DNA from: TPA_inf: Saccharomyces
Taxonomy: Eukaryota
NCBI GenBank assembly: GCA_000146045.2
Contig: BK006944.2
Coordinates: forward strand, 544,001 to 608,000
Length of the DNA stretch: 64,000 bases
Reading direction: 5' to 3'
This document shows positions 1 to 64,000 of this stretch, piece after piece; positions within the stretch are counted from its first letter, which is position 1; each line of letters starts with the position of its first letter. The notes below the pieces were generated by a model that was not told where the DNA came from, searched no databases, and worked only from the letters and a program-made list of their open reading frames with translations. Made by a program: the position numbers and the translations under genes.

Positions 1-3000
1 CACCATCCTTTAACTCCACCAAGATTTTATTTACAGAGGTAAGCATGTTAACCTGTGAAAATAGCGATTTATACATCTCAAATTGTTTGACAGCTCTCGG
101 CAGTTCATCCGCCCTCCGAAGAAAGTTTGCCAAATCCGATTGAAGTAGCAATACATCTACTCTACACCACGGCGTTTCGAAAGTTCTTTGAACATCTTCC
201 CAAAGGTTTTTAATGCTCCTCCAAACTAGGTCATACGTTTTGACCTCTTCAACCACGTGTGTTAGCTGGTCATTCAAAACAACGGGGATCAGTAACATTT
301 TTGCAGCGGCTGCGACAGAGTGCATCTTTTTCTTCAATTTAGTAATTGATTCATTGAAAAACTCTAGGATTTTAAGTGCTTCAGGTGGAGTTAATGTTGG
401 AGATATTGGTTTTCTGACTGACCAACTTTCGTTCAAAGATTGTGAGAGATTATTGATATTTTCAACGCCTTCTTCTAGACTTTTTGCTATAACAACGCGA
501 TGTTTTTGCAACTCTTGTTCAACATAGCTCAAACTTTGCCTCAACGAACTAAAATCGTTATCGAGCTGGTCTATATAGACAAAATGCGATGGAAACCTCA
601 CCTTCAGCTTTGTAAGCGCCCTCATAACAGACCCAAGCAGCTTGATTTGGATATCTCGTTCAGTGAGATGCCTTTTATTTACATTGACAGCCTCAATGAT
701 CACTGTTATATTCTTTAAAGAGGTAAAATTTATATCCATATCCTCGACAGCTTCTCTGTCCCTGTTCATATCTTCATGCAATTTTCTAGCATCGCGTTCA
801 TATATTGTTAAGAGATGCTTGCTGACATATAAGATCCAAGAATCCATTTTCGAACGGATATGACGTTGCGCATCTTCTGTATGAAGCACTAAGTTCTTTG
901 AAAAGTTATTTCGGCTTATAATTAGATCGAATTTTGACTGAGAATCAAGAAGGCCTTTTAAAATTCCAAAGCATCTTTGTGTACTGTTATCGACTACTTC
1001 TAAAAACGCTTCCTCTGTAATTTGCCAGAGAAATTCCATCTTTTGCCATTCTTTGACGTAAGAATTTATCTTACAATGTAAATTTTGAACCTGTTCTATA
1101 CAATTTTGTATATCATCTTTTAGTTTGATGACTAGCGAATTAAAAGTCAGGGTAGTGGAAAGAGGATGATCAGGGTCATGCAAAAAATTAATTAAAACAA
1201 CTTTGTTTAAAAGAGCCTCAATATCCTTCAGTAAAGAACGTTTCATAGCAGCTAACGATGGAGATGATGTTATTCTACCTTCATTGAAACTGAGTTTCAA
1301 TACATGCTTTGGGAAATGCATTTTTTTCAAATTTAAGCGTACTTTCTCCAAGATTATGCTGATAATTAAGTTATTAAACGTGGAAATATGGTCACTAACA
1401 TTAGTAAGACCCTTGGTAAAAAGATTTTCAAAAATAGCTTGAATATTGCTTATTATTTCCTCCACTTCGTGCAGATCATCAGCAGTACCGTCAAAAGATT
1501 TCAGGCCAGAAAATTCCTTGGCAAACTGAGGCTCGGAGTTTTTCAATATTTGATAATCAGAAAGAATTCCATCAATTGACTTTTCCAATCTTGCTAGGCT
1601 GTGTACCGAACAGGACATTTCGGAACTTTCCTCTTGTAAAGATTCCCACGGCGTTATCAGAATTTGTTGTAATAGTAGCCATACAGTTTGCACGTTTCTC
1701 TTCAGAAAGATGTTCGTGTAAAATGTATAGGAAAGTGATTTACTAAGTGAAAAAAAAGTTTGAATTAGTTCAACCAAGTTTATTGCCCTCGGATACAAAT
1801 ACATGTAAGTTCTCGCAATACGTACTATGTGGCTAGGCACTTGAAAAGCCATATAGGTTAAACTCCTTAATTCCGAGTAAGCAGCAGCTAAGGCAAAATC
1901 GAAGTTGACTTTTAGTTCATAATCATCCTCATTATTTCTTATAAGCTTTAAAATAGGTGTCGTCAAAAGATTTGCTGTTGCTTTTTCAGGAAAATTCCCC
2001 AACCAGTGAAGGAACACATCGTGAGGATTTGTTTCCTTACGTAGTTGTACTATCGAAGTTGATATCGAACGCCCTTCAAGTGTGTCATTCCAATTAGAAC
2101 CAAAAAGTGCTTCGAGATACTGCACTATATTGTCAATACGGGATTGTACATTCAGAAAGTAGGAAATTCTTGCAGATATGGGAGGAATGTTATTTAAAGC
2201 TTCCACGTGCAGAATTTTAGGCAAGAGCTCTAAACCAGTCTCCAGTTGCCGTATATCTTTTTTTATTTCAAGTAGCAGTATCTGTTGATTCTCTAGTACT
2301 TTTACTTTTATCCTAGGACAAAGTTCCATTAATGGCTTGAATTTTACTAGATAACTTAATTTTTCGGTTGGACAGTGATCAGAGTCCATAAAACTTGCCA
2401 ACGTATTTTGTAACTTCTTTTCCAAATCGAGCATGTTTTTACTGAATTCACTTTCGGCTTGCTCCAATTTCAATCGAAAATTCACGGAAATATCATGGAT
2501 CTGCTCAAATGGATGATACAATCTCTGTATTTCTTCGTGATAAGTAGAAGGGGATATACTCTTAATGGTTTCTGCCAATGAAAAAAATCGCTTGCGTGTG
2601 CTTAAAATTTCATCCAAAGTAGCCTTTACGGATGCACTTGTAAATGTTAGCTTTTGTATAAGTAGCTCCTGTGGTGCTCTTTTCCTAAGATCCTCTCTTA
2701 TTAAAAGATTGACATCCTGGACAATATCATCCCATTCTTCTATCATGCCTGCTGATTTTTCATATAAACCCAAAAAAGAACCATACTCTAGCTGAAATAA
2801 ATCTGAAAGATTACTTAGAATTGCATCCATGACTTCTTGTGAAATTTTGTCCATCAGCACAACAAATCTTTGAACTGGATAACCTGAATATCTGAACTTC
2901 TTCAAAGAAGATGCTAAAACAGGAAATAGTTCCTGCAAGTCCTCAAGATTGCTTGCCTGGCGAACCTCATCGATAGGGATTGACGATAGAAATTGGTTAT

Positions 3001-3925
3001 ATTTATCCGCTAGCTTAAATTTATCTGAAAGTGAACCTTCATTCAATAAATTTGTTAAATTATGAAATCTCTTTGCGTTTGTTAGAACGGATAGACACAC
3101 CTGAAATTCTTGGCTTTGTGTTTGTTCAATTAACGACTTCAGTACTTCGTAGAAATTCGACCAAAACTCAACTTCGTCTAAAAAAGAACCATTTTTTATA
3201 TCTCTGTCAATGGCTAATGTTTGTTTAAGAACCAAAAACCATTTGTTTGCAATGCTTTGTAAAATGTTCAAAAATCTCATACTTTCCAAATCATTACTAG
3301 GAAGGTAGTTTGCATAATCATGTGAAGTAGCCCCTTTTGATACAGCCAATTTGATAATGCTAGGGACCATCGCTAAAAGATCTGGCGTTTCAATTGAGGT
3401 ATGTAACTGTTGAAATTGTTTAGAAATGTCGTCAAGTTTCCTCCTCGTTTTATCTATAGTTTCGACAGAATATGTCTTTGTATCTGATTTTATCAATTGG
3501 CCAAACACAGACGATACGCCATGTGTGATAATTGAGGCCAGGTTCCCCGCATTTACTGGACCAGGTAAGTATATGGCACTTATTTGTGTTGCAATCGGTT
3601 CTGCATCCACAATAACACTTCTAGATTTAATAATTAATAGAGTAGAATACTTTTTATTCGCCAAGTTGGCATCATATATAGCCTCTTCACCAATGTCTAT
3701 TGTAACTATTGTTCTATCCAGCTCTTCAAAAAGGAAGACAAACAACGTGTCGAACTCTCTCCCATCCAATAATCCCAAAAAAAATTGAAACCGTTCAAGG
3801 TATTGACAATGTAGATAATCAATGAATGCTTGCTCATTCTCTTTGGGAGAATTCTTTATACCCGTTACAGTAGCTGCAACAAATTCTATCAGCTCATTAG
3901 CAAGTCTTGCCTCATTCTTGCACAT
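1..3925 (-). CDS. DYN1: Cytoplasmic dynein heavy chain, N-terminal ~1308 codons; start codon at complement 3923..3925; CDS continues beyond window start
   Basis: Reverse-complement of 1..3925 translates without stops. It starts MCKNEARLANELIEFVAATVTGIK, the N-terminus I recognise as yeast Dyn1. It sits divergent from RHO4 as expected for YKR054C. The ORF track omits it because its stop lies outside the window. Confidence 0.85.
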   Translation of the reverse strand, partial: MCKNEARLANELIEFVAATVTGIKNSPKENEQAFIDYLHCQYLERFQFFLGLLDGREFDTLFVFLFEELDRTIVTIDIGEEAIYDANLANKKYSTLLIIKSRSVIVDAEPIATQISAIYLPGPVNAGNLASIITHGVSSVFGQLIKSDTKTYSVETIDKTRRKLDDISKQFQQLHTSIETPDLLAMVPSIIKLAVSKGATSHDYANYLPSNDLESMRFLNILQSIANKWFLVLKQTLAIDRDIKNGSFLDEVEFWSNFYEVLKSLIEQTQSQEFQVCLSVLTNAKRFHNLTNLLNEGSLSDKFKLADKYNQFLSSIPIDEVRQASNLEDLQELFPVLASSLKKFRYSGYPVQRFVVLMDKISQEVMDAILSNLSDLFQLEYGSFLGLYEKSAGMIEEWDDIVQDVNLLIREDLRKRAPQELLIQKLTFTSASVKATLDEILSTRKRFFSLAETIKSISPSTYHEEIQRLYHPFEQIHDISVNFRLKLEQAESEFSKNMLDLEKKLQNTLASFMDSDHCPTEKLSYLVKFKPLMELCPRIKVKVLENQQILLLEIKKDIRQLETGLELLPKILHVEALNNIPPISARISYFLNVQSRIDNIVQYLEALFGSNWNDTLEGRSISTSIVQLRKETNPHDVFLHWLGNFPEKATANLLTTPILKLIRNNEDDYELKVNFDFALAAAYSELRSLTYMAFQVPSHIVRIARTYMYLYPRAINLVELIQTFFSLSKSLSYTFYTNIFLKRNVQTVWLLLQQILITPWESLQEESSEMSCSVHSLARLEKSIDGILSDYQILKNSEPQFAKEFSGLKSFDGTADDLHEVEEIISNIQAIFENLFTKGLTNVSDHISTFNNLIISIILEKVRLNLKKMHFPKHVLKLSFNEGRITSSPSLAAMKRSLLKDIEALLNKVVLINFLHDPDHPLSTTLTFNSLVIKLKDDIQNCIEQVQNLHCKINSYVKEWQKMEFLWQITEEAFLEVVDNSTQRCFGILKGLLDSQSKFDLIISRNNFSKNLVLHTEDAQRHIRSKMDSWILYVSKHLLTIYERDARKLHEDMNRDREAVEDMDINFTSLKNITVIIEAVNVNKRHLTERDIQIKLLGSVMRALTKLKVRFPSHFVYIDQLDNDFSSLRQSLSYVEQELQKHRVVIAKSLEEGVENINNLSQSLNESWSVRKPISPTLTPPEALKILEFFNESITKLKKKMHSVAAAAKMLLIPVVLNDQLTHVVEEVKTYDLVWRSIKNLWEDVQRTFETPWCRVDVLLLQSDLANFLRRADELPRAVKQFEMYKSLFSQVNMLTSVNKILVELKDG

Positions 3926-4215
3926 TGCCTAAAAAACGTTTTGACGTACTTTCCAATTTAAGCTCTGAACGAGTATTATTGCCCTTCTATGTTCTATGCT
4001 TTCTGTTAATTTTTATATGTAATGTTTGTTTACCTTTCATTAGCTTATTTATTAGAATCCGTACAATGCGACCTTCCGCGCATCAATTCGGGATGATCTG
4101 ATTAAGTAGTTATAGCCTTACGTTAAGACGACAAAAGACATGATAAGCATCCCTCAAAAGTTACAGCAAACTTAAGTCAAATAGGTCCAAAAATCTCCAA
4201 TAGTAACGCTTTTTC

Positions 4216-5091
4216 ATGAATACACTATTATTTAAGCGAAAAGGTGGCAATTGTGGGAACGAAAGTAACATAGTTTCGCAGGGATCGCCCTCAAGTAGCA
4301 ATCTTCCTGAATCACCTGGCACTTTAGATGAAAAGAATCTTCCCAGATTGCCTACTCCATTCGCTAGAAGCCTTTCTACCATTCCTAGTTATGAGCAGAT
4401 GAAACGTACAAACAAACTGCCAGATTATCACCTAAAGATTGTTGTTGTGGGAGATGGCGCTGTAGGGAAGACGTGCCTGCTGATATCTTATGTCCAAGGA
4501 ACATTTCCGACTGATTATATTCCTACTATTTTCGAAAATTATGTCACAAACATAGAAGGACCCAACGGTCAAATTATAGAATTGGCATTATGGGACACTG
4601 CCGGCCAAGAAGAGTATAGTAGACTTAGACCGCTTTCATATACGAATGCAGATGTGCTGATGGTGTGCTATTCTGTTGGTAGTAAGACATCGCTTAAAAA
4701 TGTGGAAGATCTCTGGTTCCCAGAGGTTAAGCATTTTTGTCCTTCCACTCCAATCATGCTAGTCGGCCTTAAATCAGATCTATATGAAGCTGATAACCTT
4801 TCAGATCTGGTGGAACCAAGTTCAGCAGAATCCTTGGCCAAGCGTCTGGGGGCATTTGCACATATTCAATGCTCAGCACGATTGAAAGAAAATATCGATG
4901 AAGTATTTGAAACTGCCATACACACGTTACTTTCCGATTCATTATATGCTCCCAGAGAGCCTACACATACAATCAAAAATCCCTTTAAAAGAAATACCAC
5001 CAGATCAGATATCGATTCTTCTACTGGAGATACCAGCGTCTCTATTTCCGGAACGAAAAGATTAAGAAAAAACAAGTGTATTATAATGTAA
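4216..5091 (+). CDS. RHO4: Rho-family small GTPase with long N-terminal extension, C-terminal CAAX box CIIM (YKR055W)
   Basis: 291-aa ORF with real ATG. P-loop GDGAVGKT, switch II DTAGQE, NKxD-equivalent LVGLKSDL, C-terminal CIIM. Confidence 0.95.
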   Translation: MNTLLFKRKGGNCGNESNIVSQGSPSSSNLPESPGTLDEKNLPRLPTPFARSLSTIPSYEQMKRTNKLPDYHLKIVVVGDGAVGKTCLLISYVQGTFPTDYIPTIFENYVTNIEGPNGQIIELALWDTAGQEEYSRLRPLSYTNADVLMVCYSVGSKTSLKNVEDLWFPEVKHFCPSTPIMLVGLKSDLYEADNLSDLVEPSSAESLAKRLGAFAHIQCSARLKENIDEVFETAIHTLLSDSLYAPREPTHTIKNPFKRNTTRSDIDSSTGDTSVSISGTKRLRKNKCIIM

Positions 5092-5447
5092 GAATAATGA
5101 TGAAGATTATTCTGTTGCCCATTCTGTACGCACTTACAACATTTGAAAAGTGGCAAGAAAAAATACACACATTTTACTATCTTCCGCTATCTTATTTATC
5201 AAGACGAAACAATTAGAACCTGATTTAATTTAACTTCCATTTTTCTGAATCTGGTGTGATATACCGCTCCAATATATTCGAATTTATCCCAATTTTATCA
5301 TAATAATTCATTTTAATTCGATGTCATAAAGTACTAATTCGATATTAATCTAGCCTAATTACATTAAATACTTAATAAAAGCTTCTGTGACATAAAAGTA
5401 CAAATCTGTCATTTTATTTTAGAGGAATAGTTTAGGACAAAGTCATT

Positions 5448-7367
5448 ATGTACGAACAGTTTGAATTTTCTTTTTTTTTCTTCGAAAATTCAGACAATAA
5501 GGTTAAATATAAAGCTCATCTCATCTCATCGATAAAACGCTGGAGTATTATCACATGCATGCGTTGCTTTTGGACCGTACAGAAGTCTATATTTAAAGCT
5601 AGGTTTTTCGCTTGCAGAAACTTTGTCAAGAAGCATAATTATAAACTAATCAGCACCATGACTGGAAGTACTGAAATGGTACCACCAACAATGAAACATA
5701 CCGTTGACAACAAAAGGCTTTCGTCTCCTTTGACAGATTCTGGTAACCGCCGGACTAAGAAGCCAAAGTTGAGAAAGTACAAGGCCAAAAAGGTTGAAAC
5801 AACTTCTCCGATGGGTGTCCTAGAATTTGAAGTGAACGATTTGTTAAAATCTCAAAATTTGTCCAGGGAGCAGGTTCTGAACGATGTTACTTCAATTCTA
5901 AATGATAAGTCCTCAACAGATGGACCTATCGTCTTACAATATCACCGAGAGGTAAAAAATGTCAAGGTCTTAGAAATTACTTCCAATGGCAACGGGTTGG
6001 CTTTGATCGATAATCCTGTTGAAACAGAAAAGAAGCAAGTTGTTATCATACCGTTTGGCCTGCCCGGTGATGTAGTTAATATCAAAGTCTTTAAGACCCA
6101 CCCTTACTATGTCGAGAGTGATTTATTAGACGTAGTGGAAAAATCTCCAATGAGAAGAGATGATTTAATTAGGGATAAATATTTCGGGAAATCTTCAGGA
6201 AGTCAATTAGAGTTCTTAACTTACGATGACCAACTAGAATTGAAAAGAAAAACAATTATGAATGCCTACAAGTTCTTCGCACCAAGGTTAGTTGCTGAAA
6301 AACTTTTACCCCCATTTGACACCACCGTAGCTTCCCCTTTACAATTTGGCTACAGGACCAAAATTACGCCTCATTTCGATATGCCAAAAAGAAAACAAAA
6401 GGAACTATCAGTAAGGCCTCCTTTAGGATTTGGTCAAAAGGGTAGACCTCAATGGAGAAAAGATACTTTGGATATCGGCGGACATGGTTCGATATTAGAT
6501 ATCGATGAATGTGTGCTTGCAACTGAAGTTCTCAACAAAGGATTGACTAATGAAAGAAGAAAGTTTGAGCAAGAGTTTAAAAACTACAAAAAAGGCGCGA
6601 CTATTTTACTGAGAGAGAATACCACTATTTTAGACCCTTCCAAACCAACTTTAGAACAGTTAACCGAAGAAGCCTCTAGGGATGAAAATGGTGATATAAG
6701 TTATGTCGAAGTCGAAGACAAAAAGAACAATGTCAGGCTGGCTAAAACTTGCGTTACCAATCCTAGACAAATTGTCACTGAATATGTTGATGGATATACT
6801 TTTAATTTTAGTGCGGGTGAGTTTTTTCAAAATAATAACTCTATCCTGCCAATAGTGACCAAGTATGTCCGTGATAACTTGCAAGCTCCCGCTAAAGGTG
6901 ATGATAATAAAACAAAGTTTCTAGTAGATGCTTATTGTGGATCAGGTCTTTTCAGTATATGCAGCTCCAAGGGCGTAGATAAAGTGATTGGTGTAGAAAT
7001 TTCCGCTGACAGTGTCTCTTTTGCAGAAAAAAATGCAAAGGCAAATGGTGTTGAAAACTGTAGATTCATCGTTGGAAAGGCTGAGAAACTCTTTGAGTCT
7101 ATTGATACTCCAAGTGAAAACACTTCCGTTATCTTGGATCCACCACGCAAGGGCTGTGACGAATTATTCCTAAAGCAATTAGCCGCATATAATCCAGCCA
7201 AGATTATTTACATATCGTGTAATGTCCATTCCCAGGCACGTGATGTCGAGTACTTCCTCAAAGAAACAGAAAACGGTTCCGCCCACCAGATTGAAAGCAT
7301 AAGAGGATTTGATTTCTTTCCACAAACGCACCACGTTGAGAGTGTGTGTATAATGAAGAGAATCTAA
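5448..7367 (+). CDS. TRM2: tRNA (m5U54) methyltransferase (YKR056W)
   Basis: 639-aa ORF. C-terminal SAM-dependent RNA m5U methyltransferase fold (DAYCGSGLFS; ILDPPRKG). Position between RHO4 and RPS21A. Confidence 0.9.
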   Translation: MYEQFEFSFFFFENSDNKVKYKAHLISSIKRWSIITCMRCFWTVQKSIFKARFFACRNFVKKHNYKLISTMTGSTEMVPPTMKHTVDNKRLSSPLTDSGNRRTKKPKLRKYKAKKVETTSPMGVLEFEVNDLLKSQNLSREQVLNDVTSILNDKSSTDGPIVLQYHREVKNVKVLEITSNGNGLALIDNPVETEKKQVVIIPFGLPGDVVNIKVFKTHPYYVESDLLDVVEKSPMRRDDLIRDKYFGKSSGSQLEFLTYDDQLELKRKTIMNAYKFFAPRLVAEKLLPPFDTTVASPLQFGYRTKITPHFDMPKRKQKELSVRPPLGFGQKGRPQWRKDTLDIGGHGSILDIDECVLATEVLNKGLTNERRKFEQEFKNYKKGATILLRENTTILDPSKPTLEQLTEEASRDENGDISYVEVEDKKNNVRLAKTCVTNPRQIVTEYVDGYTFNFSAGEFFQNNNSILPIVTKYVRDNLQAPAKGDDNKTKFLVDAYCGSGLFSICSSKGVDKVIGVEISADSVSFAEKNAKANGVENCRFIVGKAEKLFESIDTPSENTSVILDPPRKGCDELFLKQLAAYNPAKIIYISCNVHSQARDVEYFLKETENGSAHQIESIRGFDFFPQTHHVESVCIMKRI

Positions 7368-7656
7368 TTGCACATATAAAATATCTATCACTATGTATAT
7401 CTTTCTAGAGTAAATGTCTTCCTGTACTTTTAAATCCGTACATTTTGAAAATTGAAAATGTATCTCAGATTCATTTTTCAATTCGAAATGAACGAAAATT
7501 ACACTAAAAAGGTAACGTGTAGAGTGATATTATGCACAACGATTTTTTGAAAATTTCATATACGTTATTCTAATGTTTAGTAGAGAGTTTAGCGGAAGAT
7601 ATAAGGTGATCAGGCGTAAATTAACCACATACAAACCATAGAAACATCATACCAAA

Positions 7657-8242
7657 ATGGAAAACGATAAGGGCCAATTAGTATGTTCGAGAAATCTATA
7701 AGATTTTTTATATTTTAACGGATGAATGGAAAGTGCATGGCTGTTTAAATAAATGTAAGAAAGATATCATAATGCAAACAAAACGTAGGCATCCGCAATG
7801 TATGGAAAACATACTTATGGTTACCGATAATAAGCAACTCCGAAGGTGCCATAGACCAGCTCTGAATGCAGCCTACAAAAGTTGAGCAATTTCTGACAAA
7901 ATTCTTCGATTACTTTCTTCACATGTATTAAATCATCACTCACCACCACCAACAATGTGTTTTTTAAACTAGCATAACTAACAAAGATTTGTTTTACATC
8001 AGGTCGAACTTTACGTTCCAAGAAAATGTTCTGCTACCAACAGAATCATCAAGGCTGATGACCACGCATCTGTTCAAATCAACGTCGCTAAGGTTGATGA
8101 AGAAGGACGTGCTATCCCAGGTGAGTACGTTACCTACGCTTTGTCCGGTTACGTTAGATCCAGAGGTGAATCTGATGATTCTTTGAACCGTTTGGCTCAA
8201 AACGATGGTTTGTTAAAGAACGTCTGGTCTTACTCACGTTAA
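7657..8242 (+). CDS. RPS21A: Ribosomal protein S21 (eS21), two exons: join(7657..7680, 8003..8242), 87 aa (YKR057W)
   Basis: Exon 1 ATGGAAAACGATAAGGGCCAATTA (MENDKGQL) is followed by GTATGT at 7681. Exon 2 after AG at 8001..8002 reads [79 protein letters not shown], stop TAA 8240..8242. The ORF track shows only fragments because of the intron. Confidence 0.9.
7681..8002 (+). other. RPS21A: Spliceosomal intron of RPS21A (322 nt)
   Basis: 5' splice site GTATGT at 7681..7686. Branch-point-like TAACTAAC at 7975..7982. 3' splice site AG at 8001..8002. The spliced frame gives the canonical eS21 sequence. Confidence 0.85.
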
Positions 8243-8769
8243 GAGAAAAGAAAAAGAGGATTCGATTTAAGCTTCATATCGTTCAGACTAATAGGTAACT
8301 GACGATTTTTCTCTTCATTACCAACTTTTCACCATATGTTCTAATTCGTCGGATTTTCGATGAAGCGTTTTAGGTACTCTATAGGTATTTAGGTTATAAT
8401 AATATATTGTATTTTTAGACAACCGGAACCTGTTTAATTTGAAGAGTCATTGTATTCTTGGCTATTCTGTTTAAAGTTTTGCAGTGTGGAGTCCCTGAGA
8501 AACCCCCGAGCAAAAAAAAGACCCCAAAACCCCGTAAATATTACTACTCTACTTGTGTGTTATACATTTTCAGGAGTCAAAACGTACTAACAACCTTAAG
8601 CTTGCTTAAAGAGGTGCTATATATGTCGATAAGAAGCAGAGTATAAGGGTGCCTGAAAATGTTTGTTGCTTGTAAGCTATGCCTTTACTCTTGACTTACT
8701 TCAATATTGTTGGCAATTCGTGGTGGAGACTTAGTAGGGATTCTATTTTCGCGTACTAGTGTGATGGGA

Positions 8770-10620
8770 ATGTATAAGAAGCTGGCTATTGCCACATTGC
8801 TCTATTCCGCAGATTATTTACCAGGTGTGTTTGCCCTTGGTCACCAAGTGAATAAATTGTTAGAGGAAGCAGGCAAAAAAGGCGACATTGAAACATGCCT
8901 TATTGTGACGACCTCTCTATTTAATGGCACTTTAAGCGAGCTAGCCAAGAATATTTTACAATCAATATACACCAAAATTGTGTTGGTAGAGCCTTTAAAT
9001 TGCCAAGAAGAAAGCATACAGAAGAATAGTGAGAATTTAGCTCTTTTGGAAAGACCTGAATTATCCTTTGCCTTAATCAAAGCAAGACTATGGGAATTAA
9101 CTCAGTTCGAACAAGTTCTTTACTTGGATTCCGACACTTTACCTCTGAATAAAGAATTTTTAAAGTTGTTTGACATTATGTCTAAACAAACCACGTCACA
9201 AGTGGGTGCTATTGCTGATATCGGCTGGCCTGATATGTTCAATAGCGGTGTCATGATGCTAATACCGGATGCTGATACTGCATCCGTTTTACAAAATTAT
9301 ATTTTTGAAAACACTTCAATTGATGGTTCTGACCAGGGCATTTTAAACCAGTTCTTCAATCAAAATTGTTGCACTGATGAGCTAGTTAAAGACAGTTTCT
9401 CTCGAGAATGGGTACAGTTATCATTTACGTATAACGTAACTATTCCTAATTTAGGCTACCAATCTTCACCTGCTATGAATTACTTTAAACCTAGCATTAA
9501 GTTGATTCATTTCATTGGGAAACACAAGCCATGGTCATTGTGGTCCCAAAAGAATTTCATTAAAAACGAGTATCATGATCAATGGAATGAGGTATACGAG
9601 GAATTTAAGGAAGAACATCAATTAAATAACGAAGTTTCGAAGCCAAAGATTAGTGATTCCGATAAAACTGAGACTCCTGAAACGATAACCCCAGTGGATG
9701 CCCCTCCATCGAACGAACCCACTACGAATCAAGAGATCGACACAATTAGTACAGTGGAAGAAAACGTGGACAACCAGAACGCCGAGCCTGTTCCTAACTC
9801 GGATCATAGCCCTGCTCCTAACCCTGTCCCATTGGATTTTACCAAGTGGTTAACAACCTTTATTAACAAAGATCACTTGACTAATCAGCCAGTAAATGAA
9901 AGCAGAGAATATTCGAAAGAGAATGATAACAATATAATCAATAGCAGTTCAAACCGCGACCAAGAAAGTCCTCCAAATAGTACTCAGGAACTAAACAGCT
10001 CTTATAGCGTTGTGAGTACTCAAGCTGATAGCGATGAGCACCAAAATGCAGAAGAGGAGGATAGTACGACAGATAACGCTTCAAATTCTGGAGAAGAAAG
10101 CCACCTCGATGATATAAGCACGGCCGCTTCTTCCAATAACAATGTAAGTAATCAACCAGATGGCAAAAATTTTAGCAATTCTAAAGAAAATAATATCAGT
10201 GTCGAATCTAGCCCTTCAAATCCAGAACAGAAAAGGTCAACTGACAATATACAAAAACCAAGTGTTTCTACTAATGACTTACCAGACGACGTAGAACCAC
10301 ATACCTCTGTTGATGACAATATACAGTACTTAGAAAAAGACAAGGAAGGTTATGAAGAATTTCTTCCGGACGTGTACGAGTCAAATGCAATCGATAACGA
10401 AGAAGAATTTTTTGATGACGATGCAAGAGATGCTACCGAAGGAGAAACGAAGACGAGTGCAGTTGCAGATAAACAGGAGGATATGAAACTTACAGCAGAG
10501 GAAACCAACCAACCGCAACAAGAAATGCCCAACTTCAAATTTGACTGGGAGGACTCTGATTATCTATCCAAAGTAGAGAGGTGTTTCCCTGATGATATTT
10601 TTGAGTATGCAGTAGAGTAA
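8770..10620 (+). CDS. GLG1: Glycogenin glucosyltransferase (YKR058W), GT8 catalytic domain plus long low-complexity C-terminus
   Basis: N-terminal GT8 motifs (LYSADYLPG, YLDSDTL, DxD). ORF-track start 8707 is TTG. In-frame ATGs at 8764 and 8770; I chose 8770 (616 aa) from memory of the protein length. Confidence 0.8.
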   Translation: MYKKLAIATLLYSADYLPGVFALGHQVNKLLEEAGKKGDIETCLIVTTSLFNGTLSELAKNILQSIYTKIVLVEPLNCQEESIQKNSENLALLERPELSFALIKARLWELTQFEQVLYLDSDTLPLNKEFLKLFDIMSKQTTSQVGAIADIGWPDMFNSGVMMLIPDADTASVLQNYIFENTSIDGSDQGILNQFFNQNCCTDELVKDSFSREWVQLSFTYNVTIPNLGYQSSPAMNYFKPSIKLIHFIGKHKPWSLWSQKNFIKNEYHDQWNEVYEEFKEEHQLNNEVSKPKISDSDKTETPETITPVDAPPSNEPTTNQEIDTISTVEENVDNQNAEPVPNSDHSPAPNPVPLDFTKWLTTFINKDHLTNQPVNESREYSKENDNNIINSSSNRDQESPPNSTQELNSSYSVVSTQADSDEHQNAEEEDSTTDNASNSGEESHLDDISTAASSNNNVSNQPDGKNFSNSKENNISVESSPSNPEQKRSTDNIQKPSVSTNDLPDDVEPHTSVDDNIQYLEKDKEGYEEFLPDVYESNAIDNEEEFFDDDARDATEGETKTSAVADKQEDMKLTAEETNQPQQEMPNFKFDWEDSDYLSKVERCFPDDIFEYAVE

Positions 10621-10800
10621 ACTTCCACGCACATATTAGGAAAATTAAAAGACATATCTATGTAAAGACCTTTTCGACTATACAAAAATGCATAACTATT
10701 CTATATACATTCAAACTCGAAATTTACTTTAAAGGTTTATCAGCAACAACATCCGATGCTTGCTGTTTATCTTTTCTCACCTCACAACGTTTATAGTGAC

Positions 10801-10812
10801 TGAAAAATTTTT
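10801..10812. promoter_or_regulatory. RRPE motif TGAAAAATTTTT about 175 bp upstream of TIF1
   Basis: gacTGAAAAATTTTTgca read directly. Confidence 0.4.
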
Positions 10813-10986
10813 GCATTCTCACCTCGTCTATTGAATGATGTGCTAAGAACTTGAGCTAACATCACAGAACAAAGGTATGAATATACGCAGCCCTGACATT
10901 TGTAGATTTTTTATTTGGTCTCTAGTCTTTTCTTTTCTTATTTTATAACAAATTCGTTAAACGGCCTCCTTCTAATTATATACAAG

Positions 10987-12174
10987 ATGTCTGAAGGTAT
11001 TACTGATATTGAAGAATCCCAAATTCAAACCAACTATGACAAGGTTGTCTACAAGTTCGATGATATGGAATTGGACGAAAACTTGTTAAGAGGTGTTTTC
11101 GGTTACGGTTTCGAAGAACCATCTGCCATTCAACAACGTGCCATCATGCCTATTATTGAAGGTCACGATGTCTTGGCTCAAGCTCAATCTGGTACTGGTA
11201 AGACCGGTACCTTTTCCATTGCTGCTTTGCAAAGAATTGACACCTCTGTCAAGGCTCCTCAAGCTTTGATGTTGGCTCCAACTAGAGAATTGGCTTTGCA
11301 AATCCAAAAGGTTGTCATGGCTTTGGCTTTCCACATGGACATCAAGGTCCACGCTTGTATCGGTGGTACTTCCTTTGTTGAAGACGCTGAAGGTTTGAGA
11401 GATGCTCAAATCGTCGTTGGTACTCCAGGTCGTGTTTTTGACAACATCCAAAGACGTAGATTCAGAACTGACAAGATCAAGATGTTCATCTTAGATGAAG
11501 CTGATGAAATGTTGTCTTCTGGTTTCAAGGAACAAATCTACCAAATTTTCACCTTACTTCCACCAACCACTCAAGTTGTTCTATTGTCCGCCACCATGCC
11601 AAATGACGTCTTGGAAGTTACCACCAAATTTATGAGAAACCCAGTTAGAATTTTGGTTAAGAAGGATGAATTGACTTTGGAAGGTATCAAACAATTCTAC
11701 GTTAATGTTGAAGAAGAAGAATACAAATACGAGTGTTTGACCGATTTATACGACTCTATCTCCGTTACTCAAGCTGTCATCTTCTGTAACACCAGAAGAA
11801 AGGTCGAAGAATTGACCACTAAGTTAAGAAACGACAAATTTACCGTTTCTGCCATCTACTCTGATTTACCACAACAAGAAAGAGACACCATCATGAAGGA
11901 ATTCAGAAGTGGTTCTTCCAGAATTTTGATCTCCACTGATTTGTTGGCTAGAGGTATCGATGTCCAACAAGTTTCTTTGGTTATTAACTACGACTTACCA
12001 GCTAACAAAGAAAACTATATTCACAGAATCGGTAGAGGTGGTCGTTTCGGTAGAAAGGGTGTTGCCATCAACTTTGTTACTAACGAAGACGTTGGCGCTA
12101 TGAGAGAACTAGAAAAGTTCTACTCCACTCAAATTGAAGAATTGCCATCCGACATCGCTACTTTGTTGAACTAA
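10987..12174 (+). CDS. TIF1: Translation initiation factor eIF4A, DEAD-box helicase, 395 aa (YKR059W)
   Basis: [76 protein letters not shown] motifs. First real ATG at 10987; track start 10915 is TTG. Confidence 0.95.
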
Positions 12175-12517
12175 GGGAGACAAAAACTTCTTAAAAAAGT
12201 ATCTTGTGAGGCTATCTTGATAACGTAACATATATTTCTAAAAAGTTATATATGCTTTTTGTATTTAATTTGTTTTTCTTTTTACATTCCTATTATTCTT
12301 CAAAGTCCAAAAGACTCTCGGCACGAAGGTTGAAATACCCTATACTAATTGTTTGCTTTGTCTTTTTGTATATATCCGAACGTATCTATCTGAAATTTTT
12401 CAAATTTATAAAAAATAATATATATAAAAGGAAAAAAAAAAAAATCGATGCCCTACTAATAGAGATTGGAGCTGAAAAGAAAAAGTGTACATCAAACGCT
12501 ATATCTCGAGGTTTGGG

Positions 12518-13342
12518 ATGGTTGAGTCAAATGATATTATAAAAAGTGGGCTGGCAGAGAAAGCACTAAAGGCTCTAATTTTACAATGTGAAGAGAACCC
12601 ATCTTTAAAAAATGATAAGGACATACACATAATCATCAACACGGGCAAAAAAATGGGCATAAACAGGGACAACATCCCCCGTATTATTCCATTAACAAAG
12701 TACAAGCTATTTAAACCAAGGGACCTAAACATATTACTCATTACCAAGGATCCCTCTGCCTTGTATAGAGAAACTTTGACGAAAGACGAGCATACGTCGG
12801 AATTATTCAAGGAAATTATAAGTGTCAAGAACTTGAGACGTAGATTCAAAGGGAGTAAACTGACCCAACTTTATAAAGATTTTGACTTGGTCGTTGCCGA
12901 TTACAGAGTTCACCACTTACTTCCGGAGGTTCTTGGTAGCAGATTTTATCACGGTAGTAAAAAATTGCCATACATGATCCGCATGTCGAAAGAAGTAAAA
13001 TTGAAGCGTCAACAAATGGTCGAAAAATGTGACCCCATTTACGTGAGAGCACAATTGAGAAGTATATGTAAGAATACCTCATACATTCCCAATAATGACA
13101 ACTGCTTAAGCGTCAGGGTCGGTTATATTCAAAAACACTCCATACCAGAAATTTTGCAAAACATCCAAGATACAATAAACTTTCTCACTGATAAAAGTAA
13201 GAGACCGCAAGGCGGCGTCATTAAAGGAGGAATAATATCTATATTTGTCAAGACCAGTAACAGTACTAGTTTGCCTATATATCAGTTTTCAGAGGCTAGA
13301 GAAAATCAGAAAAATGAAGATCTGAGTGATATTAAATTGTAA
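12518..13342 (+). CDS. UTP30: SSU processome / ribosome biogenesis protein, ribosomal L1-like fold (YKR060W)
   Basis: 274-aa ORF from the first real ATG (track start 12485 is GTG). Sequence MVESNDIIKSGLAEKALKAL recognised. RRPE-like motif in the promoter. Confidence 0.8.
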   Translation: MVESNDIIKSGLAEKALKALILQCEENPSLKNDKDIHIIINTGKKMGINRDNIPRIIPLTKYKLFKPRDLNILLITKDPSALYRETLTKDEHTSELFKEIISVKNLRRRFKGSKLTQLYKDFDLVVADYRVHHLLPEVLGSRFYHGSKKLPYMIRMSKEVKLKRQQMVEKCDPIYVRAQLRSICKNTSYIPNNDNCLSVRVGYIQKHSIPEILQNIQDTINFLTDKSKRPQGGVIKGGIISIFVKTSNSTSLPIYQFSEARENQKNEDLSDIKL

Positions 13343-13487
13343 AATTAAAGCATCATCTTTTAAATACGGTATTTAAACACTCCCAATGAAAAAGCGTGAT
13401 TTTGTCTAACTAATTATAGCATTAATAAAGTGTTTTAAACTTTAATTCCTTTCAAGAATTTGCAAGATTATAGAAATTTAGTAAGCG

Positions 13488-13509
13488 AAAAAAAAAAAGA
13501 AAAAAAAAA
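13488..13509 (+). repeat. Poly(dA) tract A11-G-A10 in the UTP30-KTR2 intergenic region
   Basis: aaaaaaaaaaagaaaaaaaaaa read directly. Also A13 at 12432..12444, A13 at 37079..37091, T8-a-T10 at 32088..32106. Confidence 0.9.
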
Positions 13510-13676
13510 GAACAGACACCCTATAAAAATAGAATAAACATAATAAGCCACCATTTGCCTGTCTGATGATATTCTTGATTCTTTATATCTCTTCAGGTAT
13601 GTGACACCTATACATGCAACGCTTTTTTTGCGTTTTTTCTATACAATAGTTGTTTATTTAAAAGCGTAGGAGCTTC

Positions 13677-14954
13677 ATGCAAATCTGCAAGGTATTTCTT
13701 ACACAGGTTAAAAAACTACTTTTTGTTAGTCTTCTATTTTGCTTGATAGCTCAAACATGTTGGCTTGCACTTGTACCATATCAGAGACAGCTGAGCCTAG
13801 ATTCGTATTTTTTTAGAAGATCTCGAGAAGTTTCATCGAGATATGATTTTACAAGGAGGCGACATATGAATCAGACGCTGAAGCTATCTAGCAACACTTA
13901 TAATGATGAACCACTAAACAAGACCAAGGGAATAAAAAATCAAAGAGAAAATGCTACATTGTTAATGCTTGTGCGTAATTGGGAACTTTCGGGGGCACTC
14001 CGTTCCATGAGATCACTAGAAGACCGTTTCAATAAAAACTACCAGTATGACTGGACATTTCTTAATGATGTCCCATTTGATCAAGAGTTCATCGAAGCCA
14101 CCACAGCCATGGCTAGTGGTAGAACGCAATACGCTTTAATCCCTGCGGAGGACTGGAACAGGCCATCTTGGATCAACGAAACTCTATTTGAAGAGGCTTT
14201 ACAATTAATGGAGGAAAAAAATATCTTGTACGGTGGGTCAAAGTCATATAGAAATATGTGCCGATTTAATTCTGGATTTTTCTTTAGACAAAAGATATTA
14301 GATCCGTACGATTTTTATTTCAGAGTTGAGCCAGATGTAGAGTATTTTTGCGATTTTCCCTACGATCCATTCAAGGTGATGAGGCAGAACAATAAGAAAT
14401 ATGGCTTTGTGATAACTATGTATGAATACGAAGATACAATTCCGAGCCTATGGGAAGCTGTAGAAGAATATCTCGAAGAAACAGAGTCAGCAGATATTGA
14501 CATGGAAAGCAACGCTTTCGGGTTCGTATCAAATTTCGACTTCATCGGTAAATCTTTTGGTGTCATCGATAGTAACAGCGGCTATAATTTATGTCATTTT
14601 TGGACAAATTTTGAAATTGGCGATTTGAACTTTTTCAGAAGTGAGAAATACATTAGATTTTTCGAGTACTTGGATTCAAAGGGCGGTTTTTACTATGAAA
14701 GGTGGGGAGATGCACCAGTTCATTCGATTGCTGCCTCACTTCTTTTGAAAAAAGACGAAATCATCCATTTTGATGAATTAGGCTATAAGCATATGCCTTT
14801 TGGCACGTGTCCATCTGCATACTACCTGAGACTTCAACAAAGATGTCTTTGTGATAGCAATCACCCAGACAATATTGATCTCAATGTCATCAGCTGCCTG
14901 AGAAGATGGTGGAAGGACGGCAGCGGTAAATACTTCCTCAAACACGATTCATAG
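13677..14954 (+). CDS. KTR2: Golgi alpha-1,2-mannosyltransferase of the KRE2/MNT1 family, type II membrane protein (YKR061W)
   Basis: 425-aa ORF. N-terminal signal-anchor (LLFVSLLFCLIAQTCWLALV). Conserved KTR-family catalytic core (YDWTFLNDVPF, HFWTNFEIGD). Confidence 0.9.
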   Translation: MQICKVFLTQVKKLLFVSLLFCLIAQTCWLALVPYQRQLSLDSYFFRRSREVSSRYDFTRRRHMNQTLKLSSNTYNDEPLNKTKGIKNQRENATLLMLVRNWELSGALRSMRSLEDRFNKNYQYDWTFLNDVPFDQEFIEATTAMASGRTQYALIPAEDWNRPSWINETLFEEALQLMEEKNILYGGSKSYRNMCRFNSGFFFRQKILDPYDFYFRVEPDVEYFCDFPYDPFKVMRQNNKKYGFVITMYEYEDTIPSLWEAVEEYLEETESADIDMESNAFGFVSNFDFIGKSFGVIDSNSGYNLCHFWTNFEIGDLNFFRSEKYIRFFEYLDSKGGFYYERWGDAPVHSIAASLLLKKDEIIHFDELGYKHMPFGTCPSAYYLRLQQRCLCDSNHPDNIDLNVISCLRRWWKDGSGKYFLKHDS

Positions 14955-15016
14955 CGAGAAAAGCGTGTATCCGCATACTATAAATACGTATATATAACAA
15001 AGTAACCATCAAGAAA

Positions 15017-15367
15017 GATGTTCCATACCTCAGGTCATCACCATTTCATGGGTCGCTTAACCGAAAATATCAGAAGCAACCTCTAACGGCGATGGTTTTA
15101 AAGATGGATTACCTCAGCACCAACAGTTACACTATTCGGAACCGAAGATTTATCTACGATACTCATTATCCTTTCTCTATCTCACCCTGAAATAATTTAT
15201 TAAAAATAAACTATGCCAAAGAAGAGAAAAGAGAAAAATTTAAAAAAAACGAGAGCCATTGCAACAGTTTTGGAAGTAAGAATAGGTTGAAAATTAGTCA
15301 AAAAGACAAATCCGGCTCCTATAAACCATCAAACAATAGGCTCCCTAAAGCATCACAAATTGTTATG
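15017..15367 (-). ncRNA. Candidate H/ACA box snoRNA in the KTR2-TFA2 gap (possibly snR42; boundaries approximate)
   Basis: 711-bp gap with no ORF over 60 codons on the sense strands. The minus-strand transcript would end ...AACAUCU (ACA three nt from a 3' end near 15016). It contains a two-stem, internal-loop hairpin: GGUUGCUU/AAGCGACC upper stem, CAUCGCC/GGUGAUG lower stem. My unverified recollection is that snR42 maps near chrXI:559017..559367 (Crick strand), which falls in this gap on my coordinate estimate. Confidence 0.3.
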
Positions 15368-15665
15368 CTTTCTTTTAAGAGAAATGTTTTTTAAAGCATC
15401 AAAGGTCCAGGGCAAGAAAAATTCTTTCTGGTAGCAAATGCTATAGTTCACGGCTTTTATAGTCAAAATGTTATATGCGAGAAGAAAAAGAAAAGCGCGA
15501 GCTTACTTCGGGTAAGAAGTTCACTTACGAATCAGGGCAAAAGAGCTAATAAGAAGTGAACTAGTTACATAACCGTGTGCTCTGTAGAACACGAGAAAGC
15601 TGTTACACAGAACTGTTTTATACCAAGTAGTTCGTTCGATTTGGAAAAGAGAGTAGTCTTTTGCG

Positions 15666-16652
15666 ATGAGTAAAAACAGGGACCCTCTACTGGCTAATTT
15701 GAACGCTTTCAAAAGCAAAGTGAAGTCTGCCCCGGTGATCGCACCCGCTAAAGTTGGACAGAAGAAGACCAATGACACAGTGATTACTATAGATGGAAAC
15801 ACTAGGAAGAGGACGGCCTCCGAACGTGCGCAAGAAAACACTTTGAACTCTGCGAAAAATCCTGTGTTAGTGGATATCAAGAAAGAAGCTGGGAGCAATA
15901 GCTCTAATGCTATTTCATTAGATGACGACGATGACGACGAAGATTTTGGTAGCTCTCCTTCAAAAAAAGTAAGGCCTGGCTCTATTGCTGCAGCCGCTTT
16001 ACAAGCAAATCAAACAGATATTTCCAAGAGTCACGATTCTTCAAAGTTGCTTTGGGCGACTGAATACATTCAAAAGAAAGGTAAGCCCGTTTTGGTGAAT
16101 GAGTTATTGGACTACTTGTCAATGAAAAAAGATGACAAGGTTATTGAGCTTTTAAAAAAATTAGATAGAATAGAGTTTGACCCCAAGAAGGGGACTTTCA
16201 AATACCTTTCCACCTACGATGTCCATTCCCCTTCGGAACTGCTGAAGTTGTTACGTTCACAAGTAACATTCAAAGGTATTTCCTGCAAAGACTTGAAAGA
16301 CGGTTGGCCACAATGCGATGAAACGATTAACCAACTGGAGGAAGACAGCAAAATTTTGGTGTTAAGAACTAAAAAGGATAAAACTCCAAGATACGTTTGG
16401 TATAACAGCGGTGGTAACTTGAAATGTATTGACGAGGAGTTTGTTAAAATGTGGGAAAATGTGCAATTACCGCAATTTGCAGAATTGCCAAGAAAGCTGC
16501 AAGATTTAGGTCTAAAGCCTGCTAGTGTCGATCCTGCTACTATCAAAAGACAAACAAAGAGAGTTGAAGTTAAAAAGAAGAGACAAAGAAAGGGTAAGAT
16601 TACTAACACTCATATGACCGGTATCTTGAAAGATTATTCCCATAGAGTATGA
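15666..16652 (+). CDS. TFA2: TFIIE small (beta) subunit, 328 aa (YKR062W)
   Basis: MSKNRDPLLANLNAFKSKVKS..., acidic DDDDDDEDF stretch, winged-helix region, basic C-terminus. Full match to my memory of Tfa2. Confidence 0.9.
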   Translation: MSKNRDPLLANLNAFKSKVKSAPVIAPAKVGQKKTNDTVITIDGNTRKRTASERAQENTLNSAKNPVLVDIKKEAGSNSSNAISLDDDDDDEDFGSSPSKKVRPGSIAAAALQANQTDISKSHDSSKLLWATEYIQKKGKPVLVNELLDYLSMKKDDKVIELLKKLDRIEFDPKKGTFKYLSTYDVHSPSELLKLLRSQVTFKGISCKDLKDGWPQCDETINQLEEDSKILVLRTKKDKTPRYVWYNSGGNLKCIDEEFVKMWENVQLPQFAELPRKLQDLGLKPASVDPATIKRQTKRVEVKKKRQRKGKITNTHMTGILKDYSHRV

Positions 16653-16788
16653 GGTTGTTTTGATTAAATCATTTTCGTTTGCATATTAGGTTAAAGAGAC
16701 TGTGATTATATATACATGCACGTTAGGGTGCAGCATACAACTCAGCTTTATAGTCTACAACGTATTTATAACGAGCATTGGAAACAGG

Positions 16789-18297
16789 TTACAGGACACC
16801 AAAGGGTTTGGGTTTCCAATTTTGAACCCTTGACCAATTTTTTACTGGTGTAGCTCTGTTCTCCTCTTGTTTATTTTTTTTACCTACTGTTCCGAAACTG
16901 CTCATTCTCTGTTTCAAAGACGCCAAATCGCCTAGTATATCATTGGTATCAGCCTTTAATGCCGGACTCACTTCCTTCTTCAATGGAACGGAATCTTTTT
17001 CCGCAGGAATAAAATCATACAGCTTTATTTCACCTTCATTAAACCTTAATGATAAATTGTCTATGTTTTCCTTCAGTTTTGCCTCGATTTCCACTGTGCT
17101 ATCAATTTGTTTTCTCCGTTTTTTGTTTCTCCATGAGTTACCAGTAATTTTTTCAGTCTCTAGTTTGGCCAGCATAGATTGGCAAAAATACAATATCAAG
17201 TATGACGCATTTTCATCAATAAGTTTCTCCCAATTTTGCCATTTATTTTTAAAATTTTTATTGTTAAGGTTATTTATAATAACATCTAACAGCCTTTTTT
17301 GTAGTTCTTTCCAGGCATTGAATTTCCTTTTTAAAATTGTCGTTATATTACTATCATCTTGTTGGGTTCTGTAATTCCTAGCTACCCACTCAATGACCTT
17401 CCAATCAAAATTGTTCAAATTAAGCATTAAAACTTTGAGTAAAAGTGGGTCATAATTGTTAAAAAATTTCTCAAGAACCACATTGTGATAAATGGATAAT
17501 TTCCAAAGTTCTTGCCATTGACGCAAATTTTCCCTGATCATAGTTTCTGATGAACTTGCGTGTGAACTTTTCCTCTTTTCGGCATCATAGTTCACCAAAT
17601 TATCCCCAGAAAAGTTACTACTTGTAATTAAACTATCGTTTGCATTCTCCCACACCCATTTGTATTCCAGAAACTCGTTTCTAAGTCGCTTCCATTTATC
17701 AAGTGTTTTAGTTAATGACTCCATATATTTCTCCAGTTTATCATTTCTTCTGTATCCGTAACCGGTATCATCATCATCGTCATCATCATCCCTGTCATCT
17801 TCTAATTCCTCATCGTTCCAGTAGTGATCATATAGCCAAGATAACGCTTCATTGGCGGCCCAACGAAGCATTTCTAATCCAGGTAAATCTCTCTCATGTG
17901 TACCCCAGTGTCTCAAATCAACAAACCAGGACGGCAGTCCAATTTTAGCAGCTAATGTGTGTAAGGGAATAGCGAACTGAGATTGTTGCGTTGGATCCAA
18001 TAAGCCATTGACAAACCGAATCAAAGCCATTACATACGATAACCGGATAGGAATAGAATCCTGATGTACTCCTAAACACGCTTCCTTTTCGTCTAGCAAT
18101 ACCGCACATGTTATTTGTGCTGTAGAGTCCACCACGTGAGGTAAATATTGGGAACCCTTTAGTCGGTAGCTCTGTACTCTTTGCACTGCACGCTGTCGCT
18201 TATCTTCAATGGTTCCTTTGCTTTTCGGGTAAAACCAAAGTTTCAGCTCCTCTAGTTCAGCAAAATCCCTCCATGGAACGATTCGTGGTGGTATCAT
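16789..18297 (-). CDS. LAS1: Las1, endonuclease for ITS2 pre-rRNA processing, 502 aa (YKR063C)
   Basis: MIPPRIVPWRDFAELEELKLWFYP..., conserved LAS1 N-terminal domain (RLSYVMALIRFVNGLLD) with HEPN-like RxxxxH region. PAC motif 93 bp upstream. Confidence 0.9.
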   Translation of the reverse strand: MIPPRIVPWRDFAELEELKLWFYPKSKGTIEDKRQRAVQRVQSYRLKGSQYLPHVVDSTAQITCAVLLDEKEACLGVHQDSIPIRLSYVMALIRFVNGLLDPTQQSQFAIPLHTLAAKIGLPSWFVDLRHWGTHERDLPGLEMLRWAANEALSWLYDHYWNDEELEDDRDDDDDDDDTGYGYRRNDKLEKYMESLTKTLDKWKRLRNEFLEYKWVWENANDSLITSSNFSGDNLVNYDAEKRKSSHASSSETMIRENLRQWQELWKLSIYHNVVLEKFFNNYDPLLLKVLMLNLNNFDWKVIEWVARNYRTQQDDSNITTILKRKFNAWKELQKRLLDVIINNLNNKNFKNKWQNWEKLIDENASYLILYFCQSMLAKLETEKITGNSWRNKKRRKQIDSTVEIEAKLKENIDNLSLRFNEGEIKLYDFIPAEKDSVPLKKEVSPALKADTNDILGDLASLKQRMSSFGTVGKKNKQEENRATPVKNWSRVQNWKPKPFGVL

Positions 18298-18389
18298 TAG
18301 ATTGCCCTTTTTTCATTGCTTTCTAGAAATGACTTTTGTTTAAGCTAATTTAGGCATTCTTAGGTATTTTTTTCACTCTTTCTGCGACT

Positions 18390-18397
18390 GCGATGAG
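18390..18397. promoter_or_regulatory. PAC motif GCGATGAG in LAS1 promoter
   Basis: Exact match to the PAC (Dot6/Tod6) ribosome-biogenesis motif, about 93-100 bp upstream of the LAS1 ATG (18297, minus strand). Confidence 0.6.
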
Positions 18398-18546
18398 CTT
18401 ATTAATCTTTCACATTCGGGTAATTTTTTGCATAACAATAAGTCATGAATTTATTGTTGCGATTTTGCAGTGTTATGAGTCTATGAAGAGAAGAAAGAAA
18501 CTAGAAACCAATTGATACCAGACTTTAGTTGACAACTGATCTCATA

Positions 18547-21138
18547 ATGGGATATGACTCCCAAGTTAGGACAAAAAAACGACATCGAATTACTGTAGTA
18601 TGCACAAATTGCAAAAAAAGGAAAAGTAAGTGCGATCGAACGAAACCATGTGGAACATGTGTACGACTGGGAGATGTGGACAGCTGTGTCTATCTCACCG
18701 ATAGCTCTGGACAACCTGAAAGCAGTCCTTCATTGAATGATGCTGACCCTCTGAGGAAACAATCAACTCCTGCGGAACGAATAAGTCCAGGTTTCATTAA
18801 GAAAAGAAGATCGTCACAGACAAGACAAGACGAAGATCACTGGCAAAGAGTACGAGAACTTGAAAATCAATCATCACTTTATTATCTACCAATTCATGAA
18901 GAAACTCCATTTTTTATTGACCTCATCCCTAATGGGTTTTATTTAGAGACCAAAAGGTCTGCTGATAATTTATTTGGTCTGTTCACGGATAGAGCAATTG
19001 AAAATCGCGACCCCTATCTCCAAGCAATGGTAACATTTAGAAGTATCGCAATCAAAAAAATGATGGATAAATTGGGAAGCAACGGCAATAATGTGAAAAA
19101 TGGAAGCTTGCCTAAATCTTTCGAAGCTTTATCCACTTTCGATGCTGATGACGAACGCCACATTAGCGATGATGTTGTTGGTAAGGGCAATAACTTCCGC
19201 ATGCATCAGACTATTCACAAATCATTGTTTAACAAATTCGCTCAATACAGAGAAAATAATGCTAAAAAATTCAGCTCAGAAACTATATTAGCAAAGGATT
19301 ATTTGCCTCCTTTAAAAATACTTGAAAGTGAGGTTTTAGCACTTTTTGAAGAAAAAATTTACAATATGATACCGATTTTCGATATGAAAGTTTTGCGTCA
19401 TGAAATAACGATATTTTATCAAAATATAGTCGAGAAAGGGAATCCAATTTCTATAAAACACTACGATCATATGGTTTTCTGCATAATCTTGTTGATTATT
19501 AAAATATGCCGACTTTCTGTCCAGTTTTCGAAGCTAACTCCATATATATACCCGGTTCTTCAAGAAATTGATACCTCTAAGTTTTTGGCTCTTGTTAAAC
19601 ACTATTTGTTCGAGACGAAGGTCCTCAGAAAATGTAATTTATTACAGTTGCAATGTCTCATATTACTAAGGTTCTTGCACTGGTGTGCCCCTGAAGATGG
19701 CGATGGACCCGAAACTCAATATTGTCAAATCTTAATGGGGACAATAATATCATCATGTAAAGAAATGGGCATTAACTGGTATTGCTTCTCTCATCCAGAA
19801 AAATATTCATTTAAAATAAACCGACATACGAGGCCTTCATACGATATAATGAAACCTAGCGATTACATTTCAGTTTTCAGAAAGATATGGAGTTATGTTT
19901 TATTTTGGGACAGGAAGATGTGTTTTATTAGCGGTGAAGAATGTCAAATTGGGAAAACCTTGCAGTGCCATTTCAAAGAAGAAGCAGATACACCCACATG
20001 GTATATACGAATGTTAACCCTGGATAACTTGATGAAAAAGATAAACGATACGTTGAACGATGATCCAGGAAAGGTAGATTTGAACTTGTTGCACCGACTA
20101 ATAAATGATTTAAAAAGAAACTTTCATATTTTAAAAAGCCTGTCGAAAAACGAAAAAGAAACAATGCGTCATTTTGATTTCGAAATGGAATGGATAATAG
20201 ATTTATTCTCACTAAGTTTGCTGCACGGAGAAATGATCTTTTATGAATATGACTGCAATATTACAAAATTTTATAAGAGTTTCCAAGATTTGTGGGATAT
20301 GGTCATTCATATCTCAGAGAAGTGCTACAATTACTTTTTTAACAGTGATGCCTTAGAGGTGGATTCATTGACAAAGTTTTATACCAATAGAATCGTGGAA
20401 ATTGTCGCAAACAAAGTTTTGGTCATTGTTCCGGCATTCATTCTCAGAGGAGACCGCTTCAAAACAATTCAGTACGCCGACAAGAAGAAAATGATAGAAT
20501 TTCTTTACGGGGTCTCGTCTGTGTATTTTAACGAATTTGGCTTTGAGTACTATCGTTGTTTTAGAAAAATGTTCACCGCTAAAATTGCCTACAAGATCTT
20601 GAATCGCTCATGTGAAAAAGATGCATGGAGAATTATTTTAAAATTTTTGCTGAATGAATTGAAACTAGAAGATAACGGTGATAGTTATATAGATTACAAC
20701 GATATGAGATTAAATGACATCTGTCCAATAATACTAGAATTTCAGGAGACAGTACAAAAATATGATGGGTATAGGCCAGATATTCTAAGTATATGGAACA
20801 ATGAGTTTTATCCCATAGGTAAATACAACGATGATATGACAGGATTTAAGTTTCAAATGCGCATAAAGGAAATGCAAGAATTCTTGGATATGGAGAAATA
20901 TTCCGACAGGTTTAATATTTTTTCATCCTTTTATGATCACGCCAGTTCACAATTAGCTAAACATACTGAAGTTGATACCAACATAAGCATTACGAATGAA
21001 CAAGTAGCTGAAATTCCGCAAAAAGAACTACTACAACAACCTTTAGCACCCGCTTTGCCTGTTAATGATTTAATTGTCTCAGAGTTTGACGTGATTGAAG
21101 ATATTTTTGATCCTGTGGATTTCGTATCATTTTTTTAA
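18547..21138 (+). CDS. OAF3: Zn2Cys6 binuclear-cluster transcription factor, 863 aa (YKR064W)
   Basis: CTNCKKRKSKCDRTKPCGTCVRLGDVDSC zinc cluster at the N-terminus. First real ATG at 18547 (track start is TTG). Confidence 0.85.
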   Translation: MGYDSQVRTKKRHRITVVCTNCKKRKSKCDRTKPCGTCVRLGDVDSCVYLTDSSGQPESSPSLNDADPLRKQSTPAERISPGFIKKRRSSQTRQDEDHWQRVRELENQSSLYYLPIHEETPFFIDLIPNGFYLETKRSADNLFGLFTDRAIENRDPYLQAMVTFRSIAIKKMMDKLGSNGNNVKNGSLPKSFEALSTFDADDERHISDDVVGKGNNFRMHQTIHKSLFNKFAQYRENNAKKFSSETILAKDYLPPLKILESEVLALFEEKIYNMIPIFDMKVLRHEITIFYQNIVEKGNPISIKHYDHMVFCIILLIIKICRLSVQFSKLTPYIYPVLQEIDTSKFLALVKHYLFETKVLRKCNLLQLQCLILLRFLHWCAPEDGDGPETQYCQILMGTIISSCKEMGINWYCFSHPEKYSFKINRHTRPSYDIMKPSDYISVFRKIWSYVLFWDRKMCFISGEECQIGKTLQCHFKEEADTPTWYIRMLTLDNLMKKINDTLNDDPGKVDLNLLHRLINDLKRNFHILKSLSKNEKETMRHFDFEMEWIIDLFSLSLLHGEMIFYEYDCNITKFYKSFQDLWDMVIHISEKCYNYFFNSDALEVDSLTKFYTNRIVEIVANKVLVIVPAFILRGDRFKTIQYADKKKMIEFLYGVSSVYFNEFGFEYYRCFRKMFTAKIAYKILNRSCEKDAWRIILKFLLNELKLEDNGDSYIDYNDMRLNDICPIILEFQETVQKYDGYRPDILSIWNNEFYPIGKYNDDMTGFKFQMRIKEMQEFLDMEKYSDRFNIFSSFYDHASSQLAKHTEVDTNISITNEQVAEIPQKELLQQPLAPALPVNDLIVSEFDVIEDIFDPVDFVSFF

Positions 21139-21298
21139 AGTCAGAGATAAAAGAGACGTATAGGACATATACAATATTCATACCTTTCACTTCCTCCCTA
21201 TTTCATTCGAATTATTTAGTAGCGTTATATATCGCACTACTTTATTCATATATGTATATATACAGAGTCTGAGAAGAAGGAAAAGATCACACGTTCAA

Positions 21299-21892
21299 TC
21301 ACAAAAATTCTTTGGCTTTCTTTGCGTAAGCGTGACAATCTCTTAACCATTGCTTATATTCCTTTAAGGAACCTATCTTTTCACCGTAATAATCTGGAAC
21401 AGGATTACTGAAACTTTGAGAAGAGGCATCGACCCTGTTATTGATGATATGTTTTAGAAACTCTTTATTTTTGTTGTTGAACTGTGCCAATTGTTGGTTA
21501 TGGGAAAGTTTGAAAACTTGCGAACCAACTATCGGACCCAACAAGTAGCCTAGTGCACCAGAGGCTATTATCCCAGCTGAAATTACAGTTAATGGGTCGA
21601 ATCCGAATAGCATTTGAGTCGGGTCTATTTCCATTGTGGAAAGGTAAGCCCATGAAACGTTACAGCCCAAAAGAGCAGTAAACAGCGAAGAACCAACATT
21701 GATTCTACGCTGCTGTTTCCTCAATTTGAAAAAATCAGACCATGTCAAGATACTGGAGTCTTGAAGGGATGCGGGCTGAGAATATGATCTTAAGGGTAAG
21801 GTTGTAGCAGTCGAGCGCAATGCCGCAGCGGTGACAGAAGGTTGACTAGCGAACAGTCTTTGCGATGACAATCTAATGGCACTGGTAAACAT
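21299..21892 (-). CDS. PAM17: Presequence translocase-associated motor subunit, 197 aa (YKR065C)
   Basis: MFTSAIRLSSQRLFASQPS... mitochondrial presequence followed by two predicted TM helices. Matches Pam17. Confidence 0.9.
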   Translation of the reverse strand: MFTSAIRLSSQRLFASQPSVTAAALRSTATTLPLRSYSQPASLQDSSILTWSDFFKLRKQQRRINVGSSLFTALLGCNVSWAYLSTMEIDPTQMLFGFDPLTVISAGIIASGALGYLLGPIVGSQVFKLSHNQQLAQFNNKNKEFLKHIINNRVDASSQSFSNPVPDYYGEKIGSLKEYKQWLRDCHAYAKKAKEFL

Positions 21893-22112
21893 TTTGAAGA
21901 GGCGGACAATGTTTTCTGAATGTTTTTAACACTTCTTTGAACATAGTTTCCCTTATGATATACCATTGTATGGCTTTCCATTTTTCATAGACGTACCGTA
22001 CAAACGTATTAGATGATATTCAGAAAAAAGCATAAGCCTAAATAATAATAAATATAATAAATAGATAAATAATACGAAATATAACCAATAAATAATATCT
22101 TTCCTCAGTGAC

Positions 22113-23243
<1,131 letters not shown>

Positions 23244-23326
23244 TCATGTTCTTGAGTTAGCGAGCGTGTACAATAGTCTCTGCTTAAGTACTTTTCGCTC
23301 CAGGGTCCTTTCCTAAATTGGTAACA

Positions 23327-23342
23327 GCCGGCTTGGGCCGGC
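23327..23342. promoter_or_regulatory. GC-rich palindrome GCCGGC-ttgg-GCCGGC (contains GGCCGGC) about 130 bp upstream of the CCP1 ATG
   Basis: aGCCGGCttggGCCGGCc. CCGGC at 23328..23332 is the inverted repeat of GCCGG at 23337..23341. GGCCGGC matches the Skn7 OSRE-type site as I recall it. Confidence 0.4.
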
Positions 23343-23917
23343 CCCTGGATGCCAAGAGAGTCATATTACTCAGTACTCAGGACCAAATAACTCATCGCTG
23401 TCGTTGGTAAAGAAAACTACAAATCTGGGCCTGACCATGGTTTACGAAATTCCTGACAAAGCAGGATATTCTTTGGCTTTGGAATTTCCATTGGCGAGAT
23501 CTAGCTGCGGGAGAAATCATCCCGACATTATGTAAGCTACATAGGTCGCTGAAGTGTAGTCGCCACACGGCAGCGCTAAATGATAACTAGTAATTGGTGT
23601 GGAGCGACCACATTTTCGCATCGATCCAAGCTCGTCTTTTGGCTTTCTTGGCTATTCTTACTAGTTATATTGAATTATTACAGCTCTTGCTGGAACACCA
23701 GTAACCCGCCGTTGCTCCGCATTTTCGAAGTAAATGGCTCACTTTGATTGTAAGGTTGAGAGGAGTAATAAAGAGGGGAGAGAAAAGAGGAGAGACCCTG
23801 AAGAAGTGGCAGCTTGAGTATAAGATAGTGTCTTTTCGTGCTTCGTCGCTAGAGCAAAATTCTACTTTCACATCTAATAAAGCCGATTAATCGATCAGTT
23901 ATTGCTCCCTTTCCTTT

Positions 23918-26149
23918 ATGTCTGCTCCCGCTGCCGATCATAACGCTGCCAAACCTATTCCTCATGTACCTCAAGCGTCCCGACGGTACAAAAATTCATA
24001 CAATGGATTCGTATACAATATACATACATGGCTGTATGATGTGTCTGTATTTCTGTTTAATATTTTGTTCACTATTTTCTTCAGAGAAATTAAGGTACGT
24101 GGTGCATATAACGTTCCCGAAGTTGGGGTGCCAACCATCCTTGTGTGTGCCCCTCATGCAAATCAGTTCATCGACCCGGCTTTGGTAATGTCGCAAACCC
24201 GTTTGCTGAAGACATCAGCGGGAAAGTCCCGATCCAGAATGCCTTGTTTTGTTACTGCTGAGTCGAGTTTTAAGAAAAGATTTATCTCTTTCTTTGGTCA
24301 CGCAATGGGCGGTATTCCCGTGCCTAGAATTCAGGACAACTTGAAGCCAGTGGATGAGAATCTTGAGATTTACGCTCCGGACTTGAAGAACCACCCGGAA
24401 ATCATCAAGGGCCGCTCCAAGAACCCACAGACTACACCAGTGAACTTTACGAAAAGGTTTTCTGCCAAGTCCTTGCTTGGATTGCCCGACTACTTAAGTA
24501 ATGCTCAAATCAAGGAAATCCCGGATGATGAAACGATAATCTTGTCCTCTCCATTCAGAACATCGAAATCAAAAGTGGTGGAGCTCTTGACTAATGGTAC
24601 TAATTTTAAATATGCAGAGAAAATCGACAATACGGAAACTTTCCAGAGTGTTTTTGATCACTTGCATACGAAGGGCTGTGTAGGTATTTTCCCCGAGGGT
24701 GGTTCTCATGACCGTCCTTCGTTACTACCCATCAAGGCAGGTGTTGCCATTATGGCTCTGGGCGCAGTAGCCGCTGATCCTACCATGAAAGTTGCTGTTG
24801 TACCCTGTGGTTTGCATTATTTCCACAGAAATAAATTCAGATCTAGAGCTGTTTTAGAATACGGCGAACCTATAGTGGTGGATGGGAAATATGGCGAAAT
24901 GTATAAGGACTCCCCACGTGAGACCGTTTCCAAACTACTAAAAAAGATCACCAATTCTTTGTTTTCTGTTACCGAAAATGCTCCAGATTACGATACTTTG
25001 ATGGTCATTCAGGCTGCCAGAAGACTATATCAACCGGTAAAAGTCAGGCTACCTTTGCCTGCCATTGTAGAAATCAACAGAAGGTTACTTTTCGGTTATT
25101 CCAAGTTTAAAGATGATCCAAGAATTATTCACTTAAAAAAACTGGTATATGACTACAACAGGAAATTAGATTCAGTGGGTTTAAAAGACCATCAGGTGAT
25201 GCAATTAAAAACTACCAAATTAGAAGCATTGAGGTGCTTTGTAACTTTGATCGTTCGATTGATTAAATTTTCTGTCTTTGCTATACTATCGTTACCGGGT
25301 TCTATTCTCTTCACTCCAATTTTCATTATTTGTCGCGTATACTCAGAAAAGAAGGCCAAAGAGGGTTTAAAGAAATCATTGGTTAAAATTAAGGGTACCG
25401 ATTTGTTGGCCACATGGAAACTTATCGTGGCGTTAATATTGGCACCAATTTTATACGTTACTTACTCGATCTTGTTGATTATTTTGGCAAGAAAACAACA
25501 CTATTGTCGCATCTGGGTTCCTTCCAATAACGCATTCATACAATTTGTCTATTTTTATGCGTTATTGGTTTTCACCACGTATTCCTCTTTAAAGACCGGT
25601 GAAATCGGTGTTGACCTTTTCAAATCTTTAAGACCACTTTTTGTTTCTATTGTTTACCCCGGTAAGAAGATCGAAGAAATCCAAACAACAAGAAAGAATT
25701 TAAGTCTAGAGTTGACTGCTGTTTGTAACGATTTAGGACCTTTGGTTTTCCCTGATTACGATAAATTAGCGACTGAGATATTCTCTAAGAGAGACGGTTA
25801 TGATGTCTCTTCTGATGCAGAGTCTTCTATAAGTCGTATGAGTGTACAATCTAGAAGCCGCTCTTCTTCTATACATTCTATTGGCTCGCTAGCTTCTAAC
25901 GCCCTATCAAGAGTGAATTCAAGAGGCTCGTTGACCGATATTCCAATTTTTTCTGATGCAAAGCAAGGTCAATGGAAAAGTGAAGGTGAAACTAGTGAGG
26001 ATGAGGATGAATTTGATGAGAAAAATCCTGCCATAGTACAAACCGCACGAAGTTCTGATCTAAATAAGGAAAACAGTCGCAACACAAATATATCTTCGAA
26101 GATTGCTTCGCTGGTAAGACAGAAAAGAGAACACGAAAAGAAAGAATGA
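23918..26149 (+). CDS. GPT2: Glycerol-3-phosphate / DHAP sn-1 acyltransferase, 743 aa (YKR067W)
   Basis: Acyltransferase motif I (VCAPHANQFIDP) and FPEGGSHDRP motif III. Predicted C-terminal TM helices and Ser-rich tail. Confidence 0.9.
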   Translation: MSAPAADHNAAKPIPHVPQASRRYKNSYNGFVYNIHTWLYDVSVFLFNILFTIFFREIKVRGAYNVPEVGVPTILVCAPHANQFIDPALVMSQTRLLKTSAGKSRSRMPCFVTAESSFKKRFISFFGHAMGGIPVPRIQDNLKPVDENLEIYAPDLKNHPEIIKGRSKNPQTTPVNFTKRFSAKSLLGLPDYLSNAQIKEIPDDETIILSSPFRTSKSKVVELLTNGTNFKYAEKIDNTETFQSVFDHLHTKGCVGIFPEGGSHDRPSLLPIKAGVAIMALGAVAADPTMKVAVVPCGLHYFHRNKFRSRAVLEYGEPIVVDGKYGEMYKDSPRETVSKLLKKITNSLFSVTENAPDYDTLMVIQAARRLYQPVKVRLPLPAIVEINRRLLFGYSKFKDDPRIIHLKKLVYDYNRKLDSVGLKDHQVMQLKTTKLEALRCFVTLIVRLIKFSVFAILSLPGSILFTPIFIICRVYSEKKAKEGLKKSLVKIKGTDLLATWKLIVALILAPILYVTYSILLIILARKQHYCRIWVPSNNAFIQFVYFYALLVFTTYSSLKTGEIGVDLFKSLRPLFVSIVYPGKKIEEIQTTRKNLSLELTAVCNDLGPLVFPDYDKLATEIFSKRDGYDVSSDAESSISRMSVQSRSRSSSIHSIGSLASNALSRVNSRGSLTDIPIFSDAKQGQWKSEGETSEDEDEFDEKNPAIVQTARSSDLNKENSRNTNISSKIASLVRQKREHEKKE

Positions 26150-26327
26150 TCAAAAAATAGAAAAATAAAAAAAAAAGCATTTGACAATGTTTGTAAATAA
26201 TATAATATGAAAGTAACTACTGAACAAAAACATTAAGGATAACATTTCTACGTAGGAAAATAATGTATACCTAAATAACGACACCAATAATAACAAAAAT
26301 CACGAAAAAAAAAAGCTTACATGTCCA

Positions 26328-26909
26328 CTAATCTTCGCCGATCGGTATTTCGTCTTTTAAAATTCTATTTAACTTAACCTTGATCTCCGTCTGAGAGTCT
26401 CCTCTCAAGATATCCGACACAAACCAGACATCACAATCCAGCTGCACCATTTCAAGTGACCCTTTCAAAACACCACACAATATATTGGAATACCAGAGCG
26501 ATTTCATAGCGTCCATGGGTAACTCCACAAAGTCAGCCAATGGGTTTTCATCCAAAATCAATGAAAAAGTATCCTTGTTATGCGACCAGTTCGTTATGTT
26601 GGGTGTGATGTTTAAAAATATTTTGAATGCACACTTACTTAGTACTTCGCTTGTCTTCACTAAATTCTCACAGCGTGGCAATGCCGTTCTAGCCAAGAAA
26701 TCCTCAATAAGTCTACACCCAATATTATATCCCATGCTATACAAATGATCATTCACTTTGTTAAAGTCCCGTTCATAATCTTGGCACAATTGTGCCACTA
26801 TGGACCCATATGTTAGCGTAAATAATTCTGTATTAATTTTTTCTGTTTTATTTTTCCAGATCTCTTCTCCCATGGCCTTCAAAGACCTCGATTGCGTGGT
26901 AGAAACCAT
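26328..26909 (-). CDS. BET3: TRAPP complex core subunit, 193 aa (YKR068C)
   Basis: MVSTTQSRSLKAMGEEIWKNKTEKINTELFTLTYGSIVAQLCQDYE... First real ATG at complement 26907..26909; track start is TTG. Confidence 0.9.
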   Translation of the reverse strand: MVSTTQSRSLKAMGEEIWKNKTEKINTELFTLTYGSIVAQLCQDYERDFNKVNDHLYSMGYNIGCRLIEDFLARTALPRCENLVKTSEVLSKCAFKIFLNITPNITNWSHNKDTFSLILDENPLADFVELPMDAMKSLWYSNILCGVLKGSLEMVQLDCDVWFVSDILRGDSQTEIKVKLNRILKDEIPIGED

Positions 26910-27343
26910 TTTTGACCCAGTTTTGGTTATCAATGAACACTTGAAGCTTTACTCTGCATTCCCATCTCTATAGCTATGGGTAATCACAGCTACGATCACT
27001 TACTCTGTTATTATTATATTAAGTTCAATGTTGGCCAAACCGGGTAACATGTAACACTTTCAGGTTGGCCTTACCTTTGGCTTGGAGTTTCGCAAGTTTT
27101 CAAATTTTTGGCTCCTGCTGTCAAGGTGCATAGAATAGCGCTTATTTATCTATTTATATCCAAGATGTACAATCCTCGTTCTCTGAGTCCAACATATTTG
27201 CTCGCAACTGTAGAAATCACAACTACAGCAACAGTAAAGATATCATTTTCTATTTTCGTTATTGGTTTCTCGACCTTTTTATATACGATACGTCAAACTT
27301 GAATCATTTTATACGTTTTTCTCTTTCTAGAAATGCCATTATG

Positions 27344-27365
27344 CACGTGACATTACAAATTGTGG
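27344..27365. promoter_or_regulatory. Cbf1 E-box CACGTGA plus Met31/Met32-like AAATTGTGG in the MET1 promoter
   Basis: gCACGTGAcattacAAATTGTGGtg about 250-265 bp upstream of the MET1 ATG. CACGTG is at 27344..27349. AAATTGTGG at 27357..27365 is one mismatch from AAACTGTGG. Confidence 0.55.
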
Positions 27366-27611
27366 TGAAAAAAGGCTCTCATAATAAACTGTGAACGGAC
27401 TCATAATGAAATTTGCTTCACTATGTGAATCATCGCTAATAAACTCGCTACAAAAGTCGAGTATGCTTAAGTCAAAAAAATGATATATATATATAATTTA
27501 CTTATGTGTTTCTGCAAAGTTGTAGGCTTCATTTAGAATTGCTCAGATATTCCATCCCAATTAAAAAAAGCACGGATAGAGTGATAAATAAACTAAGAAA
27601 ATTTCAAAAGA

Positions 27612-29393
27612 ATGGTACGAGACTTAGTGACATTGCCTTCATCACTGCCCTTGATTACTGCTGGTTTTGCTACTGATCAGGTTCATTTGCTTATTGGTAC
27701 AGGGTCCACGGACTCAGTAAGCGTTTGTAAGAATAGAATCCACTCCATTTTGAATGCTGGTGGTAATCCCATAGTAGTGAATCCCTCGTCACCAAGCCAT
27801 ACTAAACAATTACAATTGGAATTTGGTAAGTTTGCAAAGTTCGAAATAGTAGAAAGGGAGTTTAGGTTATCTGATTTAACTACTTTGGGGAGAGTTCTGG
27901 TATGCAAGGTAGTGGATAGAGTATTCGTAGATCTACCCATAACACAAAGTCGCCTATGCGAGGAGATCTTTTGGCAATGCCAAAAACTGAGAATTCCCAT
28001 AAATACATTCCACAAACCAGAGTTTTCTACCTTCAATATGATTCCTACGTGGGTCGACCCAAAAGGAAGTGGTTTACAAATCTCAGTTACTACGAATGGG
28101 AATGGATACATCTTGGCAAACAGGATAAAAAGAGATATAATATCACACTTACCTCCAAACATATCTGAGGTGGTGATAAACATGGGGTATTTGAAAGACC
28201 GTATTATAAACGAAGACCATAAGGCCTTGTTAGAGGAAAAGTACTACCAGACTGACATGTCATTACCTGGATTTGGCTACGGCTTAGATGAGGACGGTTG
28301 GGAGAGCCATAAGTTTAATAAGCTAATTCGTGAATTTGAAATGACCAGTAGAGAACAGAGACTTAAGAGAACCAGATGGTTATCTCAGATAATGGAGTAT
28401 TACCCGATGAACAAGCTGAGTGACATCAAGTTGGAAGATTTCGAGACTTCATCTTCTCCAAATAAAAAGACAAAGCAGGAAACTGTCACAGAGGGTGTAG
28501 TACCTCCTACCGATGAAAATATTGAAAACGGTACAAAACAACTACAATTATCGGAAGTGAAAAAAGAGGAGGGACCTAAAAAACTAGGGAAGATTTCTTT
28601 AGTCGGAAGTGGTCCAGGCTCGGTATCTATGCTAACGATAGGTGCATTACAAGAAATAAAGTCTGCAGATATAATACTGGCAGATAAACTGGTACCGCAA
28701 GCCATTTTAGATTTAATACCTCCAAAAACTGAAACCTTCATAGCCAAAAAATTTCCCGGTAATGCAGAACGAGCACAACAGGAATTACTAGCTAAAGGTT
28801 TAGAATCGTTGGATAATGGATTGAAAGTAGTCCGTTTGAAGCAAGGTGATCCGTATATTTTTGGCCGTGGTGGCGAGGAATTTAATTTCTTCAAAGATCA
28901 CGGATATATTCCTGTGGTTTTACCGGGCATAAGCTCATCCCTAGCTTGTACTGTATTGGCTCAGATACCCGCTACTCAACGTGATATAGCAGACCAAGTG
29001 CTCATATGTACTGGGACTGGGAGAAAGGGCGCTCTGCCTATAATTCCTGAATTTGTTGAAAGCAGAACCACCGTCTTTCTAATGGCACTGCATCGCGCCA
29101 ACGTTCTGATCACGGGATTATTGAAGCATGGCTGGGATGGTGATGTCCCCGCTGCAATTGTCGAGAGAGGATCGTGCCCTGACCAGCGTGTTACTAGAAC
29201 TCTTCTTAAATGGGTACCAGAAGTCGTGGAGGAGATTGGTTCAAGGCCCCCCGGTGTCTTGGTTGTAGGCAAGGCTGTGAATGCATTGGTTGAAAAAGAT
29301 CTGATAAATTTTGACGAATCAAGAAAATTTGTCATTGATGAAGGTTTTAGAGAATTTGAGGTTGATGTAGATAGTCTATTTAAGTTATACTAA
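27612..29393 (+). CDS. MET1: Uroporphyrinogen-III C-methyltransferase (sirohaem synthesis), 593 aa (YKR069W)
   Basis: C-terminal half has CobA/SUMT motifs (ISLVGSGPGSVSMLTIGALQ; VVRLKQGDPYIFGRGGEE). N-terminal half has a degenerate Rossmann-like GTGS motif. Confidence 0.9.
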   Translation: MVRDLVTLPSSLPLITAGFATDQVHLLIGTGSTDSVSVCKNRIHSILNAGGNPIVVNPSSPSHTKQLQLEFGKFAKFEIVEREFRLSDLTTLGRVLVCKVVDRVFVDLPITQSRLCEEIFWQCQKLRIPINTFHKPEFSTFNMIPTWVDPKGSGLQISVTTNGNGYILANRIKRDIISHLPPNISEVVINMGYLKDRIINEDHKALLEEKYYQTDMSLPGFGYGLDEDGWESHKFNKLIREFEMTSREQRLKRTRWLSQIMEYYPMNKLSDIKLEDFETSSSPNKKTKQETVTEGVVPPTDENIENGTKQLQLSEVKKEEGPKKLGKISLVGSGPGSVSMLTIGALQEIKSADIILADKLVPQAILDLIPPKTETFIAKKFPGNAERAQQELLAKGLESLDNGLKVVRLKQGDPYIFGRGGEEFNFFKDHGYIPVVLPGISSSLACTVLAQIPATQRDIADQVLICTGTGRKGALPIIPEFVESRTTVFLMALHRANVLITGLLKHGWDGDVPAAIVERGSCPDQRVTRTLLKWVPEVVEEIGSRPPGVLVVGKAVNALVEKDLINFDESRKFVIDEGFREFEVDVDSLFKLY

Positions 29394-29573
29394 TATGTAT
29401 ATAAAGACAAGATATCATTCAAACGCTGACGTTAAAGTTTTAAGGTTAATCGTGTATGCATTATGTTCTAGATTCATCAACACTGGATATTGAGCAAAAA
29501 GGACGTATCCGAGGCCCGAAAAGGTCCTTCAACCAAGTCGTCAAAATATTGGCAAGCCAAAAGAGCAGCGAGA

Positions 29574-30632
29574 ATGATTGGCAAACGGTTTTTCCAAACA
29601 ACAAGTAAAAAGATTGCTTTTGCATTCGATATTGATGGTGTGTTGTTCAGGGGCAAAAAGCCAATTGCTGGTGCCAGCGACGCATTGAAGCTGTTGAACC
29701 GAAATAAAATTCCATATATTTTACTCACTAATGGTGGAGGGTTCTCTGAAAGGGCACGGACAGAGTTTATCTCGAGTAAATTGGACGTTGATGTATCACC
29801 CTTGCAAATTATTCAAAGTCATACTCCTTACAAGTCCCTTGTTAACAAATATTCAAGGATCTTGGCCGTTGGTACACCTTCCGTGAGAGGCGTTGCAGAA
29901 GGCTACGGATTTCAAGATGTTGTTCACCAAACGGATATTGTAAGATACAATAGGGACATTGCACCATTTAGTGGGCTATCTGATGAACAAGTGATGGAGT
30001 ACTCAAGGGATATTCCAGATTTAACCACTAAGAAATTCGATGCCGTCTTGGTATTTAACGATCCTCATGATTGGGCTGCCGATATACAAATCATCTCAGA
30101 TGCAATCAACAGCGAAAATGGGATGTTAAATACCTTGAGAAACGAAAAGAGTGGCAAACCTTCCATCCCCATTTACTTTTCGAACCAGGATTTACTGTGG
30201 GCCAATCCTTATAAATTGAATAGATTTGGACAAGGTGCCTTCCGCTTACTAGTTAGAAGGCTTTATCTCGAGTTAAATGGTGAACCCTTGCAAGATTATA
30301 CTTTGGGTAAGCCTACAAAGTTGACTTATGATTTCGCTCATCATGTTCTCATTGATTGGGAAAAAAGACTAAGCGGGAAAATAGGCCAATCTGTGAAGCA
30401 AAAACTGCCACTCTTAGGCACGAAACCTTCAACTTCTCCATTCCATGCGGTTTTTATGGTAGGTGATAATCCTGCAAGTGACATCATTGGAGCTCAAAAT
30501 TACGGTTGGAACAGTTGTTTGGTGAAGACAGGTGTGTATAACGAAGGTGATGACTTAAAGGAATGTAAGCCTACCTTGATCGTGAATGATGTATTTGATG
30601 CGGTTACTAAAACGTTAGAAAAGTACGCATGA
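29574..30632 (+). CDS. HAD-superfamily (Cof/CECR5-like) putative phosphatase with short N-terminal presequence, 352 aa (YKR070W)
   Basis: HAD motif I FAFDIDGVLFRG shortly after MIGKRFFQTTSKK. Motif IV VGDNPASDI. First real ATG at 29574; track start is TTG. Confidence 0.75.
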   Translation: MIGKRFFQTTSKKIAFAFDIDGVLFRGKKPIAGASDALKLLNRNKIPYILLTNGGGFSERARTEFISSKLDVDVSPLQIIQSHTPYKSLVNKYSRILAVGTPSVRGVAEGYGFQDVVHQTDIVRYNRDIAPFSGLSDEQVMEYSRDIPDLTTKKFDAVLVFNDPHDWAADIQIISDAINSENGMLNTLRNEKSGKPSIPIYFSNQDLLWANPYKLNRFGQGAFRLLVRRLYLELNGEPLQDYTLGKPTKLTYDFAHHVLIDWEKRLSGKIGQSVKQKLPLLGTKPSTSPFHAVFMVGDNPASDIIGAQNYGWNSCLVKTGVYNEGDDLKECKPTLIVNDVFDAVTKTLEKYA

Positions 30633-30933
30633 AAGACTACTATGGAATATCTTTTCCTGCCTTTGAGCTGTACTGTTATGATAGATTTATTAATAGCTTA
30701 AACGCTTTTACAAAATATATGCAATATACATAACGGGTTAAATAATGGGTTGGGAAATTGGTAATCACGGTATAATGAGTACCTGTTTTCTTCTATTTAA
30801 AAAAATAAAAACTACCAACTCTTTTTGGTAAAATTAGTAACCTACCAAAGTCAATCGATCAATGCATCTAAAAAAATTCACCTTCACCAAAGTAGACCAA
30901 TTGACGTCATTTACTGAAACGAATGTGCAGGGT

Positions 30934-31980
30934 TTACAAGTCATCTGAAATGCTGTCCAAATTGATAGGTTGACCAGGCTTGAAAGCAGGAAGACCCAAG
31001 TAGGGACAACCACTACATCTAAAGGCATCCCCTAGAGAACAAGAACCACAGCCGCCAACTTTCTTCCCATCGATAGTGAAATCAATCTCGGTCAACTCGT
31101 CTTCTGTAAATTTGACAACTTTATCTTGTTGAGATCTTATATCGTTTATTTCATTTTCTTCCTGTTCTTTCATACCACAGGTGCAATCTTTACAAGCCTT
31201 CTTCTTCTTAGTTTTGGATTTACCGCATGTAATCATAGTAATCATTGACTTACCAGAACCATCCTCGTCGATTAATTCTTCTTCTTCAATGGAATCATCG
31301 CTGGTATCCACTTGATCAAAATATTGGGCTTTGGAAGAGTCACTAGAGAAATCATCATCATCGCTATCCTCAATCAGGTCGTCTACGACTCGGTAGACTT
31401 TTGGTTCAGTGGTCATTTTGAAACTAGGTGGTTTGAAGCTGTCTGTTTCCTTAACTATAGGTTGCCTACTGTGATCTGCTTTTTTGAATGAGGGTAAATT
31501 AGAGGTTGAAGAACTAGCTTTTTTAAAAGTTGGTAGCTTACTACCACTCTGTAGCTTAGTATTGTTCGTTTTCTTTTTTTTCAGTGGTATAGAAACAGTT
31601 TGGTTTAGTTTAGAGGAATCCATTTTAATCCAGCAATAATCTGGTTCGTTAATTATTTCAAACCCATTGATTAATGCATCTACTTTATAAATATCACTTA
31701 AACCAATTAGTGAGCCGTTTGGTTTCAATGAGTCAGCTAAGACAGAAATTAACTTTTTCGGAAACTTAATATCAGTCTGGGCTTCTGGCGTCAAATAGTG
31801 TACTGTTTCATATTTTGCGTTTTCCAAAGTTATGGACCCATCATTTAGTTTATTGATTAAAAACTGGTCCACGAACTTGACTTTCTTTGATGCAGCTTGA
31901 GCCTTAGTGTTCTCTACTAGCTCTGGCGTTGTAGTCACCGCCGGATGTATTAAAAGTAAACCAGTTTTGTATTGTGACAT
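30934..31980 (-). CDS. DRE2: Anamorsin / CIAPIN1-family Fe-S cluster assembly protein, 348 aa (YKR071C)
   Basis: C-terminal CIAPIN1 cysteine motifs (CKDCTCG ... [23 protein letters not shown]). First real ATG at complement 31978..31980. Confidence 0.9.
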
Positions 31981-32434
31981 CGATACCTTCACTTACAGTG
32001 TATATGCTTAGATCAAATGTGATGAAAGACTTCTGCTTAGAATACCTTTTTAATATGTCATGAAATTAAATGATTACTAATCATTTCTTTTTTTTATTTT
32101 TTTTTTCCAGAAGCTTTTGAATAGTATCGGACTTATTCCGGTACCGGGATATGTCAAAAAAAGAAAAATGAGAAACGAATAGATATTTACCCAGAAAGTA
32201 ATGAATGTATTTAATGAATTACTGAATTATTAAAATTAGTAATAAATAGCGGTTTATATGAAGAGCTCTATGTACGCTAGTATGGCATTACATACCTACT
32301 GCAAGTAAAAAAGGAAAAAAATTTGTGACATTTTGTAAATATGCTGCGTGAATTTGCCTAATGAGTATTTTTCCAGAAATTACAAAACACAAATAAGTAG
32401 AATGTGTTTAGTGTATTTGTAATTCATAGACTAT

Positions 32435-32492
32435 TTATTGATGCTTATCTATTATACCTGGGGTTTCTGCTTCGTCCTCGTCCTCGTCATCA

Positions 32493-32534
<42 letters not shown>

Positions 32535-34123
32535 TCGTCGTCATCGTCATCATCATCGTTGTTGTTTTCGTTCTTATCTTCTGTATCTTCTTCTTCGTCG
32601 TCGTCTTCTTCCTCATCCTCATCATCGTCCTCTTCCTCGTTATTTTTTGGGTACCCACCCAATTTCATAACGATTTTGTTAACAATCTCATTCCAGTCCA
32701 TCATACCCCCGAGACCAATATCACCATTTATATCCATAACTTTCTCAGACGGCTTGAAAACAGTGACCCAGGACATTTCCTCCTTTATCGTTTGTAGTTG
32801 CTTCTTTGTCATCATAGAATTAAAAGTGCTACTCACCATAGAAGGTGCCAAAAGAATGGGATAACTCGGATTCCAAGCTCTAATGACACTTGTCAGAAGA
32901 TTGTCGCACAGGCCCAAAGCAATTTTTGATAATGTGTTTGCAGTTAATGGAGCTACTACCAGTATATCCGCCCAGCGACGTAGTTCTATATGAAGTACAG
33001 GATCAGTTCGTTGTTTCCATGCGTCCCATTCATCTTGGTCGGTCCATAGTTGAATATGTGGGGGTAACTCGACTACTTGAGCCATGTTGCATTGTCCTGG
33101 TGTTGGTGTCACTGGAGTTGCCGGAGTGGATTCGTACTGCGACATTTTATTTAGTTTTTCTGAAGATTTGATAATTTTCTTGGTATATCTTTGTTCGAAA
33201 AACTGTGTTGCTGATTGAGTGAGGATAACTTGAATGCTTATTCTATCACGTCCATATATTTCTTCTAGTTTTTTAATCATTGGCTTGATCTTAAATACCG
33301 ATAACGAACCTGTAGCGCCAAACAACACGTGCAATTTTCCATCATCTTGAGGTAGTCTGGGATCCAAATTCTTGGAGTTCTCTCTTTTGGGGATGATGGA
33401 AGGAATGACGGACTGCTTCACTGGCGTTTCTTCCGGGGTAGAACGCACATTAATTTGGCCTGAAACATTGTTAGCTTGATCTTGTGCATCTTCCTTTCGA
33501 AGTGTAATACTGGTGGGGGCTTTGGCGGTTACCTTATTATTTTCTCTACTTATTGGCGTTGAAGTGGCCATGATTTTGTCAGGCTTCATGGTATCAACTA
33601 TTTTAAGAGCACTGTCTTTTTTCTTAGGATCATAATCTTTCATTTCGTTGACGAGTGGAGACCCAGATAATTGCGTTGTTCTTGAAGTGTTGGTGTGGTT
33701 CGGTATAACTGCATGATTGCCAGGAATGGAATTTGAGACAGGAGCAGGATTACTATTTGGAGACTTGGTCCTTTCTGAGTCGTTCTTCAGCTGAGTCAGA
33801 CTATCCTGCTTTTGCTGTTGCTTTAGATCACTGAAAGTGACGGCGGGGACTCTCTTCAAACCAGGCTCCGGAGTATTACTTACTACTGCGCCGGAGGTGC
33901 CGGTGGCATTCATAATAGATTTCGTAGTCGTGGTAGTAGCATTCGACAAAGTAGGGCTTATTGATTGCCTCCCTGACACGGGGGAGTTGATTATTGAATC
34001 CTTCCCCTTCGCATCCTCATGGTCCAACAAAATCTCTTTCTGTCCACGCGAAAACCTTGGACACTCTATAGACTGGTTATGGTCAGCATCTTGCTTCCCG
34101 CTAGTAGAGGCGACGGCAGTCAT
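32435..34123 (-). CDS. SIS2: Phosphopantothenoylcysteine decarboxylase-like flavoprotein / Ppz1 phosphatase inhibitor with poly-acidic tail, 562 aa (YKR072C)
   Basis: Flavoprotein core (HVLFGATGSLSVFK; ILLAPSMVSSTFN). C-terminal 60-residue D/E run. Matches Sis2/Hal3. Confidence 0.9.
32467..32642 (-). repeat. SIS2: Coding (GAY)n / GAR acidic-codon trinucleotide repeat forming the poly-Asp/Glu tail of SIS2
   Basis: Plus-strand run of gtc/atc/ctc/ttc triplets (near-perfect (GTC)n at 32467..32560). It generates the overlapping poly-V, poly-S and poly-T ORFs seen in the six-frame track. Confidence 0.9.
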
Positions 34124-34964
34124 TGCTGTTTGCTTCTAGATCTTTCTTCCCTATTAATTTTTTCCTAACTAATATTTCTTTATATTTTATCCCGGAATAT
34201 AAAGTAGTATGACAGCAAAGAAGGCCAGGCTAAAAAAAGATCTCTCCAAATGTAACTGGACGGCGCTGATAAGTGGACAAGTACAAGTGAGGGATCGTGA
34301 TCCAAGAGCACTCTGTGACTTCTTCTCCTCTAATATCACCTCCCCAGAAAAGCATCGATGCCATTTTTTGCAAGAGAAAAAGTTGCGTGCGTCACTGCCC
34401 ACGAGCACATGGGGTGAGTTATATAACATAAGAATATTGCTTTGACTCATGTTAAAAGCAAAAGAAAAAATAATAATGATCATTAGAGATACATCAAAGA
34501 CGATCATGGCATTAACCCAGGGTACGTGTGTTAGATATGATAGGGTACCCCGCGCGTATAAGTTACGCCTTGAATGATATAACACGTTAAAGTTTCTAGA
34601 TCACGTGAATCATTACCATTTTTTAGGTCATCCTACGGATAATGGCGAAACCACATAATTGCTTTGTAGATCTCTTTTTATGCTGGATGGATGGCCCTCT
34701 GGAATGCATCCTTCACGAACACAATTTATGAAACCTCAGGTTTGATGCTCCGGAAAGCCTATTTCTCACGTTTTCCGGCACTTAATGCGCATATAAAAAC
34801 ATAGTCTCTACGTTACGAGGATTTATCATAGAACCCAAATCAGCAGTAATAAATTTCCACGGTCAAATTAAACTCTTGTCGTTGATATGGGTGTAGTGTG
34901 ATGGTGGTGACCACTATTTCGCCTTTATTAGTTATTTATATGAGTTAGCCCTCCGAAGAACTCA

Positions 34965-35060
34965 TCCTTGTTAGCTCAGTTGGTAGAGCGTTCGGCTTTT
35001 AAGCGCATTTGCTTAAGCAAGGATACCGAAATGTCAGGGGTTCGAGCCCCCTATGAGGAG
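34965..35060 (+). tRNA. tK(UUU): tRNA-Lys, anticodon UUU, with a 23-nt intron (35002..35024) 3' of anticodon position 37
   Basis: TCCTTGTTAGCTCAGTTGGTAGAGCGTTCGGCTTTTAA[intron AGCGCATTTGCTTAAGCAAGGAT]ACCGAAATGTCAGGGGTTCGAGCCCCCTATGAGGAG. Cloverleaf with 7-bp acceptor stem (two G-U pairs). A and B boxes (TAGCTCAGTTGG, GGTTCGAGCC). Confidence 0.9.
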
Positions 35061-35208
35061 TTCTTTACTTTTTTAGATTCGGCGTTCAATGCTAAAGAAA
35101 AAAAATGAAAATAAGTTTCAATTAATAGTGAAAGAAAAGGAAGGAAGTTAGAACTGAAATGCGTAGACTACCTCCCCCAAATTTTTTCTTGTTTGGTTGC
35201 ATTATTTC

Positions 35209-35676
35209 ATGAATTCAACTAAAAGGCTGAAAATGTCAACAACCTTTCATGATTATGACTTGGAAGAGCCATTAACCTCAAATGCCAGACCACTAAAGAA
35301 CTCCGTTATTACAATCCGAGTAATAAAATCTTTCCCATATAGAAACGTCAAGAACATAGTGCTGCACGATTACGATCTTGCTGATAAAACTGCAAAGGAC
35401 CTGTTCAATGACGTTTTGAACAAAATTCAAAATGAAGGTTCATTCAGACCATTCCGTAATGTTAAGTTTGATACTTTAAAGATATACACGCACGCACATG
35501 GTTCCAAGACGGTTAATCTCGTGATCAATTTTGACCACGATGACGACTGGACTTTAGACATAGAGAATGACAAAAAAAAGCTGTTCGAGTATGGCATTGA
35601 GAATGAAACCGAAATTTCGCTTTTCAACAAAGAGGATTACCTAAGGTTTAAAGAAAACCCTGAAGAAAAATGGTGA
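35209..35676 (+). CDS. AIM29: Small conserved protein of unknown function, about 155 aa (YKR074W)
   Basis: ORF MNSTKRLKMSTTFHDYDLEEPLTS... starts at the first real ATG (track start 35197 is TTG). Identity from memory of gene order after tK(UUU); the start is less certain. Confidence 0.65.
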   Translation: MNSTKRLKMSTTFHDYDLEEPLTSNARPLKNSVITIRVIKSFPYRNVKNIVLHDYDLADKTAKDLFNDVLNKIQNEGSFRPFRNVKFDTLKIYTHAHGSKTVNLVINFDHDDDWTLDIENDKKKLFEYGIENETEISLFNKEDYLRFKENPEEKW

Positions 35677-35730
35677 GATGTTGTTTGGCTTATGGCCTTC
35701 ATTAATAAGTAAGTGCTATGAATATATTAC

Positions 35731-35748
35731 ATATATATATATATATAT
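35731..35748. repeat. (AT)9 dinucleotide microsatellite 80 bp past the YKR075C stop
   Basis: atatatatatatatatat read directly. A second (AT)9 sits at 36883..36900, 133 bp upstream of the YKR075C ATG. Confidence 0.9.
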
Positions 35749-35826
35749 GTTGTGTACGAGAGTATACTCGTATGTAAATTAACATCAAATGTGTATGTGG
35801 AAATGCAGAAGAGAGCAAACTCTCCT

Positions 35827-36750
35827 TTAAAAAACAACCTGGTTCCTATAAAAAATGTCTTCTTCCATAGTGCCAAATGTATAGTTGCTGAACTCATAAT
35901 GAGCTTCTTTTATTGTTTCATCAGAATGAGAACTATTTTGATGGTGATGGTGATGATGGCGACGATGGTGACGGCGATGGTGGCGGGAATGTTGGATATC
36001 GTTTATGTTGATGAGGGATTCGCGGATAGTCCCCTTTGAGTCGATCTCCCTCTTCATCACGGCTTGGTTAAACTTCAACTTCCTGGGGAATTGTTCCTTC
36101 TTTTCGTTCATAAGGTCTTCAGAATCTTCATCTATGGAGGAAATTTTAGTGCATGTAGAATGCTGGTCGAAAATGGAAGACGTGTGAGAATCAACAGACG
36201 ATGGGCATGAAATGTCTTCTAATTTCACCAAAGCGTTGTCATTGCTCTCTATAGAAGCGTTAATCTCATCCACCTCCTCGGTTACCCAGCATTCCGTATT
36301 TTTCTTTAAAGCAGATTTTAGATTTTTTGTTTGTTTCTGGTCAATTTGGTTCTGGACCGGCGATATTTCGTTTTCATTACTATCTATGTTAGTCAAATCT
36401 GGACCGTACAACACCGTTACATCGGTTTCTTTGTTCCAGTTGATGGACAGTGGATTGGATTTGGAGTTCTGTAAACCATAGTGATTTATGGACCAACGCC
36501 TCCAGAGGCAATGATGTAGCCTAACGAGGTACATGTTGTAATCTAGCACGTCCTCTGAAGAGCAACTTGGTAATCGAAGTAGTTTATGTTTGCGCATCTT
36601 CAATAGTAGTGTCCATGAAGCCGATATTTCCAAGCTTGCATCATTAAATTCATGATGGAAATAGTCAATCGCAGGCTTGTTGTAGTTGGTCATGTTATCC
36701 AGTAACATTATATTCTGGTACGAAATTATTGTATCGTCCAAACTAGTCAT
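35827..36750 (-). CDS. Protein of unknown function, glucose-regulated, with C-terminal His/Arg-rich repeat, 307 aa (YKR075C)
   Basis: Complete 307-aa ORF with a real ATG. HSRHHRRHHRRHHHHHHQ is encoded by ATGGTG-type repeats at about 35938..35985 (plus strand). Confidence 0.8.
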   Translation of the reverse strand: MTSLDDTIISYQNIMLLDNMTNYNKPAIDYFHHEFNDASLEISASWTLLLKMRKHKLLRLPSCSSEDVLDYNMYLVRLHHCLWRRWSINHYGLQNSKSNPLSINWNKETDVTVLYGPDLTNIDSNENEISPVQNQIDQKQTKNLKSALKKNTECWVTEEVDEINASIESNDNALVKLEDISCPSSVDSHTSSIFDQHSTCTKISSIDEDSEDLMNEKKEQFPRKLKFNQAVMKREIDSKGTIRESLININDIQHSRHHRRHHRRHHHHHHQNSSHSDETIKEAHYEFSNYTFGTMEEDIFYRNQVVF

Positions 36751-36882
36751 TTTCTGTATATGTATCTATTTGTGTGTGTATGAACACTTGTGTGTAGTAT
36801 CTGAATGCGATAAGAGAAAGGGCCAAAGTTGAACTGAATGCAAAAAGTAAAACCTATAAAACCGTGTTGACCATACGCTTTC

Positions 36883-36900
36883 ATATATATATATATATAT
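36883..36900. repeat. (AT)9 dinucleotide microsatellite upstream of YKR075C
   Basis: atatatatatatatatat read directly. Confidence 0.9.
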
Positions 36901-37011
36901 GTTTGTTTTTGCTAAGACCCGGTAACTGTACTTTTTCTGCAGTCATCCAAGGGAAGACAAAAGAAGAAAGAAAAAACAAGATTAATGTCCCCAGGTTTTT
37001 TCTTTTCCTGG

Positions 37012-37264
37012 CGGAAAAAGCTCAAATCTAACATTTCCCCGCGGGGGTTTCTTTGTAAAGAGTATCGAGTCGGAAACGAAAAAAAAAAAAAGATGAGAAA
37101 ATGAATTTTTCCGGTCGCCTAAAGATAGAGGTACCAGCGGAAAAAATGCAGCAAAAGCAAAATACCCCATTCAAGTTCCCCCTGTCTCGCCCCTCTCACG
37201 CTTCACTGTCCCCCGCTTTCGGTTTTTCCGGCTACGGCATTTCTGTTGAAAGTTGCCGGAAAAA
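37012..37264. promoter_or_regulatory. Cluster of five CGGAAAA (Rgt1-type CGGANNA) sites, both orientations, 260-515 bp upstream of YKR075C
   Basis: CGGAAAA at 37012..37018 (+), 37107..37113 (-), 37138..37144 (+), 37224..37230 (-), 37258..37264 (+). Palindromic CCCCGCGGGG at 37037..37046 also lies in the span. Confidence 0.6.
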
Positions 37265-37276
37265 CCCCAAAAAGCA

Positions 37277-37294
37277 TAAAAAAAAAGAGCGGGG
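37277..37294. promoter_or_regulatory. Mig1-like site: A-tract followed by GC box (AAAAAAAAAGAGCGGGGGG)
   Basis: A9 followed by GAGCGGGGGG. Resembles the Mig1 consensus (AT-rich 5' of SYGGGG) but with non-canonical spacing. Confidence 0.35.
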
Positions 37295-37898
37295 GGAAGA
37301 AAAAAAGATTCCTTTCTATCTTTTCCTTCCCCGGCCTATTCGGGTACTCGCTTCCGGGTCCGCTGTCGTTTATAATGATTAGTGCAGAGAGCTTTCTTCT
37401 CTTAGTTTTTCATGTGGTAAAGGCAATGCCATTTAGAAGGATACTACGTGGGGTTCAAAACCGTGAATACGTTGTCTATCGTGTTATGTATGTTCTGAGT
37501 TTCTTTTTGTCATTCTACTAGTTTATGGACTGGGACTATGTATCTTGCAGTATGATTTCGTCAGGAAGCTTGTCATAGCAAGGCCTGAACAAATCGTACG
37601 TTAAAATAAAAATGAGCACCAATTCGAGTCACTGATGCCTACTGCTCAATCCAACCATCTAGTTCTGCAAAGATACTTACTCCGCATAATTAAAAAAATA
37701 AGGTATTTTAAAGTTGTGTAGTGACGAATGTAGTGACGCGGAAACGTTTTACTCGTCAATGGACATTTGCGAATGTGTCCGATAAATAGTTGAGGCTTTT
37801 CCTGCATTCTGTCAAGAAGGGTATGTGTATGAACATGCAAATGACACTGTAAAATGATTCATTACCCTGATTATGGAGTGATTTTCTTTCCTTTTTTT

Positions 37899-37909
37899 TT
37901 TTACATTTA
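37899..37909 (+). promoter_or_regulatory. Perfect 11-bp ARS consensus sequence match TTTTACATTTA at the 3' edge of a T11 tract
   Basis: Matches WTTTAYRTTTW 11/11, inside the 1.5-kb YKR075C-ECM4 intergenic region. Could be a chance match. Confidence 0.25.
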
Positions 37910-38103
37910 GTTTCATTATTATGCAAATTAGAGGGTATACAGTTGAGATTTTAACACTTTGAATTAAAAAGTGTTACAGAGGAAACCGACGCAAAAGGCT
38001 TGGTGACGCAAACTTTTCCATCTTTATTTCACCTCTTCAGACGGTCCTAAGACCTTTTGAACGTATCAATATAGTTTTATCATCTGTTCTCTGTTGTTCT
38101 CCG

Positions 38104-38170
38104 TTACTAAGATATTAGTCAGCTCTTGAAATTTCACACCCCTATTTATTTGTCTTAGCGTCCAACCCCT
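38104..38170. promoter_or_regulatory. Two Yap1-type response elements (TTACTAA 38104..38110; TTAGTCA 38115..38121) and an STRE (CCCCT 38166..38170) in the ECM4 proximal promoter
   Basis: Motifs read directly, 115-180 bp upstream of the ECM4 ATG. Confidence 0.5.
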
Positions 38171-38282
38171 CTCAACCCTTTTCCATTTCTTGTATAAAGG
38201 TAGTTAATTAGGTAACGCTGCTCTTACCATCACTACAGTGCTTACGAGAATTTACCCAAACCCTGCGCAAGATAAATAAGAA

Positions 38283-39395
38283 ATGTCGAAACAGTGGGCG
38301 AGTGGTACAAACGGAGCTTTCAAAAGACAGGTTTCGTCCTTCAGAGAAACAATCTCTAAGCAACACCCAATTTATAAGCCAGCAAAGGGAAGATATTGGT
38401 TGTATGTTTCACTTGCATGCCCATGGGCCCATAGAACACTAATTACGAGGGCTTTGAAGGGATTAACCTCTGTTATAGGATGTAGCGTAGTCCATTGGCA
38501 CCTTGACGAGAAAGGATGGAGATTTTTGGACATGGAAAAGCAATTGGAGGACAGTGAAGATTTTTTGGAACATTGGCACGATGTTGCAGGTGGTATTAGA
38601 ACTGCTAAAGAGGATTCCAGCAAGAGCTTCGCCGAGATCAAGAATGACAGTCAAAGATTCATGGTTGATGCTACCAATGAGCCTCACTATGGATACAAGA
38701 GAATCAGTGACTTATATTACAAGAGCGATCCTCAATACTCGGCAAGGTTCACCGTCCCAGTCCTGTGGGACTTAGAAACCCAAACAATTGTTAACAACGA
38801 AAGTAGCGAAATTATAAGGATTTTGAACTCTAGTGCGTTCGATGAATTTGTCGACGACGATCACAAGAAAACGGACCTTGTTCCTGCTCAGTTGAAAACA
38901 CAGATCGATGACTTCAATTCTTGGGTTTACGACAGCATCAACAATGGTGTATACAAGACCGGATTCGCAGAGAAAGCAGAAGTTTACGAAAGTGAAGTCA
39001 ACAACGTATTTGAACATTTGGACAAAGTGGAGAAAATCCTGAGTGACAAATATTCCAAATTGAAGGCCAAATACGGTGAAGAAGATAGACAAAAAATCTT
39101 GGGTGAGTTCTTCACTGTGGGTGATCAATTAACAGAAGCTGACATTAGATTGTATACTACCGTCATAAGATTCGATCCTGTGTACGTCCAACATTTCAAA
39201 TGCAATTTTACCTCTATTAGAGCCGGATATCCATTTATTCATTTGTGGGTAAGAAATTTATACTGGAATTATGATGCCTTCAGGTACACAACAGATTTTG
39301 ACCATATCAAGTTACACTACACGCGTTCCCACACAAGGATCAACCCCTTGGGAATTACGCCCCTGGGACCCAAGCCAGATATTCGTCCTTTATAA
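38283..39395 (+). CDS. ECM4: Omega-class glutathione transferase, 370 aa (YKR076W)
   Basis: Active-site CPWAHR motif (YVSLACPWAHRTLI). GST N- and C-terminal domains. Confidence 0.9.
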   Translation: MSKQWASGTNGAFKRQVSSFRETISKQHPIYKPAKGRYWLYVSLACPWAHRTLITRALKGLTSVIGCSVVHWHLDEKGWRFLDMEKQLEDSEDFLEHWHDVAGGIRTAKEDSSKSFAEIKNDSQRFMVDATNEPHYGYKRISDLYYKSDPQYSARFTVPVLWDLETQTIVNNESSEIIRILNSSAFDEFVDDDHKKTDLVPAQLKTQIDDFNSWVYDSINNGVYKTGFAEKAEVYESEVNNVFEHLDKVEKILSDKYSKLKAKYGEEDRQKILGEFFTVGDQLTEADIRLYTTVIRFDPVYVQHFKCNFTSIRAGYPFIHLWVRNLYWNYDAFRYTTDFDHIKLHYTRSHTRINPLGITPLGPKPDIRPL

Positions 39396-39652
39396 CAAGC
39401 TGTAATTAAATAATCAAATGTCTATAATCTCCCTGAGTTGCCTCTTTTTCTATACTCAATTGGGTAATTGACGCGAAACGCGTTAAAGTGCAAAAAAAGG
39501 CCTGGAAATTATATTTAACGCAATGAAATATTTTCATAATATGACATTCATGCACAGCTGTATTCATTCTTCTACTTTGTAGTTTGTTATTCTTCTTTAT
39601 CGGTTTCGTTTTACAAAAGATTTTAGCAAGGAAGCAGTTTTTAAACCAATCA

Positions 39653-40744
39653 ATGGTATACACAACACCGCAACAACAGCAGAGATTCAGCTCCACACCG
39701 CAATCTAGCCACACTCTTATCTTCTCGCCAATCAGAGCCCCTTCAATGCAAACGCCCTCCTCATTGGATTACCAATCACCTTCAATTGTTGTGTCATCGT
39801 CTTCAATGAAGGTTCACGGCCGGTCTTCCAGTTTCGGTAAATTTTCACTGTCTATTGGGCAAAATGGTAAGGCTACAATACTGGGGCCTATAAACGTCCT
39901 TCCCACTGATACATCGAAAATGGAGAAACCTGTACCAAAGAAAAAGCCTGTTACTTCTGACCGTGTCGAAAAGACTCGTATATTATCTTTGTTGAAAAAA
40001 ATGAGAAACAAGAGCAGTACTGTCAACAAAAAATATAGTAAAGTACCATTAAAGTCTACGACAAGTTTGCAACCAGCAGCTACTGCACCTTCACCACTAG
40101 TGTCCAACATCATAAAGCCGTCTCCCAAAAAGTTAGCTTCCCCAAGAACTCCGAATGCAAACTCCAATTTAAATCTAAACTTTACTTCATTTCAGATTAA
40201 AACAGGTTTCACTCCCAATCTCGATGGAATTTTACTTGAAAACTTCACGTCTCCTAACACAACCGCTGATTCACAGGGTAATTCCGCCAGTAACATCATA
40301 AATAATAATCACGGTAGCGCAAATAATACCAACCAATTTCTTTTTAATCTACCACTTCAATCATCACCAAGGCAATTCAGGTCTCCTGCAAGATTAATAG
40401 ATCCCCTTCCCATATCGGACTGGAACACCAGTCTCTTGATGTCACCCCCAAGAACGACGAATTTTGAATCTGCAAACAATCACTTCAATTCAAATTTTGC
40501 TCAAGCATCGATGTTAAGACGCCCTTCACTACCGCACATAGATGAGGTGATTCCACAGGACTCTAATCCAGCCAATTACTCAGATAGATCGGACTATCTA
40601 TCTGTGGACCAGAACGCCAATAATCATAATGGTGCACTTTCAGAACAGACCTATAATAATATAATGAAATCTTCTATGATTTCGTTACCTATAGAAAAAG
40701 ATGATGCCACAATGGCACTACGAAAACTTGTCTCCAGAGAGTAG
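39653..40744 (+). CDS. MSA2: Putative G1/S transcriptional activator, Ser/Asn-rich low-complexity protein, 363 aa (YKR077W)
   Basis: MVYTTPQQQQRFSSTPQSS... First real ATG at 39653 (track start is TTG). Identified by position and composition from memory. Confidence 0.75.
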   Translation: MVYTTPQQQQRFSSTPQSSHTLIFSPIRAPSMQTPSSLDYQSPSIVVSSSSMKVHGRSSSFGKFSLSIGQNGKATILGPINVLPTDTSKMEKPVPKKKPVTSDRVEKTRILSLLKKMRNKSSTVNKKYSKVPLKSTTSLQPAATAPSPLVSNIIKPSPKKLASPRTPNANSNLNLNFTSFQIKTGFTPNLDGILLENFTSPNTTADSQGNSASNIINNNHGSANNTNQFLFNLPLQSSPRQFRSPARLIDPLPISDWNTSLLMSPPRTTNFESANNHFNSNFAQASMLRRPSLPHIDEVIPQDSNPANYSDRSDYLSVDQNANNHNGALSEQTYNNIMKSSMISLPIEKDDATMALRKLVSRE

Positions 40745-40951
40745 GTCCATTTGGTTTTCGTAAAATACACTACGTAAGATTTCATTATATATTCAAAACC
40801 GAAGAACTTTATTTAATTAATTCTATTCAATATTTTTTTTTTCCCATTAAATTGTGTAGTGGAAGCAAAATGCACTGCGCTTATGTGAAAAAGTTACACA
40901 ATAGGGAATACATGGAACAGCAGATCAGAACTGCAACCCTACAGATTAGAT

Positions 40952-42709
40952 ATGGAGAACGACAAGGCGTCACATGCGAGCCCAAGCATTGGAGTGAACG
41001 AATTTGTCGTTCAAGGGGAGATATCCATAGACGACTCCGAAAGGTCTGTCAAGAGTGTTAGCGTTAGCATAAGTGATGATGAGGATAGTAAGACAGATGT
41101 ACAAGATAATATGGCCACACCGTCCACAAGATCGAAATTTCAAACAGATCTGGCCATTGATAATAGGCTATTGGAAAAAGATCCAAAGTACAAAAAACTT
41201 TTCACTGAAAAAAGAAGACGTCGAAGACCAGAAAGCTGTATTAACCTCATGACTAAAGGTAAGGGCACTGGACAAAAAGATAACATTAATGATCAAATTT
41301 TCAGCCTAAGAATATTACCAGGCTCCGATTTAAACTCTTTAAAGGATTCTTTATGGATAATAAAGATCTCTACCCAGCCAGATGTTGAAAAAACAATCGC
41401 AAGAGCTTTTTCTGATTTCTATTGGTTATATCATCAATTACAAAATAACCACTGGGGAAAAACGATTCCTCCGCCTACAAGGTCCAACATTCTTGTAGAG
41501 AAGGACGAATTTGCCATAAATCATCTTTTTATGATACGTAATAATGAGAAGTATGATCCAATTTTTAATTTCAAACCGGAATATATCATATCATTGCAAT
41601 TGATGGCAATGATTAAGCACATATTCAATGACAAGGTTTTACGTTTGGATTCAAATTTCATAGATTTTATTAGTTGGGATGACGATCTTCCTGAAAGTTT
41701 GCAAATAGTAGTCGATGACAGTACCTTCACAGGGGATAAAATACTAATGACATCTTCTCAATTTCGAGAATTAAAAGAGTTTCATAAACAATCAAAAAAA
41801 GTGGAATCAATAACAAATTCACATGCTTCGTTAATACCCGTAACAGAACTTACCGAAATATATATAAGCCCGACCAAATTATTCTCTAGAAAAGACTACC
41901 AAAGGCTTTTTCAACCTCAAAGCACAGACAACACCTTTAATAACAATGACCCGTTGATTCAAGAGTGGATACCAAAAAGCAAAACATTATTCACTAGTTT
42001 ATCCTTTGGTTCAAGTGCACCTACTTATCAAGAAGCGTCAACTGAGATACAGGCATGCCATGACTGGGTAAGCATATCCAAGGAGCAATGGAAACAGTTA
42101 CTCTACCATGTATTACAGTACATTGTAGACGAGGCAGTGAAGGTGAATTCTGTGATAAACGAATTTACTGAGTGTCTTAAGCAAATTTCTTTGGACGAAG
42201 TCATTAGAGCAAACTCTGAACTATTTTTGAAATTTTCCAAACTGAATGAATCCTTTCTAAAAAAATTCAAAGGTGCATCGAGGCAAGACATTCTGAAGCT
42301 AATCATATTATTTGATGAAAATGTAAGATTTTGCGAATCATTTGAATCCATCTTAAATCAAAGATTGAAGCTTGGTAAAATTCTAAGCATCATAGAAGTG
42401 GATCTAGACAAGAAGAAAAACTTTCTTGACAAACTATCTCCGGGAAACAACAACAGTAACAATGAAGACCTTAAGATACGCACGGCAGAGGATGAATACC
42501 GCATTGTATTAAAAAGATATAACCGTGTTAAGCAGAGCTGGGAGAAAATTATGGAAGATATCTTAAATGAACGGAAAGAATTTGAGAAGAGAGAAGCCGC
42601 CGAGGTTAATAGTTGTTTAAAATCAATAAGAGATTTGAACATGGATGAAAAGAAACACTATTTACAATTATGGCAAGACTTTGTACCAGATGAGCACATA
42701 AGCCAATGA
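40952..42709 (+). CDS. PX-domain sorting-nexin-like protein, Vps5 paralog-like, 585 aa (YKR078W)
   Basis: PX-like region (RAFSDFYWLYHQLQNNHW...PPP) followed by a predicted coiled-coil/BAR-like C-terminal half. Confidence 0.8.
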   Translation: MENDKASHASPSIGVNEFVVQGEISIDDSERSVKSVSVSISDDEDSKTDVQDNMATPSTRSKFQTDLAIDNRLLEKDPKYKKLFTEKRRRRRPESCINLMTKGKGTGQKDNINDQIFSLRILPGSDLNSLKDSLWIIKISTQPDVEKTIARAFSDFYWLYHQLQNNHWGKTIPPPTRSNILVEKDEFAINHLFMIRNNEKYDPIFNFKPEYIISLQLMAMIKHIFNDKVLRLDSNFIDFISWDDDLPESLQIVVDDSTFTGDKILMTSSQFRELKEFHKQSKKVESITNSHASLIPVTELTEIYISPTKLFSRKDYQRLFQPQSTDNTFNNNDPLIQEWIPKSKTLFTSLSFGSSAPTYQEASTEIQACHDWVSISKEQWKQLLYHVLQYIVDEAVKVNSVINEFTECLKQISLDEVIRANSELFLKFSKLNESFLKKFKGASRQDILKLIILFDENVRFCESFESILNQRLKLGKILSIIEVDLDKKKNFLDKLSPGNNNSNNEDLKIRTAEDEYRIVLKRYNRVKQSWEKIMEDILNERKEFEKREAAEVNSCLKSIRDLNMDEKKHYLQLWQDFVPDEHISQ

Positions 42710-42788
42710 ATATGTACATAATAACGTAATTAAAGAAGATAATTTACTACTGAAAAAGCAACAATATAAGAAGTTAAGATGAATTATA

Positions 42789-45305
42789 CTAATTTTTCTT
42801 GTGTTTCTTAAGTTTGACTTCCAAATCTTGTACGCTTTCAACGTCATCAACATCTTCTTCTTCTTCCTTTTCTTCAACAAATGCCTTATTCAGCAGTGGA
42901 AAAATACGCTGCTGTTCACCAATTTTCTCATAATCAACGATCATACTGTCGAAAGCAAAACAAAATTCTCTCGCCATCACATCAATATTATTGTCTAATT
43001 GGGGCAATTTGGGATATCTCTGGGAAAAGTGTGTTAAGATCAACTTCCTAGCATTCATTTTGTTCGAAACACCGATTGCTTCATTAATAGTGCAGTGTTT
43101 TTTCTTCACGGCATCCTCCAGTAGCTGATTTTCTAGTGTAGCTTCGTGAATTAATAGATCTGAATTATAGCCTATTTCGAGGGAAAATTTCTCGATGTTA
43201 GGTCTTGTATCGCCTGAATATGAAACCTTGAATGTATTATGCTCATTGTTTTCGTCCATTCGGAAGGTAATTGAGTTCGAATATGCCCAGTCACAATGTA
43301 TAGCTCTGCAAGTTTGAAAATATTCTATCGATAAATCCTCATACATTTGTCTGATCAAGTCAACATCCCTATATGAAGAATCTCTATCCAGTTCCAGTTT
43401 TCTGTTTGATTCTTGATTGCTATTTTCTTTCAATATTTCATTGAACTCTGCCAAAGGAACAGATTGTGTCTGCATTCTTACAAACGAATCATTGATGAAA
43501 TGCTCACAACTTATGTATTTGATTCTCTTTAAAATCTCTTTATTTTCTAGAACTAACCATTCATTAACAAATTTGTGATATTGCCATGGAGTAACCACAT
43601 ATATATAACTCGTTTCATCATCCTTGTTATATTTGTACCATTCATTTAGCACGCTGATTATTCCCAAATGGTGGTCTGCATGCAAGTGACTCAGATATAT
43701 CATTTTCAAATCCTGAAATATTGACTTGACTGCTAGCTGAGAAAACATCCTGTGTATGGTACCTAAAGTATTTTCACCAGCATCTAGCATAATGTTTCTA
43801 TTTATGGTATTTCCATCGGCGTCAGTAAAAGGAACTTTAACAAGTGTGGAGACAACGTTTCTATATTTAGAAGGCAATGCACTACCGGTTCCTAAGGTGA
43901 TAATTTCAACGTGTTTCTTCTTTTCTGCTGAATTGTTAAAGTTATCCACGTGTAGTTGATTATTGATAACTGTATCGACATCAGCTAAGGGAAATTCTAA
44001 TGGTTTTACATGTTCTTCGAAAATTTCTTGCCACGAGAAATCCGCCACTTCACCGTTGATGTTGCATTTCATCGGTTCTTCGTTCATCCGAAATGGTTCG
44101 AAAGTTACTGTCTTGTTTTGTGAAAAAATATGAATGTTATCCTTCTCTATTATTGTATTCAAAGGCTCTTCCTGGGATTTACACATAGATGTACCTCTGC
44201 TGAGTGGTGTATCGAATCTGTCGTAGAAGTCCTTGGAAAACACACGATCTGTTTTTGGTAAATTGTAATTATTTACTTGTAGTGCCTTTAATTTCAATGT
44301 GGTCAATGCAGAACCGAAAAATGATATCGTGTTTGGAGAAATTTTATTGTGGGATATCATATGATTTACTTTACCATAATTGTTTTTCTCAAATATGTCA
44401 ATGAACGCGAATAGATTATCATTAATGGTAACCTCATCACCAAGAAAATAATACACCATGCCAAGCTCAGCACAATCATAATCCTTGAATTTTTCTACGA
44501 AAGCGTTCAAATATAGGTCATCTGGGATATCCAGGATCAATACTTTGGCAAAATGACGTTCATTCTCCAATACCTGTTCCGGAGTTACAACAATACCGTT
44601 ATCCAAAGTAATTGTTTGGCCCTTGGTTAACTTTGCAAATAAGGGACCCTTCGGAACACCTAGTTTAATAGCTTCCTCCACTTTAAATTTACCCCTCACT
44701 GGACTGAATGAAATCTCGTAATTCGTAGAAACTTCCACTTTGGCGTCTAAGTCAGGCAACTCTACATTCAAGTGCGGATCACTAGAAGGATCGTACCTAT
44801 CGGTGGGTGCATGTTTGGGGAACATTTTTGCTACTATGGAACGTAATACACCTTTTTGAAAACTATCGAAGACGCCTAACCTGTCTTCCCCCCCATTTTT
44901 CAGAACATTAAAGGATTTAACAGCTATTATCTTATCTTTATATACTTCCTTGTCTTTCATAATGTGATCGTTCAAGTCTATTCCGAATCTAAAGACGAAG
45001 TATCTCCAAGTGGAAACTATGTAATTCAAAATGTCATTGCCGTAATGCAAAACAAGATTACTTTTCCCTTGATCAGCAATAGTCAAAATCATTCCAGGTA
45101 ATCCACCTATATCTGACCAGTTTAATTCACCAGTAAGGAAAATATCCTTCAATTTGGATATCCTGATCTTATTTTCAGTCAGACTCCTTTGGGATCCTTC
45201 ACCAATTTTACCGAAGAAATACTTTTCCCCATGTGCAGACTGGACTAGCAGCAATGGGTGCTTTGTATCCGATGTAGGATGGGTGATGGGTATAAATGTG
45301 AACAT
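42789..45305 (-). CDS. TRZ1: tRNase Z (long form, ELAC2 family), tRNA 3'-end endonuclease, 838 aa (YKR079C)
   Basis: Metallo-beta-lactamase motif HLHADHHLG in the C-terminal half. Pseudo-MBL N-terminal half. First real ATG at complement 45303..45305; the upstream in-frame 'M' of the track is TTG. Confidence 0.9.
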   Translation of the reverse strand: MFTFIPITHPTSDTKHPLLLVQSAHGEKYFFGKIGEGSQRSLTENKIRISKLKDIFLTGELNWSDIGGLPGMILTIADQGKSNLVLHYGNDILNYIVSTWRYFVFRFGIDLNDHIMKDKEVYKDKIIAVKSFNVLKNGGEDRLGVFDSFQKGVLRSIVAKMFPKHAPTDRYDPSSDPHLNVELPDLDAKVEVSTNYEISFSPVRGKFKVEEAIKLGVPKGPLFAKLTKGQTITLDNGIVVTPEQVLENERHFAKVLILDIPDDLYLNAFVEKFKDYDCAELGMVYYFLGDEVTINDNLFAFIDIFEKNNYGKVNHMISHNKISPNTISFFGSALTTLKLKALQVNNYNLPKTDRVFSKDFYDRFDTPLSRGTSMCKSQEEPLNTIIEKDNIHIFSQNKTVTFEPFRMNEEPMKCNINGEVADFSWQEIFEEHVKPLEFPLADVDTVINNQLHVDNFNNSAEKKKHVEIITLGTGSALPSKYRNVVSTLVKVPFTDADGNTINRNIMLDAGENTLGTIHRMFSQLAVKSIFQDLKMIYLSHLHADHHLGIISVLNEWYKYNKDDETSYIYVVTPWQYHKFVNEWLVLENKEILKRIKYISCEHFINDSFVRMQTQSVPLAEFNEILKENSNQESNRKLELDRDSSYRDVDLIRQMYEDLSIEYFQTCRAIHCDWAYSNSITFRMDENNEHNTFKVSYSGDTRPNIEKFSLEIGYNSDLLIHEATLENQLLEDAVKKKHCTINEAIGVSNKMNARKLILTHFSQRYPKLPQLDNNIDVMAREFCFAFDSMIVDYEKIGEQQRIFPLLNKAFVEEKEEEEDVDDVESVQDLEVKLKKHKKN

Positions 45306-45659
45306 CGTTGAAAACCTTCCAGGACTCTTTTCTTTGCGGGTGGTCGTTCTATTAGTCTGTTGCTTTTTAGGTCCCTTTCTGTATGATTTATACCTCCTGA
45401 CCAAATGGGAAAATGCAGATGAGAAGGATTTCAAGTGTGAATGACTATTTAGTAGTATATTCGACAGTTTGAATTATGCTTGAGGAAGATTATTTCACTG
45501 CCGCTCTATATCCTTTCGGGTATTTTAGAGAGAGAAAAGGAGGCAAAAAACAACCACCTAGACAGAATCATTAAAAGGTGGTATGAACTGCCGAAAAAGG
45601 GCCCAAGACAAGGTTTAGGATGCTAATTATGTCTTCCCTTTACGTCAGTTATAGATTAT

Positions 45660-45680
45660 GCGATGCCCAAAAATTTTTTT
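45660..45680. promoter_or_regulatory. PAC-like GCGATGCC immediately followed by RRPE AAAAATTTTTTT in the TRZ1-MTD1 intergenic region
   Basis: tatGCGATGCCcAAAAATTTTTTTcac, about 360 bp upstream of the TRZ1 ATG. The PAC part matches GCGATGAG at 6 of 8 positions. Confidence 0.35.
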
Positions 45681-46220
45681 CACTGCGGGTAAGTGTTCTG
45701 AAATACCGAGCAGTTACTATGTAGAAACGCTACGTCCTCGTTTGAGATATCAGTGGGCGATATTAATGCAACCAGGAATACCGCAACCCCATTACAATGG
45801 CCTAGCAAACATTCTGTAACAGCAATTTTGATTTGTTGAGTGGGTTGCTCTTTTTTTTATAGCATGACAATGATATCCGTAGGAACAGTGACATCGTATT
45901 TCAAATATGCATTCGAAAAAAAATAACCCAACTGAGGCTGTAGTATATTGTTTATGCAGGCTGTCACCTCCATAAATTGATATTTTATGGCATTATTCGC
46001 TACTCCAAGGTACCCTAAGAGGCCCTACTTTTTTGCGAAAAACCCCAAGACAATTTATTCTTTTCCTAGTCCAAGTCCTGACAAAAAATGAAAGCCCTGC
46101 GACTCTTTTTGGCGGAGTCAGCCCGAATCAACACAAGCCCTAATATTCCCAATGAACTGGTAAATAGATTTCTACAACGTTGTAAAGACTAATATTACTG
46201 TCTTTACTATTATGATATAT

Positions 46221-46227
46221 TGACTCA
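46221..46227. promoter_or_regulatory. TGACTCA (Gcn4/Bas1-type site) about 170 bp upstream of MTD1
   Basis: tatatTGACTCAgtag read directly. Confidence 0.45.
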
Positions 46228-46394
46228 GTAGAAAAGGAAAAAAAGCAACTACGCAAAGTATTTAAGTGCCTTGCAACCAGCTTCTTCTTGGGCTGAGATA
46301 CAATACCTCCTTGTCTATTCAAGTGTACAGTATCGCAAAGCACAGTAAAATTAATTCCTATCAACACAACCCATCAATATAAATCTATAGAGAA

Positions 46395-47357
46395 ATGTCG
46401 AAGCCTGGTCGTACTATTTTAGCAAGCAAGGTCGCCGAAACTTTCAATACCGAAATAATTAACAACGTAGAGGAATACAAGAAGACACATAATGGTCAAG
46501 GTCCCCTTCTTGTGGGATTCCTAGCTAATAATGATCCTGCTGCAAAGATGTATGCTACATGGACTCAAAAGACTAGCGAGTCAATGGGGTTCCGCTATGA
46601 CTTAAGGGTCATTGAAGATAAGGATTTTTTGGAAGAAGCGATAATACAAGCTAACGGCGATGACTCTGTGAACGGTATCATGGTATACTTTCCTGTTTTC
46701 GGTAATGCTCAAGATCAGTATTTGCAACAGGTTGTGTGCAAGGAAAAAGATGTAGAAGGGTTAAATCATGTTTACTACCAAAACCTGTACCATAATGTCA
46801 GATACCTGGACAAAGAAAACCGTTTGAAATCCATTCTACCTTGCACACCACTAGCTATCGTTAAGATATTGGAATTCTTGAAAATTTACAACAATTTGTT
46901 ACCAGAAGGAAACAGACTGTATGGGAAGAAATGCATAGTAATTAACAGGTCAGAAATCGTCGGTAGACCACTGGCGGCGCTATTAGCCAATGACGGTGCC
47001 ACAGTATACTCTGTGGACGTTAACAACATTCAAAAATTCACCCGTGGTGAAAGTTTGAAATTAAACAAGCATCATGTGGAAGACCTTGGGGAGTACTCTG
47101 AAGATCTGTTGAAAAAGTGTTCTCTTGATTCAGATGTGGTCATCACTGGTGTCCCTAGTGAAAATTACAAATTCCCCACCGAATACATCAAAGAAGGTGC
47201 CGTCTGCATCAATTTTGCATGCACCAAAAATTTTAGCGATGATGTCAAGGAAAAAGCTTCTCTTTACGTTCCAATGACTGGTAAAGTTACCATTGCAATG
47301 TTGTTGAGAAACATGTTACGTTTAGTAAGGAACGTAGAACTGTCTAAAGAAAAATAG
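46395..47357 (+). CDS. MTD1: NAD-dependent 5,10-methylenetetrahydrofolate dehydrogenase, 320 aa (YKR080W)
   Basis: Full-length match (MSKPGRTILASKVAETFNTEIINNVEEYKK...). THF dehydrogenase / cyclohydrolase-like fold with Rossmann motif. Confidence 0.95.
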   Translation: MSKPGRTILASKVAETFNTEIINNVEEYKKTHNGQGPLLVGFLANNDPAAKMYATWTQKTSESMGFRYDLRVIEDKDFLEEAIIQANGDDSVNGIMVYFPVFGNAQDQYLQQVVCKEKDVEGLNHVYYQNLYHNVRYLDKENRLKSILPCTPLAIVKILEFLKIYNNLLPEGNRLYGKKCIVINRSEIVGRPLAALLANDGATVYSVDVNNIQKFTRGESLKLNKHHVEDLGEYSEDLLKKCSLDSDVVITGVPSENYKFPTEYIKEGAVCINFACTKNFSDDVKEKASLYVPMTGKVTIAMLLRNMLRLVRNVELSKEK

Positions 47358-47505
47358 AACATTTGTGGCTGTTCAAATAAGCATAGGTAAAACAGAATAC
47401 ATAAAAATAAGGGAAAAAAAGAAAGATCATTTGTAATGTACTTACTACATACATATAGAATTCTCCTCTCTTAGATTATCATATAATATACAAAGTTTAT
47501 GGGTC

Positions 47506-48540
47506 TTATTTCTTCTGTCTTTTAGCAGAGGGCTCAATATCAGTGGCACTGACGAACTCTTCTTCGTATTCTTGTCCATCATCCGAATACGACGCTTCAT
47601 CTTCGTAGTCTTCATCTACCTCTCCATCACCTTCTTCAGTTCCTTGGTCGAATTTGGATTTCAAACCCTTCATCTTTCTTGTTTGTAGTTTACCCAAATC
47701 TTGTTTGCCCATATGGATTCTACCCAATTTATCACCCATGATATCTAATTCTACATTCTTCTTTGTCTTCATTTCTAATTGTTTTGGCTTCTTGTGAGCT
47801 TCAGTGACCATATCTGGACTTGGAGTATGAATTCTGCCGATTTTGAAATCTAGACGTGGCCCAATCTCCACCAATTCAATACGTGGTAATCTCTTACCAC
47901 CTTGGTCGCTTTTATAACTTTTTAATTTGTAAACACGGAATAGAACGTTCGGCAATGGCTCACCATCTTGGAAGTCACCTTGAATGGTCATGGAAATGAC
48001 ATGTTGTAATCCCGCAACATCCTGTAAATCAGTAGATTCGCCTCTAAAGAAATCTAAAAACAAAGATTTAATTTGCTTGTATACGGGATGTGTATCAAAT
48101 GCAGCACCTTGGAATGTAAACATAGGCTTCAACCCTACAGTAAATGTTAATTTCTTAAAATCAGATAACAACTTGAAATTATCTGCAACCATTAGTTCAA
48201 TCATATCATATATTTTGTAGCCAAATGTACGTATAAAGGTCATGTTGTTTTTACGCTTTTTGGAACTTGTCATCAGCACCATCAATGAACAGTCATTCTT
48301 TTCACTAAAGAACTCTAGTGGCGACATGTCTTCGAAAGGATGAATATCATTCTTACGATTGAACCTCTTCATATCTGGCTTCTTCAAGGCACTCAAATCT
48401 ACCATAATATCGTGCAGATTCTTGTTACAGCTTTGCCCTGGAATGAATAGCGCTTGCTTGACATTCTCTACCAACTTAGCTTCCCTCTTTACCAAAGCTC
48501 TCTTGGCTCTTGCATTCTTGGGTTTTACGGTTCTAATCAT
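47506..48540 (-). CDS. RPF2: Brix-domain 60S ribosome biogenesis factor with acidic C-terminal tail, 344 aa (YKR081C)
   Basis: MIRTVKPKNARAKRALVKREAKLVEN... Brix domain. Acidic tail EEGDGEVDEDYEDEASYSDDGQEYEEE. Confidence 0.9.
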   Translation of the reverse strand: MIRTVKPKNARAKRALVKREAKLVENVKQALFIPGQSCNKNLHDIMVDLSALKKPDMKRFNRKNDIHPFEDMSPLEFFSEKNDCSLMVLMTSSKKRKNNMTFIRTFGYKIYDMIELMVADNFKLLSDFKKLTFTVGLKPMFTFQGAAFDTHPVYKQIKSLFLDFFRGESTDLQDVAGLQHVISMTIQGDFQDGEPLPNVLFRVYKLKSYKSDQGGKRLPRIELVEIGPRLDFKIGRIHTPSPDMVTEAHKKPKQLEMKTKKNVELDIMGDKLGRIHMGKQDLGKLQTRKMKGLKSKFDQGTEEGDGEVDEDYEDEASYSDDGQEYEEEFVSATDIEPSAKRQKK

Positions 48541-48654
48541 TTTTTCTGCCAGTGTTCTCCTGCGCTTTTGGATATGATAACTTCAATACAACTCATCGAT
48601 ATACCAAATCACTTTCCAATAATGCATTACACTATAAGAAAATTCGATCCTTAG

Positions 48655-48681
48655 CTCATCGCAAAAAAATGAAAAATTTTC
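48655..48681. promoter_or_regulatory. PAC (CTCATCGC = GCGATGAG reverse complement, 48655..48662) plus RRPE (TGAAAAATTTTC, 48670..48681) pair in the RPF2/NUP133 divergent promoter
   Basis: agCTCATCGCaaaaaaaTGAAAAATTTTCaaatcg, 115-140 bp upstream of the RPF2 ATG (minus strand). Confidence 0.7.
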
Positions 48682-48824
48682 AAATCGTATAAAACGATAT
48701 ATTTGAGGATTTAGGAATCAAAATAGCAGAATAAACCAAAACATACACCATTTAGGAATAAGGTTTAGAGGAGCTCGAGCATACTGTTACATCCAATTCA
48801 AGTGAAGTACATTAGGATAGCCAT

Positions 48825-51800
48825 ATGAGTGAAAAAAAAGTACATCTTCGTTTGCGGAAGGAACTTAGCGTACCCATTGCGGTGGTTGAAAACGAATCCC
48901 TGGCGCAGTTGTCTTATGAAGAGGAAAGCCAGGCCTCTCTAATGGACATTTCCATGGAGCAGCAACAGTTAAGGTTACATTCGCACTTTGATAATTCCAA
49001 GGTTTTCACAGAAAATAACAGATACATAGTAAAAACCCTTCAAACAGACTACAGTAGCGGATTCAGTAACGATGACGAATTGAATGGATATATCGATATG
49101 CAAATTGGATATGGACTAGTCAATGACCACAAGAAGGTTTACATCTGGAATATTCACTCCACTCAAAAGGATACGCCCTATATAACTGTACCATTTCGTT
49201 CTGATGATAATGATGAAATAGCAGTCGCGCCCAGGTGCATACTAACTTTCCCTGCTACAATGGATGAGTCTCCATTAGCACTGAATCCTAATGATCAGGA
49301 CGAAACCGGAGGGCTTATCATTATCAAAGGTAGCAAAGCGATATATTATGAGGATATCAACTCCATAAATAATTTGAACTTTAAGTTATCTGAAAAATTC
49401 TCTCACGAGTTAGAATTACCCATCAACTCTTCGGGCGGAGAGAAGTGTGACCTAATGTTAAACTGCGAACCTGCTGGTATAGTGCTTTCTACAAATATGG
49501 GCAGAATATTTTTTATAACCATTAGAAATTCCATGGGTAAACCTCAACTGAAGTTAGGCAAACTATTAAATAAACCTTTCAAATTGGGTATCTGGTCCAA
49601 AATTTTCAATACAAACAGTTCAGTTGTCTCATTACGAAATGGACCTATCCTCGGTAAGGGGACAAGGTTAGTATATATTACTACTAACAAAGGAATTTTT
49701 CAAACATGGCAGTTGTCTGCCACGAATTCCCATCCAACAAAATTGATTGATGTAAACATTTACGAAGCCATTTTAGAGTCGCTCCAGGATTTGTATCCAT
49801 TTGCTCATGGTACGTTGAAGATTTGGGACTCTCATCCATTACAAGATGAAAGTTCACAACTTTTCCTGTCATCTATTTACGACAGTTCATGCAATGAAAC
49901 ATATTATATTCTTTCCACGATTATCTTCGATTCTTCTTCTAATAGTTTTACTATTTTTTCCACTTATAGATTGAACACTTTTATGGAGTCAATAACCGAC
50001 ACAAAGTTTAAGCCTAAGATATTTATACCTCAGATGGAGAATGCTAACGATACCAATGAGGTAACTTCCATTTTGGTAATGTTCCCCAATGCTGTTGTCA
50101 TTACTCAGGTGAACTCAAAATTGGACTCTAGCTATTCAATGAGAAGAAAGTGGGAAGATATTGTTAGCCTTAGAAATGACATTGATATAATTGGTTCTGG
50201 TTACGACTCAAAATCTTTGTATGTTTTAACGAAACAAATGGGGGTGCTACAGTTTTTTGTGAAAGAGAATGAGGAAACAAATTCTAAACCGGAAGTTGGG
50301 TTTGTCAAATCTCATGTTGATCAAGCTGTTTATTTCTCCAAAATAAATGCAAATCCCATAGATTTCAATTTACCTCCAGAAATTTCACTAGATCAAGAAT
50401 CTATAGAGCATGATTTAAAATTAACCAGCGAGGAGATTTTTCATTCCAACGGCAAGTACATACCCCCTATGCTAAATACGTTGGGGCAACATCTCTCTGT
50501 CCGTAAAGAATTTTTTCAAAATTTCCTGACATTTGTTGCTAAGAACTTCAACTATAAAATATCACCCGAACTGAAATTGGATCTGATCGAAAAATTTGAG
50601 ATCTTGAATTGCTGTATTAAGTTCAATAGTATCATCAGACAATCTGATGTATTGAACGATATATGGGAGAAGACTTTATCAAACTATAATCTGACACAAA
50701 ATGAACACTTAACTACTAAAACAGTTGTAATCAACAGTCCCGACGTATTTCCAGTAATCTTTAAACAATTTTTAAACCATGTTGTGTTTGTTTTGTTCCC
50801 ATCACAAAATCAAAATTTCAAACTAAATGTTACCAATTTAATCAACTTATGCTTTTATGATGGAATTCTTGAAGAAGGTGAAAAAACTATAAGGTATGAA
50901 CTTTTGGAGTTAGACCCGATGGAGGTTGATACATCCAAGCTACCATGGTTCATAAACTTTGATTACTTAAACTGTATCAATCAATGTTTTTTTGATTTTA
51001 CATTTGCGTGTGAGGAGGAAGGAAGTCTGGATTCTTATAAAGAGGGCTTGTTAAAGATTGTGAAAATTTTATATTATCAGTTCAACCAATTTAAAATATG
51101 GATCAACACGCAACCCGTTAAATCTGTGAACGCCAATGATAATTTTATAAATATCAACAATCTTTATGATGATAACCACCTGGATTGGAACCACGTCCTT
51201 TGTAAGGTAAATCTAAAAGAACAGTGTATTCAAATAGCAGAATTTTACAAAGATTTATCTGGATTGGTGCAAACATTACAAACTTTAGATCAAAATGACT
51301 CAACAACCGTATCGCTATACGAAACATTCTTCAACGAATTCCCTAAAGAGTTTAGCTTTACATTATTTGAATATTTAATCAAGCATAAAAAATTGAACGA
51401 CCTCATCTTCAGGTTCCCACAACAACACGATGTTTTAATACAGTTTTTCCAAGAGTCCGCTCCAAAGTACGGTCATGTAGCATGGATCCAACAGATTCTG
51501 GATGGGTCGTACGCAGATGCCATGAATACTTTAAAAAACATTACTGTTGATGATTCAAAGAAGGGCGAAAGCTTGAGCGAATGTGAATTGCACTTGAATG
51601 TTGCAAAATTAAGCTCGTTGCTAGTTGAAAAGGATAATTTGGACATTAATACTTTGAGAAAGATCCAATATAATTTAGATACAATTGATGCTGAGAAAAA
51701 TATTTCAAACAAATTGAAAAAGGGCGAAGTTCAGATATGTAAACGCTTCAAGAATGGCTCTATCAGGGAAGTTTTCAACATATTAGTGGAAGAGCTTAAA

Positions 51801-52298
51801 TCAACAACAGTAGTCAATCTATCGGATCTCGTTGAGTTGTATTCTATGCTCGACGATGAAGAGAGCTTATTCATACCGCTAAGGCTTCTTTCTGTTGATG
51901 GAAACTTACTGAATTTTGAAGTTAAAAAGTTCTTGAATGCTTTGGTATGGAGAAGAATCGTTCTACTAAATGCTAGTAATGAAGGAGATAAACTGCTTCA
52001 GCATATAGTCAAACGTGTTTTTGATGAAGAACTACCCAAAAATAATGATTTCCCCTTGCCCAGTGTGGATCTTTTATGTGACAAATCGTTACTGACGCCA
52101 GAATACATAAGCGAAACATATGGCAGGTTTCCTATTGATCAGAATGCCATACGTGAAGAGATATATGAAGAAATATCTCAAGTGGAAACGTTGAACTCAG
52201 ACAACTCACTCGAGATAAAGTTGCACTCGACTATTGGTTCTGTAGCGAAAGAAAAAAACTATACCATCAACTATGAAACCAACACTGTAGAATACTAA
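48825..52298 (+). CDS. NUP133: Nucleoporin Nup133 (Nup84 subcomplex), 1157 aa (YKR082W)
   Basis: Full-length 1157-aa ORF starting MSEKKVHLRLRKELSVPIAVVENESLAQLSYEEESQASLMD, recognised as Nup133. Confidence 0.9.
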   Translation: MSEKKVHLRLRKELSVPIAVVENESLAQLSYEEESQASLMDISMEQQQLRLHSHFDNSKVFTENNRYIVKTLQTDYSSGFSNDDELNGYIDMQIGYGLVNDHKKVYIWNIHSTQKDTPYITVPFRSDDNDEIAVAPRCILTFPATMDESPLALNPNDQDETGGLIIIKGSKAIYYEDINSINNLNFKLSEKFSHELELPINSSGGEKCDLMLNCEPAGIVLSTNMGRIFFITIRNSMGKPQLKLGKLLNKPFKLGIWSKIFNTNSSVVSLRNGPILGKGTRLVYITTNKGIFQTWQLSATNSHPTKLIDVNIYEAILESLQDLYPFAHGTLKIWDSHPLQDESSQLFLSSIYDSSCNETYYILSTIIFDSSSNSFTIFSTYRLNTFMESITDTKFKPKIFIPQMENANDTNEVTSILVMFPNAVVITQVNSKLDSSYSMRRKWEDIVSLRNDIDIIGSGYDSKSLYVLTKQMGVLQFFVKENEETNSKPEVGFVKSHVDQAVYFSKINANPIDFNLPPEISLDQESIEHDLKLTSEEIFHSNGKYIPPMLNTLGQHLSVRKEFFQNFLTFVAKNFNYKISPELKLDLIEKFEILNCCIKFNSIIRQSDVLNDIWEKTLSNYNLTQNEHLTTKTVVINSPDVFPVIFKQFLNHVVFVLFPSQNQNFKLNVTNLINLCFYDGILEEGEKTIRYELLELDPMEVDTSKLPWFINFDYLNCINQCFFDFTFACEEEGSLDSYKEGLLKIVKILYYQFNQFKIWINTQPVKSVNANDNFININNLYDDNHLDWNHVLCKVNLKEQCIQIAEFYKDLSGLVQTLQTLDQNDSTTVSLYETFFNEFPKEFSFTLFEYLIKHKKLNDLIFRFPQQHDVLIQFFQESAPKYGHVAWIQQILDGSYADAMNTLKNITVDDSKKGESLSECELHLNVAKLSSLLVEKDNLDINTLRKIQYNLDTIDAEKNISNKLKKGEVQICKRFKNGSIREVFNILVEELKSTTVVNLSDLVELYSMLDDEESLFIPLRLLSVDGNLLNFEVKKFLNALVWRRIVLLNASNEGDKLLQHIVKRVFDEELPKNNDFPLPSVDLLCDKSLLTPEYISETYGRFPIDQNAIREEIYEEISQVETLNSDNSLEIKLHSTIGSVAKEKNYTINYETNTVEY

Positions 52299-52420
52299 TA
52301 TCTATAATACAATTTTACATATATATAATAAACTTTACTGGGGAATGATAATAATAAATATGTATATGCTATTATCGCAACTGCCTTCTTCCGATTTATA
52401 TAAGATCCTTTTCTTTCTGT

Positions 52421-52822
52421 TCATTCGTTACCATCTACCCTAATTCTGACCATTGTTTCCGGCAAGGGTACCAGATCTTCATCCTCATCATTATCTTCAT
52501 CATTCTTATCATTTTCTTGCGCTTCAAGACCTGTTTCATTTGATTGTTCAGATTCCTTTTTCTTAGAATCTTTCCACGGTCCTATCTCATAATCACCCTC
52601 TGCATATTGCAATAATCCCAAACTTGCTTGCGATATATTGTTTATTATAGAATCCCAATTGTTCATCAATTGGGCCACTGAATCCGCATTCATTCCCATT
52701 TCTTTGATCTGCTCATTCAACTCTGTTAGCTGAATTTTTAAGCCATCCGTTAAACTGGTTATCTTTTGTAATGACTGAAGTTCTTTTCGCTTTATAGCAA
52801 TTTGTTCATCTATTGAATCCAT
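52421..52822 (-). CDS. DAD2: DASH/Dam1 kinetochore complex subunit, 133 aa (YKR083C)
   Basis: MDSIDEQIAIKRKELQSLQKITSLTDGLKIQLTELNEQIKEMGMNADSVAQLMNNWDSI... First real ATG at complement 52820..52822; acidic C-terminus. Confidence 0.85.
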   Translation of the reverse strand: MDSIDEQIAIKRKELQSLQKITSLTDGLKIQLTELNEQIKEMGMNADSVAQLMNNWDSIINNISQASLGLLQYAEGDYEIGPWKDSKKKESEQSNETGLEAQENDKNDEDNDEDEDLVPLPETMVRIRVDGNE

Positions 52823-53054
52823 AATAACTGTCTGAATTATGAGTTTTTCAAACCTATTCAATAGTTTTTTAGATATATTCAGAGGCAGGTATTCTTTTGT
52901 ATTGTCGCCCTCTAACCTTTTGTAAGTACTTTCATATTTTTATTTTCGCGTTACACTAAATTCAAATATTAAAAAAGGATCGCTATTAATGTGTAGAAAT
53001 TGAAAAAATTACATACAGAAGCGTATAAAATTCTTATCATCTATTTTCACCCTT

Positions 53055-54890
53055 CTACTGAGTTATTTCGGATATTTTACCTGCCGCAATGGTTCTACCG
53101 TCCTTTCTAAGAACAACTCTTCCCAAACGGTCATTTTCATGGGCAGTTAATAAAGGAATCCACCTCTTTACTTCAATTAGTTCTATTTCTACAAATGCTC
53201 GTTGTTTAGAGCCTAGATGTCTAATCTTTTTCTTGCTTGCAGTATTGCCCTTGTCTATAAATGAAATCAATCTTTTGATTCGAGCAGGTTGCTCCTTGAC
53301 TCCGATGAAAAGAATAAACGGTGTTCCTGGCAGCAAAGGTCGGTTCATGTCAAAGGTGGTCAATTCCAGAACAAAACACTGTGCTGAATGAATGGACGAA
53401 TAATCAACTGATGCTGCCAAATCACCATTTTGAATATCTTCTGGATAGGCTTTGCGCAATTTCAAAGTGACAAAATCACCCTTAATGGCAACATCTGTCT
53501 CTTCGTGATTCGTTGATTGGCCCTGTTGAGAACCAACCTGAATTTTATCCACAATACAACTCTGTTCCGACGGATATATTGTCAAAGATTCACCAGGTTG
53601 AATAGAACCTGATTCCAATTTTCCTGAAACTAGTGCTAAATCGTTACTTGTTTTTTTCGATGGGATGATCTCCAACACAGAAAACAAAAACGGATCATCT
53701 TTGTTAATTCCTTCATTCTCCTTTGAAATCTTGAACGCCGCATTTTCCAAAGTAGACATTAAGTTAGGACCATTGTACCATTGTCTCACTTCATCTGTAT
53801 ATTCAATTTTATAAACACCTTCTCCGGAAAAGCCACTGATAGGTACCCAATTAATATTATCCTCAAAAAACCCAATATCAACCAGATATGGCAACAATTT
53901 CGATTTAATCTCTTCAAACCTTTGTTGGGACCAGTCAACATTATCCATCTTATTCATAGCAATAATCAGATTGTGAATTCCAAGACTAGATGCCAGTAGC
54001 ATATGCTCCTTTGTTTGCCCATCCAAGTCAAATCCTGATTCGAAAGCATTGGTGCTACAGTCTACACAAAGTATAGCCATATCTGCTTGTGATATCCCCA
54101 TTATAGCGTTTGGAACAAAATCTCTATGGCCTGGCGCATCCACAATAGTAAAATTTGCCCTATGGGTAGAGAAATGCGATGTACAAATTGACACTGTTAC
54201 ACCACGTTCGCGCTCTTCATTTGTCTGATCCATAATCCATGCAAATTTGAAGGATGACTTACCCATAGTTTCACTCTCTCTTTGTAGCTTTCTCAGTTGG
54301 GATTGGTTGACAATGTTCAGATCATAAAGTAGTCTGCCCATTAGAGTTGATTTTCCCGCATCAACATGACCAAGAACAACAAAACTTAAGTGAGGTAAGG
54401 CAGATTTAACAAATGCAGAAATATCATGAGGTTTCTTTGGTTTCGTTGGCACCGTAGTCTTATAGTATCTTTGAACTGTCTTTTCATCATTGGCTTCCTC
54501 ACCATTGCGTTCACCCTCACTTTCTTCCTCGTCAAGCCAGTCTGGAAGCCGATCATTTGGCCTTTGTTGCGAAATTGAGATGTTTGCCAGTTTTTGAGTA
54601 ACATTCGCACTCCCATTAGCAGCAGCAATTGGCTTCTTTGGTGTCTTCTTCTTCTTCAAAGTTTTCTTCAATTCCGCCAGCGTGCTTTCCAAATCGAAAT
54701 TGTTGTCAAACAAAGCTAGCTTAAGTGAAAGATTATCCCAGCCTTGGTAATCCTGTAACTGCGCCTTTAGAGTAGGAAATACCTCGTTCATTAGATCATA
54801 TTCATCGTCATTCAAATAATCATCAAATTCACCTTCGTCGTGAAAGTCCGGCATGTCGTCTGCTCCATCGCTGTAGTCACTGTAAGCCAT
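53055..54890 (-). CDS. HBS1: Hbs1 translational GTPase (eRF3/EF1A family; no-go decay, works with Dom34), 611 aa (YKR084C)
   Basis: G domain motifs GHVDAGKST, DAPGH, NKMD, followed by EF-Tu-like domains II and III. First real ATG at complement 54888..54890. Confidence 0.9.
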   Translation of the reverse strand: MAYSDYSDGADDMPDFHDEGEFDDYLNDDEYDLMNEVFPTLKAQLQDYQGWDNLSLKLALFDNNFDLESTLAELKKTLKKKKTPKKPIAAANGSANVTQKLANISISQQRPNDRLPDWLDEEESEGERNGEEANDEKTVQRYYKTTVPTKPKKPHDISAFVKSALPHLSFVVLGHVDAGKSTLMGRLLYDLNIVNQSQLRKLQRESETMGKSSFKFAWIMDQTNEERERGVTVSICTSHFSTHRANFTIVDAPGHRDFVPNAIMGISQADMAILCVDCSTNAFESGFDLDGQTKEHMLLASSLGIHNLIIAMNKMDNVDWSQQRFEEIKSKLLPYLVDIGFFEDNINWVPISGFSGEGVYKIEYTDEVRQWYNGPNLMSTLENAAFKISKENEGINKDDPFLFSVLEIIPSKKTSNDLALVSGKLESGSIQPGESLTIYPSEQSCIVDKIQVGSQQGQSTNHEETDVAIKGDFVTLKLRKAYPEDIQNGDLAASVDYSSIHSAQCFVLELTTFDMNRPLLPGTPFILFIGVKEQPARIKRLISFIDKGNTASKKKIRHLGSKQRAFVEIELIEVKRWIPLLTAHENDRLGRVVLRKDGRTIAAGKISEITQ

Positions 54891-55093
54891 CTCGATAGTC
54901 AATAGTTGTCGAAGCAGAAGCCTTTGGGTGTCTCCAAGCTGTACTTAACTCTTTTTAAATTGCTTATTGGTTAGCTTTCATGTGGTATATTCAAGTCACA
55001 TTAATGGGCGTCTCCGTGCATTGTGATCAATATATGAATACGAAGTACTTATAGAGTAGTATTTACACGATTGTTATTATATTTATATAGCAT

Positions 55094-55693
<600 letters not shown>

Positions 55694-55856
55694 TTACTTT
55701 GTCTTTAATTTTCCATTTTAACTTGTTGAAAGTATCTCTTTTTGCCCTCTTTTCTATTTTCTCAAATAATAAAAGCGGTGAAAGCTGAAAAATTCATGAG
55801 ATGACTGCAGATGATAAAACACAAGAAGGCCCAAAGACAATACAAATACCTCTGGT

Positions 55857-58800
55857 ATGGGTCATTCGGGGCGTGAGGAAAGGATAAAAGACATATTTAA
55901 GGAACTTACGTCAAAAGAACTAACGCCTGGGTTGCTTTTGACACTGCAGAAACTAGCGCAAAAGCCGAATACTAATCTAGAACAGTTTATTGCCAGCTGT
56001 AAAGCTTTGACGAAACTCAGCAGTAACAATCCAATCATTTTTAATGAACTTCTGGAGCTCCTCAAGAATAAATCTGAAGAGGACTCGACAGGCCCAAAGA
56101 AAATCGCCCCTTCTATAAATAAGAGAAAGAAATTTAAGATCCAGTTAGACCTTGACGATAATGAAGATGAGCTAGATTCTCCAGTTCAAAAAAAACCAGC
56201 ACCTACACGGACGTTGTTCAAGAGAATAGATAAACTAAAGGCCAAACAGTTGAGGCAGTATTCGCCCACCGTGAAGGATCCTTCTCCAAATAGTGAACAG
56301 CAAACACAGAATGGTCATGCTGAAACGAAGGACTATGAACCGACTCGAAGCGAAGTAGTTGAGGAGGACAGAGAATGGTATGATAATGATGATGATTATG
56401 GAAATTTGGTGCCTGAACCTCTGTCTGAATTGCCTGAGGAAGCGAAACTACTACCTGTCATTAGGAATATCGACAACGATGATGCCTTACGAAATACCGT
56501 TCAATTATACCCCATACCACTCAAGCAAAGAATGGAATGGATCCCTCCTTTTTTATCAAAGTTTGCTCTTGAAAACAAAGTGCCCACTTCCATAATTATC
56601 GGGTCCATCTCTGAGACGTCCAGCCAAGTATCCGCTTTATCAATGGTGAATCCATTTAGGAATCCTGACAGTGAATTTTCTGCGAACGCCAAACGAGGTA
56701 GTAAGCTGGTTGCCTTGAGAAGGATAAACATGGAACATATTCAACAATCTCGAGACAACACCACTGTTTTGAACACTGCCATGGGGGAAGTACTAGGCTT
56801 GGAGAATAACAATAAAGCAAAAGATAAGAGCAACCAAAAGATTTGCGACGATACAGCTCTTTTCACGCCATCAAAAGATGACATTAAACATACTAAAGAG
56901 CAACTGCCTGTTTTCCGCTGCAGATCTCAATTGTTATCATTGATAAGAGAAAATCAAGTAGTGGTGATAATTGGTGAAACGGGCTCAGGTAAAACCACGC
57001 AACTTGCACAGTATTTATATGAAGAAGGATATGCCAACGATAGGGGGAAATCTATTGTTGTCACACAGCCGAGAAGAGTAGCAGCCATATCCGTTGCAAA
57101 AAGGGTTGCAATGGAAATGCAAGTTCCATTGGGTAAGGAAGTAGGCTATTCTATAAGGTTTGAAGATGTGACGGATTCTGAGTGTACAAAACTTAAGTTT
57201 GTAACGGATGGTATTCTACTCAGAGAGACCTTATTGGATGATACACTCGATAAATATTCGTGTGTTATTATTGATGAAGCTCATGAAAGGTCATTAAATA
57301 CAGACATTTTACTAGGTTTTTTCAAGATTTTATTAGCACGTAGAAGAGATCTAAAACTCATAATCACTTCAGCAACAATGAATGCGAAGAAGTTCTCCGC
57401 ATTTTTTGGTAATGCTCCTCAGTTCACAATTCCTGGAAGAACTTTCCCCGTACAGACCATATATACTTCCAACCCTGTTCAAGACTACGTAGAAGCTGCA
57501 GTTTCTCAGGCTGTGAAAATTCATTTAGCAAACGATTGTTCAAGCGGTGATATTCTCATTTTCATGACAGGTCAAGAAGATATTGAAACAACGTTCGACA
57601 CTCTGCAAGAAAAGTTTTTGCAAGTATATTCTAAAAAGTTTGGTACCGCAAACTTTGAAGAGATCAATGATATTGAAATTTTACCAATCTACTCGGCTTT
57701 ACCTGCAGATTTGCAATTCAAAATTTTTCAGGATCTACATGGCACTAAAAGGAAAATTATAATTGCGACAAATATTGCAGAGACTTCATTGACCATTAAA
57801 GGTATTAGATATGTCATTGATTGTGGTTACTCTAAACTGAAAGTTTACAATCCAAAGATTGGGCTTGATAGTTTAGTAATAACGCCCATATCAAAAGCTA
57901 ACGCCGACCAAAGATCCGGAAGAGCGGGAAGAACTGCGCCAGGCACTGCATATCGATTATACACGGAAGATACATTCAAAGAAGATATGTACTTACAGAC
58001 AATACCTGAGATCCAAAGAACGAATTTGTCAAACACCCTTTTACTGCTAAAATCTCTGGACGTTACTGACGAATTGAGTAAGTTCCCGTTCATTGATAAA
58101 CCACCCTTACAAACATTTTTATCCTCATTGTATGAGTTATGGTTCATAGGGGCTATAGACACTAGTGGACAATTGACTCCATTGGGATTACAGATGGCAA
58201 AATTTCCCCTGCAACCTTCCCTTTCCAAAATTTTATTAATTGCAGTTAGAAACGGCTGCAGTGATGAAATGTTAACAATAGTTTCCATGCTTTCTGTTCC
58301 ACAAGTCTTTTATAGACCCAAGGAAAGACAGAAAGAAGCAGATATTGCTAGAAATAAATTTTTTATCGCGAAATCAGATCACTTAACGTTACTTAATGTT
58401 TTTGAACAATGGAGGGCAAATAATTTTAGTTCGCATTGGTGTAACAAACATTTTGTTCAATACAAATCACTTGTCAGGGCAAGAGACATTCGAGACCAGT
58501 TGCTAACAATACTAAAATCTCAAAAAATTCCGGTCATTTCCTCCGGTAAGGACTGGGATATTATTAAAAAATGTATTTGTTCAGGATTTGCTCATCAAGC
58601 AGCCAAAATAACAGGACTACGAAATTACGTTCATTTAAAAACTGGCGTAAGTGTTCAACTACACCCTACAAGTGCATTACACGGATTGGGGGATTTACCC
58701 CCTTACGTGGTATATCATGAATTATTAATGACTAGCAAAGAATACATTTGTTGTGTTACTTCTGTAGATCCATTCTGGTTAATGGAATATGGTGGGTTAC

Positions 58801-59072
58801 TCTACGACATCAAGCGTATTAAAAATGATCAGGAGGCCACAACTACAGGCCTCTTTGGTGAACACTATGAACATACTCTGGACAAGGTTGAAGATGATAT
58901 TGATATCAATATTAGGAGATGTAAGGATATGAGAGACAGTGTGATACAGGAGCTCAAAATGACCGACAATTCAAACAAAGAAGACAAAAAGCAAAAAACG
59001 AAAAAGCAAAATATACTGAACGGCAAAGAAAATTCAATGAAACCTTTCAAAAGAAGGAAGCCTTTTTTTTAG
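55857..59072 (+). CDS. PRP16: DEAH-box ATP-dependent RNA helicase, spliceosomal second-step factor, 1071 aa (YKR086W)
   Basis: Motifs [12 protein letters not shown] (IIDEAHERS), [11 protein letters not shown], plus HA2 and OB-fold C-terminal domains. Confidence 0.95.
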
Positions 59073-59194
59073 TTTATGGGAAGAGCGTGCTAATAGGCAA
59101 AATATTCATATATGTTATTATATAGTTATATGCATGCATAAAACAAAGGGTTATTTATTGGGTACAAAAGAAAAGAGCATAACTCGTGGAGTGC

Positions 59195-60232
59195 TTACAT
59201 TGAGAAAAAACTTTTATAATAGTTACCCATACTGCTACAATCAGATTGTTCATAAATTTCATTAGCTTTTGGCAACCATTTCGACATATTCTCTATTCTA
59301 CGAGTGCTTGCTGGATGTGTACTTAGAAACTCCATATTCACAACACCCCCTCTATTCATTTGCTTTTCAAAATTTGCCATTCTTTCCCACACTTTTATTG
59401 ACTCCTGTGGTTGAAAACATGCCCTTGACATTATCATCAGGCCAATGTAATCAGCTTCGGTTTCCATCTGTCTTGATGCTGGCATTCGCAAAAACCCATC
59501 CAATAGTATATTGTTGATAGCATGAGCTCCAGTAACAGTATATAACACCAAACCCAAAAGAGAATATATAGGAGCCTTCGACAAATTTTCGGCTGTGTGT
59601 CTTGCTAGCTGATGAGCAAATTCGTGTGCTAAAACAGTGGCAATCCCATCATCATTAGCACAAATAGGTAAAATAGAGCTGAATATAAAGACCTTACCCC
59701 CTGGTAAAACGAATGCATTTGGTGAAGCAGTTGGATCATTGACCACATGAATTTCCCACTTGATTCCGTCCAGTAGTGAGTTGTCTACACTAGGGTCCTT
59801 ATAAGCAGCTTCGACAATTTTCATGAAAATATTCTCAATTTTGATGGACAGCGGATGCTGTGGAGGTAATATTTCCTGCTGCGTTTGTCTCCAAATTGAT
59901 TTGTATGTGTAATTTCCGATAGTTAACTCTAATGGACGCGATACCCAGATGAACCTGGACCTATCGCTTACCGGTGCTTTATCCAAATGTGTATAATAAA
60001 AGAGAGAGCATCCACCAAATAATAAAGCTAAGTATTTTCTTGATGACTTATCGAGAAGAATGCTTTTAAACGATGATTTTTGGGAATACTCTCCATTATT
60101 AAATCGACGATATGAAGGACCATTGTCATAGCGGTAACATCGCGTTAACTGAACACGAAATGATACAGGTTTTAAAAATCCTCCACTGGTCCCTTTTCCA
60201 AATCCTTTGAACCTGATGATGTTGCGTAACAT
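59195..60232 (-). CDS. OMA1: Mitochondrial inner-membrane M48 zinc metalloprotease, 345 aa (YKR087C)
   Basis: HEXXH motif in VLAHEFAHQLARH. Predicted TM segment (YLALLFGGCSLFYY). Confidence 0.9.
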   Translation of the reverse strand: MLRNIIRFKGFGKGTSGGFLKPVSFRVQLTRCYRYDNGPSYRRFNNGEYSQKSSFKSILLDKSSRKYLALLFGGCSLFYYTHLDKAPVSDRSRFIWVSRPLELTIGNYTYKSIWRQTQQEILPPQHPLSIKIENIFMKIVEAAYKDPSVDNSLLDGIKWEIHVVNDPTASPNAFVLPGGKVFIFSSILPICANDDGIATVLAHEFAHQLARHTAENLSKAPIYSLLGLVLYTVTGAHAINNILLDGFLRMPASRQMETEADYIGLMIMSRACFQPQESIKVWERMANFEKQMNRGGVVNMEFLSTHPASTRRIENMSKWLPKANEIYEQSDCSSMGNYYKSFFSM

Positions 60233-60404
60233 TTCTTGTATTTTATCTTTCCATACCTTAACTTAGATTGGTTGATGTCGCTTCGAAAAACTGCTTTTTG
60301 TCTTTTAAGTTCTTTATATCGGACGTAGAAAGAAGTAGAAATAGTAATTTGGGTTACCCATATAAAACCAACTTATCTAAACATATATAAACGTATACGG
60401 AGGA

Positions 60405-61418
60405 TTAGACCTCAAAAGACAATTCAGGTAGTTGATCAGTGGACACTTGACGGTCGCGGTTTTGTAGTTCTAAATATCTCTTCTTAGTCTTGAAGTATAA
60501 GAGCCATGCTGTAAGACTTAGGATTAATAATGTGATAATAATGCTTACCAAGTCAAATACCCTAGATCCTGTAGATTCAGATTCTGCGAGACTCTTTACA
60601 CGAGAACCTATAAATAGATAGATGAACAGCTTTGGTGTGGTTATTATGTTGGCAATGGAAAAGTTGCGTACCGAGATACCGTAAACACCAGCTATGGCAC
60701 CATTAGTCAAAGAATATGGGAAGGGACATAATCTCAGTAGAGCTAGAATCCAATAGCTATTGTTTTCTTGTAAAATTGAAGCCAATGCTTCAAATCTTCT
60801 ATTCAAATGCACAAGCTTTTCTGCTCTTGAATGCAAGATCGTCTTGAACACAACGAAAGAGGCAATGGAACCTGTTACAGATCCCAAAGCTAGCGTAACC
60901 CATCCCTCAAAACTGACACCATAGATCAACCCAGTAGTGGTGGATAATAAGGAGTAGCCAATCATAGGAGGAAATGCGACAAAGAATATCAGAACCATTA
61001 ATATAAAATGTGTTGACATCTTTTCTCTCAAATCGTTCGAAGTAACAACAACTTTATGTAAAATCGCATTATGGAAGACGAGCAACAATATACCCATTAT
61101 CATTAGCATTATGCCGAGGAGGACAATGATAATCTGTTGCCATAAGCGTAGTGAATAAAAATAAAACTGTAATTTTTGAACATTCTTCCTGATATTATGC
61201 ATCAATCTCTCTCTAGGGGACATATTATAAATGTCTAAAAAATCATCATCATTAACATTTACTTCGTCATTGAATGACAATCCAGCATTAGTACCAACCC
61301 TTTGTCCATTATTACTATTTGGCATGATATCGTTGTCAAAGTCTTCGAAATAGCCATCAAATTCATCATCCTCCCCTTGGCCCATATTGGCATTTCCTGC
61401 TTCGTAAGACTGACTCAT
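60405..61418 (-). CDS. TVP38: Golgi membrane protein of the DedA/TVP38 family, 337 aa (YKR088C)
   Basis: Multiple predicted TM helices. DedA-like region (GSVTGSIASFVVFKTIL; LRLCPFPYSLTNGAIAG). First real ATG at complement 61416..61418. Confidence 0.85.
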   Translation of the reverse strand: MSQSYEAGNANMGQGEDDEFDGYFEDFDNDIMPNSNNGQRVGTNAGLSFNDEVNVNDDDFLDIYNMSPRERLMHNIRKNVQKLQFYFYSLRLWQQIIIVLLGIMLMIMGILLLVFHNAILHKVVVTSNDLREKMSTHFILMVLIFFVAFPPMIGYSLLSTTTGLIYGVSFEGWVTLALGSVTGSIASFVVFKTILHSRAEKLVHLNRRFEALASILQENNSYWILALLRLCPFPYSLTNGAIAGVYGISVRNFSIANIITTPKLFIYLFIGSRVKSLAESESTGSRVFDLVSIIITLLILSLTAWLLYFKTKKRYLELQNRDRQVSTDQLPELSFEV

Positions 61419-61632
61419 TTGTGTAACCAATATCTTTCTTCCACCATAATAATATTTTCAAATATGTTGAAGGTATTGTTTTAGTAAAGTGGCTTTTTTT
61501 CTTAGTGCAGCTCGAGAGAAAACAATGATTTCGATTTCCGCTTTGAAAATGATATGAATGAGAAAGGCCATTCGAATAAATACATAGATGAAAAAGAATA
61601 TCTAGAGGATATATAAGCAAGCCCGTGTTTTC

Positions 61633-64000
61633 TTATTGAGTAAAACTGGTGGTGCTTTTGTGCTGCGTTGAAGAAGAAGGCCTCGATCGAAACGGTGAGC
61701 TCTTTGTAGCTTGAGAAGGGGGTCTTCCATCAATGCTATGACGCCTGAAATTGCCCGCTAAATCACTATGAATCATTGCGTCTGAATCGAAGTTACTTAT
61801 CAGTCTCAATGTAGGATGGTCTTCTTTATCCGAATCTGTGTATAATATGTTGCTACTGCTGACCCATTTTTTGTTCATATGCCTCAAGTATCTACTCTTT
61901 CGGCCAAAATGCAATTTCTTGTCTACCATGGCAGGTGTTTCAATGCTGGCAGAATGTGGGATAAGTTCATGGCTTTCCGGGTCATAGGTCTTGGCATCCA
62001 TAGGAAACATTAGCCGGCCCATACTTGTTTTTTTCTGCAGAATTGGCGGTGGGTGTCCATTGATTTTGCTGGATTGCCTCAACATCCTTGATGTGGGAGA
62101 AGCAACTGAAAATGAAAAGGATTTGGCTGGTCGCCTTGAAGTTGAAATAGTATCTGATTTCCTTCTTTGGTGACGCGGATTGAGAGAAGCGGACGTAATG
62201 GAATACCGCGGTCTAAACCCGGAAGGTGACCGCCCATATGTGCTTGCATTCTCACGTAACAATAGCAAAGAGTTTGTCGATTCTGATTCTAATAAGTTGT
62301 CATCTAAAACATTGGAAATATGATTGTCACCCTTGGTTGGAGTCCTAGTTAGCAATGTTGAATTTTCTGGGTTTTTGGACTCATCTGACGTTTGCTCTGG
62401 AGCTTTAATTAATCCAATGACTGAATCAGCAAATTGGAAGGGGGTTTTTAAAGAGGAGGTGACAATCATCCTACCTTTGATATAAGAAATCGCCTTATCC
62501 AGAGCAAATTCCTGGCCACAGTGATTTTGAATAATGGAAACCTTGGGCCACGTAGCTTTTGCACCATTGGTGATTTCCCTTAATAAAAATTCTTTTGTTG
62601 GGTTTGACAACAGCTCCTTTATTCTAAAAAGCATACACATGTCGGGCAAAATAGTGATGTCACCAGAATATTGTTGAGATAATACCGATCTCAGTTTTGT
62701 AAGCGCGTTTTTGGCAATTCCCATCTCACTTCCAATTTCTAGAATATGAATAGCTTCATTGGCCATAAAATTGTATATACTTGATAAGTTTTGCTTTAAT
62801 CTTGCACTAAATTCGTCCTCAATTTCCCCGCCAACACAGGATAGTGATAGTTTCAAAAAGGGAAATACGTGAATATTCACCTGGCATGCGATAATATGGT
62901 CTACATTAAACATTTCAGAAAGACGAGAAATGGGCAAGTCATTGTCCACAGAACCATCGACAAATTTGACCGAACTACTACCAGTCCATGGTTTCCTTTC
63001 TCCCGTTTTTGGATCTTTTTCGTAAAGTGGGCTCGAGGGGAAAATTCCCGGTAGTGAACATGATGCACATACGGCGGACCAAATCAGGACGTTTGGTGCA
63101 GTCAAATTATTCAGCAAGCGCGGTTGTTCAAATAAAGATGCCGGCGAAACGGTTATATTCAAAATTTTACCCGTTCTATTGTAAGCTTCCCTAAATGTCA
63201 AATCTCCCAAAAATTCTATCATTGTATTTACCAGATGCTTGTTATCAAACCACGTACCGTTTTTGAAGAACCTAGATATTTTTATTAACAAATTCTCGCT
63301 TTCACTTTTCTGTTTATCGTCTTTGAAAATGTTGAATTCTTTATCCAAAATATGATTTAGTAAAACCGGAATTTCTTCTTTGTGATGGACAGATAATATG
63401 CTTGCTACAATTGCACCAGCACTGCTACCACTAATCACTCTGGGTAATAAATCCAATTCAAATAGAGTACCAAGGACACCGATGTGGAAAAGACCAAAAG
63501 TTCCACCCCCACTGAGAACTAAAGCGGTACGACCAATATTTCTTCTCGTTTGTTGCAGTATACCCAAAAGGTAACTATCATCAAGATCAGACTCCATTAA
63601 AGATTCTAGCGCTAACCTAGACTCCATCATATACTCGTCAATTAAATATTTGGTGCCTACATGGGAGTGCCTATATAGGTTTACATTCCCCATATTTCCC
63701 AGGTTTCGTACCCAATTCGTCCTAATGATGTACAACAATTGAGCGTAATTCCTATTCAAGCGCTCCTCACGCATTCTAGATGTTAAATCTTTTATTAGCT
63801 TGTAATCATACAAGGGACTTTCCAATTTCTGCTTCCATTCTGTTTTCCCAGTGAGGTCATCCAATCTGGCGCCCGCAGAACACCATTCTTCAAATGACAT
63901 CGCATGTTGCTTTTGTGAACAGACTTTGTCAATAAGAATGTCTCTTTCATAGTTTCCCACAAAAACGTTGTAAAGAAATGATTTGCATTTACTGGCTAAA
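61633..64000 (-). CDS. TGL4: Patatin-domain triacylglycerol lipase, 3' about 789 codons; N-terminus lies beyond window end (YKR089C)
   Basis: Patatin motifs GGGTFGLFHIGV (oxyanion hole), GSSAGA (GxSxG nucleophile) and catalytic Asp in DGSVDNDLP. The frame stays open to position 64000 (...SKCKSFLYNVFVGNYERD). The track's 'M' at 63960 is a GTG. Confidence 0.85.
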   Translation of the reverse strand, partial: LASKCKSFLYNVFVGNYERDILIDKVCSQKQHAMSFEEWCSAGARLDDLTGKTEWKQKLESPLYDYKLIKDLTSRMREERLNRNYAQLLYIIRTNWVRNLGNMGNVNLYRHSHVGTKYLIDEYMMESRLALESLMESDLDDSYLLGILQQTRRNIGRTALVLSGGGTFGLFHIGVLGTLFELDLLPRVISGSSAGAIVASILSVHHKEEIPVLLNHILDKEFNIFKDDKQKSESENLLIKISRFFKNGTWFDNKHLVNTMIEFLGDLTFREAYNRTGKILNITVSPASLFEQPRLLNNLTAPNVLIWSAVCASCSLPGIFPSSPLYEKDPKTGERKPWTGSSSVKFVDGSVDNDLPISRLSEMFNVDHIIACQVNIHVFPFLKLSLSCVGGEIEDEFSARLKQNLSSIYNFMANEAIHILEIGSEMGIAKNALTKLRSVLSQQYSGDITILPDMCMLFRIKELLSNPTKEFLLREITNGAKATWPKVSIIQNHCGQEFALDKAISYIKGRMIVTSSLKTPFQFADSVIGLIKAPEQTSDESKNPENSTLLTRTPTKGDNHISNVLDDNLLESESTNSLLLLRENASTYGRSPSGFRPRYSITSASLNPRHQRRKSDTISTSRRPAKSFSFSVASPTSRMLRQSSKINGHPPPILQKKTSMGRLMFPMDAKTYDPESHELIPHSASIETPAMVDKKLHFGRKSRYLRHMNKKWVSSSNILYTDSDKEDHPTLRLISNFDSDAMIHSDLAGNFRRHSIDGRPPSQATKSSPFRSRPSSSTQHKSTTSFTQ

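Follow-up and report, generated by a model that had tools for sequence, protein, structure and literature searches.

The window analysed here, a stretch of DNA 64 kb long, contains an open reading frame on the minus strand (35827-36750) that is predicted to encode a protein of 307 aa with 99% identity to an S. cerevisiae protein. Syntenic orthologues named YKR075C are found in S. paradoxus, S. mikatae, S. uvarum and S. arboricola, and on these two grounds we identify this ORF as the regulated gene in what follows. Its divergent neighbour is an ECM4-like ORF of the GST family (38283-39395, plus strand, 370 aa), which we take to be ECM4 (YKR076W); an ECM4-like gene is also divergently upstream in all four of the other Saccharomyces loci that we retrieved. 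The two ORFs are separated by 1532 bp, as expected from an earlier reading of this DNA made from the sequence alone (the sequence-only reading), which had described an unusually long intergenic region of 1.5 kb. Comparison of the YKR075C protein with Pfam showed no domain at E<=0.01. There is a His/Arg-rich tract, HSRHHRRHHRRHHHHHHQ, near the C-terminus of the ORF. In SGD the protein is described as Reg1-like. An Rfam scan of the long intergenic region returned nothing but sub-threshold chance matches, and a hidden RNA gene was rejected on this basis. A hidden coding region was also rejected, since the ORFs at 36982-37170 and 37101-37382 overlap alignment columns that contain indels of 1-2 bp.

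Elements of the YKR075C promoter

Exact copies of CGGAAAA are located at 37012 (+), 37107 (-), 37138 (+), 37224 (-) and 37257 (+), in alternating orientation. The count, the orientation and the first four positions are those of the sequence-only reading, but the last site begins at 37257 rather than 37258. Each copy extends to the octamer CGGAAAAA, and five of the six such octamers in the window are in this array, which covers 253 bp (37012-37264) and lies 262-513 bp 5' of the YKR075C ATG, very close to the 260-515 bp estimated before. We refer to the sites as R1 (37012-37019, plus strand, nearest the gene at 262 bp from the ATG), R2 (37106-37113, minus strand), R3 (37138-37145, plus strand), R4 (37223-37230, minus strand) and R5 (37257-37264, plus strand, farthest from the gene at 513 bp from the ATG); R1 and R2, like the others, match the octamer exactly. 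The same block contains a conserved near-consensus element overlooked in the sequence-only reading, CGGAAAC (37071-37077, plus strand), which fails CGGANNA at position 7 and is a putative sixth Rgt1-like site. We considered whether the CCG...CGG pairs R2/R3 and R4/R5 originated by duplication and found no support for this because the spacers between the sites have no similarity.

Rgt1 recognizes CGGANNA and binds synergistically to the multiple copies of this motif in HXT promoters (PMC3639059), in line with what the sequence-only reading had said about the protein. Several clustered CGGANNA motifs are what defines a promoter with an HXT-type, Rgt1-regulated upstream repressing sequence, and five copies of CGGAAAAA in 253 bp have this form.

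GC boxes of the type (G/C)(C/T)GGGG are interspersed with these sites. The block at 36960-37400 contains four GCGGGG, one CTGGGG and one CCGGGG, so that boxes of the kind required of a Mig1/Mig2 element are present, although the motif alone carries little information; the related SYGGRG with an AT-rich flank has 38 matches in the window. The case for these boxes thus rests on conservation rather than on counts. The best candidate for a Mig1/Mig2/Sdd4-type site is A9-GA-GCGGGGGG (37278-37296, plus strand), with an AT-rich 5' flank in which seven of eight bases next to the GCGGGG at 37289 are A or T. This is the A9-GAGCGGGGGG element of the sequence-only reading, which exists as described but lies 1-2 bases from the coordinates 37277-37294 assigned to it there. 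A second box, missing from that reading, is GAAAAAAC-CTGGGG (A6C-CTGGGG, 36989-37002, minus strand); it has an A-rich 5' flank (six of eight bases A or T at 36989) and fits W5-N-SYGGGG. The GCGGGG box that adjoins R4 (37211-37216, minus strand, where it reads CGGAAAAACCGAAAGCGGGGG) is borderline, with A or T at five of eight flanking bases, and has a GCGGGG at the equivalent position in all five species. Finally, the palindrome CCCCGCGGGG is located at 37037-37046, exactly as had been noted, and consists of two overlapping GCGGGG boxes. Only 3-4 of eight flanking bases are A or T, and because of this poor AT flank it is not a canonical Mig1 site. It is conserved in four species and degenerate in S. 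arboricola (CCACCGTGGGG).

Other elements were found in and around the array. An A13 poly(dA:dT) tract (37079-37091, plus strand) lies inside the array, is kept in all five species and may have a role in nucleosome exclusion. A (TA)9 tract at 36883-36900, approximately 135-150 bp 5' of the ATG, is the likely TATA element of YKR075C; all five species have a TA-repeat in the corresponding position, and its length varies. Two STRE-like AGGGG elements (37179-37194, minus strand) are located in a conserved block between R3 and R4, and the sequence that contains them, GAGAGGGG, is largely conserved in the alignment. Two Leu3-type motifs, CCG-N4-CGG, overlap the GC box and R4 (37213-37222 and 37228-37237) and were likewise not part of the sequence-only reading. 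CCGN4CGG is absent from the promoters of S. paradoxus, S. mikatae, S. uvarum and S. arboricola. Since S. cerevisiae alone carries the motifs among the five Saccharomyces species, this distribution suggests that they (37213-37237) are a recent gain in S. cerevisiae. It also agrees with a caveat in PMC6548505, where a Leu3 ChIP signal is reported in S. cerevisiae and the Leu3 motif of S. uvarum is described as doubtful.

Chance and conservation

The heptamer CGGAAAA is not enriched in the window as a whole (9 observed versus 10.9 expected in 64 kb). Its clustering, by contrast, is non-random and far beyond chance. Five sites were never reached in 20,000 dinucleotide shuffles of 36960-37300 (mean 0.47) and were reached once when the whole intergenic region was shuffled 20,000 times, and the largest cluster within 260 bp in 300 shuffles of the whole window had three sites. 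A Poisson estimate for five-site clustering gave approximately 6e-7.

Full-length alignment of S. cerevisiae with the syntenic loci of S. paradoxus, S. mikatae, S. uvarum and S. arboricola showed that 36 of the 40 octamer positions are invariant in the five species. Outside the octamers, 40% of positions in the 36960-37400 block are invariant, and elsewhere in the intergenic region the figure falls to 15% (Fisher 9e-10). No bases of the 1532-bp intergenic region are better conserved than the Rgt1-type sites, which form the phylogenetic footprint expected of an Rgt1-regulated promoter with sites under purifying selection. In S. paradoxus and S. mikatae the position, orientation and spacing of the sites (33, 84-86, 31-33 and 89-95 bp) are all kept. 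R3, R4 and R5 are invariant in all five species, and in each of them R2 and R3 are 31-33 bp apart and R4 and R5 exactly 33 bp. R2 is conserved in four species and reads CGGAGAA in S. arboricola, where it still fits CGGANNA and the arrangement is otherwise kept. R1 is kept in S. paradoxus, S. mikatae and S. arboricola; S. uvarum has lost this site alone (TTTTCCCA) and retains four of the five.

As an unbiased check, we listed the longest runs in the intergenic region that are invariant in the five species. The list returned Rgt1 sites, GC boxes and the TATA element, with three short runs containing no motif interspersed among them. It includes the 9-bp run GTTTTTCCG that contains R4 (37222-37230), the octamers of R3 and R5, GGAAACGA overlapping the CGGAAAC element (37072-37079) and ATATATAT within the (TA)9 tract (36887-36894). 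Both GC boxes with an A-rich 5' flank are represented as well, by GAGCGGGG (37287-37294) in the A9GA-GCGGGG box and by TCCCCAG (36988-36994) in the CTGGGG box, where AAAAAACCTGGGGA is conserved in the alignment. A further run, ACACCCCTATTT (38136-38147), is near ECM4 and is the longest of the whole intergenic region.

These results bear on the idea that the five heptamers are a functionless chance product of a stretch that is rich in A/T tracts and contains CG. A window-wide count at the level of chance and a block rich in A and T runs would agree with that idea, but composition-matched local shuffles do not yield five sites, the site positions are invariant far more often than neighbouring bases, similar clusters are seen again upstream of the paralogue and of distant orthologues, and ChIP-seq occupancy has already been published (both below). 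Conservation and the ChIP data refute it, the shuffles are also against it, and we consider its probability negligible.

Assignment of the array to YKR075C

The intergenic region is divergent and common to both genes, which raises the question of whether the array controls, or also controls, ECM4 rather than YKR075C. Repression by Ssn6-Tup1 can spread some distance, and this too would allow for an effect on ECM4. However, the ECM4 ATG is 1020-1270 bp away from the array, compared with 262-513 bp for that of YKR075C, and the middle of the region between them (37450-38050) is approximately 0% invariant. This lack of conservation indicates that the region contains two separate promoters. ECM4 has a conserved island of its own (38136-38172) with two STRE-like CCCCT elements.

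Evidence from related genes also bears on this point. The YOR062C paralogue is flanked by RPL3, CKA2 and SLD7. We examined it in S. kudriavzevii and in a Logan-assembly locus that we took, without confirmation, to be S. cerevisiae YOR062C. In these two species the YOR062C promoter contains three CGGAAAA, one CGGAGGA and one GCGGGG at 220-450 bp upstream, and the sites are conserved between the two loci. We also examined single-copy orthologues from species without a second copy. In Torulaspora globosa, GC boxes accompany four CGGAAAA and one CGGAACA between -450 and -150, and in Zygosaccharomyces rouxii there are two CGGAAAA and one CGGAGAA. The Nakaseomyces bracarensis orthologue has ten exact CGGAAAA in an upstream region of 2070 bp with 33% GC (positions 431-2500 of the N. 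bracarensis locus, L010); four other CGGANNA are found in the same region, and the array is much larger than that of S. cerevisiae. The promoter of Lachancea quebecensis contains no exact CGGAAAA, with weak matches only (two CGGAACA, together with two GCGGGG). The conserved N-terminus of this orthologue begins at Met68, and its gene model (2501-3511 of its locus, L008) therefore appears to have been started about 67 codons too far upstream. Immediately 5' of the called start, CGGAACA is followed by GCGGGG approximately 19 bp on, and this unit occurs twice, 41 bp apart. Over ten loci, the density of CGGAAAA is 3.13 per kb in promoters of the family versus 0.14 per kb elsewhere in the same loci.

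Apart from that of Nakaseomyces, all the single-copy loci have RPL3 as upstream neighbour, and RPL3, not ECM4, is upstream in four of the five cluster-bearing loci (the two YOR062C loci, T. globosa, Z. rouxii and N. bracarensis). The persistence of the clusters beside a different upstream neighbour shows that the array belongs to the YKR075C/YOR062C family and not to ECM4. Distance, the non-conserved spacer and the family promoters with another neighbour led us to rule out the assignment to ECM4, which we regard as very unlikely. From the distribution of the motifs, the cluster in YKR075C-family promoters probably predates the yeast whole-genome duplication. In the paralogue and, beyond Saccharomyces, in the pre-duplication species, the order and spacing of the Rgt1 sites are not kept and the content of the cluster alone is kept.

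Factor binding, glucose response and related promoters

The sequence-only reading had proposed a comparison with Rgt1 ChIP data, and published ChIP-seq does place Rgt1 at the YKR075C promoter (PMC6548505). That study, which used saturated and exponential cultures, described a cluster of Leu3, Sdd4 and Rgt1 motifs in this promoter in S. cerevisiae and S. uvarum, with all three proteins robustly bound; apart from the TDA1 promoter (TDA1pr), it is the only locus with robust ChIP-seq binding of the three (PMC6548505). With this occupancy, the conservation of the sites and their recurrence in paralogous and pre-duplication promoters, the earlier identification of an Rgt1-type cluster in the YKR075C promoter holds and the attribution to Rgt1 is correct.

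CGG triplets are read by many Zn2Cys6 proteins, and Rgt1 has a paralogue from the whole-genome duplication, Eds1. The CGGAAAAA sites might for these reasons be used mainly by another zinc-cluster protein such as Eds1, with Rgt1 having a minor role. We consider this highly improbable: occupancy by Rgt1 has been directly reported at this promoter, the octamer fits CGGANNA and the cluster is also present in pre-duplication species that have a single ancestor of Rgt1 and Eds1.

The proteins that act on the GC boxes are less clear-cut. In the TDA1 cluster, which is analogous, the GC-rich motif is stated to match "several similar motifs, including Sdd4 and Mig1", and it is Sdd4, not Mig1, that was required there and that binds robustly to the YKR075C promoter (PMC6548505). 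The palindrome and the box at 37211 are without good AT flanks. It is therefore possible, and we hold it as a tentative alternative, that the boxes are mainly sites for Sdd4 (Ypr022c), Mig2/Mig3 or another C2H2 protein and do not form a classical Mig1 glucose-repression element. On the other side, two of the boxes are preceded on the 5' side by AT-rich sequence, as is typical of Mig1 sites, and neither varies among the five species, YKR075C is labelled a member of the MIG1 regulon in the reference set used by PMC3159452, and the same boxes could serve Sdd4 and Mig1 under different conditions. Of the Mig1-like elements in the sequence-only reading, the GC boxes are real and the regulon label links the gene to Mig1, but the palindrome has no AT flank and the boxes fit Sdd4 and Mig2 too. 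Mig1 rather than Sdd4 or Mig2 may be the protein acting on them, although this assignment is weak.

Rgt1 together with Mth1/Std1 and Ssn6-Tup1 represses transcription when glucose is absent (PMC3639059), whereas Mig1 represses at high glucose, and the opposing balance of Rgt1 and Mig1 sets the glucose range in which HXT genes are expressed (PMC12668610). Because Rgt1 represses without glucose, the five sites predict induction by glucose and not repression by glucose. The description of YKR075C as a "glucose-repressed Rgt1/Mig1 target" in the sequence-only reading was accordingly right about Rgt1, but its sign of regulation follows from the GC boxes alone. Rgt1 sites combined with Mig-type boxes lead us to expect behaviour like that of HXT2 and HXT4, with expression at low to intermediate glucose. 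Taken together, the block at approximately 36985-37300 is very probably the upstream repressing and regulatory region of YKR075C, with five Rgt1 sites of the high-affinity type, a near-site, GC boxes and a predicted HXT2/HXT4-like response.

In the mechanism that we propose, Rgt1 would bind cooperatively to the five sites in the absence of glucose and, together with Mth1/Std1, recruit Ssn6-Tup1 and turn YKR075C off. When glucose is present, sensing by Snf3/Rgt2 would remove Mth1/Std1, Rgt1 would be phosphorylated and repression would be lifted. The GC boxes among the Rgt1 sites, most clearly those at 37278-37296 and 36989-37002, would be sites for C2H2 zinc-finger proteins of the Mig1/Mig2/Sdd4 type; at high glucose, Mig1/Mig2 would add repression and produce a band-pass response like that of HXT2/HXT4. 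In saturated cultures Sdd4, and in S. cerevisiae also Leu3, occupy the same cluster. Which individual sites are used and what shape the glucose response has are points that we infer from this arrangement. Most likely, Rgt1 keeps YKR075C repressed when there is no glucose and Mig-type repressors dampen its expression when glucose is high, as for HXT2 and HXT4.

Expression of YKR075C is reportedly regulated by glucose and Rgt1, and its SGD description reads "expression regulated by glucose and Rgt1p". The regulation of YKR075C and YOR062C has also been called "dubious" and treated as hypothesised (PMC2661888). YKR075C was not found in the supplements of the Mig1/2/3 array study PMC2631581, and the supplements of PMC2661888, PMC2631581 and PMC6548505 contain no usable statement on its regulation.

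The cluster in the YKR075C promoter is a known regulatory region, already described by published ChIP-seq and footprinting, and its mechanism is standard. What we add is the octamer identity of the five sites, figures for their conservation, the elements missed before, how deeply the cluster is conserved in the family and a corrected sign of regulation. The promoter is a textbook example of repressor sites that form a homotypic cluster and are under strong purifying selection. The function of the gene is of more interest than its promoter. The YKR075C/YOR062C family has probably been a target of Rgt1 since before the yeast whole-genome duplication, and this points to a long-standing place for the uncharacterised protein in glucose signalling, as a component or as an output.

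Three known systems are closest to this promoter. It resembles the HAS1-TDA1 promoter, an element for inducible homologue pairing, in having Leu3, Sdd4 and Rgt1 motif types in one compact cluster (37211-37264 in S. cerevisiae) and in being bound by all three proteins in saturated culture (PMC6548505). The three motifs are thus found within approximately 200 bp and the three factors are bound. However, the YKR075C cluster is more spread out than the 47-bp cluster of TDA1pr, its strict Leu3 consensus is specific to S. cerevisiae, and the three motifs do not occur on both homologous copies in a hybrid, since CCGN4CGG is absent from the four other species. Pairing was not detected at YKR075C in an S. 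cerevisiae x S. uvarum hybrid, nor at any locus besides TDA1pr and HXT3pr (PMC6548505). Because the S. uvarum copy is without a clean Leu3 site, the hybrid leaves room for pairing of two S. cerevisiae copies, and both S. cerevisiae homologues carry the complete cluster. On this ground the promoter could be a second TDA1pr-like element for inducible homologue pairing, or for clustering with other Rgt1-bound loci, in saturated S. cerevisiae cultures, but we think this improbable. The promoter of the paralogue YOR062C shares the CGGAAAA cluster and the GCGGGG, and differs in having fewer sites, another order and spacing, and RPL3 in place of ECM4 as divergent neighbour.

The HXT promoters provide the third comparison. 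Using conserved promoter motifs only, a footprint analysis ranked pairs of genes genome-wide by predicted co-regulation, and YKR075C-HXT3, YKR075C-HXT2 and YKR075C-HXT4 all came within the top 60, so that YKR075C is grouped with HXT2, HXT3 and HXT4 by its conserved-footprint content, and the pairs with HXT2 and HXT4 carry a common MIG1 regulon label (PMC3159452). HXT2 and HXT4 are under dual repression by Rgt1 and Mig1, opposing repressors that belong to the Snf3/Rgt2-Rgt1 and Snf1-Mig1 pathways (PMC12668610). Unlike these genes, YKR075C encodes a small uncharacterised protein that has no Pfam match and is not a transporter, and its five sites are all the same strong octamer rather than mixed CGGANNA variants. 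Like them, it has a long promoter in which SYGGGG GC boxes lie among clustered CGGANNA motifs of both orientations.

Follow-up and report, generated by a model that had tools for sequence, protein, structure and literature searches.

A CUG codon in a conserved context as the probable start of the mitochondrial presequence of budding yeast Trz1

The minus-strand segment 45306..45467 of the window analysed here, a stretch of 64,000 nt from Saccharomyces contig BK006944.2, is likely to encode a 54-residue mitochondrial presequence of Trz1 which is initiated at a CUG codon at 45467, with leaky scanning past this codon to the annotated AUG at 45305. Published work has shown that the extension is translated without an AUG, that it is needed for mitochondrial Trz1 and for respiration, and that the form made from the AUG is not mitochondrial. 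The non-AUG mitochondrial extension of Trz1 is already known, and the suspicion expressed in the initial annotation that it might not be novel was well founded, since it was published in 2019 (Monteuuis 2019, PMC6582344). The isoform discussed here is the MT-NTE isoform of Trz1 described in that paper, with the same locus and mechanism and no difference in kind; what the comparative evidence adds is the codon CTG 45467, and it suggests that CUG rather than UUG is the start.

The gene and its leader are delimited by the following features.

42789..45305, minus strand: annotated coding sequence of TRZ1 (YKR079C), 838 aa plus stop, identified from the ORF, PDB 5mtz, PF13691 and PF12706
45303..45305, minus strand: annotated AUG (Met1), context tcaacgATGt, A at -3
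45474..45476, minus strand: in-frame TAA closing the TRZ1 frame, two codons 5' of the CTG at 45467
45306..45568, minus strand: leader without an AUG in any of the three frames; going 5', the first ATG lies at 45571..45569, 101 nt past the CTG

The TRZ1 product matches the PDB entry 5mtz ('Ribonuclease Z') across residues 1-838 (838/838) and human ELAC2 with an E value of about 1e-51, and it contains the Pfam domains PF13691 (N-terminal, E = 1.9e-26) and PF12706. The presence of PF13691 together with a metallo-beta-lactamase C-terminal domain, and the identity to the solved Trz1, place it in the long form of tRNase Z (Trz1/ELAC2), and the AUG-initiated 838-aa protein is the nuclear tRNase Z isoform. 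The position of Met1 is homologous (MFT.. or MY..) across all orthologues examined, and the neighbours of TRZ1, a PX/Vps5-like gene and a THF dehydrogenase gene, also flank the orthologues. Elsewhere in the window there is a full-length H/ACA snoRNA, snR42, at 15016..15366 on the minus strand (383.8 bits, model positions 1-349 of 349), and an Rfam tRNA match at 34965..35060 on the plus strand (52.9 bits, 96 nt span) which probably contains an intron; no tRNA was called by ARAGORN anywhere in the window.

Upstream of Met1 the TRZ1 frame stays open for 56 codons, back to the TAA at 45476..45474, and contains no in-frame ATG, exactly as the initial annotation had described. The remaining two frames 5' of the ATG are open for just 14 and 41 codons. 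For the 27 long ORFs (at least 250 aa) in the window, the median upstream open stretch is 9 codons, and TRZ1 has both the maximum (56, the next being 36) and the highest upstream net charge (+13); a net charge of +12 was reached by 1.4% of 512 43-aa windows drawn from open frames in the non-ORF sequence of the window. The TRZ1 upstream open frame exceeds chance expectation. Stop-free, AUG-free in-frame sequence adjoining the AUG, which is what defines an MT-NTE, is present both in S. cerevisiae (56 codons) and in all 10 of the lineages compared below.

The second longest upstream stretch in the window, 36 open codons (39545..39652) with a net charge of +3, precedes a 363-aa ORF beginning at 39653 on the plus strand, for which a Pfam search gave no match. 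The second highest upstream net charge, +7, belongs to 34 open AUG-free codons (29472..29573) preceding a HAD-like hydrolase ORF (from 29574, plus strand, 352 aa, PF13344 and PF13242). This stretch contains D and E, and because the annotated N-terminus of the hydrolase (MIGKRFFQTTSKK) is already presequence-like, an upstream extension seems unnecessary there; the main text of Monteuuis 2019 (PMC6582344) does not mention the gene. A plus-strand ORF at 45154..45444 (96 aa, TTG) was considered as an overlapping gene and set aside as a mechanical ORF without support.

The peptide specified by the TRZ1 extension is described by two features.

45306..45467, minus strand: N-terminal extension, 54 codons from CTG to AUG, defined by translation and by comparison within Saccharomyces; function as given by Monteuuis 2019 (PMC6582344)
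45306..45320, minus strand: GRFST directly before Met1, its DNA nearly invariant in Saccharomyces

When read with an initiator Met, the extension is (M)SNILLNSHSHLKSFSSAFSHLVRRYKSYRKGPKKQQTNRTTTRKEKSPGRFST, with 13 K/R, one acidic residue and 15 S/T in 54 aa and a maximum hydrophobic moment of 0.65, and in composition, charge and hydrophobic moment it has the properties of a presequence (basic, hydroxylated, few acidic residues, amphipathic). The 43-aa peptide read from the TTG at 45434..45432 in the initial annotation is identical to the translation obtained here, and its description as strongly basic and hydroxylated with almost no acidic residues is accurate (13 K/R, one E, 12 S/T). The first 25 residues counted from the conserved start site contain 2-5 K/R and 0-1 D/E in 10/10 lineages. 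The residues preceding Met1 are RFST in S. cerevisiae, ARISS in T. globosa and LRIAT in L. nothofagi, and one may speculate that this R-(F/I)-(S/A)-(S/T)-Met1 ending is a candidate R-2 type MPP cleavage motif (R-F↓S-T). If MPP cuts at this point, mature mitochondrial Trz1 would be just 2 residues longer than the nuclear form; the mitochondrial form is reported to migrate slightly more slowly (Monteuuis 2019, PMC6582344).

An open frame of basic composition could also be a by-product of an A-rich 5' UTR, with Trz1 reaching mitochondria through an internal signal. A-rich leaders translate to peptides rich in K, N, R and T, an open stretch of 56 codons is not impossible by chance, and internal signals were initially raised as a possibility by Skowronek 2014 (PMC3866640). 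This explanation is exceedingly improbable and has already been refuted by published experiments, in which cells making Trz1 from the AUG only lack it in their mitochondria and are petite, as determined by fractionation, complementation and growth on glycerol (Monteuuis 2019, NAR 47:5777, PMC6582344). It is also opposed by the way TRZ1 stands out from the set of 27 long ORFs in the window and by the comparative data presented below, in which the frame is open in 10/10 lineages with the other frames closing quickly, and the indels preserve the frame.

Further published results concern the extension itself. A construct that carries the extension and in which the AUG is changed to GCG yields predominantly mitochondrial Trz1, the extension is classed as a strong 'MTS gain', and ribosome density 5' of the AUG is described as 'most evident' for a small group that includes Trz1 (Monteuuis 2019, PMC6582344). 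Translation of the TRZ1 extension is increased in the eIF1-L96P mutant, in which start-codon stringency is relaxed (Zhou 2020, PMC7075259). Insertion of a GAL1 promoter just 5' of the TRZ1 start codon gave only petites (Chen 2005, PMC1156898), and Trz1 was found to be nuclear and mitochondrial, with any alteration just 5' of the ATG again producing petites, by Skowronek 2014 (PMC3866640); the non-AUG extension accounts for this effect of manipulations at this position. The proposal in the initial annotation that a non-AUG extension provides dual targeting was correct as to mechanism (Monteuuis 2019, PMC6582344), while its choice of TTG 45434 as the start codon is probably wrong, CTG being favoured. 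A mapped initiating codon was not found in the available text of Monteuuis 2019 (PMC6582344), where the construct is named by its first codon, TTC; this codon is missing from the near-cognate list in the same text. The constructs begin at this TTC (45473, immediately 3' of the TAA) and are expressed from the heterologous ADH promoter, and they do not discriminate between the CTG, the ATA and the two TTGs.

The evaluation of these candidates depends on the following elements of the leader.

45465..45467, minus strand: CTG, codon -54, context ttcaaaCTGt, A at -3; invariant in four Saccharomyces species
45432..45434, minus strand: TTG, codon -43, the start proposed earlier, C at -3
45402..45404, minus strand: second in-frame TTG, codon -33, C at -3
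45458..45472, minus strand: best-conserved part of the leader, a block reading TCAA(A/G)CTGTCGAATA, with 45467..45458 invariant across Saccharomyces
45504..45510, minus strand: TATA-like element TATAGAG, 43 nt upstream of the CTG; TATATAAA in S. kudriavzevii

Further in-frame near-cognates are ATA 45458 (-51), ACG 45347 (-14) and ACG 45308 (-1); the initial annotation had not listed these three codons, CTG 45467 or TTG 45404. Judged by the sequence comparisons that follow, the mitochondrial isoform most probably initiates at CTG 45467..45465, a near-cognate in a favourable context (ttcaaaCTGt, A at -3) that is conserved and forms part of an in-frame motif enriched over shuffled sequences. TTG 45434 may be a minor start at most and is probably not the main one.

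The comparison within Saccharomyces used loci from S. kudriavzevii (L001, L002), S. arboricola (L004) and a further Saccharomyces sequence, L003 (Logan ERR268470); the orthologues of S. paradoxus and S. mikatae are not separable from the 90% cluster, and these species lie outside the comparison. The TRZ1 upstream frame is open for 67-74 codons in L001-L004. Between the CTG and the ATG the sole indel in the alignment is one of 3 nt, whereas 5' of the CTG there are 8-nt and 4-nt indels and identity is lower, with 85/159 ungapped columns invariant in the extension against 34/82 upstream of the CTG. The portions of the longer open frames that lie 5' of the CTG were rejected as coding sequence on account of these indels and this lower identity, and are probably untranslated leader. 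Within the conserved block the invariant alignment columns are T89-A92 and C94-A103 (first-sequence numbering). Pairwise comparison of the extension gives dN/dS values of 0.27-0.69, and neither of the other frames is free of stops. The extension thus carries a coding signature in its frame-preserving indels and its dN/dS below 1, although the bias towards third-position change is weak (variable columns by codon position, 23/23/28), and constraint at the level of the peptide is accordingly modest, as is usual for presequences. The pattern fits an extension which is constrained by composition more than by sequence.

The comparison was extended across the Saccharomycetaceae with loci from K. marxianus (L005), N. 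dairenensis, Nakaseomyces bracarensis, T. globosa, Kazachstania africana, L. nothofagi and V. polyspora, and two out-of-sample lineages, Z. mrakii and E. cymbalariae, were added afterwards, giving a total of 10 lineages and 13 loci. In 10/10 lineages the homologous upstream frame has 36-87 open codons and no in-frame ATG, and the stretch free of AUG in any frame 5' of Met1 measures 174-440 nt across 13/13 loci (195-440 nt before the two later lineages were added). Taken over 8 independent lineages, the median number of open codons is 63 in the TRZ1 frame and 11.5 in the two alternative frames (Mann-Whitney p = 6e-5), and in 8/8 the TRZ1 frame is the longest of the three. Each lineage also carries a near-cognate site in this frame, as follows (sequence, then codon position relative to Met1).

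S. cerevisiae: ttcaaaCTGt, -54
S. kudriavzevii and L003: ctcaagCTGt, -54 / -53
S. arboricola: gtcaagCTGt, -53
N. dairenensis: gtaaaaCTGt, -79
N. dairenensis, second such site: atcaaaCTGg, -82
N. bracarensis: aaaaaaCTGt, -67
T. globosa: ttcaagGTGt, -51
K. africana: ttaaagTTGt, -33
L. nothofagi: ttcaaaGTGt, -48
V. polyspora: ttcaagTTGt, -51
K. marxianus (L005): tcaacaGTGt, -28
Z. mrakii (out-of-sample): ttcaagGTGt, -49
E. cymbalariae (out-of-sample): ggaacaTTGt, -36

An in-frame NUG with A at -3 and followed by U is found in 10/10 lineages, with the consensus (U)UCAAR-NUG-U, and the codon at the conserved site is CUG, GUG or UUG and never AUG. In-frame AAR-NTG is present in 7/8 lineages, compared with 1.0 expected from dinucleotide shuffles (0/2000 shuffles reached 7), and A[AC]R-NTG-T is present in 8/8, compared with 0.34 expected; by frame, the AAR-NTG counts are 9, 2 and 0. 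The motif was defined post hoc, after inspection of the data, and was then tested on the two new lineages, both of which (2/2) carry the site. In these two, Z. mrakii and E. cymbalariae, the frame is open for 67 and 47 codons, respectively (other frames 1-10), and is free of ATG. From this distribution we infer that the arrangement is older than the divergence of the sampled Saccharomycetaceae genera. No description of family-wide conservation of the start site was found in the portions of the TRZ1 literature examined.

Initiation by the same mechanism at the UUG at 45434..45432, giving a 43-residue extension, would be expected if the CUG were outside the mRNA or too close to the cap. UUG can serve as a near-cognate start in yeast, and the peptide from TTG 45434 keeps all 13 basic residues as well as the window of highest amphipathic moment. 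In yeast, transcripts usually begin 40-120 nt 3' of a TATA element, and the TATA-like element lies 43 nt 5' of the CTG, so that some transcripts may start at or downstream of the CTG; on transcripts starting beyond it, UUG 45434 would be the first near-cognate. In the alignment a conserved ACGGTGAAAGA block comes after the TATA-like element, which is itself conserved, and both lie 5' of the start-site motif (columns ~50-76). The two are probably core promoter elements, with a spacing to the CTG (43 nt) that is short, and the invariant block at the CTG could partly reflect an initiator region instead of the context of a start codon. A promoter/terminator scan was disregarded, its consensus sequences being bacterial and not applicable to yeast.

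Initiation mainly at the UUG is nonetheless quite unlikely. Its context is poor, with C at -3, and although a near-cognate occupies the position in 3/4 Saccharomyces sequences (TTG in S. cerevisiae, ATT in L003, ATA in S. arboricola), S. kudriavzevii has GTA, which is not a near-cognate. Other genera have no equivalent conserved site, whereas the CTG-type site is found in 10/10 lineages, and in every lineage 63-208 nt of AUG-free sequence lies 5' of this site, which is consistent with a leader that includes it. A preprint also gives the S. cerevisiae TRZ1 start as CUG (10.1101/2022.03.25.485750). An automatic gene call, protein P0001 (881 aa, Logan), begins TRZ1 at TTG 45434 (838 + 43 aa), as does the mechanical ORF list; the TTG in these calls appears to come from bacterial-style rules (ATG, GTG, TTG) and not to be evidence of a start.

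Initiation might instead be heterogeneous, with CTG -54, ATA -51, TTG -43 and TTG -33 each contributing and any of the products being imported. Four near-cognates do lie within 21 codons, all of the resulting peptides are strongly basic (net charge +11 to +12), and two start sites are in common use genome-wide (Monteuuis 2019, PMC6582344). Such mixed initiation is unlikely as the main account: conservation and the AAR context are confined to the CTG site, scanning favours the first usable codon, and the product from TTG -33, a position occupied by TTG in S. kudriavzevii, CTG in L003 and CCA in S. arboricola, would lose the hydrophobic, amphipathic N-terminal part. Enhancement of near-cognate initiation by downstream RNA structure was rejected, as the folding of the 88 nt 3' of the CTG is no more stable than that of shuffled sequences (z = -0.08) and the consensus fold of this region in the four Saccharomyces species reaches -2.1 kcal/mol with a single compensatory pair.

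With the CUG as the preferred start, a minority of scanning 40S subunits would initiate with Met-tRNAi at CUG 45467..45465 (UUCAAA-CUG-U, A at -3), and the resulting pre-Trz1 would be imported into mitochondria for processing of mitochondrial tRNA 3' ends. Most subunits would pass the CUG, traverse the AUG-free leader and reach the AUG at 45305 (A at -3), producing the 838-aa nuclear enzyme. Leaky scanning to Met1 requires a leader without AUG, and the TRZ1 leader has none in any frame, so that subunits which bypass the CUG would arrive at the annotated AUG.

This arrangement resembles that of the yeast genes ALA1, GRS1 and HTS1/VAS1, in each of which one gene yields two isoforms, an upstream start adding a presequence and leaky scanning giving the non-mitochondrial form; ALA1 (ACG) and GRS1 (UUG) are cited as near-cognate precedents in Monteuuis 2019 (PMC6582344) and Zhou 2020 (PMC7075259). 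Unlike the aminoacyl-tRNA synthetases encoded by these genes, Trz1 is a tRNA 3' endonuclease, its second compartment is the nucleus and not the cytosol, and its start would be CUG. The orthologous human ELAC2 (RNase Z-L) follows the same logic, with an upstream start that adds a presequence and leaky scanning that gives the nuclear form, and the parallel drawn in the initial annotation with alternative upstream initiation of its mitochondrial isoform is confirmed, the mechanism there being two AUGs and leaky scanning (Rossmanith 2011, PMC3084753). The two genes differ in that the first ELAC2 AUG stands in a poor context (PMC3084753), whereas TRZ1 lacks an upstream AUG, with ATG absent in all frames for 266 nt 5' of Met1, and has a near-cognate in a good context.

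In K. marxianus, Ribo-seq and TSS-seq place a GUG start 5' of the TRZ1 AUG on transcripts with a single TSS, and this near-cognate likewise adds a presequence (bioRxiv 10.1101/2022.03.25.485750). The codon is GUG and not CUG, and the extension has 28 codons as against 54; the GTG at -28 in L005 corresponds to the GUG of the preprint, where it is counted as '27 codons upstream'. S. pombe has a nuclear and a mitochondrial tRNase Z-L encoded by separate genes, and trz1/trz2 thus meet the same need for tRNase Z in both compartments by gene duplication and not by alternative initiation. Two TRZ1 paralogues that differ in length are also present in each of Henningerozyma blattae (P0053/P0059) and Babjeviella inositovora (P0081/P0093), and these may split nuclear and mitochondrial roles in the manner of S. 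pombe trz1/trz2.

The distinction between CTG 45467 and TTG 45434 matters for annotation and for the design of constructs, including promoter swaps, N-terminal tags and the choice of the codon to mutate. A weak start is conserved, in a strong and likewise conserved context, throughout the family; this adds modestly to published work, and it offers a clean example for the study of how the efficiency of near-cognate initiation is set. More tentatively, (U)UCAAR-NUG-U might be a selected tuning element that fixes the nuclear-to-mitochondrial ratio of an essential enzyme, in which the codon drifts among CUG, GUG and UUG and never becomes AUG, and in which the -6..-1 flank is perhaps constrained beyond the A at -3; this is a possibility which we hold to be doubtful. 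Trz1 is the sole tRNase Z of budding yeast and is essential in the nucleus as well as in mitochondria, and the non-AUG extension lets one gene serve both.
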